Assembly: GCA_963776495.1 (NCBI GenBank)
Contig: CAVZMW010000006.1
Coordinates: 265,119-329,118 of the forward strand
DNA from: an uncultured Acidobacteriota bacterium
Lineage (GTDB): Bacteria > Acidobacteriota > Vicinamibacteria > Vicinamibacterales > Fen-181
DNA length: 64,000 nt
Reading direction: 5' to 3'
The position numbers were made by a program, and so were the translations under genes. Below the pieces are notes generated by a model. It ran no database searches. It was not told where the DNA came from and saw nothing but the letters and a program-made list of their open reading frames with translations. Below, piece by piece: positions 1 to 64,000 of the stretch (the first letter of the stretch is position 1; every line of letters begins with the position of its first letter).

Positions 1-189
1 TGGTGGAAGCGCCAGCAGACCGACCCCGAAGGGATGGCCGAGTTCGTGCGGCGCGAGCTGCCGTTCGGCCGGTTCGGCCGGGTCGAGGAGGTCGGCGACG
101 TGGTCGCGTTTCTCGCGTCGCCCCGCGCGAGCTGGATGAGCGGCGCCAGCGTGACGGTGGACGGGTGCCAGTCGCGGTCGTTGTTTTGA
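1..189 (+). CDS. SDR family oxidoreductase, C-terminal part (gene starts before the window)
   Basis: Frame 1 reads [62 protein letters not shown], a typical SDR C-terminus (PxGRxGxxEEV...FLAS..AS..SG....VDG). Not in the ORF track. Confidence 0.85.
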
Positions 190-202
190 GTCTCTCGCTC
201 TC

Positions 203-1288
203 ATGACCTTCGAAAAGCTCTACGGGGCGACGCCCATCGTCCGGACCTCCGCGCCGGGCCGCGTCAACCTGATCGGCGAGCACACCGACTACAACGGCGG
301 CTACGTGCTGCCCACCACGATCCCGCAGCGCACGACCGTGCAGCTGCAGCCGAGGCCGGGCGGGACGGTGCGCGCGCTCAGCGTCGGCGTGGGCCTGCCC
401 ACGCCGTTCGCGTACGTGGTCGGCACCGAGTCGCGCCGCGGCCGCTGGACCGACTACCTCCAGGGCGTCACGTGGGTGCTCTCGAGGGCCGGATTCGCGC
501 TGGGCGGCGCCGACATCCTGATCGAGTCCACGGTGCCGCTCGGCAGCGGCCTGTCGTCGAGCGCGGCGCTCGAGATCGCGCTGCTGCGCGCCTTCCGCGA
601 GGCCTTCTCGCTGCCCGTGGGCGACGTGCAGATGGCGAAGCTGGGGCAGCGGGCCGAGAACCAGTTCGTCGGCGCGCCGGTCGGCGTGATGGACCAGATG
701 GCGTGCACGCTGGCCGGCGACGGCGAGGCGCTGTTCCTCGACACGCGGTCGCTCGAGTGGAGCCTCGTCGCGATACCCGCCGCGGCGGAACTGGTCGTGA
801 TCAACTCGGGCGTCGCGCACAGCCACGCCAGGGGCGACTACCGGACGCGCCGCGCCGAGTGCGAGCAGGCCGCGCGACTGCTCGGCGTCGGCGCCCTCCG
901 GGACCTCGACGCGCGGGACCTGCCGCGGGTCATGGAACTGCCCGAGCCGCTCGGCCGCCGCGCGCGTCACGTGGTCACGGAAGACGACCGGGTGCTCGCG
1001 GCGGTGGGGGCCCTTCGGGCGGGCGACGTCGAAGCGCTCGGACGGCTGTTCTACGCCTCGCACGAGTCGATGCGCGACGACTACGAAGTGTCGATCCCCG
1101 AGATCGACCTCCTCGTGGAACTCGCGCGCGCGACGCCGGACGTCTACGGCGCCCGCCTGACCGGTGGCGGGTTCGGCGGGTCGGTGGTCGCGCTGGCGAA
1201 GCCTGGACGCGGCCGCGCCGTCGCTGACGCCGTCGCGGCTCAATACGCGGCCAGGTTGGGGAGGACGGCGACGGTGCTCGTTCCCTAA
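203..1288 (+). CDS. galK: Galactokinase
   Basis: APGRVNLIGEHTDYN signature, GHMP ATP loop PLGSGLSSSA, GVMDQ, GARLTGGGFGG. Confidence 0.97.
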   Translation: MTFEKLYGATPIVRTSAPGRVNLIGEHTDYNGGYVLPTTIPQRTTVQLQPRPGGTVRALSVGVGLPTPFAYVVGTESRRGRWTDYLQGVTWVLSRAGFALGGADILIESTVPLGSGLSSSAALEIALLRAFREAFSLPVGDVQMAKLGQRAENQFVGAPVGVMDQMACTLAGDGEALFLDTRSLEWSLVAIPAAAELVVINSGVAHSHARGDYRTRRAECEQAARLLGVGALRDLDARDLPRVMELPEPLGRRARHVVTEDDRVLAAVGALRAGDVEALGRLFYASHESMRDDYEVSIPEIDLLVELARATPDVYGARLTGGGFGGSVVALAKPGRGRAVADAVAAQYAARLGRTATVLVP

Positions 1289-1321
1289 CCGGCTGACGGC
1301 TGATGGCCGACGGCTGACGGC
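1289..1321. repeat. Tandem heptamer array (GGCTGAC/GGCCGAC), left arm
   Basis: ggctgac-ggctgat-ggccgac-ggctgac-ggc directly after the galK stop; reverse-complement arm at 2341-2370. Confidence 0.8.
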
Positions 1322-1415
1322 ATGGTCCGGCTTGCGACTCGCGCCTTGCGGCCGGACTGTCGACGGCCGTAGACTGGCGGCCGACAGCCTACACGCGGAA
1401 TTCGCAGGACGGTAC

Positions 1416-1439
1416 GTAGGGCGGGGCTTCAGCCCCGCC
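1416..1439. repeat. GTAG-type REP-like palindrome
   Basis: gtag-ggcggggct-tc-agccccgcc hairpin with a 5' GTAG tetranucleotide. Confidence 0.7.
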
Positions 1440-1470
1440 GACAAGGCGTTCGCCCCGGGTAGAGCTGAAC

Positions 1471-2300
1471 ATGACCAGTCACATGATTCCCGTTACCGCG
1501 ATCTTCCTCATCTCGTTCGCTCTGGCTGTTCCCGCGGCCTCCGGCTAGCCCCCGGCCTGGCAGGCTCGCATCGACGTTCCCGACATTCAATTCGTGGGGA
1601 TCGATGAGACCGGCGCCACCACCGTGTTCCATTTCCGCAACATGTCGGAACGGCGGCTGACGTCCTACACGTTCCAGTACACAAGCGTCGTCGGCACTCG
1701 ATGGGAAAGCGAGTCCGACTGGCTCTTGAGCGCCGAGCCGGGGCCCGCGCGCGGCGAGGTGTTCGACGTTCGATTGTGCGCCGAGGAGGCACGCGTGGTC
1801 AGAGATCGCAGCGTTGCCTTGGCAGCGGCGATCTTCGACGACGGCTCGGCCGAGGGGGATGCGCGCGCGATCCAGCTCCAGCGGTTCAAGCACCTCGGCC
1901 GGATTCTCGAGATGGCGAGAGTCGCAGCGATAGTTCAGCGGGCGAGCGAGTGGCCGGGAGACCGGGTGACCCGGGCAGAGTGTCGAAGGCCATCGGCCCG
2001 AGCCCAACGAACGAGGCCGAGGCGATGGCATCGGTGACTGGCGTAGCGTTTCCCGGTATCCAGTTGGACGCCGTGTTCAGGGACGCGGACGTCGAGCTGC
2101 GCCAGCGGCTTGAAGGCGGAATCCGGAACCAGCACCTCCTTGCGCTGGCCGCCATCGATCGATTGCCGGAGTTAACCTCGCAGCCGGGCGCGGCCAGGTC
2201 GCTCAAGGGCGGTCTCATCTGGCTGCGGGACCAAGACAAGCACTATCAAGTCGTTGCGGGCGCCGTCCTCGAGAGGTTCATTGAAGAGAACCGGAAGTAA
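1471..2300 (+). pseudogene. Disrupted secreted hypothetical protein (in-frame TAG plus probable frameshift)
   Basis: ATG1471 gives a signal peptide MTSHMIPVTAIFLISFALAVPAASG, then TAG at 1546-1548, then continues in frame into ORF 1594-2037. Protein-like sequence moves to the frame of ORF 1701-2300 near 1960-1990. Confidence 0.6.
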
Positions 2301-2340
2301 TGGAGCTTGTCGACAGGTTGATGATGCGCGCGTGACAAGG

Positions 2341-2370
2341 TCGTCAGCCTTCAGTCGTCAGCCGTCGGCC
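2341..2370. repeat. Tandem heptamer array (GTCAGCC-type), right arm
   Basis: tcgtcagcc ttcagtc gtcagcc gtcggcc, the reverse complement of the 1289-1321 unit. Confidence 0.7.
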
Positions 2371-2480
2371 TGCTCTGGAGCCCGACACCGCCGGGAGCCG
2401 AGAGCCCAGAGCCTTCTTTTGTCCTCCATTCGCCTTTCGCCTCTTGATCGGTACATGACCCACTGGTACCATCCTCCTCC

Positions 2481-5111
2481 ATGGCCAGACCCACGCGCGG
2501 TGAAGACGTCGAACGCCAGCCCGGGAACGACCGGCTCGCGCTGCGCGAGCAGGGCGCCGTCTCGCGCGAGCAGGCCCTGCAGGCTGCCATGCACCAACTG
2601 GTCCCCTCCTGGACCCGGGACCGCGCCGATTCGCCCGACGAGGTCGTTACTGCCGTCCGCCGGATGCCTGAGGCCGAGGCCCGGCTGGCGCCGGTTCCCG
2701 AGGGCGTCGATCCGCGCCTGGTGGCGGCCCTCTCGAGCCGCGGCATCACCGAGCTCTACACGCACCAGGCCGAGGCCGTCGCGCACGCCCTGGCCGGCCG
2801 GAGCGTCGTCGTCACGACGCCAACCGCGTCGGGCAAGACGCTCTGCTACAACATCCCCGTCCTGAACTCGATCCTGAGCGACCCGTCCACGCGGGCGCTC
2901 TACCTGTTTCCGACCAAGGCGCTCGCCCAGGATCAGCTCGCCGAACTCGATCGCCTGGCGCAGGTGATCAACGAGACCGCAGGCCTCGATCTCGGCGTCT
3001 TCACCTACGACGGCGACACGCCCCAGGACGCGCGCCGGGCCATTCGCGCGCGGGCGCAGGTGATCCTGACCAACCCCGACATGCTGCACGCGGGGATCCT
3101 GCCGCACCACCCGAAGTGGGCGCGGCTGTTCGAGAACCTCCGCTACGTCGTCATCGACGAGCTGCACGCCTATCGCGGCGTGTTCGGCAGCCACCTCGCC
3201 AACGTCCTGCGCCGGTTGCGCCGCATCTGCCAGCACTACGGTTCGGACCCGATCTTCATCTGTTCCTCGGCCACCATCGCCAACCCGCGGGAGCTGGCGG
3301 AGCGGCTGACCGAGCGGCCGTTCGAGCTGGTCGAGGAGAGTGGGGCGCCGCGCGGCGAGAAGTTCTTCTTCTTCGTCAACCCGCCGATCGTCAACAAGCA
3401 ACTCGGCATCCGCCGGTCCTACACGCAGGAAACCCGCCGCGTCACGCTCGAGTTCCTCCGCCGCGGTCTGCAGGTCATCGTGTTCGCGCAGAGCCGGCTG
3501 GTCACCGAGATCCTCACGCGCTACCTGAAGGACACGATCCAGGGACCGCCCGGCGCCGACGATGCCGTGAGAGGGTACCGGGGCGGCTACCTGCCGAACC
3601 GGAGGCGCGAGATCGAGAAGGGCCTGCGCGACGGCGAAGTCCGCGCCGTCGTCGCGACCAGCGCGCTCGAGTTGGGGATCGACATCGGCGCGCTCGACGT
3701 CGCCGTGCTCGCGGGCTACCCGGGCACGATCGCGGCGACCTGGCAGCGCGCCGGCCGCGCCGGCCGCCGCGCGGGCCAGTCGGCCGCGGTGCTCGTGGCC
3801 AGCAGCGCCCCGCTCGACCAGTACGTCGTCCGCAACCCGTCGTACTTCTTCGACGCCTCGCCCGAGCACGCGCTCATCAACCCTGACAACCTGCAGATCC
3901 TGGTCGCGCACATCAAGTGCGCCGCCTTCGAGCTGCCGTTCGGCGCCCACGAGGTGTTCGGCCGCGAGAGCGTGCAGGACATCCTGCAGATCCTCTCGGA
4001 GGAAGGGCTCGTGCACCTGGCCGAGGGACAGGCGCCCGGCGAGGAGGCGCACTGGCACTGGACGAACGAGTCCTACCCGGCCGACGCCATCAGCCTGCGG
4101 TCGGTGTCGTCGGACAACTTCGTGGTCGTCGACAACACGGACCACACGCGCGTCATCGGCGAGACCGACTTCACGAGCGCCCCCTCGACGCTCCACGAGA
4201 AGGCGATCTACATCGTCGAAGGCACGCTCTACCAGGTCGAGAAGCTCGACTTCGAGAACCGGAAGGCCTTCGTCCGACATGTCGAGTGCGACTACTACAC
4301 CGACGCCATCCGCTACGACCGTGTCACGATTCTGGACACGTTCGAGACCGCCCCGGTCGGTCCTCCGGTTGAGATAGCGCAGGGCTTCCCGCCTTCGCCC
4401 GGCGGGGATTTCCCCGGGCTTCGGCGAGGCCTCGCCGAAGCGCATCGCGCGGAGGCGGGCAGCGCTGCGCCACGCCCGCCCCTCTGGTCCCACGGCGAGG
4501 TCCACGTCGTCTCGCGCGTGGTCGGCTTCAAGAAGATCAAGTTCTACACCAACGAGAACGTCGGCTCCGGCGAGCTGGACCTGCCCGAGCAGGAGATGCA
4601 CACGACCGGCTGCTGGTTCACGATCCCCCGGGCGGTGATGACCTCGCTGCCGTACGGCGGCGACGACCGGCGCGACGGCGTGATCGGCGTCGCCTTCGCG
4701 ATGCGCCAGGTCGCGCAGCTCCTGCTCATGTGCGACCGTCACGACATCGGCGTGTCGATCGGCAACGGCACCGCGATCGACGTGCCGCAGGACGTCATTC
4801 TGGGCGGCGGGGAAGCCGGCGCCGGCGGCGCGTCGGGTACCGTTGCCACGCTCGGCCGCGGGCGCGCGGCCGGGCAGGCGCCGGTGGACTACGACGAGCC
4901 GCGGGTGTTCGTCTACGACAACTACCCGGGCGGCATCGGCTTGTCCGAGCCGCTGTTCTCGATGCGGCAGGCGCTCGTCGAGAAGACGCGCGACCTCATC
5001 GCGACCTGCCCCTGCGAGTCGGGCTGCCCGTCGTGCGTGGGGCCGCTCGGCGAGGTCGGGCCGCTGGCCAAGCGGGTCGCGCTCGACATTCTCGCGCGTG
5101 TTTCCCGGTAG
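2481..5111 (+). CDS. DEAD/DEAH-box helicase with C-terminal DUF1998 (MrfA/YprA/SftH family)
   Basis: TPTASGKT, PTKALAQDQ, DELHAYRG, SSATIANP, TSALELGIDIG, QRAGRAGR and C-terminal CPCESGCPSC; followed by a YprB-like nuclease. Confidence 0.93.
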   Translation: MARPTRGEDVERQPGNDRLALREQGAVSREQALQAAMHQLVPSWTRDRADSPDEVVTAVRRMPEAEARLAPVPEGVDPRLVAALSSRGITELYTHQAEAVAHALAGRSVVVTTPTASGKTLCYNIPVLNSILSDPSTRALYLFPTKALAQDQLAELDRLAQVINETAGLDLGVFTYDGDTPQDARRAIRARAQVILTNPDMLHAGILPHHPKWARLFENLRYVVIDELHAYRGVFGSHLANVLRRLRRICQHYGSDPIFICSSATIANPRELAERLTERPFELVEESGAPRGEKFFFFVNPPIVNKQLGIRRSYTQETRRVTLEFLRRGLQVIVFAQSRLVTEILTRYLKDTIQGPPGADDAVRGYRGGYLPNRRREIEKGLRDGEVRAVVATSALELGIDIGALDVAVLAGYPGTIAATWQRAGRAGRRAGQSAAVLVASSAPLDQYVVRNPSYFFDASPEHALINPDNLQILVAHIKCAAFELPFGAHEVFGRESVQDILQILSEEGLVHLAEGQAPGEEAHWHWTNESYPADAISLRSVSSDNFVVVDNTDHTRVIGETDFTSAPSTLHEKAIYIVEGTLYQVEKLDFENRKAFVRHVECDYYTDAIRYDRVTILDTFETAPVGPPVEIAQGFPPSPGGDFPGLRRGLAEAHRAEAGSAAPRPPLWSHGEVHVVSRVVGFKKIKFYTNENVGSGELDLPEQEMHTTGCWFTIPRAVMTSLPYGGDDRRDGVIGVAFAMRQVAQLLLMCDRHDIGVSIGNGTAIDVPQDVILGGGEAGAGGASGTVATLGRGRAAGQAPVDYDEPRVFVYDNYPGGIGLSEPLFSMRQALVEKTRDLIATCPCESGCPSCVGPLGEVGPLAKRVALDILARVSR

Positions 5112-5191
5112 GGGTCGGAGCGGTTTTTCGCGCTTGCAAATCTGTAACGACGGTTTTGTAATCGCGAAAAACCGCTCCGACCCCTACCGGG
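5104..5191. repeat. REPIN-like palindrome (29-bp perfect inverted repeat, GTAG type), copy 1
   Basis: cccggtaggggtcggagcggtttttcgcg-N30-cgcgaaaaaccgctccgacccctaccggg; a second copy lies in opposite orientation at 51647-51732. Confidence 0.9.
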
Positions 5192-5204
5192 TAGAATCGA
5201 TCCT

Positions 5205-6719
5205 GTGGACCGCACCGCTCTCGCCGCTCGCATCCAGGAGATCCTGAAGAAGAGGCAGACGCCCGCGCCGGGCGCCACGGGTGCCGGAGCCGGCGCGCCG
5301 GCCGGCAGTGCTTTGCGCCGCCAGGTGACACGCGCGGCCGAAGGCGACGAAGAGGCGGCGTTTGCCGCCCGTTGCGTGGCGGCCGAAGCGTCGGCCGGGG
5401 TCCTCGACGTGCTCGGAGCCACCATTCTCGACGGCGCGCACGGACAGTGCGTCGTCATCGACCGGCACTACCCGGCGTCCCAGCGCCACGGCCACGACCA
5501 CATCGAGCGCTACCTGTCTGCCGCGCGCAGTTCGCTCGGCGCGCTGCCGCGGTTCCTCGACCGGTACAGGACGGCCACGGCCGGACCCGGTGCCGACGCC
5601 CCTCCGAGGCTCGTCTGTTTCGACCTCGAGACGACCGGCCTCAGCGGCGGCGCGGGCACCTACGCCTTCCTCGTCGGCTTCGGGTATTTCGACGACAACG
5701 GGTTCAGGACGCGGCAGTTCTTCCTCCGAGGATTCGGCGAGGAGCGGGCGCTGCTTCGAGCGGTCGAGGAGGAAGTCGTCTCGGGCGAGGCGGCGGGCCG
5801 GACGGTGCTCGTGACCTACAACGGCCGGGCGTTCGACGTGCCGCTCATCGACACCCGGTACCAGATGCACCGGCTCAAATCGCCGTTCGGGGCGTTGCCG
5901 CACGTAGACATGCTGTTCCCGGCGCGGAGACTTTGGAAGCGACGGGCGCAACAGGCTGACGGCCGACGGCCGACGGCTGACGGCGGCTATCGGCCAGGCG
6001 CGGCCGTCGGTCGTCACTCGTCAGCCGTCAGTCGTCAGCCGTCAGCCCTCAGACTGGAAGAATCGGCTCCCGGTTCTTGCGCCCTGACCGCGATCGAGCG
6101 CGACGTGCTCGGTCTCGATCGCCCGGACGACGTGCCGGGTTGGGAAATCCCCGCGCGCTACTTCGGCTACACGCGGACCGGCGATGCCGCCGGCCTGGCC
6201 GCCGTGCTCGAGCACAACCGGCTGGACCTGGTGTCGCTCGGCGCGGTGGCCGCGGTGATCCTGGAGATGGTCGAAACGGGTGCCGACGCCGACCGCGGGC
6301 GCCACGACCGCCTTGCGCTCGGCCGGCTCCTCGAGTCGCTCGGTCGCCTGGCGGAAGCCGAGCGCTGCTTTGCCGCCGCGGCGCTGGCCGACGGCACGGC
6401 GGAGCGCGAGACGGACCGGATGGCCAGGGCCGAGGCGCTGCACTGGCTGGCGCTGCACCGGCGCCGGGCCAGGCGGTTCGACGACGCGGCGGCTGCCTGG
6501 GTGGAGTTGGCCGGGATTCCCGGCATCGACGCGGAGCGTCGCCGCGAAGCGCTCGAGGCGCTCGCCGTTCACCACGAGCACCGCGTGAAGAACCTCCGGC
6601 AGGCGCGCGAGTTCGCGCTCTCGGCGCTCGACCTGGCCGACGATGCGAAACGCGTGGATGAAGTCAGGCACCGGCTCGGACGGCTGTCGAGGAAACTCGG
6701 CGGCGACGCCGGCCGCTGA
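5205..6719 (+). CDS. YprB/MrfB-like RNase H-fold (DEDD) exonuclease with C-terminal TPR-like helices
   Basis: CFDLETTGLSGGAGT, VTYNGRAFDVP, HVDML, DDVPGWEIPARYF, HNRLD; downstream of the DUF1998 helicase as in B. subtilis mrfAB. Confidence 0.9.
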   Translation: MDRTALAARIQEILKKRQTPAPGATGAGAGAPAGSALRRQVTRAAEGDEEAAFAARCVAAEASAGVLDVLGATILDGAHGQCVVIDRHYPASQRHGHDHIERYLSAARSSLGALPRFLDRYRTATAGPGADAPPRLVCFDLETTGLSGGAGTYAFLVGFGYFDDNGFRTRQFFLRGFGEERALLRAVEEEVVSGEAAGRTVLVTYNGRAFDVPLIDTRYQMHRLKSPFGALPHVDMLFPARRLWKRRAQQADGRRPTADGGYRPGAAVGRHSSAVSRQPSALRLEESAPGSCALTAIERDVLGLDRPDDVPGWEIPARYFGYTRTGDAAGLAAVLEHNRLDLVSLGAVAAVILEMVETGADADRGRHDRLALGRLLESLGRLAEAERCFAAAALADGTAERETDRMARAEALHWLALHRRRARRFDDAAAAWVELAGIPGIDAERRREALEALAVHHEHRVKNLRQAREFALSALDLADDAKRVDEVRHRLGRLSRKLGGDAGR

Positions 6720-6857
6720 CCCGTCGGGGTGATCTGGGACGGAGACGGAGGAGTGAGCTGAGGCAGCCGGGCCTCGAGGTTCGAGGCCCGGGAACGGCGG
6801 CAGGCGGTCCCGCCTTCCGTTCCCGGTCTCGGTGTCCCTATGCCCGGAGGCGGAGAG

Positions 6858-7139
6858 CTACGCCGTCGGGGCGGCGGGTGCCTCGGGCGCCTTGCCGGCG
6901 GTCTTCTTCGCCTTCGCGGCCTGCTTGCGGGCCTCGGAGGTCTGCGCGCCGAATTTCTTGGTGAACCGCTCCACCCGGCCCTCGGTGTCGATCAGCTTCT
7001 GGCGGCCGGTGAAGAACGGGTGGCACTGCGAGCAGATTTCCAGCCGGAGCTCGTCCTTGGTGGACCGGGTCTTCCAGGTCGCCCCGCACGCGCACCGAAC
7101 TTCGACTTCCTTGTACTTCGGGTGGATGCCTTCCTTCAC
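6858..7139 (-). CDS. rpmE: 50S ribosomal protein L31 (zinc-binding form)
   Basis: GTG start after AGAAGGAG; MKEGIHPKY...CACG...[12 protein letters not shown]...DTEGRVERF. Confidence 0.97.
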
Positions 7140-7187
7140 GTCGAGCTCCTTCTGAGTGGTCCGAACCATCAAGTGTAGCACACGACC

Positions 7188-7248
7188 GGCTCAAGGCTCA
7201 TGGCTTAGGGCTCAGGGACCGCCTGAGCCTTGGGTCTTGAGCCCTGAG
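7188..7248. repeat. Inverted heptamer arrays (GGCTCAR ... YTGAGCC)
   Basis: ggctcaa ggctcat ggcttag ggctcag ... ctgagcc ttgggtc ttgagcc ctgagtc; the same family recurs at 8235-8300, 18375-18437, 31441-31480 and 48905-49010. Confidence 0.8.
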
Positions 7249-7249
7249 T

Positions 7250-8212
7250 CTAACGTGCCGGCGTCCTGTCCCACCGGTGTTCCCGCAACCGGCCAACCAG
7301 CGCGGGCGGCAGGCGCCGGCCGTCGCCGGCGGCCAGGTTGGCCTCGACGTGGCGGACCCGCCTCATGCCGGGGATCGTGGTCGTCACCGCGGGGTGCTCG
7401 AGGATGAATCGCAGCGCCAGTTCGGGCAGCGTCATGCCGTCCGGCACGTCCGCCTTCAGCCGTGCGACCCGGTCGAGCGTGGCCTCGAGGGTCTCCGGCT
7501 TGAAGTAGGTCGTTCGCCAGTCCCCCTCCGGAAACGTCACGCCCGGCGCCAGCGCGCCCGTCAGGCTGCCCTCGTCGAACGGCACGCGGGCGATCACGGC
7601 GACGTCCAGCTCGCGGCAGAGCGGGAACAGCTCGTCCTCGGGGTTCTGGTCGAACACGTTGTAGACGACCTGCACGCAATCGACGAGCCCCGTGCGGAGC
7701 GCCTCGGTCGCACTCGCCGGCTCCCACCGGTTGAGGCTGAGGCCGAAGGCCCCGATGAGCCCCTCGCGCTTCAGGTCGTCCACGGCCCGCTGCCACCGCT
7801 CGTCGTCGGCCCACGCGTCGGACCAGACGTGGAGTTGCTGCAGGTCCACGCAGTCGAGCCCCAGGTTCTCGAGGCTTCTCTCCGTCATCTCGCGGATGTA
7901 GTCGGGCGGGAAGACCTCTTCGAGGGGATAGTCGGCGCGCGCGGGGAAGCGTCCGTTCTTCGGCGGGACCTTGGTGGCGACCAGGACTCGGTCGCCCCGC
8001 CAGCCGCGGAGCACCTGGCCGAGCAGCCGCTCGCTGTGGCCCTTGCCGTACGCGAAGGCCGTGTCGAAGAAGTTGCAGCCGAGGGCCAGCGCCCGCTCCA
8101 TCGCCTGCATCGACTCGGCATCGTCCGAGCCGGTCCAGCCCGCCATGCCCCAGGTGCCGTAGCCGATCTCGGAGACGAGCCAGCCCACGCGCGGAAAGAC
8201 TCGATACTGCAC
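7250..8212 (-). CDS. Aldo/keto reductase
   Basis: VSEIGYGTW, FFDTAFAYGKGHSE, VATK, SLENLGLDCVDLQQLH, QVVYNVF. Confidence 0.93.
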   Translation of the reverse strand: MQYRVFPRVGWLVSEIGYGTWGMAGWTGSDDAESMQAMERALALGCNFFDTAFAYGKGHSERLLGQVLRGWRGDRVLVATKVPPKNGRFPARADYPLEEVFPPDYIREMTERSLENLGLDCVDLQQLHVWSDAWADDERWQRAVDDLKREGLIGAFGLSLNRWEPASATEALRTGLVDCVQVVYNVFDQNPEDELFPLCRELDVAVIARVPFDEGSLTGALAPGVTFPEGDWRTTYFKPETLEATLDRVARLKADVPDGMTLPELALRFILEHPAVTTTIPGMRRVRHVEANLAAGDGRRLPPALVGRLREHRWDRTPAR

Positions 8213-8309
8213 GGGCTCGTCTCCTCAGGTGGCCGGCTCAGGGCTCAGGACTCAAGGCCCAAGCCGGCTCGAGGCCCTGGGCCGCTCGAGCCCTGAGCCT
8301 GTTGCGCGG

Positions 8310-8942
8310 TCAGCCCGTCAATCCGCGCAACTGCTGCCACAGCTCGTCGAGGCCCTGGCCCTTGAGCGCCGACACGGCGAGCGGCTCGTGCCCGAACGCC
8401 TGTCGGCACGCCTTCGAGAGCCCGGTCCGTTCCGCCTGCGACAGCTTGTCCACCTTGGTGGCGACCAGCATGTACGGCACGCCGAGAGACGCCAGCCAGT
8501 GCCAGGCGTCAACGTCGCTCGACATGCCGGGATGCCTCGCGTCGATGGCGAGCACGACGCCGCGCAGCGCCGAACGGGTTGGCGTCGTCGTCGTAGGCCC
8601 GCGCCCCAGGCCGCCGGCCCGGCTGCCGAAGTAGAGCGAGGTCATGCCGCTGAACTCCTCGCGCGCCTGCTCGCCGCCGCCCGCGTGGCCGTAGCCGGGC
8701 AGGTCCATCAGGTAGAAGGGGAGACCGCCGCCCGGGGAGATGCGGTAGACGTTGACCTGCCGGGTCTTGCCGGGCGTGCTGCTCGTCCGCGCGACGTCCT
8801 GCCGGACGAGCGCGTTGATCAGGCTGGACTTGCCGACGTTCGATCGGCCCGCGAACGCCACTTCGGGACGTCCGTCGGCGGGGAAGTCCGCCGGCTTGAC
8901 GGCGGAGATCACGAATTCAGCGGAAGCGACTCGCCGGGGCAT
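8310..8942 (-). CDS. engB: Ribosome biogenesis GTPase EngB/YihA/YsxC
   Basis: AFAGRSNVGKSSLIN, TPGKT, DLPGYG, TKVDK; directly downstream of lon. The long ORF 8310-11099 is an upstream extension artefact. Confidence 0.93.
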   Translation of the reverse strand: MPRRVASAEFVISAVKPADFPADGRPEVAFAGRSNVGKSSLINALVRQDVARTSSTPGKTRQVNVYRISPGGGLPFYLMDLPGYGHAGGGEQAREEFSGMTSLYFGSRAGGLGRGPTTTTPTRSALRGVVLAIDARHPGMSSDVDAWHWLASLGVPYMLVATKVDKLSQAERTGLSKACRQAFGHEPLAVSALKGQGLDELWQQLRGLTG

Positions 8943-9001
8943 GTATGGCAGCGTGACGGCGTGGAAGGCCCGGAGCCTGAAGCCGTGAGCCCTGAGCCTT
9001 C

Positions 9002-11392
<2,391 letters not shown>

Positions 11393-11408
11393 TTATGTGA
11401 TTCCACCC

Positions 11409-11557
11409 AGGATTCAGGAGTCGGGATTCAGGATTCAGGAATCGGGATTCAGGAGTCGGGATCCGGTTCTGTCACGCCGCCCACTTCTTGAGACGCCGGA
11501 ACGTCGGATCCGGATCCCGCGTGCCGCCTGAATCCCGAATCCTGGTTCCCGAATCCT
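11409..11557. repeat. Inverted heptamer arrays (GATTCAG/GAGTCGG ... GAATCCC)
   Basis: ggattca ggagtcg ggattca ggattca ggaatcg ... tgaatcc cgaatcc ... cgaatcc between clpX and lon. Confidence 0.8.
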
Positions 11558-11563
11558 CCGTCC

Positions 11564-12811
<1,248 letters not shown>

Positions 12812-12843
12812 GGTGAGGGAATACCCCGGCGCGGACCCGGACG

Positions 12844-13455
12844 CTAGTGCTTCCGGATCACTTCGTCAATGATACCGTAATCCTTGGCCTGCTCCGCCGA
12901 CATGATGTAGTCGCGCTCGGTGTCGTCCTGGATGCGCTTGAGCGCCTGGCCGGTGTGGCCGGTCAGGATCTCGTTGAGCCGCTCGCGCATCCGGATGATC
13001 TCCTTGGCGGCGATGTCGATGTCGGTCGCCTGGCCCGCCAGGCCCTGCATCAGCGGCTGGTGGATCACGATGCGCGAGTTGGGCAGCGAGAACCGCTTCC
13101 CCTTCGCCCCGCCCGCCAGCAGGACCGCGGCCATCGACGCGGCCTGGCCCAGGCAGTAGGTCTGCACGTCGGGGCGGATGAACTGCATCGTGTCGTAAAC
13201 CGCCAACCCGGCCGTGATCGAGCCGCCCGGGCTGTTGATGTACAGCAGGATGTCCTTCTCCGGGTCCTCCGACTCGAGGAACAGCATCTGCGCGATCACC
13301 AGGTTCGCCATCGAGTCGTCGATCGGCGTCCCGATGAAGATGATGCTGTCCTTCAGCAGGCGCGAGAAGATGTCGTAGGCCCGCTCGCCGCGGCTGGTCT
13401 GCTCGACGACCATCGGCACCAGCTGCGCGCGGGGCGTGATGAGATCAGATGACAT
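12844..13455 (-). CDS. clpP: ATP-dependent Clp protease proteolytic subunit
   Basis: [42 protein letters not shown]. Confidence 0.98.
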
Positions 13456-13464
13456 AGGCGTCGG

Positions 13465-14754
13465 TCACTCTGCGGCGATGGTAACACGCGACAGGAGGTA
13501 GTCCACGGCCCGCTCCCGGCGCAGGCCGGTGCGCAGCGGCTCCAGCTCCCCGTCCTTCTCGAGCCCGGCCCGCACGGCCGGGGTGCTCTTCCCCGACCGC
13601 TCGGCGTAGGACGCCACCTCCCGGTCCAGGTCCTCGTCGCTCACCTCGAGGTTCTCGCGGCGCGAGACCTCGTCGATCACGATCATCGCCTTCACGGCCT
13701 CTTCGGCCGGGCCCCGCTGGTCCTCGCGGAACGCCTTCCAGTCGATGCCGGCCTGCCGCGGGTCGATCCGCTCCTGGACGAGGTGGCGGATGAAGTCCTG
13801 CGTCCGCCGATCGACGTCGCGCTCGACCAGCACCTGCGGCACCTCGAACGTCACCCGGGCCGCCAGCGCCTTCAGCAGGTCGGCGCGCAGCTTCCGGTCC
13901 GCCTCGCGGGCCGTCTCGCGCGCCAGCCCCTCGCGCACCTGCTCGCGGAGCGTGTCGAGCGTGTCGGCGTCGCTCACTTCCTTCGCCAGGTCGTCGTCGA
14001 GCGGCGGCACCACGCGCCGGCGGACCGCCCGCACCTTCACGGTGTACTCGACGTCCTTCGACTGCAGCTCCGTGATGGCGTAGTCGGCGGGGTAGCGGAC
14101 GCGGAACGTCTTCGCCTCGCCGCCGCGCATCCCGGACAGGTGCTCGTCGAACCCCGGCGGGTTCACCGCCGCGCCCAGCTCGACCGACACGTTCTCGTGC
14201 TGCTCGGACGGCCCCGCCGACCCGTCCGCCTCGATCGACCGCCGCTCGAGGTCCACGGCCGCCGTGTCGCCCGTCTCCAGCCCCCGGTCCTCGATCGGCT
14301 CGTAGCGCGCCGCGCGCTGCCTCAGCCGTTCGAGCGCCTGGTCCACCGCCTCCGACTCGACCGTGGACGGGTACCGGCGGAGGCTGATCGTGGCGTAGTC
14401 GCCCGGATCGACCGGCGGCACCGTCTCGAACGAGGCCGTGAACTTCAGCGGCTGCCCGTCGCGGATGTCCGCGTCGTGGACGTCGGGCGTGGCCACCGGC
14501 TCGATCCCCCGCTCGCCGAGCGCCGCGCTCACCGCCTTGGGCACCAGCTCGTGCGCGACCTCGTGGTAGATCTCGTCGCGGAACCGCTGCTTCACCACCG
14601 AGGTCGGCACCTTGCCCGGCCTGAACCCGGGCACCCGCGCCGTCCGGCCGATGTCCCGGGTGATGCGGGCGATCTCGGCGTCGACCTCGTCGGCCGGGAT
14701 CTCGATGACCAGGTTCTTCTTCGTTTCCGAGACGTCGATCAAATCGCTCTTCAT
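13465..14754 (-). CDS. tig: Trigger factor
   Basis: VPGFRPGKVP signature, FKBP-like PPGFDEHLSGM; start set at ATG14754; precedes clpP. Confidence 0.96.
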   Translation of the reverse strand: MKSDLIDVSETKKNLVIEIPADEVDAEIARITRDIGRTARVPGFRPGKVPTSVVKQRFRDEIYHEVAHELVPKAVSAALGERGIEPVATPDVHDADIRDGQPLKFTASFETVPPVDPGDYATISLRRYPSTVESEAVDQALERLRQRAARYEPIEDRGLETGDTAAVDLERRSIEADGSAGPSEQHENVSVELGAAVNPPGFDEHLSGMRGGEAKTFRVRYPADYAITELQSKDVEYTVKVRAVRRRVVPPLDDDLAKEVSDADTLDTLREQVREGLARETAREADRKLRADLLKALAARVTFEVPQVLVERDVDRRTQDFIRHLVQERIDPRQAGIDWKAFREDQRGPAEEAVKAMIVIDEVSRRENLEVSDEDLDREVASYAERSGKSTPAVRAGLEKDGELEPLRTGLRRERAVDYLLSRVTIAAE

Positions 14755-14998
14755 GGATGTTATCGGCTTGAGAGAGGCCGGCTCCAGCGCCGAGGGGCTG
14801 AGAGTGGCGAGACTCAGTTCCTGGACCGGGCGGACCGGTCGCCCTCGACGGCCGGCCCGTAATCCCCCATTGTAGTCGACAAATAGGGCTCCGCGGGCTC
14901 CGCAAGGACGCGGAGCCCAGGAAAAGGCGCCAGCCGGCCGTGAGCCGTGAGCCGTGAGCCGGACGTGCGAGCGAGGCGCAGCCGAGCGAGCGGAGTTA

Positions 14999-15082
14999 TG
15001 GGCGAGGCGGGAGTCGAACCCGCACGTCCTTTCGGACACAAGATCCTAAGTCTTGCGCGGATGCCAATTTCGCCACTCGCCC
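14999..15082 (-). tRNA. tRNA-Leu (anticodon TAG), CCA not encoded
   Basis: GGGCGAG/CTCGCCC acceptor stem, CAAGA-CTTAGGA-TCTTG anticodon arm, long variable arm GTCC-GAAA-GGAC, GGTTCGACTCC T-arm; usual position upstream of tig. Confidence 0.96.
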
Positions 15083-15117
15083 GAGGGACACCACTATAAC
15101 GCAACAGGAGGGACGAG

Positions 15118-15408
15118 GGGCTGACGGCTGACGGCTGATGGCCGACGGCATCCCGGGAGGGCCGCCCAGCCGGAGCCCTGCCGGTCGCCGCCCCTGCCCT
15201 TCGACTCGGGCGCGTCGCGCCGGGCTCCCGCCTTCGCCCGCTGCGCAAGCGGTGGCGGGCTCCGGCGAGGCTCGCCGAAGCGCGAAGCGCGGAGGCGGCA
15301 ACTCGGCGGACCTCGAATTCGCCCTTGGCGCCGACCCGGTCCGCGCCTGGCTCTCCAGCGCCGGCCGCCAGCCGCATGCCGCCAGCCGGCAGCCGTCCGC
15401 CGTCGGCC
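15118..15408. repeat. Composite repeat: GGCTGAC heptamer arm, internal palindromic repeats, degenerate reverse arm
   Basis: ggctgac ggctgac ggctgat ggccgac ...; cccttcgactcgggcgc; tcccgccttcgccc...ggcgaggctcgccgaagcgc...gcggaggcgg (15226-15298); ...gccagcc ggcagcc gtccgcc gtcggcc. Confidence 0.7.
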
Positions 15409-15477
15409 GGAAGACGCTATGAATATCTCGCGTCTTCCGGTAGCATCCCGCGTAATTCGTCCATGAGGAGGCCACGC

Positions 15478-17607
15478 ATGAGTGCAGGGCAGCAGGAAGG
15501 GCAGGGAAACGGGGGCCGCAAGCTGCACCCGGCGGCGTACCGGGAGTTGAAGCCGGGAGAGACCTACGAGCCCTACGTGCCGGCCGGGGCGGCTGTGCCC
15601 GAGTTCACCGTCCGGTCGGTGGTCCTCGGGATCATCATGGTCCTCGTCTTCTCGGTCGCCTCGACCTACTCGGGGCTCAAGATCGCGCAGGTGATGGAGG
15701 CCGCGATCCCGATCAGCATCCTGGCCGTCGGCGTCTCGGGGTTCTTCGCGCGCAAGAACACGATCCTCGAGAACGTCATCGTCCAGAGCATCGGCGGCGC
15801 CTCGGGCCTGATCGTGGCCGGGTCGATCTTCACCCTGCCCGCCCTCTACATCATGAACGTGGCGCCGGGCACGATGTCCATGCTGCTGACGATCTTCATC
15901 GTCTCGGTGCTGGGCGCGTCGCTCGGCCTGCTCTTCCTGATCCCGCTGCGGCGCTACTTCGTCGCCGAGCAGCACGGCAAGCTGCCCTTCCCCGAGGCCA
16001 CGGCCATCAACGAGGTCTACGTCACCGGCGAGAAGGGGGGCGAACAGGCGAAGACGCTGGTCGTCGCCGCGCTCGTCGGGGGGATCTACGACTTCCTGGC
16101 CGTCACCGTGCGGGGCTGGAACGAGATCGTCAACTTCCAGTTCGTTCCGGTGGTGAAGAAGCTCGCGACCGACTTCAAGGCCACCATCAGCATCAACGCC
16201 ATCAGCATGATCGTGGGCCTCGGCTACATCACCGGGCTGCGCTTCTCGGCGATCATCTGCGCCGGCGGCTTCTTCTCGACGCTGATCCTCGTGCCGCTCA
16301 TCTTCCACTTCGGCCAGCACGTGCCGGCGCTCGCCATCCCGCCCGCGCCGCTGCCGGGGTTCCCGGACTTCATCCCCGACATGAGCGCCAACCAGGTGTT
16401 CCGGCTCTACGCGCAGCGCATCGGCGTCGGCGCGATGGCCGGCGCCGGGATCATCGGCATCGTCAAGGCCCTGCCGACGATCGTCCGAGCCTTCTCGCTC
16501 GGCTTCAAGCAGATCTTCTCGCGCCACGAAGACGCCCAGGCGGTGCTGCGGACGGACCGCGACCTCAAGATGAGCACCGTCCTGGGCGGGATCGTGCTCA
16601 GCGCCATCGCCATCGGCGTCTTCTTCTACGTCCTGCTGAGCCAGGATCAGGGCGTGGCGGCCAAGGCCCCGCAGATCGCGCTGACCGGCCTCGCCATCGC
16701 GTTCGTCTTCGCGTTCCTCTTCACGACCGTCGCCGCCCTGGCCACGGCGATGACCGGCAACAACCCGATCTCGGGCATGACGCTGGTCACGCTGATCCTG
16801 GGCTCGAGCGCGCTGGTGGCGGTCGGGCTGCAGGGCGAGTTCGGCAAGTACGCCGCGATCGTGATGGGCGCCGTCGTCTGCACGTCGCTCTCGATGGCGG
16901 GCGGCTTCGTGACCGACCTCAAGGTGGGCTACTGGCTGGGCGCGACGCCGCGGCACCAGGAGATCTCGAAGGTGATCGGCACGCTCTTCGCGGCCGTGGG
17001 CGTGGCGCTGACCGTGCTCCTCATCCACCGGGCCTACGGGCACACCGACGCGGCGACGGGGCTGTTCGTCAGCGGCTTCCTCGATCCGCGGGTCCCGGCG
17101 CCGCAGGCCAACCTGTTCGCCACCATCCTCTCGGGCATCTTCGACCAGGCGCCGGTCACCTGGCTGCTCTACAGCGTGGGCCTCGTGCTGTCGCTGCTGC
17201 TGCTCATGATGGGGATCCCGCCGCTGGCCTTCGCCATCGGGATGTACCTGCCGCTCCAGATCAACACGCCGCTGTTTGTCGGTGGCCTGATCTCGCATTG
17301 GGTCGGCAAGTCCAGCAAGGACGCCAAGGTCTCCGAGGCGCGCAGCACCCGCGGCACGCTGCTCGCGAGCGGCTTCATCGCGGGCGGGGCGCTGGCGGGC
17401 GTGCTGGGGGCGGTGCTGAATCTCATCAAGACGGGGATCCCGGACCCGGCCTCGAAGGGCGACTTCAAGTCGATCGCCCAGCTCATCGACCTGCCGTCGG
17501 TCATGAACTTCAGCGCGGAGGGCGACTGGCCGCAGATCATCTCGATGATGTTCTTCGTCGGGCTGTGCTGCTACCTGTACTACGACGCGAAGCGCGCGAA
17601 GGCGTAG
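15478..17607 (+). CDS. OPT family oligopeptide transporter
   Basis: PYVPA...PEFTVRS, YSGLKI, ENVIVQS, LPFPEATA, NPISGMTL, TDLKVGYWLGATPRHQ, APQA; many TM segments; ATG15478 after AGGAG. Confidence 0.93.
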   Translation: MSAGQQEGQGNGGRKLHPAAYRELKPGETYEPYVPAGAAVPEFTVRSVVLGIIMVLVFSVASTYSGLKIAQVMEAAIPISILAVGVSGFFARKNTILENVIVQSIGGASGLIVAGSIFTLPALYIMNVAPGTMSMLLTIFIVSVLGASLGLLFLIPLRRYFVAEQHGKLPFPEATAINEVYVTGEKGGEQAKTLVVAALVGGIYDFLAVTVRGWNEIVNFQFVPVVKKLATDFKATISINAISMIVGLGYITGLRFSAIICAGGFFSTLILVPLIFHFGQHVPALAIPPAPLPGFPDFIPDMSANQVFRLYAQRIGVGAMAGAGIIGIVKALPTIVRAFSLGFKQIFSRHEDAQAVLRTDRDLKMSTVLGGIVLSAIAIGVFFYVLLSQDQGVAAKAPQIALTGLAIAFVFAFLFTTVAALATAMTGNNPISGMTLVTLILGSSALVAVGLQGEFGKYAAIVMGAVVCTSLSMAGGFVTDLKVGYWLGATPRHQEISKVIGTLFAAVGVALTVLLIHRAYGHTDAATGLFVSGFLDPRVPAPQANLFATILSGIFDQAPVTWLLYSVGLVLSLLLLMMGIPPLAFAIGMYLPLQINTPLFVGGLISHWVGKSSKDAKVSEARSTRGTLLASGFIAGGALAGVLGAVLNLIKTGIPDPASKGDFKSIAQLIDLPSVMNFSAEGDWPQIISMMFFVGLCCYLYYDAKRAKA

Positions 17608-17610
17608 CGC

Positions 17611-17683
17611 GGGGATCGGGGGTCAGGGACGAGGGATCAGCGAGGGATGAGGGACGTCGTAGGGGCGGGCCTTGTGCCCGCCG
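17611..17683. repeat. GGGATCA-type heptamer array plus GTAG REP-like hairpin
   Basis: ggggatcggg ggtcagggac gagggatcag ... gtaggggcgggccttgtgcccgcc; inverted heptamer arm at 19508-19550. Confidence 0.65.
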
Positions 17684-17736
17684 GTTGGCCGAGTGTCGGG
17701 CGGACCTTCCGGCCGCCGCCTGCGGTCGGTGACCGG

Positions 17737-17765
17737 TTGACGGCATTATCGAGTTACGATAATCT
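17737..17765 (+). promoter_or_regulatory. higBA promoter with overlapping palindromic operator
   Basis: TTGACG-17 nt-TAATCT; inverted repeat ATTATCG-N5-CGATAAT (17745-17763); GTG start 6 nt after the -10 box, suggesting a leaderless mRNA. Confidence 0.7.
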
Positions 17766-17771
17766 GAAATA

Positions 17772-18062
17772 GTGATCCGGTCCTTCGGCAATCGGCTGGC
17801 CGAGGAGGTCTACGACGATCGTCGGACGGCCGCGGTCAGACATCTGCCGCCGTCGCTCTACGCGGCGGCCAGGCGGAAGCTACTCTACCTCCACGAGGCC
17901 GAAAGCCTCCAGGACCTTCGAGTGCCGCCGGGCAACAGGCTCGAGGCGCTGAAGGGCGACAGGAAGGGCTGGTTCTCGATTCGCATCAACGAGCAATGGC
18001 GGCTCGTGTTTCGCTGGCGCGACGACCACGCGTTCGACGTGGCCATCATCGACTACCACTGA
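17772..18062 (+). CDS. higB: HigB-family (RelE/ParE) toxin
   Basis: MIRSF...ARRKL..L...LQDLRVPPGNRLEALKGDRKGWFSIRINEQWRLVFRW...IIDYH. Confidence 0.93.
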   Translation: MIRSFGNRLAEEVYDDRRTAAVRHLPPSLYAAARRKLLYLHEAESLQDLRVPPGNRLEALKGDRKGWFSIRINEQWRLVFRWRDDHAFDVAIIDYH

Positions 18063-18071
18063 GGACCGGCT

Positions 18072-18335
18072 ATGCGCCCACCCAAGAATCCGATTCATCC
18101 CGGCGAGATCCTGTTGGAGGAGTTCCTGAAGCCCGCCGGTGAGACCCAGGCGGCGTTCGCCGCGCGGATCGGCTGGACGCGCGCCCGTCTCAACGAACTC
18201 ATTCGCGGCAAGAGGGGCATCACGGCCGACGCCGCGATCGATTTGGCGGATGCGCTCGGGACGTCGAGCAAGATCTGGATGAACCTCCAGTCGACCTGGG
18301 ACCTCGCCCAGGCGGCGAAGCGGCGCGCGGCGTAG
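18072..18335 (+). CDS. higA: HigA-family HTH antitoxin
   Basis: PIHPGEILLEEFLKP..TQ..FA..IG...LNELIRGKRGIT...WMNLQ..WDL; follows the toxin. Confidence 0.93.
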   Translation: MRPPKNPIHPGEILLEEFLKPAGETQAAFAARIGWTRARLNELIRGKRGITADAAIDLADALGTSSKIWMNLQSTWDLAQAAKRRAA

Positions 18336-18341
18336 AAACAG

Positions 18342-18552
18342 GCTCACCCCTCGACTTCGCTCGGGGTGCCCAAGGCCCAGGGCTCAAGCCAAGAGGCTCA
18401 AGGCTCAGGGCTCAGGGCTCAAGCCAAGAGGCTCAAGGCGCAGGGCGGCGGTGTTCCACCTCTGGCCCGACCGTACGTAGGCCGGCCCCTTCACCCCTCG
18501 ACGTTGCTCGGGGTGCCCTGAGCGAGGGTGCGGAGCGCCCGAGTCGAAGGGC
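18342..18552. repeat. Composite repeat: cccctcgacttcgctcggggtgccc element plus GGCTCAG heptamers
   Basis: 18491-18551 is the reverse complement of copies at about 23789-23850 and 48925-48985; partial copy at 33575-33615. Confidence 0.8.
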
Positions 18553-18590
18553 AGGGGCGGCGAGGCTCAGGGAAGAAAGCGGACTGAACG

Positions 18591-19496
18591 ATGAATCGCT
18601 TGTGGGCTGCCTGGCTTCTCGTGCCTGCACTGTCGATCGACCAGCGGCCGGCTGAGGCGCCGCCGGCACAAGAAGACGCGATGGTCGTTGCCGTGGCACG
18701 CGAGACGACCGTGCTGGAAGGAGGCATCAGCTGCTGTCGTATGAATCCGCCAGGTGTGGTCAGCGTGGTGCCCATCGCGTGGCTCACTGCCAGTGGTGAC
18801 TGGAAGAGCACAGGCTGCGACTTCGACCACCGATCGGCGTGTCGCCAGTTCGGACGCAATTACCTCAGTCACCCTCACTCGTATCGCGTGGTCAGCGCCG
18901 ATGGGCGCGGGGCGACGGTTCGGGTCAAGCGGATGGAAATGAGCGGCGAAGACGAGTGTCTCTATTATGGCGGCACCGGAATCTACTCAGGTGCGCCGAT
19001 TGCGTTTGCGGCCGTTGCGGCGGACCCAGCCGGGATCTTCACGAGTGGGCCGCCCGCCGAGCGGGTTCCCGAGTCCGAGGCAGAGCCGATCCGACAGGCG
19101 TTCGCGGTCGCCGCCCGCGAGAAGCTGGTTCCAGCCGGTAAGAAGCTGGATTCAAGTGCGAATCTGCGAGTCTACCGTGTTCGTCTCGAGGGACAGGACG
19201 TGCTGGTCGTGCAGCGGGCGCTCCATGATTTCACTCTGCAGCAACTGCGACAGCAGATGGGAGATTTCCAGTCGGTCTTTGCGGTCGGCAAGCTCGAGGG
19301 CGCGCGATTTGTCCCCGTTCTGGAGATGAGTCTGAACTGGGGGAATGAGCTGATCCTCGGGACGATTCATCTGCGGAACGGACGCGATTTCCTCATCACG
19401 TCTGCAAACTACTCCGAGGGTCAGGAATTCCACGTTCTTGGCGTCCGGGACGGCAAGGTGGTCGTCCTCTTTGCCGGTAGCGGATCCAGTTGCTGA
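18591..19496 (+). CDS. Hypothetical secreted protein
   Basis: 301-aa ORF with signal-peptide-like N-terminus, several Cys and a C-terminal GSGSSC; less GC-biased codon usage than core genes. Confidence 0.7.
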   Translation: MNRLWAAWLLVPALSIDQRPAEAPPAQEDAMVVAVARETTVLEGGISCCRMNPPGVVSVVPIAWLTASGDWKSTGCDFDHRSACRQFGRNYLSHPHSYRVVSADGRGATVRVKRMEMSGEDECLYYGGTGIYSGAPIAFAAVAADPAGIFTSGPPAERVPESEAEPIRQAFAVAAREKLVPAGKKLDSSANLRVYRVRLEGQDVLVVQRALHDFTLQQLRQQMGDFQSVFAVGKLEGARFVPVLEMSLNWGNELILGTIHLRNGRDFLITSANYSEGQEFHVLGVRDGKVVVLFAGSGSSC

Positions 19497-19564
19497 ATTG
19501 CGTGCGTGAGCCCTGATCCCCGGCCCCCTGGTCCCCGATCCCTGACCCCCGCCGTGAGCCTGGT

Positions 19565-20572
19565 CTACGTGACATATCGTCCGCCGGGAAGGACTGCGAG
19601 CCGCCGCGTCACCAGCAGCGCCGCGGGGCATGTCAGCGAGAAGGCGGCCACGTCCCAGAGCACCGGCGCTCTGCCCAGCCCTGCCTTCGTGACGAGGTGC
19701 GAGACCAGGTCGAGCACGAGGGGGTGCAGCAGGTAGATCCCATAAGAATAGAGCCCGAACGGGGCGACAAGCCGGGCCAGCGAGCGCCCCGACGGAGCCA
19801 GCGCCCGGCCGAAGGACGCCAACAGGCAGAAGCCCGCGAGCGCGCTTCCCGTCCCGAGTATTCTGCCGGCGCCGGTTCCCATCACGCCGATACAAGTGAG
19901 CACCGGGTAAGTCACCCAGACCAGCGCCAAAAGAAACCGGCCCGCTGGACGCTCGCACAGGCGCCGCACGACAACGGGCCTGTCGGAGAGCATGTAGCCG
20001 GCGACGAAATACCCGACCAGCGACGAGCAGGAAAACATGATCGCGGCGACGGTCCAGTCGGGTGCGTGCGCCCTGACCCATGGACGAACGAGCAGTTGCA
20101 GCGCGAACGCCGCGGCACAGGTGGCAGCCGGACTCCTGCGATAGAGCCGGCGAAGCCATGGGTGGAGCAGGTAGAGCCCGATGATCGCAGGCATGAACCA
20201 CAGGTGGCCGGAGATCGAGAAGAAGACGAACGAATCGAAGAGCGATGGGTGCTGCGGCAGCGCCAGTACGGCGAACACCACGCTGTAGACGAGGTACGCC
20301 ACCACCAGGAACTTCAGCGTGCGGCGATAGAAACCGATGGGACGAGTCTCGTTCCGCGGGTTCAGGCTGAGGGAGAAGCCGGAGAGCAGCACGAACGCCG
20401 GCACGGCGAACGAGAAGGGAGAGAGCCACCCGGCCCAGAGCTGCGGGTTTCCTTTCGACGCCACGTGAATGGCGATCACCGCGAGGATGCACGCCCCTCT
20501 GATGACGGGCGCGGCGAAGACGAAGTACTCCCGGGCTGCTCGGACCTCGCCCTCTTCCACGACGACAGGCAT
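19565..20572 (-). CDS. Acyltransferase-3 family membrane protein
   Basis: IRGACILAVIAIH, FAVPAFVLLSGF, GHLWFMP, YSYGIYLLHP; multiple TM segments. Confidence 0.88.
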   Translation of the reverse strand: MPVVVEEGEVRAAREYFVFAAPVIRGACILAVIAIHVASKGNPQLWAGWLSPFSFAVPAFVLLSGFSLSLNPRNETRPIGFYRRTLKFLVVAYLVYSVVFAVLALPQHPSLFDSFVFFSISGHLWFMPAIIGLYLLHPWLRRLYRRSPAATCAAAFALQLLVRPWVRAHAPDWTVAAIMFSCSSLVGYFVAGYMLSDRPVVVRRLCERPAGRFLLALVWVTYPVLTCIGVMGTGAGRILGTGSALAGFCLLASFGRALAPSGRSLARLVAPFGLYSYGIYLLHPLVLDLVSHLVTKAGLGRAPVLWDVAAFSLTCPAALLVTRRLAVLPGGRYVT

Positions 20573-20993
20573 CGCGGCGCATCATAGCCCAGCCGGCCTC
20601 TTGCCGCACCGCTCATGTCGGCTGTCGGCCACTTTCCCGGTACCGGGGGATCTCGTCCCAGGGGATGATGCCGCCGGAATCGACTGTTCTCCTCGGAATC
20701 CGAATCGACGGCGGGGCGCTGATATCGCCCGTCGTCTGTAGTAGAATCGGTCGGTTTCGATCAGTCTCCGATTTCTGACCACGCCGTGATCGATCCCCCC
20801 GGTGCGGGAGAGATACCCCCCTCTGTAACGCACGACGCATTGGCTGCTCCCCGAGGGACGTGGAGTGGGAGCGACCCACCGTGTTTGCTGGCGCCGTTGT
20901 GTCGTCCCGGAGGTGCACCGAGAATTCGGGGCCGGTCCGGCGGATCGATCGACCCGTTGTCGCAGTCGCCCTTGAGAGGCGGGAGGAGGCGTA

Positions 20994-22376
20994 GTGCTGA
21001 GGTGTAGCCGATTTGGGACGTGTCGCGTGGCGGTGGTGGCGTGTGCTGTGACCATTCTGGCCCTTCTGGCGGCCTGCGGTAGCGATACTCCGCCACCGAG
21101 ATACAGCGTAGGCGGCACGGTCAGCGGCCTGGCCGGAACCGGCCTGGCGCTGCAGGACAACGGCGGAGACGATCTGAACGTCGCGGCCAACGGAGCCTTC
21201 ACGTTCTCCGTTCCGGTGGTGCGCGGCGCCACCTACGCGGTCACGGTGAAGACCCAGCCTCGCTTGCTCGCGCAGACGTGTACCGTGAGCGCGGGGTCGG
21301 GCGCCGTGGGCGCGACGCCGGTCACCGCGGTGAGGGTGGAGTGCGTGACGCCGACACCCCGCTTCGCGTACGTGACGCAACAGGCGAGGAACACGGTCAC
21401 CGCGTATGCCATCGACGGCACGACAGGAGCGTTGATCGATCCGCCGGTCGGCAGCTGGGCCACCGGCACGGTTCCCGTCTCCGTCGCGATCGATCCGTTG
21501 CGGCGCTTCCTCTACGTGGCGAACTACAACGCCAACAGCGTCTCCGCCTATACCCTCGATACGGCAACCGGCGCCTTGGCGTCGGTCCCCGGCTCCCCCT
21601 TCAGCACCGGGGCTGGCCCCTACCTCGTCACCGTCGATCCCGCCGGCCGCTTCGCCTACGTCGCCGATAGCGACTCCAACAACATCTCCGCCTACGCGAT
21701 CGACCCTGGCACCGGAGCCCTTTCGGAGATTCCAGGCTCCCCCTTCGCGGCTGGCGACGGCTCGCGCTCGTTCCAGCTGGCGCCGTCCGGGAAGCTCGGC
21801 TATGGCACCGCGCCCACACAGGTGCTGGTCTACGGCGTCAATGCCGCAACTGGCGCCCTGAGCCCGGCGGGAAGCATCTCGCCCGTCTCGGGGGGAGGAG
21901 GCATCAGCCTCGCGATGGACCCGGGAGGGCGGTTCCTCTACGCTCCCAACTACCAGTGGGCCGACCCGACCTATGTCTCGGCATTCGCCCTCAATGCCGC
22001 GACCGGCGCGCCGGCCGAAGTGACCGGCTCGCCGTTCCAGGCGGACGGCGGCGCCGGGTGGGCCGTCGTCGAACCGGCAGGACGGTACGCCTACGTGGCG
22101 AACCTCGCGTCTTCGACCGTTGCCGCCTACAGCATCAATCAGGCGACCGGAGCCCTGACCCGGATCGCCTCCTATCCGGCCGGATCGACGTCCTCCGTTT
22201 TCGTGGCGGCCGATCCTTCGGGACGATTCGTCTATGTGGGGAACAACTGGGGAACCGTCTCGGGGTACGCGATCGATAGCGGCACCGGAGCGCTGACGGC
22301 GATCACCGGATCCCCCTTTAGACTCCCGTCCCAGTCGGGCTACGGGATCATCGCGATCGCGATCCTGGCTCGGTGA
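20994..22376 (+). CDS. Lipoprotein with Ig-like N-domain and lactonase-like beta-propeller
   Basis: Lipobox LLAAC; YSVGGTVSGL...YAVTVKTQP domain; repeated DPxGRFxYVAN...VSAYxIDxxTGAL blades. Confidence 0.85.
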   Translation: MLRCSRFGTCRVAVVACAVTILALLAACGSDTPPPRYSVGGTVSGLAGTGLALQDNGGDDLNVAANGAFTFSVPVVRGATYAVTVKTQPRLLAQTCTVSAGSGAVGATPVTAVRVECVTPTPRFAYVTQQARNTVTAYAIDGTTGALIDPPVGSWATGTVPVSVAIDPLRRFLYVANYNANSVSAYTLDTATGALASVPGSPFSTGAGPYLVTVDPAGRFAYVADSDSNNISAYAIDPGTGALSEIPGSPFAAGDGSRSFQLAPSGKLGYGTAPTQVLVYGVNAATGALSPAGSISPVSGGGGISLAMDPGGRFLYAPNYQWADPTYVSAFALNAATGAPAEVTGSPFQADGGAGWAVVEPAGRYAYVANLASSTVAAYSINQATGALTRIASYPAGSTSSVFVAADPSGRFVYVGNNWGTVSGYAIDSGTGALTAITGSPFRLPSQSGYGIIAIAILAR

Positions 22377-22572
22377 CGCGCGGCGGTCTGTTGCGTGGGG
22401 GCGGGCGCTGACACGATGCTAAACTTCAACCTGGACGGCAACTTCCCGCAGGTCGTCTCCTCATGCATCAGCTTGCGAAGGCGGCGCAGGCGGATGTACC
22501 TTCGGCGGCCAGGAACCCGTCATGCAGATCCTCTGCCTGCTTCACCGGCAATCTCCAAGGAGGAGCGTTCAG

Positions 22573-23565
22573 ATGCCGTCCGTCGTTCGTTCTGCCGTCG
22601 TTCACTTGCCGGCCGCGGCCTTCCTGATTCTCTCCACGACGCTATGCCTCCACCCACCGACGGCTGCGGCCCAGGATGGACAAGCGCCTCCAATCGAAGT
22701 GATCGCGCGTGTCGAGCCGAACCTCGATGGCTTCGAGTCATACGCTCGGCTCGAAGACGAGCAGCCACGCCCCGTCACCGTCGAAGTCACGATCGCACCA
22801 GACGGAACTATCTCCAATACGCGTCCTGCCATCCCCGGGCCGCCAAAGCCGCTGGAGCGCGCGATGGACGCGGCGCGCGGCTGGCGATTTGCGCCGGTTC
22901 CGGGAGGTCCGGTCAAGACCTATATCGGGTTCAACATGGTCCGGATGACGTGGTCCGGACCGGCAACAGTGGCCGTTCCTGTCAACGGCATAGAAGCGCC
23001 ACGCAAGATCCACGATTCCGGCGCGGTCTACCCAGAAGGCTTCACGCCACAACCGGGCCGTCAGGGACGGCTGATCGATGTGACCATCGACGCTGCCGGC
23101 CTTGTCGTCGACGCGGTCTCGCCCGATCCGCCCGATGACATGACCAGGAATGCGGTGGAGGCAGCCCTCTACTGGCGCTTCGAGCCCAATCTGCAAGTAC
23201 CCAGGCGCAAGTTGCGCATGTTCATCGATTTCGTCAGCGCAGCCTCCTTCGGCCAACCGCGCTCCAAGTGGATCATTGGCAAGGACCTCACCGGGCCGCT
23301 CGTTCCACCGCGCAGGATTAGCGAAGTGCGCCCAAAATACCCTGCCGAGGCGGTTCGCGACCACGTCGAGGGCACGGTGGTTGTCGAGGCACTGGTTGAC
23401 GAGAAGGGCCACGTGACGGCCGGCCGAATCATCCACTCGGTTCCGCTGCTCGACAATGCAGCGCTCGACGCGGTGAAGCGGTGGAAGTTCGTTCCGGCCA
23501 CCGCCGGCGGCAGAGCGTTCGCGCTAGCCGCAACGGTGACGGTCAACTTCACGCTGGATCGGTAA
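22573..23565 (+). CDS. TonB-family protein with three TonB C-terminal-like domains
   Basis: Three repeats ending A(A)xxW(R/K)FxP; last domain P.YP.EA....VEGTVVVEALVDEKGHV; AGGAG before ATG22573. Confidence 0.8.
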   Translation: MPSVVRSAVVHLPAAAFLILSTTLCLHPPTAAAQDGQAPPIEVIARVEPNLDGFESYARLEDEQPRPVTVEVTIAPDGTISNTRPAIPGPPKPLERAMDAARGWRFAPVPGGPVKTYIGFNMVRMTWSGPATVAVPVNGIEAPRKIHDSGAVYPEGFTPQPGRQGRLIDVTIDAAGLVVDAVSPDPPDDMTRNAVEAALYWRFEPNLQVPRRKLRMFIDFVSAASFGQPRSKWIIGKDLTGPLVPPRRISEVRPKYPAEAVRDHVEGTVVVEALVDEKGHVTAGRIIHSVPLLDNAALDAVKRWKFVPATAGGRAFALAATVTVNFTLDR

Positions 23566-23749
23566 GCTCACGGCCGGGTAGCGCTCGATGCTGGTCGCTT
23601 CGCCCACGCTGCTGTGTGAGAGAGCCGCGGCGGCTGACACCGCCGCGAATCCGGGTCGGCAGCGTCCGAGAAGGCCCATTCTGTCGACGCCGCGACGCTG
23701 GTGAGGACTCGAGGCTCACGCCAGGAGGCTCAAGGCTCATTGACGAGCG

Positions 23750-24526
23750 TCACGCGTGACGGCGGGCGGCGCTTGAGCCATGAGTCCGGCCCTTCGACTC
23801 GGGCGCTTCGCACCCTCGCTCAGGGCACCCCGAGCGAAGTCGATGGGTGAGCCTTGAGCCGTCGTGGCGCGGGCGCCCGAGCAGGAGCCGGTTCTGGGGT
23901 GTGATGTCCGCCGGGATCGCCTGCGTCCACGCCTCGTAGCCGTCACGCTCGAGCCGCACGGCCCGCATGATGTCGATCGCCAGGGCCCGGTTCACCCACC
24001 CGCGCAACGGGCCGGAATCGCACGTGTCGAAGTCGTGGCAGCAGGGGAGCACCGCCACGCGTGCCCGCGCCGCCACGGCTCGGTCGAGGATGACGTCGGT
24101 GAGCGCGCCGCACGCGTGGCTCGACACCACCACATCGTCGGGGAAGATCTCGATTCTCTCCAGCGCGACCTGGGCGAACGAGACGCGGTCTGCCAGCGCC
24201 GGCCACTCGGCCGCCAATGCGTCGTGCAGGCGAGCGTAGGACGCTGGTTCGACCTCGTCCACCGCCAGCGCGCAGGGGGACGTGGCGTCGAGAATCGTCA
24301 TGACGTGCGCCAGCAGCCCGTGCCCGGCCGCGAGATCGACGATGCGCCCGCCGCGAAACAGGCGGCGCGTTCGCCGGCCCACCTCCCACGCCTCGTAGAG
24401 TTCCTTGCGCGGCAGACACTCCGCCCTGCACACCGCGCGGGCGACCCGGTCGAACAGCATCCCCCCGCTGAACCGGCCGAGATCGTGCGCGGTCAGGCGC
24501 GCCTTCGACGCTGGCGAGAATCCCAT
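23750..24526 (-). CDS. Class I SAM-dependent methyltransferase, copy 1 (C-terminus extended through a repeat)
   Basis: IVDLAAGHGLL SAM-binding motif, HACGALTD, LPCC, TPQNRLL. Confidence 0.85.
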   Translation of the reverse strand: MGFSPASKARLTAHDLGRFSGGMLFDRVARAVCRAECLPRKELYEAWEVGRRTRRLFRGGRIVDLAAGHGLLAHVMTILDATSPCALAVDEVEPASYARLHDALAAEWPALADRVSFAQVALERIEIFPDDVVVSSHACGALTDVILDRAVAARARVAVLPCCHDFDTCDSGPLRGWVNRALAIDIMRAVRLERDGYEAWTQAIPADITPQNRLLLGRPRHDGSRLTHRLRSGCPERGCEAPESKGRTHGSSAARRHA

Positions 24527-24725
24527 CGGAGAGACACGCTACCACACTGGTGCCGGCCACGACTGGCGGACGCGGCCGGTGAGGTGACTCATGCCTCGCG
24601 GAGATCCAATGACATCGGCAACCTCGTCTATCGGCTTGCGGCTGACGCCTCACGCCTTACGGCCCATGTGGCGCAGGCTCTGAAGCCCTACGCTATCTGA
24701 TCATTCCCGGACTTCGGCCGCGCCT

Positions 24726-24764
24726 GGCCGGCGCCACCACAGGGCCCAAAGATGGTCTATCGTC
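24726..24764 (+). repeat. About 39-bp direct repeat, copy 1
   Basis: ggccggcgccaccacagggccc-aaagatggtctatcgtc; copy 2 at 26079-26117 (ggccggcgccaccacagggccc-tgatatggtctgtcgtc). Confidence 0.8.
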
Positions 24765-24945
24765 CCATCGTCGTCATCTGGGCGGGTCGCACCTCCCGGT
24801 ATGTCATGAACGCGATCGCCACAACGACCTGTTCAAACGGGCTTCGGAACGTAATGCAAAGCCCTACGAAGAGCGCCAACTCCACGAGGTGCGCCAACGC
24901 TGTGCGTAAGTGGAACTGCATCAATGCCTGCTGAGCGCGTCCCAC
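24757..24945 (-). CDS. Small hydrophobic ORF or gene fragment
   Basis: 62-aa ORF with two hydrophobic stretches in lower-GC DNA; no family recognised. Confidence 0.3.
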   Translation of the reverse strand: MGRAQQALMQFHLRTALAHLVELALFVGLCITFRSPFEQVVVAIAFMTYREVRPAQMTTMGR

Positions 24946-25012
24946 AGTGGGCGCGAGGGTCTAGAAGGCCGCGGGGGGCTGGGGGCGCCGTGACCGAGGG
25001 TCGGGGGCCGTG

Positions 25013-25849
25013 CTACCGCTTGACCAGCTCCACTCGCCGGTTCTTGGCCCGGCCGCCTTCTGCATCGTTGGACGCCACCGGCGCGTAGGGGCCTGCGCCG
25101 AACGCCTTGAGCCGCGCCGCGGCGATGCCGTGCGTCTGGACGAGCGCCTGCACCACCGCGTCGGCGCGATCCTGCGACAACTTCATGTTGGCCTCGAGCA
25201 CGCCGGTGCCGTCGGTGTGCCCGACGACGTACACCTTCAGCGCGGCATCACCCTTCAGCAGCTTCGCCACCTCCGCGATGGCCTGCGCCGACTCGGGCTT
25301 GATCGTGGCCTTCGCGGTGTCGAACAGGATGCCGTACACGGCGGCATGGCCGGTGGCTTTCAAGTCGTTGCCGAAGACCTCGGCGTTGGCCTGGATGTCC
25401 TGCTCCATGGCCTGTTTCTGGACGATGCGGAACCCGTACTTGCCGGTGAAATCGGCCCACAGATCGACCCAGATCTCCTGCCCGTCCTTGACGAGCTTGA
25501 AGGTCTCGCGGCTCGCGGTCTTGAACACCGAGGTGCCCCCGACCTTGGCGACCGCGTTCTCGAAGTTGCGGAGGATCTGCAACGCGCTGGGTTTCTGGGT
25601 GGCCGTCGCCTGCGGATAGTAGTTGATCTGCCAGTAGTGCCCTTCGACGGTTTCGTTCGTCTTGGCGCTGACCGGGAACGCGAAGCTGTCGAACGGCTTC
25701 TCGGAACAGCTGGAAATCCAGGAGTCCGGCATCCGGGTGAACAGCGGGTGGTCCTTGCAGCCCTTGTCGTCCTGCTGCTGGGCGCTGACGCCCGTCGCCG
25801 CTACCAACAGGCACACGCACGCCGCCACGACACGCGCAACGCTTTTCAC
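25013..25849 (-). CDS. OmpA-family peptidoglycan-binding protein with signal peptide
   Basis: GTG after GGAGGAG; D..GCKDHPLFTRMP N-domain; FDTAKATIK, VGHTD, NMKLSQDRA, RAKNRRVE. Confidence 0.92.
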   Translation of the reverse strand: MKSVARVVAACVCLLVAATGVSAQQQDDKGCKDHPLFTRMPDSWISSCSEKPFDSFAFPVSAKTNETVEGHYWQINYYPQATATQKPSALQILRNFENAVAKVGGTSVFKTASRETFKLVKDGQEIWVDLWADFTGKYGFRIVQKQAMEQDIQANAEVFGNDLKATGHAAVYGILFDTAKATIKPESAQAIAEVAKLLKGDAALKVYVVGHTDGTGVLEANMKLSQDRADAVVQALVQTHGIAAARLKAFGAGPYAPVASNDAEGGRAKNRRVELVKR

Positions 25850-26117
25850 AGTAAGTCTCCTCCATCCGCCAGGCCCGTAGATCTCGCCGACGGTGCGTTC
25901 GGGATTATACATGCGTCGAAGGACGACGACCCCCTCGCGCGCAAGTGCGAGGTGCGGCATGCCAATCGGGCGGCTGCACCGCGGCTGCCTCGGGGCTGTC
26001 TCTGAGGAGTCGGGGGGCGGAGGCGGGGTCCGACGCCCCTTCTGTCGACTCCGCGACGCTGGTCAGGACTCACCGGCAGGCCGGCGCCACCACAGGGCCC
26101 TGATATGGTCTGTCGTC

Positions 26118-26195
26118 TGGTTCTCGATTCGCATCGACGAGCCATGGCGGCTCGTGTATCGCTGGAGGCGCGCCCACGCATTCGACGTGGACATC
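26118..26195 (+). pseudogene. higB toxin remnant
   Basis: WFSIRIDEPWRLVYRWRRAHAFDVDI aligns with WFSIRINEQWRLVFRWRDDHAFDVAI of higB (17970-18047); DNA similarity is visible by eye. Confidence 0.85.
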
Positions 26196-26230
26196 TGGAG
26201 CCGAGGGCCGTCCTATGTATCGCGGCGGCA

Positions 26231-26896
26231 CTATCGACGCGGCCGCCCGAGCAGGAGCCGGTTCTGGGGTGTGATGTCCGCCGGGATCGCCTGCGTCCAC
26301 GCCTCGTAGCCGTCACGCTCGAGCCGCACGGCCCGCATGATGTCGATCGCCAGGGCCCGGTTCACCCACCCGCGCAACGGGCCGGAATCGCACGTGTCGA
26401 AGTCGTGGCAGCAGGGGAGCACCGCCACGCGTGCCCGCGCCGCCACGGCTCGGTCGAGGATGACGTCGGTGAGCGCGCCGCACGCGTGGCTCGACACCAC
26501 CACATCGTCGGGGAAGATCTCGATTCTCTCCAGCGCGACCTGGGCGAACGAGACGCGGTCTGCCAGCGCCGGCCACTCGGCCGCCAATGCGTCGTGCAGG
26601 CGAGCGTAGGACGCTGGTTCGACCTCGTCCACCGCCAGCGCGCAGGGGGACGTGGCGTCGAGAATCGTCATGACGTGCGCCAGCAGCCCGTGCCCGGCCG
26701 CGAGATCGACGATGCGCCCGCCGCGAAACAGGCGGCGCGTTCGCCGGCCCACCTCCCACGCCTCGTAGAGTTCCTTGCGCGGCAGACACTCCGCCCTGCA
26801 CACCGCGCGGGCGACCCGGTCGAACAGCATCCCCCCGCTGAACCGGCCGAGATCGTGCGCGGTCAGGCGCGCCTTCGACGCTGGCGAGAATCCCAT
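26231..26896 (-). CDS. Class I SAM-dependent methyltransferase, copy 2
   Basis: 26244-26896 appears identical to 23874-24526 (offset 2370); ends LLGRPRR*. Confidence 0.87.
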   Translation of the reverse strand: MGFSPASKARLTAHDLGRFSGGMLFDRVARAVCRAECLPRKELYEAWEVGRRTRRLFRGGRIVDLAAGHGLLAHVMTILDATSPCALAVDEVEPASYARLHDALAAEWPALADRVSFAQVALERIEIFPDDVVVSSHACGALTDVILDRAVAARARVAVLPCCHDFDTCDSGPLRGWVNRALAIDIMRAVRLERDGYEAWTQAIPADITPQNRLLLGRPRR

Positions 26897-26948
26897 TGAG
26901 CTGACACGGTACCACAGGGGGGCTGAAGGCTGAAGGCGGAGGGCCGCC

Positions 26949-27389
26949 TCACACCGGCAGGCCGAGTTCGCGTGCGGCCTGTTGCTGGGCCGAGTCCGCG
27001 GTGAGGAAGCGGTCGATCGGGTCGATCGCATGAAACCAGAGCGCCGTCCGCAAGTGCGCCAGGTCGAGGGAGCGCGGCGTGGCGACGGGCGGCATCGGGT
27101 TCGAGGCGCACAGGTCGAACGTGAGGTCGCGCAGGACGAACAGGTCCGCGTCCGCCTCGACGCGGTCCGCGCACGCCTTGTACTCCGCCGCCGTCAGCGT
27201 GCCCTCCCGGGCCAGCCGGATCAGGTTGCGCCTCGCCTCCAGCACGAGGAGCACGCTCGACAGCAGTTCCGCGCCCGAGGTCTCCCCCGACACGCGCCGG
27301 GCACCGTCCTCGCCGAGCAGGACGCACAGGTAGGCGGACGTGTCCACGTAGAGACGACGGCGACGGGAGGGCGCGCGGGCCGGCTTCAC
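26949..27389 (-). CDS. PIN-domain (VapC-like) toxin
   Basis: LYVDTSA...GE...S.L..LEA..N...RSLDLAHL...FLTAD..Q..AA..LGL; GTGA overlap with the antitoxin stop. Confidence 0.9.
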   Translation of the reverse strand: MKPARAPSRRRRLYVDTSAYLCVLLGEDGARRVSGETSGAELLSSVLLVLEARRNLIRLAREGTLTAAEYKACADRVEADADLFVLRDLTFDLCASNPMPPVATPRSLDLAHLRTALWFHAIDPIDRFLTADSAQQQAARELGLPV

Positions 27390-27634
27390 CGCGCTCCCCG
27401 GTCTTCGAGCAGCGCAACAAGAGATCGGCCGGCGGTTCCGCGCGACAGAGCCGGCTCCAGGCGCGCCGTGCCGACCCGGGCGCCCCGGCGCACGAACGGT
27501 ACCCGGGCAGGACTCAACTGGGCAACCGGTTCGTTGTGGCGGGTGACCAGGATGGTGTCGCCCGACTCGGCCTCGGCCACGGCCCCGGAGAGCCGAGCCT
27601 TGAGGTCCTGAATGGACATCCGTTTCATGGCCAT
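27386..27634 (-). CDS. Phd/YefM-family antitoxin
   Basis: MKRMSIQDLKARLS..V..AESGDTILVTRHNEPVAQLSP. Confidence 0.92.
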   Translation of the reverse strand: MAMKRMSIQDLKARLSGAVAEAESGDTILVTRHNEPVAQLSPARVPFVRRGARVGTARLEPALSRGTAGRSLVALLEDRGAR

Positions 27635-27635
27635 A

Positions 27636-27670
27636 TTTTAACATAATAGGGACATTGAAATGGACCTAAT
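27636..27670 (-). promoter_or_regulatory. Putative TA promoter/operator
   Basis: AT-rich patch; TAAAAT on the minus strand just before the ATG; imperfect inverted repeat TAGGGACAT/ATGGACCTA. Confidence 0.5.
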
Positions 27671-27897
27671 GGAGGCCACAACATCGCGGGCGGCGGGTCC
27701 GGCAACGCCCCTCCGTCAACGTCGCGGCGGGCAAGCCCCGGGCCTCTCTTCCTTGAGCCTCGATCCCCGCCTTCGCCCTTCCGCCTCCGCCGCGACGCAG
27801 CTATGGCGGACAAGCCGGGCTATGGCGGGCAAGCCTGAGCCCGACGGTTCGGCCATACCGGACAAAATGAGTCGTCTATAGACTAGAATCAAGGAGG

Positions 27898-29409
27898 ATG
27901 CTCAGTCCCCACTCCGTCAAGACGCTCGGTGACCTGCGCAGAGCCGTTGGCAAGAATCCCCAGGCCGCGGTGCGGGTCAAGGACGAGATCCGGCGCAACC
28001 TGATCGACCACCTGCGATCTGGTGCCCGGCTCTTCCCGGGGATCATCGGGTATGACGACACGGTCATCCCCCAGCTGACCAACGCCATCCTGTCGCGGCA
28101 CAACTTCATCCTGCTCGGCTTGCGCGGGCAGGCGAAGAGCCGCATTCTGCGAGCGCTGACCGACCTGCTCGACGAGCAGATCCCGGTGGTCCCGGGCTGT
28201 GAGATCAACGACAACCCGCTGGACCCCATCTGCGCCGGTTGCCGCGCCCGCATCGCCGCCGAAGGCGACGCCCTTCCCGTCGCCTGGCTGCCGCGTTCGG
28301 CGCGCTACGTCGAGAAGCTCGCCACCCCGGACGTGACCATCGCGGACATCGTGGGCGACATCGACCCGATCAAGGCCGCCAAGGGCGGCCTGAACCTGTC
28401 GAACGAGCTGACGATGCACTACGGGCTGCTGCCGAGGGCGAACCGCGGCATCTTCGCCATCAACGAACTGCCGGACCTGGCGGGCAAGATCCAGGTGGGC
28501 CTGTTCAACATCCTCCAGGAGGGGGACGTGCAGATCAAAGGCTACCCGGTTCGCCTGCCGCTCGACTTGATGATGGTCTTCACCGCGAACCCCGAGGACT
28601 ACACGGCCCGCGGCAAGATCATCACGCCGCTCCGGGACCGCATCGGCTCGGAGATCCGGACGCACTACCCGCACACGCGGCAGCACGGCATGTCGATTAC
28701 GGCCCAGGAGGCCTGGACCACGCGTGCCGACGCCGGGTGCGGCGTCGAGGTGCCCGGCTACGTGCGCGAGATCGTCGAGGAAGTGGCGTTCCAGGCCCGA
28801 GAGGACAAGAAGGTGGACAAGCGGTCGGGGGTGAGTCAGCGGTTGCCAATCACCTGCCTCGAGAACGTCGTGTCGAACGCCGAGCGGCGCGCCCTGCTCA
28901 ATCACGAAGCGCTGGCCGTGCCCAGGGTCACGGACATCTACGGCGCGCTGCCGTCGATTACCGGCAAGTTCGAACTCGAGTACGAGGGCGAGCTCCGCGG
29001 AGCCGAAACCGTGGCGCGCGCGATCATCCGATCGGCTGTCGCCAACGTGTTCGAGGGACTCTTCGATCGGATCGACACCAGCGAGATCGTCGAGTGGTTC
29101 GACCAGGGCGGCACGCTGCTCATGAGCGACAACACGGCGGCCTCCGAAGTCGTGGCGCTCGGCTGCGCCGTTCCCGGGCTCGTCGCCGTCGTCGAACAGG
29201 TCGGCGTGCGGCGCGACGCGCCGCAACCGGTTGTCGCCTCAGTCGTAGACTTCGTGCTCGAGGGCCTGTACTCGCTGAAGAAGATCAGCCGCAGCGACGA
29301 CCGCGGCTACCAGGCTGCCGACAACGCACCAAGACGCCCCTCGAGCCAGGTGGAACCGATGTTCGATCAGGACGTGCCGGTGCCAGGCAAGAAGAAGTAC
29401 TACAACTGA
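27898..29409 (+). CDS. ChlI/Mg-chelatase-like AAA+ ATPase (Rv0958-like)
   Basis: GLRGQAKS Walker A variant, EKLATPD, GDIDPIKAA, PRANRGIFAINELPDL, TANPEDYT.RG.IITPL.DR. Confidence 0.88.
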   Translation: MLSPHSVKTLGDLRRAVGKNPQAAVRVKDEIRRNLIDHLRSGARLFPGIIGYDDTVIPQLTNAILSRHNFILLGLRGQAKSRILRALTDLLDEQIPVVPGCEINDNPLDPICAGCRARIAAEGDALPVAWLPRSARYVEKLATPDVTIADIVGDIDPIKAAKGGLNLSNELTMHYGLLPRANRGIFAINELPDLAGKIQVGLFNILQEGDVQIKGYPVRLPLDLMMVFTANPEDYTARGKIITPLRDRIGSEIRTHYPHTRQHGMSITAQEAWTTRADAGCGVEVPGYVREIVEEVAFQAREDKKVDKRSGVSQRLPITCLENVVSNAERRALLNHEALAVPRVTDIYGALPSITGKFELEYEGELRGAETVARAIIRSAVANVFEGLFDRIDTSEIVEWFDQGGTLLMSDNTAASEVVALGCAVPGLVAVVEQVGVRRDAPQPVVASVVDFVLEGLYSLKKISRSDDRGYQAADNAPRRPSSQVEPMFDQDVPVPGKKKYYN

Positions 29410-30722
29410 TGCGCTACCAGTACTCCAAGTTCACCGGCGAGATCGCCGACGAGATGGACCTCGAGGACCTGGTGTCGCAGCTGTCCGACCTGCTGCTCTT
29501 CAGCGGCTTCGGCGGTCCGTCCGCGCTCGACCACGGCGACGACTCCCTCGAGGCGCTGCACGACGCCATCCTGGAAGCGCTGCTCAACGGCGAGCTGCTG
29601 TCGGAGGAGATCCTCGACCGCCTGCTCGGCGAGGTTGAGAACGGGCAGCACGAAGACCGGCTCGAACGGTTGATCGAACAGCTGATCGATCGGTTGCAGC
29701 GCGAGGGTTACGTCACGGCGAGTCCGGATCTCGAGAAAGAGCGCCGCCAGCGGCAACAGCGCAGCTCGTCCGGTGGTGGCATCGGACCCGACGCGCGGCC
29801 GGTCACCTTCGAGGTCACCGACAAGGCGCTCGACTTCCTGGGCTATCGCGCGCTGCGCGACCTGCTCGGCTCGCTCGGCAAGAGCAGCTTCGGCAGGCAC
29901 GACACGCGCGACCTCTCGACGGGCATCGAAGCCCTCAGCGCCCCGAAGCCGTACGAGTTCGGCGACACGCTGAACCTCGATCCGAGCGCCACGATCCTGA
30001 ACGCGGTCGTGCGAGAACGCCTGGCCGCGGCGGAGGCTGTCTCGGCCCCGGCGCGGGCGGCTGCCTCGGATCCAGGCAGCCCGTTCTCGATCGACGTCGA
30101 TTATCGGGACCTGATGGTGGCGCAGGGCGAGTACCAGAGCTCGTGCGCCACGGTGCTCATGCTCGACTGCAGCCACAGCATGATCCTCTACGGTGAGGAC
30201 CGGTTCACGCCGGCCAAGCGCGTGGCGCTGGCGCTCGCCAACCTCATTCGCCTGCAATACCCCGGCGATGGCCTGCACGTGGTCCTGTTCCACGATTCGG
30301 CCGAGGAGATTCACATCAAGGAACTGGCGCGCGTGCGCGTCGGGCCGTACTACACGAACACCCGCGAGGGTCTGCGGCTGGCGCGGCGCCTCCTCGACCG
30401 CCAGCGCAAGGACATGCGGCAGATCATCATGATCACCGACGGCAAGCCGTCGGCGCTGACGCGTCCCGACGGCCGCATCTACAGGAACGCGTTCGGCCTC
30501 GACCCACTCATCGTCAGCGAAACGCTGGCCGAGGCGGCCGCGTGCCGCAGGAGCGGCATCATGGTGAACACGTTCATGCTGGCGAGGGACGCCGACCTGG
30601 TGAGCTTCGTCCGAAAGGTGGCGGAGATCTGTCACGGCAAGGCGTACTTCACGACGCCCCACACCCTGGGCCGGTACGTCCTGATGGACTATCTATCCAG
30701 GAAGACGAGGACGGTACATTGA
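29409..30722 (+). CDS. VWA-domain protein (Rv0959-like), partner of the ATPase
   Basis: TGATG coupling; [36 protein letters not shown]. Confidence 0.88.
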
Positions 30723-30866
30723 ACTCGGCGCTACGTACGCCTTGCGCCTTACGCCCTACGCCGCACGGCCGAACGCCTGACGCCTGACGCCTGACGCCTT
30801 GCGCCGAGCCGTGAGCCCCGGAGCCTCTTGGCTCGAGCCGCGGGCTTCAGGCTACGGGCTCCCGAT

Positions 30867-30953
30867 GTAGGGCGACCCTTCAGGGTTGCCTCGGGCAAGG
30901 CTGAAGCCTCGCCCTACCGAGGTTGCTGTAGGGCGACCCTTTAGGGTTGCCGA
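30867..30953. repeat. Cluster of three GTAG-type REP-like palindromes
   Basis: gtagggcgacccttcagggttgcc (30867), inverted ggcaaggctgaagcctcgccctac (30894-30917), gctgtagggcgaccctttagggttgccga (30925-30953). Confidence 0.85.
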
Positions 30954-30970
30954 GGCGGGGCCGCGGGTGT

Positions 30971-31339
30971 TCACCTGGCTTTCGCGTACCAGATCCCGAG
31001 ATCGAGGTCGATCACCAGCCTGACTTCGCTTCCCGAGATCTCAACGGGATAGCCCGCGTGGTCTAGCAGGACCTCTGGCTCGCGAGCGCCTTCGGACGTG
31101 ATTGTCCACACGCCGACAACCTCTGACCTGGGCTTGGTTGGTCCTCCCTGCACGAGGTGGTGCCTCCCATCAGTTCTCAGAGTCAGGCGCTCCCACTCGT
31201 GATCGGTTTGTTTGCCCTCAGGATCTTGGGACTTGTAGAAGTAGCTCCCGACAAGCAGCTCTTTGGATACCGGCGGTTGCGCCGACCGGCAGTTGGCCAG
31301 CGCAGCCACGCAACCAATGCAGGCGAGGATTCGCTTCAT
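30971..31339 (-). CDS. Hypothetical exported protein, possibly a lipoprotein
   Basis: MKRILACIGCVAALANC...; lower-GC codon usage; enclosed by inverted REPs. Confidence 0.65.
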   Translation of the reverse strand: MKRILACIGCVAALANCRSAQPPVSKELLVGSYFYKSQDPEGKQTDHEWERLTLRTDGRHHLVQGGPTKPRSEVVGVWTITSEGAREPEVLLDHAGYPVEISGSEVRLVIDLDLGIWYAKAR

Positions 31340-31408
31340 CCAAGACTCCGCGTCAGGAGGACCGTCGCGGTCAGCATCGTCAGCATAAAGGGCGTGCCAT
31401 GAAGCGCG

Positions 31409-31437
31409 TCGGCAACCCTGAAGGGTCGCCCTACAGC
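31409..31437. repeat. GTAG-type REP, inverted partner of 30925-30953
   Basis: tcggcaaccctgaagggtcgccctacagc matches the reverse complement of the left copy at 28 of 29 positions. Confidence 0.85.
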
Positions 31438-31482
31438 TGAGGCCCGAAGCCTTGAGCCCTGAGGCTTGAGCCCTGAGCCTTC

Positions 31483-31689
31483 TTACGTGCTGCGCCGGCG
31501 CGCCGTGTACCAGGCCGACGCGAGCATGAGAAGGCCAAAGCCGAGGAGCACGAGCCCCCACCACAGGTTGACGTTGATGCCGAGCGACGCCTGGTAAATC
31601 GCCGGGTCGCTCACCAGGCCGTAGACGGCCAGCAGCGCGCCCAGCGCGGCGAACAGCAGGCCGATTGGCACGCGCAAATCCAAGGACAT
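31483..31689 (-). CDS. Small two-TM membrane protein associated with the SSS transporter
   Basis: MSLDLRVPIGLLF...YGL...SLGINVNLWWGLVLLGFG; downstream of the SSS gene. Confidence 0.8.
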   Translation of the reverse strand: MSLDLRVPIGLLFAALGALLAVYGLVSDPAIYQASLGINVNLWWGLVLLGFGLLMLASAWYTARRRST

Positions 31690-31823
31690 ACCCACCTCGC
31701 GAGATCGGACCCAGTCTGTCAACGCAGGGCTGAAGCCCTGCGCTATCTGATCATTCTCGAACTCCGGCGGCGTCGTGCGACCTGCGTGACACCGCCGCCA
31801 GCCGCCAGTCGCCAGCCGCCCGC

Positions 31824-33488
31824 CTACCAGAAGTACAGATTGAGCGCGACCGACGCCGCGAGCACGATGACGCCGAGCACGAGCGGACGCCGGAACCACG
31901 CGAGGCCCGCAGACGACGACCTCGGCGTGAGCGAGTAGACCAGGCCCACCAGGTCCTTCTCGTCGCGCGCCTTGGTCACGAGGCTGATCAGGATCGTCAG
32001 CACGAAGCACCCGGTCCACGCGACGATGGCGCCCCAGAAGTTCTGCGCCATGTCGCTCGGATAGGTGTGCAGCAGGCCGACCCGTCCGCCCGCGACGCCG
32101 GTCAGCCCGTAATGCACGGCCGCCGCACCGGTCCCGCCCATCAGCCCCCAGAACGCCCCGTTCGGCGTCGTCTTCTTCCAGAACATGCCGAGGAGGAAGG
32201 TGGCGAACAGCGGCGCGTTGATGAACGAGAAGACGAGCTGCAGCAGGTCCATGATGTTGTTGAACATCATGGCGATGTAGGCGGTCGCGATGCTGGCGAT
32301 CGTGCCGAACACCGTCGCCATCCGTCCCATCCAGAGATAGTGCTCGTCGGGCGCGCCGGGCTTGATGTAGGTCTGGTAGATGTCGTAGGTCCAGACGGTG
32401 TTGAAGGCGGTGACGTTGCCCGCCATGCCGGACATGAAACTCGCCAGCAGCGCCGCCAGCCCCAGGCCGAGCAGCCCCGACGGATAGAGCCTCTGCAGGA
32501 GCACCGGCAGCGCGCGGTTGTAGTCGATCTTGCCGGCCGCGTCGGCGAGGCCCGCGTCGCCCACCAGCGCGAGGATCACCATCCCCGGCAGGATCACCAG
32601 GAACGGGAAGAACATCTTCGGGATCGCCGCGACGAGCGGCGTCCGCTGGGCCGCGTTCATCGACTTCGCCGCCATCGCCCGCTGCACGACCAGGAAGTCG
32701 GTGCACCAGTAGCCGAAGGAGAGGACGAAGCCGAGGCCCATCACCATCCCGAACCACTCGACGCCCATCGGGTTGGCGGACGCGCTGCCGAGGTGCTGCC
32801 ACGAGTGCGTCAGCACGCCCGGCTCGAACCCGCGCGCGACGCTCACCGCGGCGAGCTTCGCCTGCAGCCCCGGCCACCAGCCCACCGCCTTCAGGCCCAG
32901 CAGCGACAGCGGCAGGAACCCGAACACGATCAGGAAGAACTGCAGCACCTCGTTGTAGATCGAGCTGGTGAGCCCGCCGAGGAACGTGTAGCCGAGGACG
33001 ACGGCCGCGGCGATGAGGATGCTGGTGTTGATGTCCCAGCCGAGGAACTGGCGGAAGAGCAGCCCCATCGCGTACATGCTGATCCCGGACGAGAAGATCG
33101 TCATGACGGCGAACGACATCGCGTTGAATCCGCGCGTCTTCTCGTCGAAGCGGAGGCGCAGGTACTCGGGCACCGAGCGGGCGCGGCTCCCGTAGTAGAA
33201 CGGCATCATGAAGACGCCGACGAAGACCATCGCCGGGATGGCGCCCACCCAGTAGAAGTGGCTCGTCAGGATGCCGTACTTCGCGCCGCTGGCCGCCATC
33301 CCGATCACTTCCTGCGCGCCGAGATTGGCCGAGATGAACGCCAGGCCGGTGATCCAGGTGGCCAGGCTGCGGCCCGACAGGAGGAAGTCGAGGCTCGTGC
33401 GCATGTAGCGCCGGAGCGCGACGCCGATGCCGAGGACGAACACGAAGTAGAGGCCGATGACGGCGTAGTCGATCGCGTGCAGGTGCAT
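31824..33488 (-). CDS. Sodium:solute symporter (SSS family, probably sugar)
   Basis: DFLLSGRSL, SANLGA.E.IG, SVPEYL.LRF, YWCTDFLVVQRAMAA, ASFMSG; many TM segments. Confidence 0.95.
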   Translation of the reverse strand: MHLHAIDYAVIGLYFVFVLGIGVALRRYMRTSLDFLLSGRSLATWITGLAFISANLGAQEVIGMAASGAKYGILTSHFYWVGAIPAMVFVGVFMMPFYYGSRARSVPEYLRLRFDEKTRGFNAMSFAVMTIFSSGISMYAMGLLFRQFLGWDINTSILIAAAVVLGYTFLGGLTSSIYNEVLQFFLIVFGFLPLSLLGLKAVGWWPGLQAKLAAVSVARGFEPGVLTHSWQHLGSASANPMGVEWFGMVMGLGFVLSFGYWCTDFLVVQRAMAAKSMNAAQRTPLVAAIPKMFFPFLVILPGMVILALVGDAGLADAAGKIDYNRALPVLLQRLYPSGLLGLGLAALLASFMSGMAGNVTAFNTVWTYDIYQTYIKPGAPDEHYLWMGRMATVFGTIASIATAYIAMMFNNIMDLLQLVFSFINAPLFATFLLGMFWKKTTPNGAFWGLMGGTGAAAVHYGLTGVAGGRVGLLHTYPSDMAQNFWGAIVAWTGCFVLTILISLVTKARDEKDLVGLVYSLTPRSSSAGLAWFRRPLVLGVIVLAASVALNLYFW

Positions 33489-33574
33489 GCCGCGTCTCCG
33501 GGGTGACGACGTAACCGCGGGCCGAGTCGGTGCATTCTTGCATTAGGGAGGAAGCACGGCAATACTGAAACCGC

Positions 33575-33752
33575 CCCTCGACGTTGCTCGGGGCGCCCTG
33601 AGCATGGTCGAAGGGCGGCTGACGGCCGACGGCTGACGGCGGACGGCCGTGCCCAGGGTGGAACTCACGCAACGCCCTCGCGCCGGGCCTGAAGGCCCGG
33701 CCTACGAAGGTCGCTGGCTGGGCCATCAGCCTTCAGCCGTCAGCCTTCAGCC
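33575..33752. repeat. Composite repeat: inverted GGCTGAC heptamer arms enclosing a REP-like hairpin
   Basis: ggctgac ggccgac ggctgac ... gccgggcctgaaggcccggcctac ... atcagcc ttcagcc gtcagcc ttcagcc. Confidence 0.75.
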
Positions 33753-33766
33753 GATAGGAGGCTTTC

Positions 33767-35029
<1,263 letters not shown>

Positions 35030-35040
35030 TCGGATCTGAC

Positions 35041-35410
35041 GCTGGTCAATCGGCGGACGGGCGGATCAATCGGCGGACGGGCGGATCAATCGGCGGACGG
35101 GCGGATCAATCGGTAGACGGGCGGATCAATCGGCGGCCGGGCGGATCAATCGGCGGCCGGGCGGATCAATCGGCGGACGGGCGGATCAATCGGCGGACGG
35201 GCGGATCAATCGGCGGACGGGCGGATCAATCGGCGGCCGGGCGGATCAATCGGCGGCCGGGCGGATCAATCGGCGGACGGGCGGATCAATCGGTAGACGG
35301 GCGGATCAATCGGCGGACGGGCGGATCAATCGGCGGACGGGCGGATCAATCGGCGGACGGGCGGATCAATCGGCGGACGGGCGGATCAATCGGTAGACGG
35401 GCGGGTCAAT
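35041..35410 (+). repeat. 20-bp tandem array A (GCGGATCAATCGGCGGACGG), 18 full units plus a half unit
   Basis: Exact 20-bp period from 35041 to 35400; three variants of the second half (cggcggacgg, cggtagacgg, cggcggccgg). Confidence 0.97.
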
Positions 35411-35760
35411 CCGATTGACGGTCGAAGAGCCCGATTGATGCCTCTGGGTCCCGATTGACGACCGTGATCTTCGATTGACACCCGTGATCTCCGATTGACA
35501 CCCGTGGTCTCCGATTGACACCCGTGGTCTCCGATTGACACCCGTGGTCTCCGATTGACACCCGTGATCTCCGATTGACACCCGTGATCTCCGATTGACA
35601 CCCGTGATCTCCGATTGACAACCGTGGTCTCCGATTGACACCCGTGATCTCCGATTGACACCCGTAGTCTCCGATTGACACCCGTGGTCTCCGATTGACA
35701 CCCGTGATCTCCGATTGACACCCGTGGTCTCCGATTGACAACCGTGATCCCCGATTGCGT
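35411..35760 (-). repeat. 20-bp tandem array B (CCGATTGACACCCGTGRTCT), 18 cores, inverted relative to array A
   Basis: (C/T)CGATTG every 20 bp from 35411 to 35751; its reverse complement shares TCAATCGG and ACGGG with array A. Confidence 0.97.
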
Positions 35761-36834
35761 ATGTCCCTAGCACCCTACATGACCTGGGCCAAGCTGCACC
35801 CCAGGTCGCGTATCAATCTCGCGGGCAGCAACCTGCTCGCCTGCGACCTCTCCGACCTGCCCGGCGCGCGCGAGGCGCTCGAGCTGCACGGCGACAACGA
35901 CAACGGCTTCCGGCCGCTCATCGACGCGATCGCCGGCGCCTACGCCGTCGCGCCCGACATGGTGGTGACGGGCCAGGGCACCTCCGGCGCCAACTTCCTG
36001 GTGTTCGCCGCGCTCGTCACGGCGGGCGACGACGTGCTGGTGGAACGGCCGGGATACGACCCGCTGATGGGGCCGCCGATGCTGCTCGGCGCCCGCATCA
36101 CCCGGTTCGACCGCCGGTTCGAGGACGGCTACCGGCTCGACCCCGACGCCGTGCGCGACGCGATGACCGATCGGACGAAGCTCATCGTGGTGACCAACGC
36201 GCACAATCCAACCGGCGTGATGGCGGCCGAGAGCGACCTGGCCGAGGTCGGCCGGATCGCCGAGCGGCACGGCGCGCGGGTGCTCGTTGACGAGGTGTAT
36301 CTCGACACGGCGACCGACGGCCCGGTGCGCCCGGCAGCCGCCCGCTCGCCGGTCTTCATCTCCACGAGCAGCCTCACCAAGAGTTACGGCCTCGCGGGCC
36401 TGCGCTGCGGCTGGGTGCTGGCCGCGCCGGACGTCGCCGAGCGGGTCCGCCGGGCGCGGGACATCGTCGACGGCAGCGGCGCGTTCCCGGCCGAGCGCCT
36501 GTCGGTGCTGGCCTTCTCGCTGCTCGACCGCCTGGCCGCGCGCGCGCGGCGAATCCTGACGGCCAACGGCGCAACGGTCGGGCAGTTCCTGGCCGGGCGC
36601 CCGGACCTCGAGTGCGTGCGGCCCGGCGCCGGCACGGTCGTCTTCCCGCGGCTGCGCGGCGTCGGCGACGCGGGACCGTTCGTCGCGTCACTGGCGGAGC
36701 GGTTCCAGACCGACGTCGTGCCCGGCCATTTCTTCCAGGCGCCCGCACACTTCCGCCTCGGGTTCGGCGGCCGGCCGGAGGATCTCGCGGAAGGACTGGT
36801 TCAACTCGAGAAGGCGCTCGACTCGCGGGGGTGA
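35761..36834 (+). CDS. PLP-dependent aminotransferase class I/II
   Basis: NAHNPTG, VDEVY, SSLTKSYGLAGLRCGW, PGHFF...FRLGFG. Confidence 0.93.
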   Translation: MSLAPYMTWAKLHPRSRINLAGSNLLACDLSDLPGAREALELHGDNDNGFRPLIDAIAGAYAVAPDMVVTGQGTSGANFLVFAALVTAGDDVLVERPGYDPLMGPPMLLGARITRFDRRFEDGYRLDPDAVRDAMTDRTKLIVVTNAHNPTGVMAAESDLAEVGRIAERHGARVLVDEVYLDTATDGPVRPAAARSPVFISTSSLTKSYGLAGLRCGWVLAAPDVAERVRRARDIVDGSGAFPAERLSVLAFSLLDRLAARARRILTANGATVGQFLAGRPDLECVRPGAGTVVFPRLRGVGDAGPFVASLAERFQTDVVPGHFFQAPAHFRLGFGGRPEDLAEGLVQLEKALDSRG

Positions 36835-36891
36835 GCGGAGGGCGAACCCTCAGCCTCGCCCCCGCTCCCTGATCCCCGATCCCCGCCAACC

Positions 36892-38046
36892 CTACTTCGC
36901 CGAGAACGCGTAGATCGTCGTCGACTTGTAGGTCTTGCCCGGCTCGAGGATCGTCGACGGGAAGTTCGGATGGTTCACCGAGTCGGGGTAGTGCTGCGTC
37001 TCGAGGCAGAACGCGGAGTGCTTCTGGTACGGCACGCCGTGACGGTTCTTGATCGTGCCGTCCAGGAAGTTCCCCGTGTAGAGCTGGATCGCCGGCTCGG
37101 TGGTCCGCACCTCCATGGTCCGGCCGGACTTCGGTTCCACGACGCGCGCCGCGAAGGTGAGCCCGCCTCCGGCCTTCCGGAGGACGAAGTTGTGGTCGTA
37201 GCCGACCGGCGGCGCGATCGGCACCTTGTCGATCCGCGCGCCGAGCGGCGTGGGCCGGGTGAAGTCCATCATGGTCCCCTTGACCGGCGCAATCGTCCCG
37301 ATCGGGATGAGCAGATCGTCGTTCGGCGTGTAGCTGTCGGCGGCGATCGTCATGATGTGGTCGAGGACGAGGCCGTTGCCCTCGCCCGCGAGATTGAAGT
37401 AGGCGTGGTTGGTGAGGTTGAGCGGCGTCGGCTTGTCGGTCGTCGCCGTATAGTCGAGCCGCAACTCGTTGGCGTCGGTGAGCGTGTAGACCACCGTCAC
37501 GTCGAGCGTGCCCGGGTAACCCTCGTCGCCGTCCGGGCTGCGATGCGTGAACTGCACCGCCTGGCCGTCCCTCGCCGGGACAACCTCCGCCTTCCACACC
37601 ACCTTGTCGAAGCCGACGTTGCCGCCGTGCAGGTGGTGCGGCCCGTTGTTGGTGGCGAGATGGTAGGTCTTGCCGTTCAGCGTGAAGGTGCCCTTCGCGA
37701 TCCGGTTCGCGACGCGGCCGACCGTCGCGCCGAAGTACGGGGTGCCCGCGAGATACGGCTCGAGCTTGTCGAACCCGAGCAGGACGTTCGCCGGCTTGCC
37801 GGCCCTGTCCGGGACGACCAACTCGGTGAGCGTGGCGCCGTAGGTCATGATCTTCGCCGTCATGCCGTGCCGGTTGGTGAGCGTGTAGATGTCCACGGGT
37901 GTGCCGTCCTTTGTCTTGCCGAACGCGGCCTTCGAAACCGCTTTCGCGCCGGCCGGGGAAGAGGCCTGATCGCCGGCGTGGGCCTGCGACGCGGCGACGG
38001 CCGCGGCGAGCGCCATCACGATGAAGATGGAACGATGCTGGTTCAC
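36892..38046 (-). CDS. galM: Aldose 1-epimerase (mutarotase) with signal peptide
   Basis: FGATVGRVANRI, HLHGG, GYPG, NLTNHAYFNL, YDHNF, QLYTGN, CLETQHYPD; GTG start after GAAGGAG. Confidence 0.94.
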   Translation of the reverse strand: MNQHRSIFIVMALAAAVAASQAHAGDQASSPAGAKAVSKAAFGKTKDGTPVDIYTLTNRHGMTAKIMTYGATLTELVVPDRAGKPANVLLGFDKLEPYLAGTPYFGATVGRVANRIAKGTFTLNGKTYHLATNNGPHHLHGGNVGFDKVVWKAEVVPARDGQAVQFTHRSPDGDEGYPGTLDVTVVYTLTDANELRLDYTATTDKPTPLNLTNHAYFNLAGEGNGLVLDHIMTIAADSYTPNDDLLIPIGTIAPVKGTMMDFTRPTPLGARIDKVPIAPPVGYDHNFVLRKAGGGLTFAARVVEPKSGRTMEVRTTEPAIQLYTGNFLDGTIKNRHGVPYQKHSAFCLETQHYPDSVNHPNFPSTILEPGKTYKSTTIYAFSAK

Positions 38047-38066
38047 CCTTGTCTCCTTCCACTCCG

Positions 38067-40554
38067 TCACTTCGTCCTTGGGCCGATCCGCACGGTGAGC
38101 GCGCAGTCCACCCACTCGGTCGCGCCGTCGGGCACGGTGATGTCGATAATCCGGGTCCGACCGTCGCGCCCGACCTCCCGGCCGCCTTCAATCGACCGCA
38201 CGACGAGCGGTGCGCTGAACGGCACGTCCAGGCGGACGCGGTACGTCCGCCCCTGGAGACCCTGCAGCCGCGCCGTGTACACGCTCCGGCTGTCGTCGGT
38301 GCGTGTCTCGATGATCCGGAGGCGTTGCGGCGCGTCGCCGAGCCTCAGCGGGGCCTCTTCGGGCACGAGGGCGATGGTCGGTCCCGCCACCTTCGGCTGA
38401 ACCACCGAGACAGCCATCGGACCGCGCGCCCGTTCGACGAACTTGGCCGAAACGGTGCCGCCGGCATCCCGACGCACTTCCAGGTCGCCCCGCGCGCCTC
38501 GCCAGCGGATGTTCTTCACCCGGAGGAACTCCCAGCCGGGCGGCAGATGGGGAGTCAGCCGGAGTCCGCGATCGCCTTCCTCGAAGCCGACCATGCCGCG
38601 CATGACGCCGGAGACGAAGCCGGTCGTGGCAAACAACTGGTGCGGCACCGCCGCGTCCACCGACCTCAGCAGGTCGCCCGACAACAACTCCGGCAGGTAG
38701 CCGCGCCCCTCGAGGAAGGTGAGTTCCGAAAGCGACTCGAGATAGTGCCACGCGGCGTCCGGGCGGCCGCCCTTGTAGAGCGCCAGCGCGGCCCACCCGG
38801 TGAGGAACGGCCACGAGGCGCCGTTGTTGTAGGACAGCGGCGCGTAGAGCCGGCTCTCCTTCGACAGCATCCTCGCGCCCCAGTCGGTGCCGAGCCCCGC
38901 GCGCGCCAACTCGTCGAGCGTGCCGTCCACCGCGGGGCGGTCGCGATCGAAGACGCCGCGCCAGATGCCGAATGCCGGCCACACGGTCGGCTCGGCCTGG
39001 CCCGTCCCGTCCTTCATCACCGCAAAATCAATCCGCCGCCCGCCATCGTCCAGGAACCGGCAGTTGAGGGAGGCGCGGGCCTTGTCGGCGGCGGCCTGCG
39101 CGGTGGCCGCGAACGCCGGGTCGGCGATCCTCGCCAGGTCGGCCGCCGCCGCGGCGGCCTCGGTCCACGCGCTCGCGAGGAACACGTCGGTGAGGACGTC
39201 GCGGCTGCGCAGCGTGCCGGTCTCGACGGCGGCGAGTCCCGCCTTCGTGTTGTCCATCAGGCCGTCGCCGTCCTCGTCGGTCGAGACGCAGTAGTCATAC
39301 GCCTTCCGCATCGACGGCCAGAAGTCCCTCGCGAATGCCTGGTCGCCGCTGGCGCGGACGAAGTCGCGCACCGCGACGATGTAGAGCGGCGTCGTGTCGG
39401 CGTGGTAGTAGCCGTAGGGATAGTCCTCGAACCAGCGGATGTAGCCGGCGCCCTGCGACAGCTCGTGCATCATCTTGCCGTCGGCGCGCTGCCGCTTGCG
39501 GAGGAACTCGAGCGACTGCCGGACCGTGTCGAGGTCGCCGTACGAGGGAGATCGCCCACGCGTTGATGAACGCGTCGCCGCCGAAGAACCACCCGAAGCC
39601 GGGCCGCTCGGTCGTGCCCGACGGGCCGAGGCCGGCGATGAGCCCGCAGCCGAGGTGCGGGTTGCAGACGAACCCCTTGTCGAGCGCGACCTTGCCCCAC
39701 TCGAACGCGAGGTCGAACCGCGTGTCGGGCGACTCGATGCTCGTCATCTCCTCGCGAAGCCGGCGGTAGTGCGCGAACGACTCGCGGTAGAGCGCCTCGG
39801 GCGAGGCGAGGAGCCGGGCGTAGGCCTTCTTCGCCGCGTCCAGTTTCTCGACGCTCGCGGTGATGACGATCGGCACGAGGCCGCGGGCCGCGATCTCGGG
39901 CGTGATGCGGATGGCGAACTGCGACGGCGCGTCGGGCAGGTTGTGCGCCGGCTGTTCGGGCGGCGTCAGGCCGAGCGGCGATCCGACGAGCGCGGCGTTC
40001 TTCCCGCTGCCCTCGCCGATGACGTACGCCTCGAGCGTGTCGTCCCAGTAGCTGTACTGGCCGCCGAGCGCGGCCGGCCACATCGGCTTGAGGTCGGGAC
40101 GGAACTTCACGTAGACCGTCAGCGGCTCGGTCGTCTTCACGTCGAGCAGCACCAGGCCGCCGGGCTCGTCGAGCGGCACGAGCCACGTCGCGTCCACCGT
40201 GAAGGCCGCGTGCGAATAGCGCACCGTGGCCGCCTCGGGCCTGATGTCCACGGTCGATGCCAGGCTCGCGCCGGGGATCGGGTCGGCATAGGCCGCGACG
40301 CCGAACGACAGGGTGAAGTCGTGGAGGATCTTCAGCGGGTAGGCCCAGGCCTCGAAGCTGCCGTCCTCGCGGCCGAGGAACGCGGCGCGCCGGCCCGACG
40401 CTTCCATGTAGCGGGTCGGGCGCGCGGCGCCGTCGAGCGCGATCGGGTTCGGGTCGCGCGCGAAGCGGGCGACGGTGCCGGCGGCGGGGTCGGCCGCGCG
40501 GAGGGGGAGTGCGACCGCCGCCGCGCACAGGAGCGACGCGACCAGGGTCTTCAT
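38067..40554 (-). pseudogene. Secreted glycogen-debranching-like (six-hairpin) glycosidase, frameshifted near 39547
   Basis: N-part MKTLVASLL...RPGFGWFFGGDAFINAWAIS; removing one C from CCC (plus strand ggg 39546-39548) gives SYGDLDTVRQSLEFLRKRQRADGKMMHELSQ...HADTTPLY...YNNGASWPF...HQLFA. May be a sequencing error. Confidence 0.8.
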
Positions 40555-40729
40555 CGCGCGATAGTATAGCCGCCAGGGAATCAGGCGATCTCGCGATCTT
40601 GGGAAGCACGAAGTCTGAAGTCTGAAGTACGAAGTGGGAGGCAACCTCTACCAGTCTGCCTTTCCTCGCTCCGAACCGTGTTCTCATTTCTCACTTCGTA
40701 CGGCGCACATTCGGAGATTCCCCAGATGA

Positions 40730-41458
40730 TCAGTAGATCGTCGGCGGGGGATATCGAAGCGGCCCGGCCGGCGCCGGCCGGCGCTCGCGCACGGCCGTCG
40801 AGAACTGCGCCGCGGCGTCGAGCAGCGCGACGGCCAGCGGGTCCCCGGCCGGCAGGCGCTCGCCGGCCAGCTGCGCGACCGCCGCGTAGTGCCACGCCAC
40901 CAGCGGGCCGCCCCGGAACCGGTCGAGCACGCCAAGGCCGTCCCGGCGGATATCCTCGAGCGTGCACCGGAGGTTGTGCAGCGTGTCGGCCGCCTTGAGC
41001 GCCGCCTCCTCGCGCGACGCCTCCGCCAGGTGATCGAGGCGCTCCTTCTTTCGTTCGAGCCAGTCGCGCTGCCGCCGGCCGTCGTTCTTCGACTCGCTGA
41101 CCGCCATCACCAGGTCGAACACCTTCTGCCCGAACTCGTCGCTGAGGAACCTGAGAAACGCCTCCCTGAACGCCCACGCGTCGGCCGGGACGGCCAGGCG
41201 GCCGCGTCCCGCCGCCTCGCCCAGCCGCGCCTGCAGGTCGAGGTTGCCGTACCGGGCGTCCTCGACCGTGTCGTGCAGCAGGCCGGCGACGACGACGTCT
41301 TCGTCGTAGCCGTGGTCCTCGAGGAGCCGGGCCACGGCGACCGGGTGCTTGATGTACGGGATCTCCGTGCCCTTGCGCACGGCGCCGGCGTGCACGATGG
41401 TCGCGATCTGGAACGCGCGGTCGAGGCGCGGCGACGGATGGGCGAACGCGTCGGTCAT
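40730..41458 (-). CDS. HD-domain protein, Mesh1/small alarmone hydrolase-like
   Basis: AFQIA..H....RKG..IPYI.HP, AGLLHDTVED, FG..V..LV..VSE.K, W.ERK, AAD.LHN. Confidence 0.85.
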   Translation of the reverse strand: MTDAFAHPSPRLDRAFQIATIVHAGAVRKGTEIPYIKHPVAVARLLEDHGYDEDVVVAGLLHDTVEDARYGNLDLQARLGEAAGRGRLAVPADAWAFREAFLRFLSDEFGQKVFDLVMAVSESKNDGRRQRDWLERKKERLDHLAEASREEAALKAADTLHNLRCTLEDIRRDGLGVLDRFRGGPLVAWHYAAVAQLAGERLPAGDPLAVALLDAAAQFSTAVRERRPAPAGPLRYPPPTIY

Positions 41459-41493
41459 GTCGGCTCCGCGCGGCGGGCGGTGGCGCCGCGCCG

Positions 41494-42753
41494 CTACCTG
41501 GCGGCGATCGAACGCCGGAAGACCACCTTGACGGTGACGTCGGCCTCGCCGCGCTTGACGACGACGGTCGCCGTGTCGCCCCAGCGCTTGTCGGCCATCA
41601 GTCGGCTGAACGTGTCCTTCTCGGCGAGCGGCACGCCGTCGAACGACTGCAGTTCGTCGCCGACCTTGATGCCGGCCTGCGCCGCGGGCGACCCTTCCTG
41701 CACGATGATGACGCGGCGCGCCACGTTGCCGGTGCCCACGGCGGTCGAGGTGCCCATGCCCGGGTAGGCCGAGTCGATCTCGTCGAGGACGCCCCACGTG
41801 AAGTTCGCGTACGACGCCTGCGTGTCCTTCCGCAGGACGCGGCCCTGCGAGCCGACCGGCACGGGGATGATGCTCGTGATCTGGCCGTCGAACCACTTCT
41901 TCGCCTGCCGCTCGATGCCGAGGCCGTAGGCGACGTGGCCGCTGCCCACCAGCACGACCATGATCGCCTTCGGGTCGTTCGCCTGCTTGAGCGCCTGGAC
42001 GGCGTTGAAGCCCATCGTCGCGTCCCAGGTCGCCTGGGCGCTGAGCATGTTCGTCCACATCTCGTCGGGCATGTCGCCGCCGTGCACCATTCCGCCCGCG
42101 CCCTGCTCGTCCTCGAAGGTGGTCTTGAAGAACGTCAGGTGGTCGGCGCTCGAGACGTCGATGTCCTTCGGGATGTGCGCCGCCTCCTCCGGTGTGAGAT
42201 TGGCGAGCCCCTTCTTGCGCACGGCCGAGACGATCTCGCGCGGCGCGTTGACGGCGAACATCGGCGCGTGGCCCTGGCGGGCGAGCCAGAAGATGTCGCG
42301 GTAGTAGAGCCAGTTGTAGCCCCAGTTCTCGTACCACCGCGAGGCGCGGAGGAATGCCTCCTCGGTGACCCGGCCACCGTTCCACTGATCGAGGAAGCGC
42401 TGCTCGGTGTAGGGGTACATCTCGAGGCCGATCATCACGTGCCGGCCGGAGCCGATGAGCGCGTTCAGCACGCGGTACTGCACGCCGTGGAACTCGGTGC
42501 TCGTGTGCTCCTCGCCGATGAGGAGCAGCCGCGTGCCGGCAAGGCGGGCCGCAAGGTCCGCCGGGGTGATGACCTCGCCCGTCTTCGTGTCGGTGATCCC
42601 GTCGAGCACGAGGGGCGCCACGCGGTCTTTCCGGGCCGGATCCCCGATGGCCAGGTGCAGCAGCTTGTCGGCCGCGCGAGCTTGCGGAGCCGCGAGAAAC
42701 GCGGCGGCGAGGAGCAGGCTCGACAGGCGAAGGAGGAGAACGGGTCTCGGCAT
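41494..42753 (-). CDS. ChaN/Tiki-superfamily exported protein with C-terminal PDZ domain
   Basis: LLIGEEH...HGVQ, IGLEM, QATWDATM, VGSGH; PDZ GSPAAQAGIKVGD; signal peptide. Confidence 0.85.
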   Translation of the reverse strand: MPRPVLLLRLSSLLLAAAFLAAPQARAADKLLHLAIGDPARKDRVAPLVLDGITDTKTGEVITPADLAARLAGTRLLLIGEEHTSTEFHGVQYRVLNALIGSGRHVMIGLEMYPYTEQRFLDQWNGGRVTEEAFLRASRWYENWGYNWLYYRDIFWLARQGHAPMFAVNAPREIVSAVRKKGLANLTPEEAAHIPKDIDVSSADHLTFFKTTFEDEQGAGGMVHGGDMPDEMWTNMLSAQATWDATMGFNAVQALKQANDPKAIMVVLVGSGHVAYGLGIERQAKKWFDGQITSIIPVPVGSQGRVLRKDTQASYANFTWGVLDEIDSAYPGMGTSTAVGTGNVARRVIIVQEGSPAAQAGIKVGDELQSFDGVPLAEKDTFSRLMADKRWGDTATVVVKRGEADVTVKVVFRRSIAAR

Positions 42754-42818
42754 GGCAAATGCTACCACGGCTCGCGGCTTGCGCCTCTCGGCTTGCGGTC
42801 CGCTCAAAGACTTCCGAT

Positions 42819-42909
42819 AACGCAGGGCTTCAGCCCTGCGTTGACGGCGGCTTCAGCCCTGCGCTGACAGTGGCTTCATCCCTGCGTTGGCGGCGGCTTC
42901 AATCCTGCG
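42819..42909. repeat. REP-like hairpin followed by a 23-bp tandem amplification (4 units)
   Basis: aacgcagggcttcagccctgcgtt, then GGCTTCA(G/T/A)(C/T)CCTGCG at 42826, 42849, 42872 and 42895. Confidence 0.8.
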
Positions 42910-43084
42910 CCGGGACCGGCGTCGCGTTGAGATGGCCCTGCGTGACGTCGTCCACTTGATGACGAGCCCGACGCCCGCCGGCGACGAGCGCGCGCCACTT
43001 CCGCCTATTTGCGTTTTAGACTGTCATCGATAATAATGACTTTCGTTGTTATCGGATCCGCCAATAGGGAGTCGGAGGGAGCCG

Positions 43085-44266
43085 ATGCCGGCCTCTGCGC
43101 GTCGTCCGCACGGACGTTGGGCCACCCAGCGAGGCTACAGGGCCTATGTACCCGAGCCGTTACCCCCTCCTCTCGCGTGGGACTCGAGACTGGCTGCCAC
43201 CCTGTCGAAAGCCGACATCGCTCTCGGCCGCCTCGCCGGTGAGGGCAGGCGCCTCCTGAACCCGCATCTGCTGATCCGTCCGTTCATCCGGCGCGAGGCC
43301 GTGCTGTCGAGCCGCATCGAAGGCACGCAGGCGACCCTTGGTGAACTGCTGGCGGCCGAGGCCGGTGCCACCGTCGAACGCAGTCCCGCGGACCTGCGCG
43401 AGGTGGCCAACTACGTCGTGGCCCTCGAATATGGCGTCCAGCGGCTGAGCAAGTTGCCGCTCTCCCTGCGCCTCGTGAAGGAGTTGCACGAGAAGCTGAT
43501 GCGCGGCGTGCGCGGGGACATGGCGACGCCCGGTGAGTTCCGGCGCAGCCAGAACTGGATTGGTCCAGCGGGCGCGCCGCTCGCTGCCGCCAGCTTCGTC
43601 CCGCCGCCGCCGGAGCGGCTCGACGAATGCCTAACGTCCTGGGAGACGTATCTTCACGACAGCTCGCTGCCGCCGCTGGTGCATGCGGCGCTGATCCACT
43701 CCCAGTTCGAAGCGATCCATCCGTTCCTCGACGGCAACGGTCGAGTCGGTCGCCTCCTGATTACGCTGCTGCTCGTGGCAAAGCAAATCATGCCGTCCCC
43801 GCTGCTCTACCTGAGCGCGTACTTCGAGTCAACCCGACCGGAGTACTACTCCCGACTGCAGGGGGTGACGACGCGGGGTGAGTGGGAAGAATGGCTCACC
43901 TACTTCCTGGTCGGCGTTTCGACCCAAGCCGAGGACGCCGTCTCCCGGGTTCAGCGAATTACCGATCTCCTGGCACGGTGGCGGGCGTCGTCGGCGGGCG
44001 CCAGGTCGCAAACCGTCGGCGGCGCGATCGAGTTGTTCGCAGAGAATCCGTTCTGGACCGTCAAGGGCGTCGCTGGTCGGCTCGGCGTCGCGTTCACCAC
44101 CGCCCAGCGGGCAGTCGATCGTCTCGAACGGGCCGGCATCATTGCCCTCGAGCGCGAGGCCCGGCGCAACCGCTTGTACTGTGCGCGCGGTCTGCTCGAA
44201 GTCCTGGAGGAAGCCCCTCGTCGAGACGAGGGGCGGCCGGCCGGGAGGCGGAGGCCACGTAGATGA
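43085..44266 (+). CDS. Fic-family protein (N-terminal domain, Fic, C-terminal HTH)
   Basis: EAVLSSRIEGT inhibitory-type helix, PGEFRRSQNWIG, HPFLDGNGRVGR, C-terminal wHTH. Confidence 0.93.
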   Translation: MPASARRPHGRWATQRGYRAYVPEPLPPPLAWDSRLAATLSKADIALGRLAGEGRRLLNPHLLIRPFIRREAVLSSRIEGTQATLGELLAAEAGATVERSPADLREVANYVVALEYGVQRLSKLPLSLRLVKELHEKLMRGVRGDMATPGEFRRSQNWIGPAGAPLAAASFVPPPPERLDECLTSWETYLHDSSLPPLVHAALIHSQFEAIHPFLDGNGRVGRLLITLLLVAKQIMPSPLLYLSAYFESTRPEYYSRLQGVTTRGEWEEWLTYFLVGVSTQAEDAVSRVQRITDLLARWRASSAGARSQTVGGAIELFAENPFWTVKGVAGRLGVAFTTAQRAVDRLERAGIIALEREARRNRLYCARGLLEVLEEAPRRDEGRPAGRRRPRR

Positions 44267-44315
44267 GTCCCGAGATCTCCGAACGGTTTGACGTTCGATC
44301 AGAGTCGCGAGCCTC

Positions 44316-44546
44316 GTGATGTGTGAGCTCAGGGCGACGGTCCCGAATCCGGATGGAGGCAAGGCGACGGTGCTCTCTCGCCAGACCGAGTCGATCGCCG
44401 TGCTGCTCAGCGCCGACGGCGAGACGAAGCCGATGCCGGAGGAGACCTTCCGCCTGCCCAAGTCGATCGCGGCGGCGGCCGGGCACGTTGGCCTCGCCGT
44501 GACCGACATGCACCTCATGTGGCCCGTTCCGGTCGAGCTCAAGTGA
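44316..44546 (+). CDS. Small ORF, probably a 3' gene remnant
   Basis: 76 aa with host-like codon usage, no clear RBS, in-frame stop a few codons upstream. Confidence 0.35.
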   Translation: MMCELRATVPNPDGGKATVLSRQTESIAVLLSADGETKPMPEETFRLPKSIAAAAGHVGLAVTDMHLMWPVPVELK

Positions 44547-44594
44547 ACCGGACCGCTTGACGCCGCCCGTCGCGTGAGCGACGATGCCTCGCCC

Positions 44595-45821
44595 ATGCTC
44601 GAGTCATTGCTCATCCTCGTCGTCGTGCTCCTGGTCGCCGTGCTGGCGATGCTCGTCGCCCTCTGGCTGCGGCCGGCGGGCGTCAACCTGTCGCCGGTCG
44701 AGAACCGCCTGGCCTCGATCGAATCCGGCCAGGCCAGCTTCGGCGGCGCCCTGCAGGCGTTCGCCACCCAGCTCGGCACCGGGTCCGAGTCCACCGAGCG
44801 TCGCATGGAAGCGCTGCGGAAGGCGGTCGAGGATCGGCTGACCGCCATCCAGGCCGACAACGCCGCGAAGCTCGAGCAGATGCGCGCCACGGTGAACGAG
44901 CGCCTGCAGAGCACGCTCGAGACGCGGCTCGGCGAGTCGTTCCGCGCCGTCAGCGAGCGGCTCGAGCAGGTGCACCGCGGCCTGGGCGAGATGCAGGCGC
45001 TCGCCTCCGGCGTCGGTGACCTCAAGAAGGTGCTGACCAACGTCAAGACGCGCGGCACATGGGGCGAGGTCCAGCTCGGCGCGCTGCTGGAGCAGGTCCT
45101 CGCGCCGGGACAGTACGAAGCCAACGTCGCGACCAGGCCGGGCAGCGCCGAGCGCGTCGAGTTCGCAATCCGGATGCCGGGCCGCGAGGGAGAGGATGCC
45201 GGCGTCGTCTGGCTGCCGGTGGACGCGAAGTTCCCGCAGGAGGACTACCAGCGCCTGATCGAGGCCGCCGACCGGGGCGACGCGGACGCCGTCGAGACCG
45301 CCGCCCGCCAGCTCGAGGTTCGGATCAAGACGGCCGCCCGCGACATCCACGACAAGTACCTCGACCCGCCGCACACCACCGACTTCGGCGTCCTGTTCCT
45401 GCCGACCGAGGGGCTCTACGCCGAGGTGTTGCGCCGGCCGGGTCTCGCCGACGCGGTGCAGCGCGATGCCCGGGTCGTCGTCGCCGGGCCGACCACGCTG
45501 TGGGCGATCCTGAACAGCCTGCAGATGGGGTTCCGGACGCTCGCCATCGAGAAACGATCGAGCGAGGTCTGGGCGGTGCTCGGCGCGGTCAAGACCCAGT
45601 TCGCGAAGTTCGGCGACCTGCTGGGCGGCGTGCAGAAGAAGCTGCAGGAAGCCTCGAACAAGATGGACGACGTCGCCAGGAAGAGCCGGACGATCGAGCG
45701 CCGGCTGCGCGACGTGCAGGAGCTGCCGACGGCCGAGGGGGCGCAGCTCCTGGGCGCGCCTCCGGCATCGGAGGAGGCGGCCGAGGCGGACGAAGGCGAC
45801 GAAGAGAACGACAGGTCCTGA
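44595..45821 (+). CDS. rmuC: DNA recombination protein RmuC
   Basis: N-terminal TM plus coiled coil, NVKTRGTWGEVQL, PVDAKFP, KYLDPP.TTDF..LFLPTEGLYAE, GPTTL..LNSL..GF. Confidence 0.95.
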   Translation: MLESLLILVVVLLVAVLAMLVALWLRPAGVNLSPVENRLASIESGQASFGGALQAFATQLGTGSESTERRMEALRKAVEDRLTAIQADNAAKLEQMRATVNERLQSTLETRLGESFRAVSERLEQVHRGLGEMQALASGVGDLKKVLTNVKTRGTWGEVQLGALLEQVLAPGQYEANVATRPGSAERVEFAIRMPGREGEDAGVVWLPVDAKFPQEDYQRLIEAADRGDADAVETAARQLEVRIKTAARDIHDKYLDPPHTTDFGVLFLPTEGLYAEVLRRPGLADAVQRDARVVVAGPTTLWAILNSLQMGFRTLAIEKRSSEVWAVLGAVKTQFAKFGDLLGGVQKKLQEASNKMDDVARKSRTIERRLRDVQELPTAEGAQLLGAPPASEEAAEADEGDEENDRS

Positions 45822-45834
45822 GTCCTGCGCCTTT

Positions 45835-46152
45835 CTATCCCGCGCTGGTCGCTGCGGCGGCGGCGGCAGCCTGGTGCCGCCTCTCGAGTTCAGCCACGGC
45901 GCCGACATCGGTGCCGGCAATCGACACCAGGCCGAAGCCCAGCCCCTTCAATTCGTTCTGCCAGCGCACGATTCCGCTGGCCGCCTCGAGACAGTAGAGC
46001 CGCCCCCGGCTGGCCGCCAGCAGGTCGCGCCCGGCGAGCGCGACGTTCACGAAGTCGCTGCCCTTGAGGCTGGTCCGCCACACCTCCTCGCCCGTGGCCC
46101 GGTCGAGCGCCAACGCATACCCGTAGATCCCGATGAAGATCATGTTCTGCAT
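45835..46152 (-). CDS. Small PQQ-like beta-propeller repeat protein
   Basis: ALDRATGEEVW and CLEAASGIVRW repeats. Confidence 0.75.
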   Translation of the reverse strand: MQNMIFIGIYGYALALDRATGEEVWRTSLKGSDFVNVALAGRDLLAASRGRLYCLEAASGIVRWQNELKGLGFGLVSIAGTDVGAVAELERRHQAAAAAAATSAG

Positions 46153-46170
46153 CGCGTGCTCCTCGATCCG

Positions 46171-47241
46171 TCACGTCCGGTGGGGCTTGATTTGCTTCAC
46201 GGCCTTGCTGATCGCCTTCCACTTGCGCTTGTGCTCGATCTGCGCGAGCTGGTCCTGGCGCCCGGCAGAGTACTCGGCTTCCTTCCTGAGTTTGAGGTAG
46301 CTCTCGAGCCGCTCCGGCGCCAGTCGGCCCTCGGCGGCGGCCTGGCGGACGGCGCACTGAGGCTCCGCGTCGTGCCGGCAGTCGGCGAACCGGCAGCCTG
46401 ACGCCAGCGCTTCGACGTCGGTGAACGCCGCTTCGACCGACCCCGAGGCCTGCCACAGTTGCAGTTCGCGCATTCCCGGCGTGTCGATCACGAGCCCGCC
46501 GTCCGGCCGCACGATCAATTCGCGGCGCGTCGTCGTATGCCGGCCGCGCGACTTGAAGTCGCTGACCTCCGCGGTGCGCTGGAGATCGCTGCCAATCAGC
46601 CGGTTGATGAGCGTGGACTTGCCGACGCCCGAGGACCCGAGCAGCGCGACGGTTCGGCCGGATTCCAGGTAGGCGGCCAGCCCCTCGATTCCGACATCGG
46701 TCTTGACGCTGGTCGCGTGGACCGGGGCTCCGGACGCGACCGCGGTGACCTCGCGTATGCGCTCGGAGACGTCTTCCACGAGGTCGGCCTTGGTGAGCAG
46801 CACGACTGGCTGCGCCCCGCTTTCCCAGGCCGTCACGAGGTAGCGCTCGATGCGCCGCAGGTTGTAATCGCCGTCGAGGCCCATGACGAGGAAGACCGTA
46901 TCGACGTTCGCGGCCACGATCTGCTCCCGCGTCGCGTCTCCCGGCACCTTGCGCGAGAACCGGCTGAAGCGGGGCAGGATGGCCTCGATCGTGGCGCGAG
47001 CCTCTCCGGGGCGGACGCCGAGCGCCACCCAGTCCCCGACGGCGGGGTACCCGGTAGCTGCCACAGCCTCGTGCCGCACTCGGCCCGACATGCGGGCCAG
47101 CATTTCGCCACCCTCGGTGAGGATTCGGTAGATGCGCTGATGCTCGAGCGACACCCGGCCCGGGATTGTGCCGGGGCCGGCCAGCGGGGCGTAGGCCTGC
47201 GCGAAACGAACGTTCCAGCCAAGCGCCTCAAGGCTCGACAT
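46171..47241 (-). CDS. rsgA: Small ribosomal subunit biogenesis GTPase RsgA
   Basis: PAVGDWV, TKADL, GSSGVGKSTL, GRHTTT, DTPGMRE, CRFADCRH..EP.C. Confidence 0.96.
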   Translation of the reverse strand: MSSLEALGWNVRFAQAYAPLAGPGTIPGRVSLEHQRIYRILTEGGEMLARMSGRVRHEAVAATGYPAVGDWVALGVRPGEARATIEAILPRFSRFSRKVPGDATREQIVAANVDTVFLVMGLDGDYNLRRIERYLVTAWESGAQPVVLLTKADLVEDVSERIREVTAVASGAPVHATSVKTDVGIEGLAAYLESGRTVALLGSSGVGKSTLINRLIGSDLQRTAEVSDFKSRGRHTTTRRELIVRPDGGLVIDTPGMRELQLWQASGSVEAAFTDVEALASGCRFADCRHDAEPQCAVRQAAAEGRLAPERLESYLKLRKEAEYSAGRQDQLAQIEHKRKWKAISKAVKQIKPHRT

Positions 47242-47276
47242 CGGCTACCATGGGCCCCATTATGACCCGATCCGGG

Positions 47277-47429
47277 CGCCAGGCCCGACGGCTCCTGCGC
47301 GAGTTCGACTCGTGGGCGCTCTGCGACGGCGTGTGCGGCACGCTCTTCGACCGCACCCCGTTCACGGTGGGCAAAGCCCGGGCGTGGATTCGCCGGCGGA
47401 AGGAGCGCGCGCGGCGGCGCCGAGCGTAG
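47277..47429 (+). pseudogene. Fragment resembling an AlkD-like DNA alkylation repair protein
   Basis: REFDSWALCDGVCGTLFDRTPF...KARAW.RR resembles the FDxWxxCD central motif of that family (recognition from memory). Confidence 0.55.
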
Positions 47430-47437
47430 GAGCCGCC

Positions 47438-48892
47438 TCACCCCCGCCGAGCGGTTTCCTTTCGCGCGGCCTTGCGCAGCCCCTCGAGGTCGGCACGGTC
47501 GCTGTCGTCCGGCACCTGGCCGGGCTCGAGGCGCATCACGTCGGGCGCCGCGGCGATCCGGCGCAGCGCCTCGACGGGCAGCTTCGAGGCGGCGTGTTGC
47601 AGCAGCGCGTCGAGGCGGTCGGCTGCCTGGCGCGCCTGGTCGAGATCCTCGCGCGTCGCGACCACGCGTAGTTCGGTGCCGCCGTGGCGGGTCGGTTGAC
47701 CCACGGCCAGCCGGACCAGGAGCGCGCCGGCCACTTCGCCCGCACCGACGGCGGCGAGCGCCTGTTCGGCCGAGGCGCGCGCGGTCGTGGCGCGATCGCC
47801 GAGCGCCTCCACGATCGTGTCGGCGGCGGCCGGGCCGAGCGCGGCGAGCGCGTTGGCGGCCGCGTGGCGGACCGCCGCGTCGGAATCCCTCAACGCCGCG
47901 CCAATCGCCGGGGCCGTGCGCGAATCGGCCAGCCGCCCGAGGGCTTCGAGCGCGCCGCGCCGCATCGAAGGCTCCCGGTTGGCCAGCAGGGCGACGAGCG
48001 GCTCCACCGCCGACGCGCCGTGCGAAGCCGCCTCGTCGAACCGGCCGTGCAGCGCGGCGTGAACGACGCGCGCGGCTGAGCCGACGGGCGTCCAGTCGAA
48101 CGACGTCAAGGCCGACTCGATGGCCGCCTGCAGGCTGCGGTCCGCCCGCCCCAGGCCGTCGACCAGCGCCGATGCGGCTTCCGTCGTGCCGATGCCCGCG
48201 AGCGCCGCGACGGCGGCGTCACGGACCGTCTTGTCCGGATCGGCGACGGCCGTCTTCACCCCGTCAACCGCCGCGGCCTCGCGCAATCCGCCGAGCGCCT
48301 CGGCGGCCGACCGGCGGGTCGTCGGATCCTTGTGCGCGATCGCCCTGGTGAGCGCGGGGACCGCCTTCGGGCCGCCGGCGCGTGCCAGCGCGGCGATGGC
48401 CGCCTGCCTGACGCTCGACCGGTCATCGGCGACCATGTCGGCGAGCGCCCCGGCTGCGTCGGGGCCGCCGATCGCGCCGAGCGCGCCGATCGCGATTTCG
48501 CGGAGCTTGACGTGCCGCCCGCGCAGGGCGTCGAGAAGGGCCGGCACGGCAGCCGCGCCCAGCCGGCCGAGCGCCTCGCCGGCGGCGGCCCGGACGGCCG
48601 ATGCGCCGTTCGGATCGGAGAGGCGGTCGGCGCCGGTGACGGCCGCGACGAGCAGGGGCGCCGCCGAGCCGTCCCCGATGATGCCGAGCGAGGTGACGGC
48701 CGCCTCTCTCACACCCCAATCGGGATCGTCGATGAGCGGCGCGAGCAGCGGGATCGCCGAGGTCTTGCCGGCTGTGCCGAGCGACGCGGCCGCCCGCGTC
48801 CTGGTGCCGGCGTCCTTCGACCTGACTTGAAACGATGTGAACAGGCCCACCGAGGTCCTTTCGATGACGGAGACCGGATCATACCTCGGCAC
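47438..48892 (-). CDS. HEAT/PBS-lyase-like repeat protein
   Basis: Repeated L.D.D..VR.AA..ALG.IG...A...L motifs. Confidence 0.88.
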   Translation of the reverse strand: MPRYDPVSVIERTSVGLFTSFQVRSKDAGTRTRAAASLGTAGKTSAIPLLAPLIDDPDWGVREAAVTSLGIIGDGSAAPLLVAAVTGADRLSDPNGASAVRAAAGEALGRLGAAAVPALLDALRGRHVKLREIAIGALGAIGGPDAAGALADMVADDRSSVRQAAIAALARAGGPKAVPALTRAIAHKDPTTRRSAAEALGGLREAAAVDGVKTAVADPDKTVRDAAVAALAGIGTTEAASALVDGLGRADRSLQAAIESALTSFDWTPVGSAARVVHAALHGRFDEAASHGASAVEPLVALLANREPSMRRGALEALGRLADSRTAPAIGAALRDSDAAVRHAAANALAALGPAAADTIVEALGDRATTARASAEQALAAVGAGEVAGALLVRLAVGQPTRHGGTELRVVATREDLDQARQAADRLDALLQHAASKLPVEALRRIAAAPDVMRLEPGQVPDDSDRADLEGLRKAARKETARRG

Positions 48893-49070
48893 GGGTCGGC
48901 TCCTGGCTTGAGCCTTGAGCCCTGCCCTTCGACTCGGGCGCTTCGCACCCTCGCTCAGGGCACCCCGAGCGAAGTCGAGGGGTGAGCCTTGAGCCCTGAG
49001 TCCTGAGCCGCTTCCTGATCTACAATCTGGCCGTCACCGGTGCCGTTCGTCGCCGGGCAAGGAGCATTCC

Positions 49071-50795
49071 ATGCGTTGCACGTTCCGCCGGTCATCGGCG
49101 TTCGTCCTGATGACGGCACTCGGCTTGTTCGGTGCGGCAGGCTGCGGACCTCACATCGAGCCGGCCGACCTGGTCCTGACCAACGGCCACGTGGCCACGG
49201 TCGACTCGGCCAGGCCGACAGCCGAGGGCATCGCCGTGCGCGGCGGCCGGATCGTCGCCGTCGGGTCGGTCGGCGACGTCAAGGCCTACATCGGCCAGAA
49301 GACCGAGGTCATCGACCTCAACGGCCGGTTCGCCACGGCCGCGTTCACCGACGCCCACGCGCACTTCAGCGGCGTAGGCCAGGCCAAGCTCGAACTCGCG
49401 CTGGCGAAGGCGCGCACCTGGGACGACATCGTCGCCATGGTGGCCGACGCGGCGAAGCGCGCGAAGCCGGGCGAGTGGATCCTCGGCCGCGGCTGGCACC
49501 AGGAGAAATGGGATCGCCGGCCCGCGGACGCGGTGGAGGGGTTCCCGACCGAGGCCGACCTGAGCCGGGTCGCGCCGAACAACCCGGTGCTGCTGACGCA
49601 CGCCAGCGGGCACGCCATCGTCGTCAACGCGAAGGCGATGGAACTCGCCGGCGTCACGCGCCGGACGCCGAATCCGCCCGGCGGCGAGATCATGAAGGAC
49701 AAGGCGGGGAACCTCACCGGCGTGTTCGAGGAACGGGCGTCGGGCCTGGTGGAGAAGGCGCTCGACGAGACGCTCGCCAGGCGCACGCCCCAGCAGGCCG
49801 AGGCCGACGCGACGCGCGTCGTCGAGACCGCCGACCGCGAGTTCATCTCGAAGGGCATCGTCTCGGTGCACGACGCCGGCGTGGGCTTCGACACGGTGGA
49901 CCTCTACAAGAAGCTCGCAGGCGAGGGCAAGCTGAACGTGCGGCTCTACGTCATGATCATCGAGCCGGCCGCCAGGCTGGCCGGGAACCTTGCGAAGTAC
50001 CGGATGATCGACGCCTTCGACAGCCACCTGACCGTCCGGGCGATCAAGCGCCTGATGGACGGCGCGCTCGGGTCCCGGACCGCGTGGATGCTCCAGCCGT
50101 ACACGGATCTGCCTTCGACGACCGGCATCAACACCGTGTCGCCGGAGGAGATGAAGGCGACGGCCGAACTCGCCATCGCGAACGACTTCCAGCTCTGCAC
50201 GCACGCGATCGGCGACCGCGCCAACCGCGAGGTGCTGAACGTGTACGAGGAGGCGTTCAAGGCGCATCCCGACAAGAAGGACCTGCGCTGGCGCGTCGAG
50301 CACGCGCAGCACCTCAACGCCGCCGACATCCCGCGCTTCGGCGCCCTCGGCGTGATCGCCTCGATGCAGGGGCTCCACTGCACGTCGGACGCGCCGTACG
50401 TGCTCGCGCGGCTCGGCGCCGCGCGTGCCGAGGAAGGGGCCTACGTCTGGCAGAAGCTGATGAAGACGGGCGCCCTCATCGCCAACGGCACCGACGCGCC
50501 GGTCGAGGAGGTCGATCCGCTGCCCGGCTACTACGCGCTGACGACGAGGAGGGCGAAGAACGGCGAGGTGTTCTTCGGCGACCAGAAGATGACGCGCGAC
50601 GAGGCGCTCAGGGCCTACACGCTCAACGGCGCCTACGCGGCGTTCCAGGAAACGACGAGGGGCTCGCTTACCCCCGGCAAGCTCGCCGACATCGTCGTCC
50701 TCTCGGCGGACATCACCAAGGTGCCCGAGGATCAGATCCAGCAGGCCGAGGTGCTCTACACCATCGTCGGCGGGAAGGTCGTTTACAAGAAGTAG
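49071..50795 (+). CDS. Amidohydrolase 3 family (YtcJ-like), probable lipoprotein
   Basis: DAHAH, GRGW, K..MDGALGSRTA, HAIGDRAN, RVEHAQ, GTDAPVE, GKLADIVVL; AAGC lipobox. Confidence 0.93.
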   Translation: MRCTFRRSSAFVLMTALGLFGAAGCGPHIEPADLVLTNGHVATVDSARPTAEGIAVRGGRIVAVGSVGDVKAYIGQKTEVIDLNGRFATAAFTDAHAHFSGVGQAKLELALAKARTWDDIVAMVADAAKRAKPGEWILGRGWHQEKWDRRPADAVEGFPTEADLSRVAPNNPVLLTHASGHAIVVNAKAMELAGVTRRTPNPPGGEIMKDKAGNLTGVFEERASGLVEKALDETLARRTPQQAEADATRVVETADREFISKGIVSVHDAGVGFDTVDLYKKLAGEGKLNVRLYVMIIEPAARLAGNLAKYRMIDAFDSHLTVRAIKRLMDGALGSRTAWMLQPYTDLPSTTGINTVSPEEMKATAELAIANDFQLCTHAIGDRANREVLNVYEEAFKAHPDKKDLRWRVEHAQHLNAADIPRFGALGVIASMQGLHCTSDAPYVLARLGAARAEEGAYVWQKLMKTGALIANGTDAPVEEVDPLPGYYALTTRRAKNGEVFFGDQKMTRDEALRAYTLNGAYAAFQETTRGSLTPGKLADIVVLSADITKVPEDQIQQAEVLYTIVGGKVVYKK

Positions 50796-50846
50796 GCCGG
50801 CCCGGCCCTACGCGCGATCCTCGTAGGCCGGCCCTTTAGGGCCGGC
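50792..50846. repeat. GTAG REP-like palindromes between convergent genes
   Basis: gtaggccggcccggccctac and gtaggccggccctttagggccggc; they overlap both stop regions. Confidence 0.75.
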
Positions 50847-51626
50847 GCTCGGGATGGGGGTGATGGCCCGGAGCGGGCCGATCCCCTCCTCGCCCGGATA
50901 GACCACGCGCTCGAGGAAGAGGCCGGAAGCCGGCGCGGTCACGCGCGCCGGCACCGGCGACCGCTCTTCCAGGAACCCCTCGGCGTCGCCGACGCTCAGC
51001 CGTCCCCGGCCCACCTCGACGAGCACGCCCACCACGCGGCGGACCATCTTCCAGACGAAGTGCGAACCGACGACGCGGAAGAGGATGAGGGCGCCGTCCT
51101 CCTTCACTTCGACCGCGTCCACCTGGACGTGGGTGGAGACTTCGTCCGGGTCGCTGTCGGTGAACGACCGGAAGTCGTGCATGCCGACGAACACGCCGGC
51201 CGCTTCGCGCATCGCCCGCACGTCGAGGTCGTCCTTGACCCACCAGACAAACGGCTTGGCGAACGCGGTGCGGCGGCGGGCGACCTGGTAGAGGTAGCTG
51301 CGCGACACGGGGTCGCGGCGCGCGTGGAACCGGTGGGGCACCGGCTCGATCCGGAGGACGTTGATGTCGGCCGGCAGGACGTCGTTCATCTGCCGCCGCA
51401 GCATCTCGGGCTGGACCGCCTTCGGCACGTCCAGGTGCGCCACCTGGCAGAGGGCGTGGACGCCGGCGTCGGTGCGCCCCGACCCCTGCAGGTCCGCGGC
51501 GGCCGCGCCTGTCGCTTCGCGCACCGCCCGGAGCAGCTCGCCCTGGACCGTCCGCGCGTTCTTCTGCACCTGCCAGCCGCTGTAGCGCGTCCCCGCGTAC
51601 TCGATGGCCAGGCGGTACCTCGGCAT
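50808..51626 (-). CDS. truA: tRNA pseudouridine(38-40) synthase
   Basis: IEYAGTRYSGWQ.Q, GSGRTDAGVHA..Q, FHAR, G.HDF.SF, F..KMVRR.VG, APASGLFL. Confidence 0.96.
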   Translation of the reverse strand: MPRYRLAIEYAGTRYSGWQVQKNARTVQGELLRAVREATGAAAADLQGSGRTDAGVHALCQVAHLDVPKAVQPEMLRRQMNDVLPADINVLRIEPVPHRFHARRDPVSRSYLYQVARRRTAFAKPFVWWVKDDLDVRAMREAAGVFVGMHDFRSFTDSDPDEVSTHVQVDAVEVKEDGALILFRVVGSHFVWKMVRRVVGVLVEVGRGRLSVGDAEGFLEERSPVPARVTAPASGLFLERVVYPGEEGIGPLRAITPIPSAGPKGPAYEDRA

Positions 51627-51646
51627 CGCTGGTTGCTCCCTCTCTT

Positions 51647-51732
51647 CCCGTAGGGGTCGGAGCGGTTTTTCGCGATTACAGAACTGTCGTTACAGATTTG
51701 CAATCGCGAAAAACCGCTCCGACCCCTACGGG
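51647..51732. repeat. REPIN-like palindrome, copy 2 (31-bp inverted repeat)
   Basis: Same arms as 5104-5191; the internal spacer is its near reverse complement. Confidence 0.9.
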
Positions 51733-51764
51733 CCCTGATGGCAGGAGAGTGACCATAACCGCGC

Positions 51765-52526
51765 ATGACCCAACCGGTCCGTCGCCGACCCGGAGAGGTG
51801 CCGCTCAACCGCGCCCTCTCGAAGCTGGCCATCGCGTCGCGCGCCGAGGCGACGCGCCTCATCGCCGCCGGCCGCGTGCGGGTGAACAGCTTGGTCGCCA
51901 CCGATCCCGCGATGCCGGTCGTGCCCGAGCGCGTGGCGATCGCGATCGACGACCGCGACGCCGCCCGCGCCGGCTGGTGCCTGATCCTGCTCAACAAGCC
52001 TCGAGGTGTCGTCACGACGAGGCGCGACCCGCAGGGGCGGCCGACGGTGTTCGATCTCGTGTCGGGCCCCGAGGGCCATCTCGTGGCCGTCGGCCGCCTC
52101 GACCTGGCCACCTCCGGCCTCCTGCTGCTGACCACCGACACGCGGCTGGCCGACTGGTTGACCGACCCCGCGAGCGGTGTGCCGCGCACCTACACCGTCA
52201 CCGCGCGCGGCGAAGTCGGCGACGACGACGTGGCGCGGTTGACGGGCGGTGTGGAGTCGGAAGGCGAGCGCCTGTCTGCCGACGAGGTCGCGGTTCGCAA
52301 GCGATCGCGCCGCGAGACGCACCTCGTGGTCACGCTGCGCGAGGGGCGCAACCGCGAAGTCCGGAGGCTGTTCGAGGCGATTGGCCACGAGGTGACGAAG
52401 ATCAGGCGCGTGGCGTTCGGAGGCCTCGAGCTCGGGACGCTGCCGCCCGGCCGCTGGCGGCCGGTCAGCGAAGAGGAGGGGCGGACCGCGTTTCCTGGCT
52501 GCCCGCGGATCTCGCACGGAGGTTAG
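51765..52526 (+). CDS. RsuA/RluB/E/F-family rRNA pseudouridine synthase
   Basis: S4-like ASRAEA..LI..GRV.VN, LNKPRG, VGRLD..TSGLLLLT, EGRNREVRR. Confidence 0.93.
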   Translation: MTQPVRRRPGEVPLNRALSKLAIASRAEATRLIAAGRVRVNSLVATDPAMPVVPERVAIAIDDRDAARAGWCLILLNKPRGVVTTRRDPQGRPTVFDLVSGPEGHLVAVGRLDLATSGLLLLTTDTRLADWLTDPASGVPRTYTVTARGEVGDDDVARLTGGVESEGERLSADEVAVRKRSRRETHLVVTLREGRNREVRRLFEAIGHEVTKIRRVAFGGLELGTLPPGRWRPVSEEEGRTAFPGCPRISHGG

Positions 52527-52684
52527 AAGAGCGGCCTCGATGATGGGGCGTCACCAGTGCCGGGCGCCTCGTTCCTCGTACCTGATCCTGCGTGGACTGA
52601 TCCTGCGTGGACTGGACCGACTGAATGAGGAGTGCTATACCTCTGACGGCAGACGTTCCTCGACCGGTCCGTTTCGGAGGTTGC

Positions 52685-54680
52685 ATGTCCAGGCGCAGCA
52701 CGATCCCGCTCGCCATCCTCGTCTCCCTCATCGCCTCGTTGACGGCGGCCGACCGGCCGGTGCCCAAACGGGGAAGCCGCATCTACGTCGTCGCCGTTCG
52801 CGATGCGGGCCTGCTGACGTTGTGTCCTGTATTCGGCAGCCAGGTCAAGACCATCCAAGCCACCGTTGCTGCCAGAGGAGCCGACGGCCGCTATGAAGCG
52901 ATCGGTGTTCGAGACGGCAACGCCGACGACATCAAGATCCGTGTCGACTATCGATCAACGCCGCGACCGTGGGGCACGGAATATCAGACGATCACTTTCT
53001 TGTCTGGCGGTGGAGTGGTGGAACTCCCGCTGCCGCCCCCACTCAACAGAGATACCAGCGCGAGGAAGACCGACGGACCCCAGGAACTCGATCGCCTGGC
53101 GCCAGACCCCGAGATGAAGGCCCGCATCGAGCAGGAGTTGCCGCGGAAGGGCTATTCCGTTGCCAGCTCGCCGGAGCACGCGGACTTCATCTTCGTCGTG
53201 GAGAGCTACTACATGCCCCTGTCGATCGGCGTGGCCCTGGTTCCGCCGCCGCCACCGACGACGAGTTCGGCGCGCGACCCAGGCAAGAACTCCACGGAAC
53301 GCATCTGGCAGGATGCCGAGAATGAGCTCCGGAACCGAAGAGACCACGTTGGCACGCTGCCGCAAGTGTCGGTGCCTGGGCCCCAGTTCGCGACGCTTCC
53401 GGTCTATGTGGGCGACCGCGTAGCCAACTGGCGAGACGCAGCCCTCGCCATCGTCGTGCCGCGCACAGTCAACCGGGCGCAAGCCCGCAACATCACGGGC
53501 CTGGTCGCGGCGTCGGTCTGGAATGGCTTCTCTGGCACTCGTCACCTGAACGGGTCGCAGGCGGTGACATGGGTGCCAGCGTCAGCCAAAGATCTCGTGG
53601 ACGACCTCGCCGCGAAAAGAGGGTCGCCGAAGTACCTGCCGGTTTGTCCTGCGACGCAAGACCCTCTGGCAGAGCCCTTCGTTGAATTGCCAACGGCTGA
53701 CCGGGAGGCACCGCTACCCGAGGCTCCGGCCACCCCAGGCAGGGACAGCCCGCCGGCCATGTTCCGGACCAACGTGACCGCCGTCGTCGTGCCATTCACC
53801 GCCGAAGATCCCGGCAATCGCCCGATCCTCGACGTGAAGCCGACCGAATGTCACGTATTCGAGGACGGCGTCGAACAGCGGATCGGCGGACTGACGGACG
53901 TTGCAGCTCCTGCGAGCGTGGCGCTGCTGGTCGATACCTCCCGGAGCATGGGATGGCAGAATGCGACACTGCGAGCGATTCCGATTGCAGCGGTTGCCGG
54001 GCTGCGCAGCCAGGACCAGGTCATGGTCGCGTCCTTCGACGACCGCATCCGCATCCAGGCTGAGTTTCAGGCGGCCCCCGCTGGAATCGCGCACGCGCTA
54101 TCGACCGCGCAGGCGCTCTCGAGCGCGCAGGCGGGGTGGGGCACGCGTCTGTACGACGCGCTGCACCTCCTGATCGCGGATCGGTTGCGGCGGGTAGAAG
54201 GGCGCAAAGCCATCGTGCTGATCACCGATGGTGTTGACACTGGCAGCCGTCTGTCAGATCCGGCTGCGGGATTGGACGCCGTCGATGCGTCGAATGTGGC
54301 CGTGTACGTCCTTCGGTGCCCGCCGAGGAATGATCGGATCCTGGTCGGAACCGCGCAGTACCCGGAACTTCCAGAGATTCGTGATCATGGCGGATGACAG
54401 GCAGACGAACGTTCAGGGAGACGATCCGGTCGGGACGTATCTTCAGCGCCTGGCGGACGGGAGCGGGGGTCGGCTGTACCGCCTCGAAGAGACAGCCAAC
54501 CTGAAGGAACTGTTCGAGAAGATTAGTAGCGAGCTGTCACACCAGTACACGCTGTACTACTATCCGTCCGACGCCAGGAAAGATCGGACCTATCACCACA
54601 TCACGGTGTCGATCGACCGCCCGGGCTCCGTTGTACATGCCAGAAAGGGGTATCTCGCGGCAGACGATCTGGCCAGGTAG
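52685..54680 (+). pseudogene. Secreted acidobacterial-type VWA-domain protein, frameshifted near 54310-54390
   Basis: Signal peptide; FEDGVEQ, LVDTSRSM, TRLYDAL, RKAIVLITDGVD in ORF 52625-54397; the expected tail LQRLADGSGGR...ELSHQYTLYYYP...ARKGY is in another frame (ORF ending 54680). Confidence 0.75.
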
Positions 54681-54706
54681 GCGCGACCGGCCAGCTCGCG
54701 AGCTCT

Positions 54707-55723
54707 CTAGATAGCTACACAGCGAGATCGCAAGATCGCAAGATCGCGAGATCCGAAGATCGCTGAGATCCCTTCCCCCTCGGCGTACTGTGTCTGGCGC
54801 GCCCCGGTCTGGCTCACGTGGCTGCCTGCCGGCACGCTGTGCGTCAGCCAGACGTTCCCGCCGATGACCGACCCCTTGCCGATCGTGATCCGCCCGAGCA
54901 CCGTCGCGCCGCTGTAGATGATCACGTCGTCGTCCACGATCGGGTGGCGCGGGACGCCCTTGACCGGATGGCCCTGCTCGTCGAGCGGGAAGCTGCGCGC
55001 GCCGAGCGTGACGCCCTGGTACAGGCGGACGTGACGGCCGATCTCCGCCGTCTCGCCGATCACCGTGCCCGTGCCGTGGTCGATGAAGAAGCTCTCGCCG
55101 ATCCGCGCGCCGGGGTGGATGTCGATGCCGGTCAGGCTGTGGGCGTGCTCGGTGATCATGCGCGGGAGCAGCGGCACCTCGAGCACGTAGAGTTCGTGCG
55201 CCAGGCGCTGGTAGGTCAGCGCGAGGAGCCCGGGATAGCAGAGGATCGTCTCCGCCGGGCTCGTCGCGGCCGGGTCGCCCTCGTAAGCCGCGCGCACGTC
55301 GGTGGCCAGCAGGCGCTTGACGTCGGGAAGCCGCGACAGGAACTGCGCGCTGGCCGATCGGGCCTTCTCCTCGCAGGACGTGCAGCGCGCCGGGTCGCGC
55401 TCCGCGCAGGTGAAGCACTCCGCCCGGCGCACCTGGTCCTCGAGCGTGGCCAGGGCGCGGTCGAGCGTGGCGCCGGCACGGAACGCCATCGTCTCGGCGG
55501 TGGCGACGGCGCGGCCGCCGAAGTAGCCGGGGAACAGCACCGACCGCAGTTCGTCGATGACCCACGCGAGCGCCTCGCGCGAGGGCAGCTCGGAGTAGGC
55601 GACGTTCCGCTCCGGCCGGGTCAGTTCCTCGTCGTGCGTGCACAACTGCTGGACGACCGACGAGAGCGAGGCGGCCGACGCGCGGTCCGCCGCCCCGTCC
55701 TGGTGGGCGGGACGCGGGCTCAT
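54707..55723 (-). CDS. cysE: Serine O-acetyltransferase (long EpsC type)
   Basis: [48 protein letters not shown]; ATGA overlap with cysK. Confidence 0.93.
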
Positions 55724-56652
55724 GCCTGCTCCTCGTAGAGCCACGTGCTCAGGTAGCGTTCGCCCGTGTCCGGCAGGATGGTCACGATCAGCTTGCCGCG
55801 CGACTCCTCCCGGGCGGCCACCTTCACCGCCGCCTCCATGGCCGCGCCGCAGGAGATCCCGGAGATGATCCCCTCCTCCTTGCCGAGCCGCCGCGCCATG
55901 GCGCCGGCGGCCTCGTTGGAAACGGTGACGACTTCGTCGACGAGGTCCATCCGGAGCACGTCGGGGACGAACCCGGCGCCAAGCCCCTGGATCTTGTGCG
56001 GTCCGGGCGCGCCGCCGGAGAGCACGGCCGACGCGGCCGGCTCGACGGCGACGGCGCGGAACGACGGTTTCCTCGGCTTGATGACCTCGGCGACGCCGGT
56101 GATCGTGCCGCCGGTGCCGACGCCGGAGACGAGGATGTCCACTTTGCCGTCGGTGTCGCTCCAAATCTCCTCCGCCGTCGTCCGCCGGTGGACGTCCGGG
56201 TTGGCCGGGTTGGCGAACTGCTGGAGGATCACGTGCCGCGAATCGGAGGCGGCCAGGTCCTGCGCGCGCTGGATGGCGCCGGGCATGCCCTCGCTGCCCG
56301 GCGTCAGGATCAGTTCGGCGCCGAACGCCTTGAGCATCTTGCGCCGTTCGATGCTCGCCGAGTCCGGCATCAACAGGACGATGCGGTAACCGCGGACCGC
56401 GGCGACGAAGGCCAGTCCGATGCCGGTGTTCCCGCTGGTCGGCTCGACCAGGATCGTGTCGGGCTTGATGCGGCCTTCGCGCTCGGCCGCCTCGATCATC
56501 GAGAGGCCGATACGGTCCTTGACGCTGGAGCAGGGATTGAAGCTTTCGAGCTTGGCGACGATGCGGCCGGGCAGGCCGGCGCCGATCCGGTTGATCGAGA
56601 CGAGCGGCGTGTGACCGACGAGCGCGGTGATGTCGGAGGCGATCTTGGACAT
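55720..56652 (-). CDS. cysK: Cysteine synthase A
   Basis: [54 protein letters not shown]. Confidence 0.96.
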
Positions 56653-56848
56653 GTGGGGGCGGTCCTTTCTTCGAGACGTTCTGATGCCCGGGGCCTCGCT
56701 ATTCTCCACCTGGGGACCCTAGAATCGAGCATAGCAGCCGGGCTGGCACGAGGGAAGCTCTGCCGTGGACGGTCCGGCACAGGACCGTCGGCGGTAAAAT
56801 CAATAGTCGGGGTGGAGACGACTGGTTGACGACCACCAGGGGGCGCCC

Positions 56849-57781
<933 letters not shown>

Positions 57782-57821
57782 CGGACTGGCCCGCGAATCG
57801 TGCGATCCCGCAAAGTACCAG

Positions 57822-58003
57822 AGTACGAAGTAAGAAGTACGAAGTACGAAGTTACGAGTCTGGCGGGGCCGGTCGCGCTGGTACGCGTGAAATGGCCGTC
57901 AGCCGTCGGCCAACGTCATACTTCGAACCTCGTACTTCGAACCTCGTACTTCGCACGATCGCACGATCGCACGATCGCACGATCGCACGATCGCACGATC
58001 GCA
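57822..58003. repeat. Heptamer arrays: GTACGAA ... TTCGTAC inverted arms plus a GCACGAT run
   Basis: gtacgaa gtaagaa gtacgaa gtacgaa ... cttcgaa cctcgta cttcgaa cctcgta, then about seven gcacgat(c) units; related arrays at 40585-40700 and 54722-54770. Confidence 0.88.
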
Positions 58004-58014
58004 AGGTACCAAGA

Positions 58015-61000
58015 TCACCTGATGATTCCGATCGCTTTCGCGGCGACGACGATCCCGCCGGCGATGGGCGCGGCGACGGTGCCGCCGTCTTCCCCGTGTT
58101 CCACGAGCACCGCGAGCGCCACGCGCGCAGGCGCGACCGTCGCCTGGCCTTCTTCCAGCCGCGGCGACGCGTCGTAGGGCGCGAAGCCGACGAACCACGC
58201 GTGGGCCGGCGCGTCCTGGACCTCGGCGGCGCCCGCCATTCCGGCAATCGCGGGCACGAGCGCCCCGACGCTGCGCCCGGTTCCCTCGACCACCGCCCGC
58301 CGCATCACGCCCGCCAGGAAGCGGGCCTGGTCCGGCCTCAGCACCGCGCGCGGCGCGCCGGTCCGACGGTTGTTCTCGTCGAGGACCCATCGCCCCTGCG
58401 GCATCGCCCCGCCTGAAGCCAGCGTGGCGGCCACCCGCGCCATCTTGAACGGCGTCGCGAGCACCTGTCCCAGGCCGCAGGCCTCGAACGGCAGGACGGC
58501 GCGGACCGTCTCGTCCGACTCGGGCTGGCTCAGGGAGATCTCGAACAGGGCGGCCGTCTCCTCGAGCGCGGGCGCGCCGAGGCGCAGCCCGAGCTGCGCG
58601 AAATAGGCGTTGCACGAGACGATCAGCCCCTTCCGCAGATCGACGCGGCCGTGGGGAAGCCGATCGGCAGGATCGTCGCGGACCGGCATCGACCAGCCGG
58701 GCAGGCGCTTGCCGACGCGATGATCCGGCAGCCGCTCGCACGTGAACGTCTGCCGGCCGAGGGCAGGGTCTTTCCTCAGCGCGGCCGCGGCCGTGACGAG
58801 CCCGAAGGTCGATCCGGGCGGATACACGCCGTACCGCGCCCGGTCGAGCAGGCCGACGTCCGTGTCGTCCACCGTCGTGTCGCCACCCGGCCTGCCGGCC
58901 GAGCGCGTCGGGATGACCGGCCACGGGTAGCTCACCGACGCCAGCAGGTCGCCGTCCGCCGACAGCACCACGGCCGCGCCCTCATGCCGGCCGGCCCGAT
59001 CGACGCCCGCCTTCAGCAGGGCCGCCACCTGGTGCTGGAGCCGGATGTCGATCGCCAGCCGCACGTCGCGCGGCCGATCGAGGATCCGCCGGACCGCCGG
59101 GTTGTCCGGATCGCGCCGCTGGCGCAGGAGCGGCACCAGTTCGCGGAGGTCGCGCCGGATGACCTTCGACGTCAGGCCGGTCTCGGGGTCGGCGATCTCG
59201 ATGACGCGGGCGTGGTCGTCGTAGCCGCGAAGACGGGCGTCGAGATCCCGCTCGATGAACGAGGTGTTCCCGGCCGCCCAGTTGACCTGGCTGCGCCAGT
59301 CGCCCAGCAGGTGGTAGGTGAGGCCGCCGAACGGGTAGCACCGCGCGCCGCCCTGCGGGCAGGCCTCGGCGGGCGACACGCCCAGTTCCTCGAACGCCTT
59401 CGCGTGCGTCCGCAGGTCGGCCGGCCGGCTCGTGGCGAGCGGGACGCCGCGCCGATCGGTGATCGTGCCTCGCACGATCTGCTGCGCCACCGCCAGGAGC
59501 CTCGGGTTGTACTCGAAGCGCCGCACGCCGTCGGCCTGCAGGGCCAGCGCGGTCGCGGCCACGAAGCGATCGGCCCCGACCGTCTGCACCCACACGATCC
59601 GCCCGACGACGACGACCAGGCCGGCGGCGAGCGCGACGCGCAGCCAGCCCGTCTGGCGGGCGAATTCCTGGCGTGTCTTTCCCGCGCCCGCCCGGCGGCC
59701 GATGGCCAGCAGCACGCCGAAGGCGAAGAAGTTGGCGAGCATCGAGGAGCGGCCGTAGCTGAGGAACGGCGTCGTCACTCCGGTGAGCGGCATCAGGTCG
59801 AGCAGGCCGGCCGAGATGAGCAGCAACTGCGCGAAGATGCCGACGGTCAACCCGAGGGCGAGGAAGAAGGTCGCGTCTCCCGGCGCGCGGCGCGCGATCC
59901 GGAACGCGCGGTAGGCCAGGGCGAGGTAGAGCGCGAACACCGCGAGCAGGCCGACGAGCCCCGTTTCCTCGCCGAGGGCGGACAGGATGAGGTCGGTGTG
60001 CCCGGCCGGGATCAGGCGCGGGTCGCCCAGGCCGAGGCCCGTCCCGGTGACGGCCCCCGTGCTGAGCGCCCACAGCGCGTGCGCGATCTGGTCGCCCCCG
60101 CGCACGCCGTTGTCCCACGGCGACCACCACATCTGCACCCGCTGCGCCACCGTGTGCGGGTAGCCGGCCAGGAATCCGCCCGCGAAGCCGACCACCAGCG
60201 CGAGCAGGCCCGCGGCCGCCGCCGTCGCCCTGCCCCTGGCCACGATGTAGAGCCCAAGGAACACGCACGCCAGGACCATCGCCGGCCCCAGGTCCTTCTG
60301 CAGGAAGAAGAACAGGAGCACGAGCCCCATGCCGACGGCGACGGGCAGCAGCACGAGACGGCGCTGGTCCCGCAGCGCGCGCCACCGGTGCGCGAAGTGC
60401 CCGGCGAGGAAGAGCATGACGAGCACGCGGATCGCCTCGACCGGCTGCGCGCCCATCAGGTTCACCTTGGCGTCGCTCGTCCCCGGCCCGCTCCCGAAGG
60501 CGATCAGCAGCAGCGACAGGCCGACGGCGCCGGCCAGCGGCAGGTAGCCCAGGCGCGGGGCGAGCCAGCGCTCGAAGTCGAGCGAGGCGGCCGCGGCCAG
60601 CGCGAGGCACCCCGCCGCGACGCCCTGCGCGAAGCGGACGAAGAGCATCGGGTCGCGCACCGGGTCCCTCAGGCTCACCATCATCACGAAGCCGACGCCG
60701 CACAGGGCGTGAACGAGCGGCAGCAGGTCCGGGTCGCCCGTCGAGCGGCGGAGCCGCAACCACGCGTGCGCGGCGTAGAAGGGAAGCAGGAAGAGGACGG
60801 TGGACCAGAGCAGGCTCAGGCGGAACGCCGACGGGGTGCGAACCACGAGCGCGCGGCGCAGGGCAGCGAGCTGCGACGTGGTCAGCAGCGGGATCGGGAT
60901 GTCGGTCTGGCCGGGGCTGGCGGACAGCTGATCGCGCCGCTCGGCGAACCGCTCCCTGAACGCCGGCAGGCGCTGCCTCGCCGGCAGGTCGCCTTCGGTG

Positions 61001-61323
61001 ATCGCGATCGAGCCGAGTGAGCCGACGCCGGACACGGTGCGGCGCCTGCCGCCGGGTTTCTCCAGCAAGCCGGCCCATGCGGCAAGGCGGCCGGCCACGA
61101 ACCGGCGCTCGTCGGCATCGGGCACCGCCGGGTCGAGCAGGGGCAGCAGCGGTTCGGGCCGATCGAGCCGGCTGACGTTCACCACCTGGCCCGACGAGAG
61201 CGCCCGTTCCGTCTCGCGGAGCGCCTCCCCGCGCGCCCCCCAGACGAGCCAGAGGCCGGCGAGCGTGACGAGCGACGCGGCGGCGAGCCCGACGAGCTCG
61301 GAGCGGCGTGCGCTTTCCGTCAT
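58015..61323 (-). CDS. FtsW/RodA/SpoVE (SEDS) domain fused to a PBP transpeptidase-like domain with degenerate active site
   Basis: QPVEAIR, QKDLG, GTGLGLG, IPAGHTDLI...EETG, PLTGVTTPFLSYG.SS; TP domain YPPGSTFG, SCN, AGMAG, HAWFVGFAP. Confidence 0.9.
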   Translation of the reverse strand: MTESARRSELVGLAAASLVTLAGLWLVWGARGEALRETERALSSGQVVNVSRLDRPEPLLPLLDPAVPDADERRFVAGRLAAWAGLLEKPGGRRRTVSGVGSLGSIAITEGDLPARQRLPAFRERFAERRDQLSASPGQTDIPIPLLTTSQLAALRRALVVRTPSAFRLSLLWSTVLFLLPFYAAHAWLRLRRSTGDPDLLPLVHALCGVGFVMMVSLRDPVRDPMLFVRFAQGVAAGCLALAAAASLDFERWLAPRLGYLPLAGAVGLSLLLIAFGSGPGTSDAKVNLMGAQPVEAIRVLVMLFLAGHFAHRWRALRDQRRLVLLPVAVGMGLVLLFFFLQKDLGPAMVLACVFLGLYIVARGRATAAAAGLLALVVGFAGGFLAGYPHTVAQRVQMWWSPWDNGVRGGDQIAHALWALSTGAVTGTGLGLGDPRLIPAGHTDLILSALGEETGLVGLLAVFALYLALAYRAFRIARRAPGDATFFLALGLTVGIFAQLLLISAGLLDLMPLTGVTTPFLSYGRSSMLANFFAFGVLLAIGRRAGAGKTRQEFARQTGWLRVALAAGLVVVVGRIVWVQTVGADRFVAATALALQADGVRRFEYNPRLLAVAQQIVRGTITDRRGVPLATSRPADLRTHAKAFEELGVSPAEACPQGGARCYPFGGLTYHLLGDWRSQVNWAAGNTSFIERDLDARLRGYDDHARVIEIADPETGLTSKVIRRDLRELVPLLRQRRDPDNPAVRRILDRPRDVRLAIDIRLQHQVAALLKAGVDRAGRHEGAAVVLSADGDLLASVSYPWPVIPTRSAGRPGGDTTVDDTDVGLLDRARYGVYPPGSTFGLVTAAAALRKDPALGRQTFTCERLPDHRVGKRLPGWSMPVRDDPADRLPHGRVDLRKGLIVSCNAYFAQLGLRLGAPALEETAALFEISLSQPESDETVRAVLPFEACGLGQVLATPFKMARVAATLASGGAMPQGRWVLDENNRRTGAPRAVLRPDQARFLAGVMRRAVVEGTGRSVGALVPAIAGMAGAAEVQDAPAHAWFVGFAPYDASPRLEEGQATVAPARVALAVLVEHGEDGGTVAAPIAGGIVVAAKAIGIIR

Positions 61324-61353
61324 GGGCGAAATTCTCCCGTGGGCTCCTCGGGG

Positions 61354-62079
61354 CTAGACACCGGCCACGCGGATGGCGAGCCAGATACCGAGCGCGAACA
61401 CGACCATCCACCTGAACAGGCCGACGAGCGTCAGCCGCGTCATGGCGTCGGCGAACTCGTGAAAGAAGGCGAGCGGCACCACGACGAACGCACCGACTTC
61501 GCCGCCGCGCAGCCAGGCCGGCACCGACCGCCACTCGCAGTTGCCGGCCAGCACGCCGGACGCGCTCGTCCGGGCCATGAGGGCCAGCACGAGCGACCAC
61601 CCGGCGTAGACGCCGAGGGCGGCGACGACGATGCGCAGCCACCACGTGCGAACGCCCCCGGGGCCCGAGAAGCGAAGAGTGGCCAGGGCCGTCAGCGCCA
61701 GCAGGATCCCGGTCAGCGCGACGTCGGTCGGCTGGCCGAGCAGCACCGGGCCGTGCGCGATGTCGCCGCGCGAACCGGTCGCCGCGACGAACAGGCCGAT
61801 CAGCACGATGTAGGGGGCCGCCGGGTCAGTCAGCCACCCGCGCCCGCCGATCCGGCCGCCCTGCGACAGCACCCACAGCGTCAGGGCGACGAACGCCGCG
61901 ACGGCGGTCACGACGATCAGGGTCATCGGCGAACCGCTTCGCCAGGTCTCGTAGGCCGCGTCGATGATCAGCGCGTCGCCGGCGAGGCGGATGAGGATGA
62001 CCCCCAGGCGGGCCGCCAGCCGGGCGGCCGAACGGCTGGCCGGGGCGGCCACGGGAACGTCGGGAAGGGACTCGCTCAT
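61354..62079 (-). CDS. Hypothetical multi-pass membrane protein
   Basis: 241 aa with about seven hydrophobic segments; 30 bp upstream of the SEDS-PBP gene on the same strand. Confidence 0.7.
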   Translation of the reverse strand: MSESLPDVPVAAPASRSAARLAARLGVILIRLAGDALIIDAAYETWRSGSPMTLIVVTAVAAFVALTLWVLSQGGRIGGRGWLTDPAAPYIVLIGLFVAATGSRGDIAHGPVLLGQPTDVALTGILLALTALATLRFSGPGGVRTWWLRIVVAALGVYAGWSLVLALMARTSASGVLAGNCEWRSVPAWLRGGEVGAFVVVPLAFFHEFADAMTRLTLVGLFRWMVVFALGIWLAIRVAGV

Positions 62080-62144
62080 GTTCGTCGTCCGATCTTACTC
62101 GGAACGGCCCCGCGCGGGCAGCGCCTGGTCTGACATGACCGTTC

Positions 62145-62168
62145 GTAGGCCGGGTCTTTGGACCCGGC
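62145..62168. repeat. GTAG REP-like palindrome
   Basis: gtag-gccgggtc-tttg-gacccggc. Confidence 0.7.
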
Positions 62169-62247
62169 TTCCGGCGCCGCCCCTGAAGAGGCGGCCTGCA
62201 TTCGGTCCGAACCCCGCTTGATCTGCCGCCGACCGTGCAGTAGCGTG

Positions 62248-64000
62248 ATGGTCGTGTTCACCCAACCGCTCGTGCCCGAGTCGATCGTCCACGCGGCCGA
62301 AGCCGCGACGCCCAGGGTGGCGGCCGGCGTGGCGCGCAACCTGTCGGCGGTGCCCGAGCTGTTCGCCGACCGCGCGCTCGCGGCCACCCGGAGCGCCCGC
62401 GAGACCGAGGGGCAGCCGCTCGCCATCCGCCGCGCGAAGATGCTCGCCCGGATCCTCGCCGACCACCCCATCGTCATCCAGGACGGCGAGGTGATCGTCG
62501 GGACGAAGACGCGAAAGCCCCGCGGCTCCCCCGTGTTCCCCGAGATCAACTGCGCCTGGGTGGAGCGCGACCTCGACCGGCTGGCCACCCGGTCGAACAC
62601 GCCGTTCGCCGTGGCCGACGAAACCCGCCGGGCGCTCGTCGAGGACGTGTTCCCCTACTGGCGCGGGCGCCAGGTGGCCGACCGGATCTTCGACCGGGTC
62701 CCGCCGGCGATGTGGCGCGCCGACGACCGCGGCGTCTTCTACCACTACTTCCGTTCTCGCACGATCGGCCACATCAACGCCGGCTACGCGAAGGTGCTCG
62801 AGCTGGGCTTCGACGGGATCGCGGACACCGCGCGCCAGGCGCTCGGTGCCCGCCGGGGCGGCGGGCCCGGCGTCGCCGCCGAGCGTGAGATGCTGGAGTC
62901 GGTCATCATCGCGTGCGACGCGGCGGTGGCGTTCGCGCGGCGCCACGCCGTCGTGCTCCTGCGGATGGCCGTGGCCGAGACCGATCCCGCGCGGCGCTTC
63001 GAGCTGGCGCGCATGGCCGAAGCCTGCCAGCGGGTGCCGGCCGCCCCGGCGCACGGCTTCCACGAGGCGCTGCAGGCGATGTGGTTCACGCACCTCGTGC
63101 TGAACCTCGAGACCGATGGGCACGCCTTCGGGCCCGGCCGCTTCGACCAGTATCTCTATCCGCACTACCGCCGCTCGATCGAGTCGGGCGAACTCGGCGA
63201 GGCGCAGGCGCAGGAACTCCTCGACCTGATGTGGGTCAAGTTCGACGAGATCACGCTGGCCAAGGACTCGGGCGAAGCCGAGACCAGCAGCTCGTACCCG
63301 GAGTTCCAGAACCTCAACATCGGCGGGCTCACCCGGGACGGCCGCGACGCGACCAACGAGCTGTCCTACATGTGCCTCACCTCGCTCGAGCGCACGAGGC
63401 TGCCGCAGCCGGGGCTGTCCGCTCAGATCGGCTCGCGCACTTCGTCGCGCTTCCTGATGCGCTGCTGCGAACTGCTGCGCCTCGGGCTCGGCATGCCGGC
63501 CATGTTCAACGCCGACACGCTCGTGCTCGGGATGGTGAACCGGGGCAAGACGCTCGAGGACGCGAGGGCCAGCAGCCTCAACGGCTGCGTGGCCTGCTTC
63601 TGCGACGGCCTCGACCGGATGGCCTCGAGCGGGTACTTCAACCTGGCCAAGTGCCTCGAGCTGGCGCTCAATGACGGCCGCGATCGCCTGACGGGCGAGC
63701 GGCTCGGGCCTTCGACCGGCGACCCGCGCGCGTTCGCCACCTTCGACGACGTGCTGCGCGCCTTCGGGGCGCAGGTGGCGCACTTCGCCGACGAGAAGGT
63801 TCTCTACGACGACATCGTCCGCCAGGTGTACGCGACCTGCTGCCCGGTGCCCTTCACCTCGGCCGTCATCGACGACTGCATCGAGAAGGGGATCGACTGG
63901 CATTCGGGCGGCGCGCGCTACAACATCGCCACCATCTCGGGCGTCGCCATCGGCACGGTGGCCGACGCGCTGTCGGCGATCCGGACGCACGTCTTCGAGC
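62248..64000 (+). CDS. Glycyl radical enzyme (PFL-like superfamily), 3' end beyond the window
   Basis: Own translation, frame 1 (absent from the ORF track): ETEGQPLAIRRAKML, GEVIVG, VFPE, PYWRG, GHINAGY.KVL, GFHEALQAMWF, ETDGHAFGPGRFDQYLYP, FQNLNIGG...GRDATNELSY, LPQP, NGCVAC, YFNLAKCLELALNDG, DDCIEKG, GGARYN. Confidence 0.93.
   Translation, partial: MVVFTQPLVPESIVHAAEAATPRVAAGVARNLSAVPELFADRALAATRSARETEGQPLAIRRAKMLARILADHPIVIQDGEVIVGTKTRKPRGSPVFPEINCAWVERDLDRLATRSNTPFAVADETRRALVEDVFPYWRGRQVADRIFDRVPPAMWRADDRGVFYHYFRSRTIGHINAGYAKVLELGFDGIADTARQALGARRGGGPGVAAEREMLESVIIACDAAVAFARRHAVVLLRMAVAETDPARRFELARMAEACQRVPAAPAHGFHEALQAMWFTHLVLNLETDGHAFGPGRFDQYLYPHYRRSIESGELGEAQAQELLDLMWVKFDEITLAKDSGEAETSSSYPEFQNLNIGGLTRDGRDATNELSYMCLTSLERTRLPQPGLSAQIGSRTSSRFLMRCCELLRLGLGMPAMFNADTLVLGMVNRGKTLEDARASSLNGCVACFCDGLDRMASSGYFNLAKCLELALNDGRDRLTGERLGPSTGDPRAFATFDDVLRAFGAQVAHFADEKVLYDDIVRQVYATCCPVPFTSAVIDDCIEKGIDWHSGGARYNIATISGVAIGTVADALSAIRTHVFE

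What the first reader, a model, noticed from the sequence alone, without database searches (positions are those of the whole stretch)
35021..35763. Head-to-head twin 20-bp arrays forming a ~740-bp periodic foldback between pepT and an aminotransferase
Seen: the whole intergenic region is two different 20-bp tandem arrays in opposite orientation. There are 18.5 units of GCGGATCAATCGGCGGACGG, then 18 cores of CCGATTGACACCCGTGRTCT, meeting at GTCAATC-C-GATTGAC (35405-35419). The arms differ yet keep the same period, nearly the same copy number, and complementary TCAATCGG/CCGATTGA and ACGGG/CCCGT blocks (13 of 20 nt). Unit variants fall outside the 8-bp core, apart from one arm-B core and the junction units. 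A degenerate first unit contains the pepT stop, the last abuts the next ATG with no Shine-Dalgarno, and most arm-B units contain TTGACA. Inference: simple slippage would not easily give two diverged, length-matched complementary arms. Candidates are a phased protein-binding platform (about two helical turns per unit), a long periodically bulged RNA hairpin, or an empty foldback-type mobile element, i.e. a larger version of the heptamer foldbacks elsewhere in this window.
Basis: partly seen in the sequence, partly recalled or inferred. Interest (0 to 1): 0.8.

Follow-up and report, generated by a model that had tools for sequence, protein, structure and literature searches.

The report
Gene-less giant tandem-repeat foldback element
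The 740-base spacer is a real, overgrown and gene-less copy of a family of hairpin-forming tandem-repeat elements that elsewhere in this genome enclose a small four-helix-bundle gene, the same gene found inside the intervening sequences of ribosomal RNA genes.

Summary
The pepT-to-aminotransferase spacer holds 18.3 units of one 20-bp repeat facing about 17 units of another.

It is not a one-off. The genome has 60 such arms (16.3 kb) around the core AATCGG. They form 18 pairs, all in the same convergent orientation. All 15 typable pairs have arms of different types.

Congeneric genomes carry the same family, but most use the core AGTCGG. The orthologous spacer ranges from an ATGA overlap, through one solo unit, to short twin arrays.

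Two sister pairs enclose a PF05635 (S23p) gene. All 7 PF05635 genes of the genome sit inside tandem-repeat foldbacks. In the family, 21 of 35 such genes pass a strict test, against 2 of 300 control genes.

This is the architecture of 23S rRNA intervening sequences (PMC4990558).

Best reading: a gene-less, hyper-expanded member of an IVS-like foldback family. It was grown by slippage and rewritten by exchange between arrays. As RNA it folds so that the pepT stop and the next ATG meet. RNase III excision and S23p binding are inferences only.

I rate it a new variant of a known kind, interest 0.68.

The parts
33767..35029 (+). pepT-like M20 peptidase gene; its last codons (..SRE*) and its stop lie in the relic first repeat unit
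   Evidence: ORF; Pfam PF01546 1.6e-16 and PF07687 3.3e-12; sequence
35018..35045 (+). Relic outer units: AGTCGG (the ancestral core kept by relatives), then AATCGG..CTGACG (type B-like). They contain the TAA stop at 35027-35029
   Evidence: the same AGTCGGnnCTGACG unit ends pepT in G011, G009, G014 and G001
35046..35411 (+). Left arm: 18.3 x 20 bp, type A variant (core TCAATCGG followed by CGGACGGGCGGA). The top strand is G-rich
   Evidence: TRF; arm typing
35405..35419 (.). Junction palindrome GTCAATC-C-GATTGAC where the two arms meet, with no loop
   Evidence: a 135-nt public contig spans 35346-35480
35412..35470 (-). Three degenerate inner units of the right arm (core CCGATTGA kept, the rest diverged)
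35451..35757 (-). Right arm: 15.4 x 20 bp, unit CCGATTGACACCCGTGATCT. This is a locus-specific unit type related to the right-arm units of G003, G001 and G005
   Evidence: TRF; relatives
35750..35760 (-). Last truncated unit (CCCGATTGCGT), ending 1 nt before the ATG; no Shine-Dalgarno
   Evidence: no promoter-like or terminator-like site in 34700-36100
35761..36834 (+). Class I/II aminotransferase gene. Its ATG is conserved in 13 congeneric genomes. In array-free relatives the pepT stop overlaps it (ATGA, G013), lies 2 nt before it (G011, G009) or lies about 18 to 43 nt before it (G002, G006, G004)
   Evidence: Pfam PF00155 3.7e-39

Best explanation
The spacer is a gene-less, hyper-expanded member of a lineage-specific family of tandem-repeat foldback elements. 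A full element has three parts: a G-rich arm of tandem units, a small PF05635 (S23p, four-helix-bundle) gene, and an inverted C-rich arm. That is the plan of the intervening sequences (IVS) of 23S rRNA genes. Most copies, including this one, have no gene.

At this site the element sits exactly between two genes that were ancestrally coupled in translation. It grew from a single 20-bp unit or a 1+1 hairpin, with each arm expanding independently by replication slippage. The left arm was later overwritten with the genome's dominant type A unit by exchange with other arrays.

Only pairs with unlike arms reach large size, presumably because long perfect palindromes are not tolerated.

The region is most likely transcribed by read-through from pepT. 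The RNA then folds into one long, periodically bulged hairpin whose base joins the pepT stop to the aminotransferase ATG. The insertion is thus structurally looped out.

I infer that RNase III trims the hairpin as it trims an IVS, or that coupling works across its base, so the downstream gene stays expressed. I infer more weakly that the cognate S23p paralog (G000 C3:960125-960505) is the trans-acting partner that recognises the conserved ARTCGG core.

Shown: the anatomy, the family, the comparative history, the gene link and the in-silico fold. Inferred: transcription, RNase III processing, S23p binding, and the exchange mechanism.
For: Family. There are 45 clusters and 60 arms (835 cores, 16.3 kb) of AATCGG at about 20-bp period in G000. 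The reversed control pattern scores 0. There are 18 (+ -) pairs and 0 (- +) pairs. Of these, 15 are heterotypic, 0 homotypic and 3 undetermined. Across 21 other genomes of the family, the (+ -) junction pattern scores 43 hits and the (- +) pattern 11.

History of the site. The spacer is about 730 bp in G000, about 280 in G010 and about 140 to 150 in G014. It is about 225 to 235 bp in G001 and about 100 in G012. It is 46 bp or less in G011, G009, G002, G006, G013 and G004. G011 and G009 keep one unit, with the stop 2 nt before the ATG. G013 has an ATGA overlap. G011 (solo unit) is sister to G010 (array).

Position and rewriting. 8 of 10 arrays examined in G010 lie at sites that also carry an array in G000. 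The unit type is replaced at 2 of them. The two bases before the core changed genome-wide: TC in 640 of 795 G000 array cores, GG in 52 of 94 cores in the G010 regions fetched.

Gene link. Two gapped pairs enclose homologous PF05635 ORFs. The intact one scores TIGR02436 3e-23 and PDB 2gsc 7e-7. All 7 PF05635 genes of G000 are flanked by inverted tandem repeats: 3 pass the strict automated test and the other 4 are foldbacks by eye. The strict test is passed by 21 of 35 genes in the family, against 2 of 300 control genes. It is passed by 16 of 28 genes across the phylum. The 7 PF05635 proteins flanked by 19-20-mers fall in one clade (98/91). That clade holds one other member, G006, whose flanks are AGTCGAG heptamers.

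Genome level. G004 has no PF05635, none of the three repeat classes, and 0 inverted pairs in 400 kb, against 13 in G000.

RNA. MFE is -388 kcal/mol against -348 +/- 8 for shuffles. The hairpin encloses the whole spacer from stop to ATG in G000, G010, G014 and G001. There is no promoter-like or terminator-like site. An RNase III gene is present.

Precedent. The Coxiella IVS has terminal inverted repeats, strain-variable tandem heptamers and an S23p ORF, and RNase III excises it (PMC4990558, passages read).
Against: No transcript data exist: no RNA run holds the locus. Transcription, folding in vivo and RNase III cutting are therefore untested.

Arm periods differ within pairs in relatives: 20 against 17 bp in G001, 20 against 19 in G010, and 18 against 20 at G000 C5:8274-9024. 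A regular hairpin register is therefore not conserved.

The array is dispensable at this site. Close relatives G011 and G009 have only a solo unit. Those two are fragmented short-read assemblies.

The core switch (AATCGG against AGTCGG) does not map as a single change on the S23p tree, so protein-site co-variation is not shown.

G015 has only a 22.8-bit PF05635 remnant, yet shows 4 inverted pairs in 400 kb, as many as G006, which has 6 PF05635 genes.

14 of 35 PF05635 genes fail the strict foldback test.

No target-site duplication or fresh insertion was seen, so mobility in the strict sense is unproven.
Confidence: 0.6

Rival explanations
1. The arrays work as double-stranded DNA: a phased binding platform. 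A sequence-specific protein, possibly the S23p pentamer or a nucleoid protein, binds the ARTCGG core every two helical turns. The two arms present sites in convergent polarity. The arrays would act as architectural or boundary elements. Hairpin formation would be irrelevant.
For: The core is invariant while the other 12-14 positions differ between arrays. It is kept across genera of the family. The extended core shifted genome-wide at orthologous arrays, GG-AATCGG in G010 against TC-AATCGG in G000. Selection by a changed trans factor would produce such a shift. Periods of 17 to 21 bp with unequal arms fit binding better than base pairing. Polarity is strict, with 18 (+ -) pairs and 0 (- +) pairs.
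Against: No candidate protein is tied to the core. Arrays occur in every gene-orientation context with no bias. Copy number ranges from 1 to 90 units at equivalent sites, and arrays vanish in close relatives. That is odd for a needed platform. Exchange between arrays can homogenise a core without selection. The fixed polarity follows trivially from descent from one palindrome.
Confidence: 0.17
2. Neutral or selfish bacterial satellite DNA. Slippage-prone units expand wherever a seed hairpin exists. RecA-mediated exchange between arrays homogenises them. Selection only removes harmful forms, such as perfect palindromes or arrays that extend reading frames. The PF05635 genes are passengers that tolerate or prefer hairpin loops. 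No RNA or protein function exists at this locus.
For: Presence and absence, and large size differences, occur among close relatives at the same site. Unit variants are scattered, with no mirrored pattern between the arms. Unit types are replaced at orthologous sites. A 3.5-kb segmental duplication carries an array along. There is no gene-context bias. In the Coxiella IVS, S23p is reported as probably not expressed and decaying (PMC4990558, passages).
Against: This does not explain why the core stays fixed while the flanks drift. It does not explain why 8 of 10 array sites persist between species whose flanking DNA is 83 to 92% identical. It does not explain why PF05635 clades keep their own repeat type across species. 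It does not explain why arrays end exactly at stop and start codons in four species.
Confidence: 0.18
3. Assembly artefact: the arrays, or their head-to-head junction, were created by a long-read assembler.
For: The same assembly holds an implausible run of 3013 A plus 136 C at C4:975433-978581. No run with half or more of the locus's words was found. Unit counts are unverified.
Against: Arrays lie at the same junction in five other, independently assembled genomes. Short public contigs match both arms, and one 135-nt contig crosses the junction. The arrays carry internal variant units. Short-read assemblies of relatives break exactly there (G005).
Confidence: 0.03

Closest known systems
Intervening sequences (IVS) of bacterial 23S rRNA genes with an S23p (PF05635, four-helix-bundle) ORF, e.g. 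Coxiella burnetii (PMC4990558, passages read)
   Same: Both have inverted terminal arms that form a long stem. Both have short tandem repeats inside the arms whose number varies between strains. Sister copies here carry a PF05635 gene in the loop. Gene-less forms exist in both; for other bacteria this is recalled. Both are tolerated inside a transcribed unit.
   Different: This copy lies between two protein genes, not in helix 25 or 45 of 23S rRNA. Its arms are 360 bp of 20-bp units instead of a 28-bp stem with 2-3 heptamers. The two arms are of unlike type. There are dozens of copies per genome. RNase III excision is untested here.
Convergent pairs of heptameric G-rich tandem repeats (GGGAATC) in Xanthomonas (PMC4692102, passages read)
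   Same: Both are intergenic tandem repeats occurring as convergent plus/minus pairs: 70-75 pairs per Xanthomonas genome, 171 heptamer pairs plus 18 20-mer pairs here. In both, most lie between the same genes in related species while their length varies. In both the G-rich strand comes first (115 against 13 pairs here). One PF05635 gene of G000 is flanked by GGATTCG/GAATCCT repeats of the same heptamer family.
   Different: The unit here is 20 bp, not 7. The arms are heterotypic. Arrays reach 3 kb. The paper interprets its repeats as G-quadruplex formers. It contains none of the words 'four-helix', 'S23' or 'intervening' (0 occurrences).
REP / BIME elements and REPtrons (RAYT-associated), GTAG- and CGTC-tagged families (PMC3733652, passages read)
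   Same: Both are high-copy intergenic repeats, mostly in head-to-head dimers. Heterodimers are preferred over homodimers in both. In both, one gene is flanked by the repeats that are dispersed elsewhere. The units here contain CGTC (in CGTCAG).
   Different: The G000 unit is not itself a palindrome. The repeats are long tandem arrays. The two RAYT (PF01797) genes of G000 are flanked by other repeats, not by the 20-mers. The associated gene is a four-helix-bundle protein, not a transposase.
Foldback (FB) transposons of Drosophila and mycobacterial MIRU-VNTRs (both recalled, no call)
   Same: FB elements have long inverted termini built of 10-, 20- and 31-bp tandem repeats, often with no internal gene. 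MIRUs are tandem repeats in spacers of operons whose ends overlap the stop and start codons of the neighbouring genes.
   Different: FB elements are eukaryotic and transposase-driven. MIRUs are 40-100 bp direct repeats without a foldback. No homology was tested.

Membership tests
ARTCGG-core 20-mer foldback family of this genus | Core ARTCGG repeated at about 20-bp period (17-21 bp) | tested here: met
   19 AATCGG and 17 CCGATT cores at the locus. The three-core pattern scores 669 in G000 against 0 for the reversed control.
ARTCGG-core 20-mer foldback family of this genus | Convergent polarity: the core on the top strand in the left arm and on the bottom strand in the right arm | tested here: met
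   The locus is 19+ then 17-. The family has 18 (+ -) pairs and 0 (- +) pairs.
ARTCGG-core 20-mer foldback family of this genus | Heterotypic arms, one of them type A (..GGACGGG..) | tested here: met
   The left arm is a type A variant. The right arm is a locus-specific type. 15 of 15 typable pairs are heterotypic, and 14 of them have exactly one A arm.
ARTCGG-core 20-mer foldback family of this genus | Intergenic, filling the spacer between neighbouring genes | tested here: met
   The array runs from the pepT stop to the aminotransferase ATG.
IVS / S23p (PF05635) element | Inverted terminal arms able to form one long stem | tested here: met
   The MFE structure is a single long hairpin, -388 kcal/mol, z = -5. 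It encloses the spacer in 4 species. This is in silico only.
IVS / S23p (PF05635) element | Short tandem repeats within the arms | tested here: met
   TRF. The Coxiella IVS has 2-3 tandem heptamers (PMC4990558, passages read).
IVS / S23p (PF05635) element | PF05635 ORF in the loop | tested here: not met
   The arms meet directly at 35405-35419 and no ORF lies between them. Two sister pairs do have it: C3:960170-960487 intact, C3:1081257-1081445 degenerate.
IVS / S23p (PF05635) element | Inserted in helix 25 or 45 of the 23S rRNA gene | tested here: not met
   The locus lies between an M20 peptidase gene and an aminotransferase gene. There is no Rfam rRNA hit in 30000-40000.
IVS / S23p (PF05635) element | Excised from the transcript by RNase III | not testable with these tools
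   An RNase III gene is present. No RNA run holds the locus.
REP / REPtron (RAYT) | The repeats flank a RAYT (Y1 transposase) gene | tested here: not met
   The two PF01797 genes, C6:59461-59745 and C3:1302184-1302453, are flanked by 41-45-bp repeats of another sequence.
REP / REPtron (RAYT) | Each unit is a 20-40 bp imperfect palindrome with a GTAG or CGTC head | tested here: inconclusive
   Units contain CGTC. Some 19-bp variants in relatives form GTCAGT-CGGA-ACTGAC hairpins. The G000 units here are not self-complementary.
Heptamer convergent SSR pairs (Xanthomonas type, G-quadruplex) | Heptamer unit with G-tracts of 3 or more | tested here: not met
   The unit is 20 bp, with one GGG and three GG runs.
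Plasmid-type iterons / partition centromere arrays | One or a few arrays per replicon, next to replication or partition genes | tested here: not met
   There are 45 clusters on 4 contigs next to unrelated genes.
CRISPR array | Repeats separated by unique spacers of similar length | tested here: not met
   The units are contiguous and near-identical, with no spacers.

The most novel reading that the evidence does not exclude
S23p-type four-helix-bundle proteins (PF05635) and tandem-repeat foldbacks form one widespread, REPtron-like system. Each protein lineage recognises, and helps spread or maintain, its own short repeat. Gene-less foldbacks such as this one would be its non-autonomous copies. 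The system would account at once for 23S rRNA intervening sequences, for the unexplained heptamer repeat pairs of Xanthomonas and cyanobacteria, and for kilobase-scale bacterial 'satellites' that evolve in concert across a genome.
Probability: 0.3. Interest if true: 0.85.

Novelty: new variant of a known kind. Interest (0 to 1): 0.68.

Why it matters
Bacterial genomes are not supposed to carry kilobase satellites, yet this one holds 16 kb of a single 20-bp family, with arrays up to 3 kb. The family keeps a fixed polarity and always pairs unlike arms. It has changed its core in concert at dozens of conserved sites between sister species.

The tie to PF05635 gives a concrete handle on two old puzzles. 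One is what 23S rRNA intervening sequences and their S23p genes are. The other is why heptamer repeat pairs pervade some genomes.

At this locus it is also a natural experiment. 730 nt were inserted between a stop codon and a start codon that were 2 nt apart or overlapping, with no ribosome-binding site. That tests whether an RNA hairpin can be looped out or excised from an mRNA as it is from rRNA.

Tried and rejected
Sequencing runs. No RNA holder is listed. The best DNA holders share 0.14 or less of the sampled words. The laid contigs are short (36-590 nt) and cannot give unit counts.

Rfam. Only a sub-threshold Acido-Lenti-1 hit, outside the locus.

Promoters and terminators. No sigma-70-like promoter or intrinsic terminator in 34700-36100. 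The TTGACA in arm B therefore has no partner -10 box.

DGR/Avd reading of the PF05635 genes: rejected, because no reverse transcriptase (PF00078) is found in G000.

RAYT/REPtron membership: rejected.

Insertion of a mobile element between the duplicated arrays at C4:1308848 and C4:1312327: rejected. It is a 3.5-kb segmental duplication that includes the end of the upstream gene.

Methods that failed. A shared-7-mer score for inverted flanks did not discriminate from controls; a TRF-based test replaced it. The G012 hairpin was not computed because of a script error.

Global scan for three TCAATCGG cores at 20-bp spacing. It found 23 stretches in scattered taxa. Most are unrelated arrays or single hits.

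Literature. Searches for a described link between PF05635/S23p and tandem-repeat foldbacks found none. Only open-access papers and bioRxiv were searched. Supplements were not seen.
Full report
**1.

Tandem Repeats Finder gives 18.3 copies of a 20-bp unit at 35046-35411 (95% matches). It gives 15.4 copies of a second 20-bp unit at 35451-35757 (93% matches). Three degenerate units lie between them. The arms meet at the palindrome GTCAATC-C-GATTGAC, 35405-35419.

The left flank is an M20 (pepT-like) peptidase gene, 33767-35029. The right flank is a class I/II aminotransferase gene, 35761-36834. The TAA stop of the first gene lies in a degenerate outer unit. The last unit ends one base before the ATG, and there is no Shine-Dalgarno sequence.

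**2. It is one member of a genome-wide family**

The window is G000:C6:265119-329118, in a 5.17-Mb genome of 69% G+C in 6 contigs. The core AATCGG/CCGATT at about 20-bp period forms 45 clusters. These make 60 arms, 835 cores and 16.3 kb. The largest, C3:1414264-1417295, has 64 + 90 units.

The three-core pattern scores 669 in G000, against 0 for the reversed control.

All clusters are intergenic. They occur between co-directional, convergent and divergent genes alike, and often fill the whole spacer (gene calls are my own crude GC3-based ones).

**3. The family obeys rules**

- Polarity. All 18 pairs are core-plus then core-minus; none is the reverse. In the other 21 genomes of the taxonomic family, the (+ -) junction pattern scores 43 hits and the (- +) pattern 11.
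- Unlike arms. All 15 pairs that can be typed are heterotypic. 14 of them join one type A arm (AATCGG-AGGACGGG-CGGATC) to a type B (..CTGACG..), a type C (..CTTCG..) or, here, a locus-specific arm.
- Arm size. Arm copy numbers correlate (Spearman 0.75, n=18) but are not matched.

So 'two diverged arms' is the norm, and the near-equal length at this locus is not.

**4. Relatives**

Among 40 relatives, the AATCGG form is abundant only in G010 (82 hits) and G014 (12). It occurs once each in G011 and G021. Most congeners, and one other genus of the family, use AGTCGG: G001 69, G005 79, G016 45, G003 38, G002 34, G014 22, and G000 only 3. Outside the family the pattern is almost absent.

The same unit subtypes (CTGACG, GACGGG, CTTCG) recur across species.

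A scan of one genome per species found the three-core TCAATCGG pattern in only 23 stretches. Several of the record titles name Acidobacteriota or Vicinamibacterales, which suggests the phylum of the window.

**5. History of this site**

13 of 14 congeners have the aminotransferase ortholog. The spacer between the pepT stop and the ATG varies as follows.

| Genome | Spacer | Content |
|---|---|---|
| G000 | about 730 bp | twin arrays, 18.3 + about 17 units |
| G010 | about 280 bp | 4.2 x 20 bp, then 10.3 x 19 bp |
| G014 | about 140-150 bp | short twin arrays |
| G001 | about 225-235 bp | 4.8 x 20 bp, then 6.5 x 17 bp |
| G012 | about 100 bp | short arrays |
| G005 | unknown | the contig ends in the array |
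| G011, G009 | 2 nt after the stop | one unit, AGTCGGnnyTGACG, whose TGA is the pepT stop |
| G002 | about 18 nt after the stop | one left plus one right unit |
| G013 | none | ATGA overlap, no unit |
| G006, G004 | 46 bp or less | no array |

On the aminotransferase tree, G011 (solo unit) is sister to G010 (array). Both sit inside the clade that holds G000 and G014.

The two genes were therefore ancestrally coupled. A unit or small hairpin was present early. Arrays have since grown and collapsed repeatedly. G000 still keeps the ancestral AGTCGG and a CTGACG-type unit at its outer left edge.

**6. Arrays stay in place but are rewritten**

I examined 10 arrays in G010. 8 lie at sites where G000 also has an array. 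The flanking DNA is 83-92% identical.

At two of these sites a type C arm in G010 corresponds to a type A arm in G000. That type A arm is identical to type A arms at 15 other loci.

The two bases before the core are TC in 640 of 795 G000 array cores. They are GG in 52 of 94 cores in the 13 G010 regions I fetched.

Independent mutation cannot give this. Either arrays exchange sequence, or a common trans factor selects them.

**7. The link to a gene**

Two pairs have a gap of about 420-465 bp between the arms: C3:959590-961216 and C3:1080699-1082272. Both gaps hold homologous ORFs of PF05635.

The first ORF is intact, 126 aa. It scores TIGR02436 'four helix bundle protein' at 3e-23, and PDB 2gsc (Xanthomonas XCC0516) at 7e-7. 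The second is degenerate.

In both, the type B arm lies upstream and the type A arm downstream of the ORF.

The other five PF05635 genes of G000 lie inside heptamer foldbacks.

I then applied an automated test: a tandem repeat within 330 bp on the left whose reverse complement is tandem on the right. The results were as follows.

| Gene set | Pass the test |
|---|---|
| PF05635 genes in the family | 21 of 35 |
| Control small genes of G000 | 2 of 300 |
| Best PF05635 hits across the phylum (units of 7-9 bp, flanks 29-66% G+C) | 16 of 28 |
| Loci in genomes titled Lentimicrobiaceae, Akkermansia and Vicinamibacterales | 4 of 10 |

One locus from an unpublished genome, G085, was left out of the phylum count. 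The tally of 44 of 81 phylum genomes with the family includes the unpublished G085 and G062.

On a tree of 46 PF05635 proteins, the seven flanked by 19-20-mers fall in one clade (98/91). The only other member of that clade is a G006 gene flanked by AGTCGAG heptamers. A G016 gene flanked by a GGAGTCCAC 9-mer is sister to it (100/98). The other clades each keep their own heptamer across species.

G014 holds two paralogs of this clade. One is flanked by AGTCGG units and one by AATCGG/GATCGG units. G014 also has both kinds of gene-less array.

**8. Genome-level co-occurrence is suggestive, not clean**

G004 is a single 7.0-Mb contig. It has no PF05635 even at E = 0.01 and none of the three repeat patterns surveyed. 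It has 0 inverted tandem pairs in 400 kb, against 13 in G000.

G019 has one PF05635 with an internal stop and none of the three patterns.

G015 has only a 22.8-bit remnant and 4 pattern hits. Yet it shows 4 inverted pairs in 400 kb, the same as G006, which has six PF05635 genes. G015 is a counter-example or a relic.

**9. The wider heptamer class**

G000 has 171 neighbouring inverted tandem-array pairs, 157 of them heptamers, against 23 direct pairs. The G-rich arm comes first in 115 and the C-rich arm in 13. Loops are mostly 20-35 nt.

37 of the 171 loops carry an exact CACGCGTG palindrome, and 71 carry it with one mismatch or fewer. The 20-mer pairs lack this loop.

**10. What is in print**

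The Coxiella 23S IVS is described as a 428-nt element. It has terminal inverted repeats (a 28-bp stem), an S23p ORF, and tandem GACAGAT heptamers whose number differs between strains. RNase III excises it (PMC4990558, passages read).

In Xanthomonas, 70-75 convergent pairs of GGGAATC heptamer repeats are reported. 90% lie between the same genes in two species. The text has no occurrence of 'four-helix', 'S23' or 'intervening' (PMC4692102, passages read).

REP families prefer head-to-head heterodimers (PMC3733652, passages read).

I found no paper that links PF05635 to tandem-repeat foldbacks in general. Only open-access text was searched, and supplements were closed.

**11. How it most likely works here**

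No promoter-like or terminator-like site lies in 34700-36100. The aminotransferase is therefore probably read through from pepT; this is an inference.

As RNA the spacer folds into one long hairpin: -388 kcal/mol, shuffles -348 +/- 8, z = -5. Helices of 8-12 bp are separated by small internal loops.

In the MFE models of G000, G010, G014 and G001, the hairpin runs from the stop codon to within 0-21 nt of the ATG. In G000 the UAA pairs with a UUG 4 nt before the AUG.

The insertion is thus looped out, and the ancestral stop-start neighbourhood is restored in space. An RNase III gene is present.

I therefore read the locus as an IVS-like element inside an mRNA. It would be trimmed by RNase III, or bridged by coupling across its base.

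The arrays themselves are best explained by slippage, plus exchange between arrays, plus loss of long perfect palindromes. That last step rests on established knowledge of palindrome instability and was not tested here.

**12. Limits**

- There are no RNA data and no spanning long reads.
- Gene calls in G000 are approximate.
- Related genomes are not independent samples.
- Many relatives are fragmented short-read assemblies that under-report repeats.
- Mobility, RNase III cutting and S23p binding are all inferences.

Noticed in passing
window 33616-33753: A heptamer foldback lies directly upstream of pepT. (CGGCTGA)n is followed by a 70-nt centre with a small GGCCTGAAGGCC hairpin, then (TCAGCCG)n ending at the AGGAGG Shine-Dalgarno. 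The window holds many such heptamer pairs, e.g. 5954/6003, 7188/7224, 8235/8262 and 11408/11530.
   Followed up: partly
G000 genome-wide (e.g. C3:337611, C3:475403, C4:30814-30897): The loops of heptamer foldbacks share a palindrome, GTCACGCGTGAC. The core CACGCGTG is exact in 37 of 171 loops and present with one mismatch or fewer in 71 of 171. 38 of the 162 genomic CACGCGTG sites lie in detected loops, and more lie in undetected foldbacks. This may be a protein-binding site.
   Followed up: partly
G000:C4:975433-978581: A run of 3013 A followed by 136 C. It lies next to a 121-bp repeat that also occurs on contig C1. It looks like an assembly or scaffolding artefact.
   Followed up: no
G000:C4:1308750-1312620: A 3.5-kb segmental duplication. 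It carries the end of a gene and a small twin array (8+3 and 7+3 units). The two array copies already differ by one unit and a few substitutions.
   Followed up: partly
G000:C6:59461-59745 and G000:C3:1302184-1302453: Two RAYT-like Y1 transposase genes (PF01797). Each is flanked by tandem 41-45-bp REP-like hairpin repeats, GCAGGCCTnnAGGCCTGC and a GGGCCGGCC type. This is a separate REPtron system in the same genome.
   Followed up: partly
G000:C5:8274-9024: A pair whose two arms have different periods. The left arm has 16 units of 18 bp (AATCGGTGAACTCGGATC). The right arm has 22 units of 20 bp.
   Followed up: no
G000:C3:1080904-1081172 and G000:C4:1318918-1319397: The 20-mer arrays are interrupted at regular intervals by a 56-bp hairpin-like insert (..CTGCCTGCCTCGCCGAAGCCGCGTCAGCGGCGAAGG..). 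This gives 76-bp higher-order repeats. The same 56-mer forms its own arrays at C6:39831 and C3:1430239.
   Followed up: no
L009 6059-7828: A record titled Lentimicrobiaceae bacterium has three adjoining arrays: 17.8 x 21 bp, 44 x 20 bp and 7.5 x 42 bp. That genome has 12 PF05635 genes.
   Followed up: partly
window 31723-31754: A sub-threshold match to the Rfam family Acido-Lenti-1: 25.5 bits against a gathering score of 37.
   Followed up: no
window 35046-35411: Each type A unit carries four G-runs (GG, GG, GGG, GG) separated by 1-2 nt. The G-rich strand could therefore form weak two-tetrad quadruplexes, as proposed for Xanthomonas heptamers (PMC4692102).
   Followed up: no
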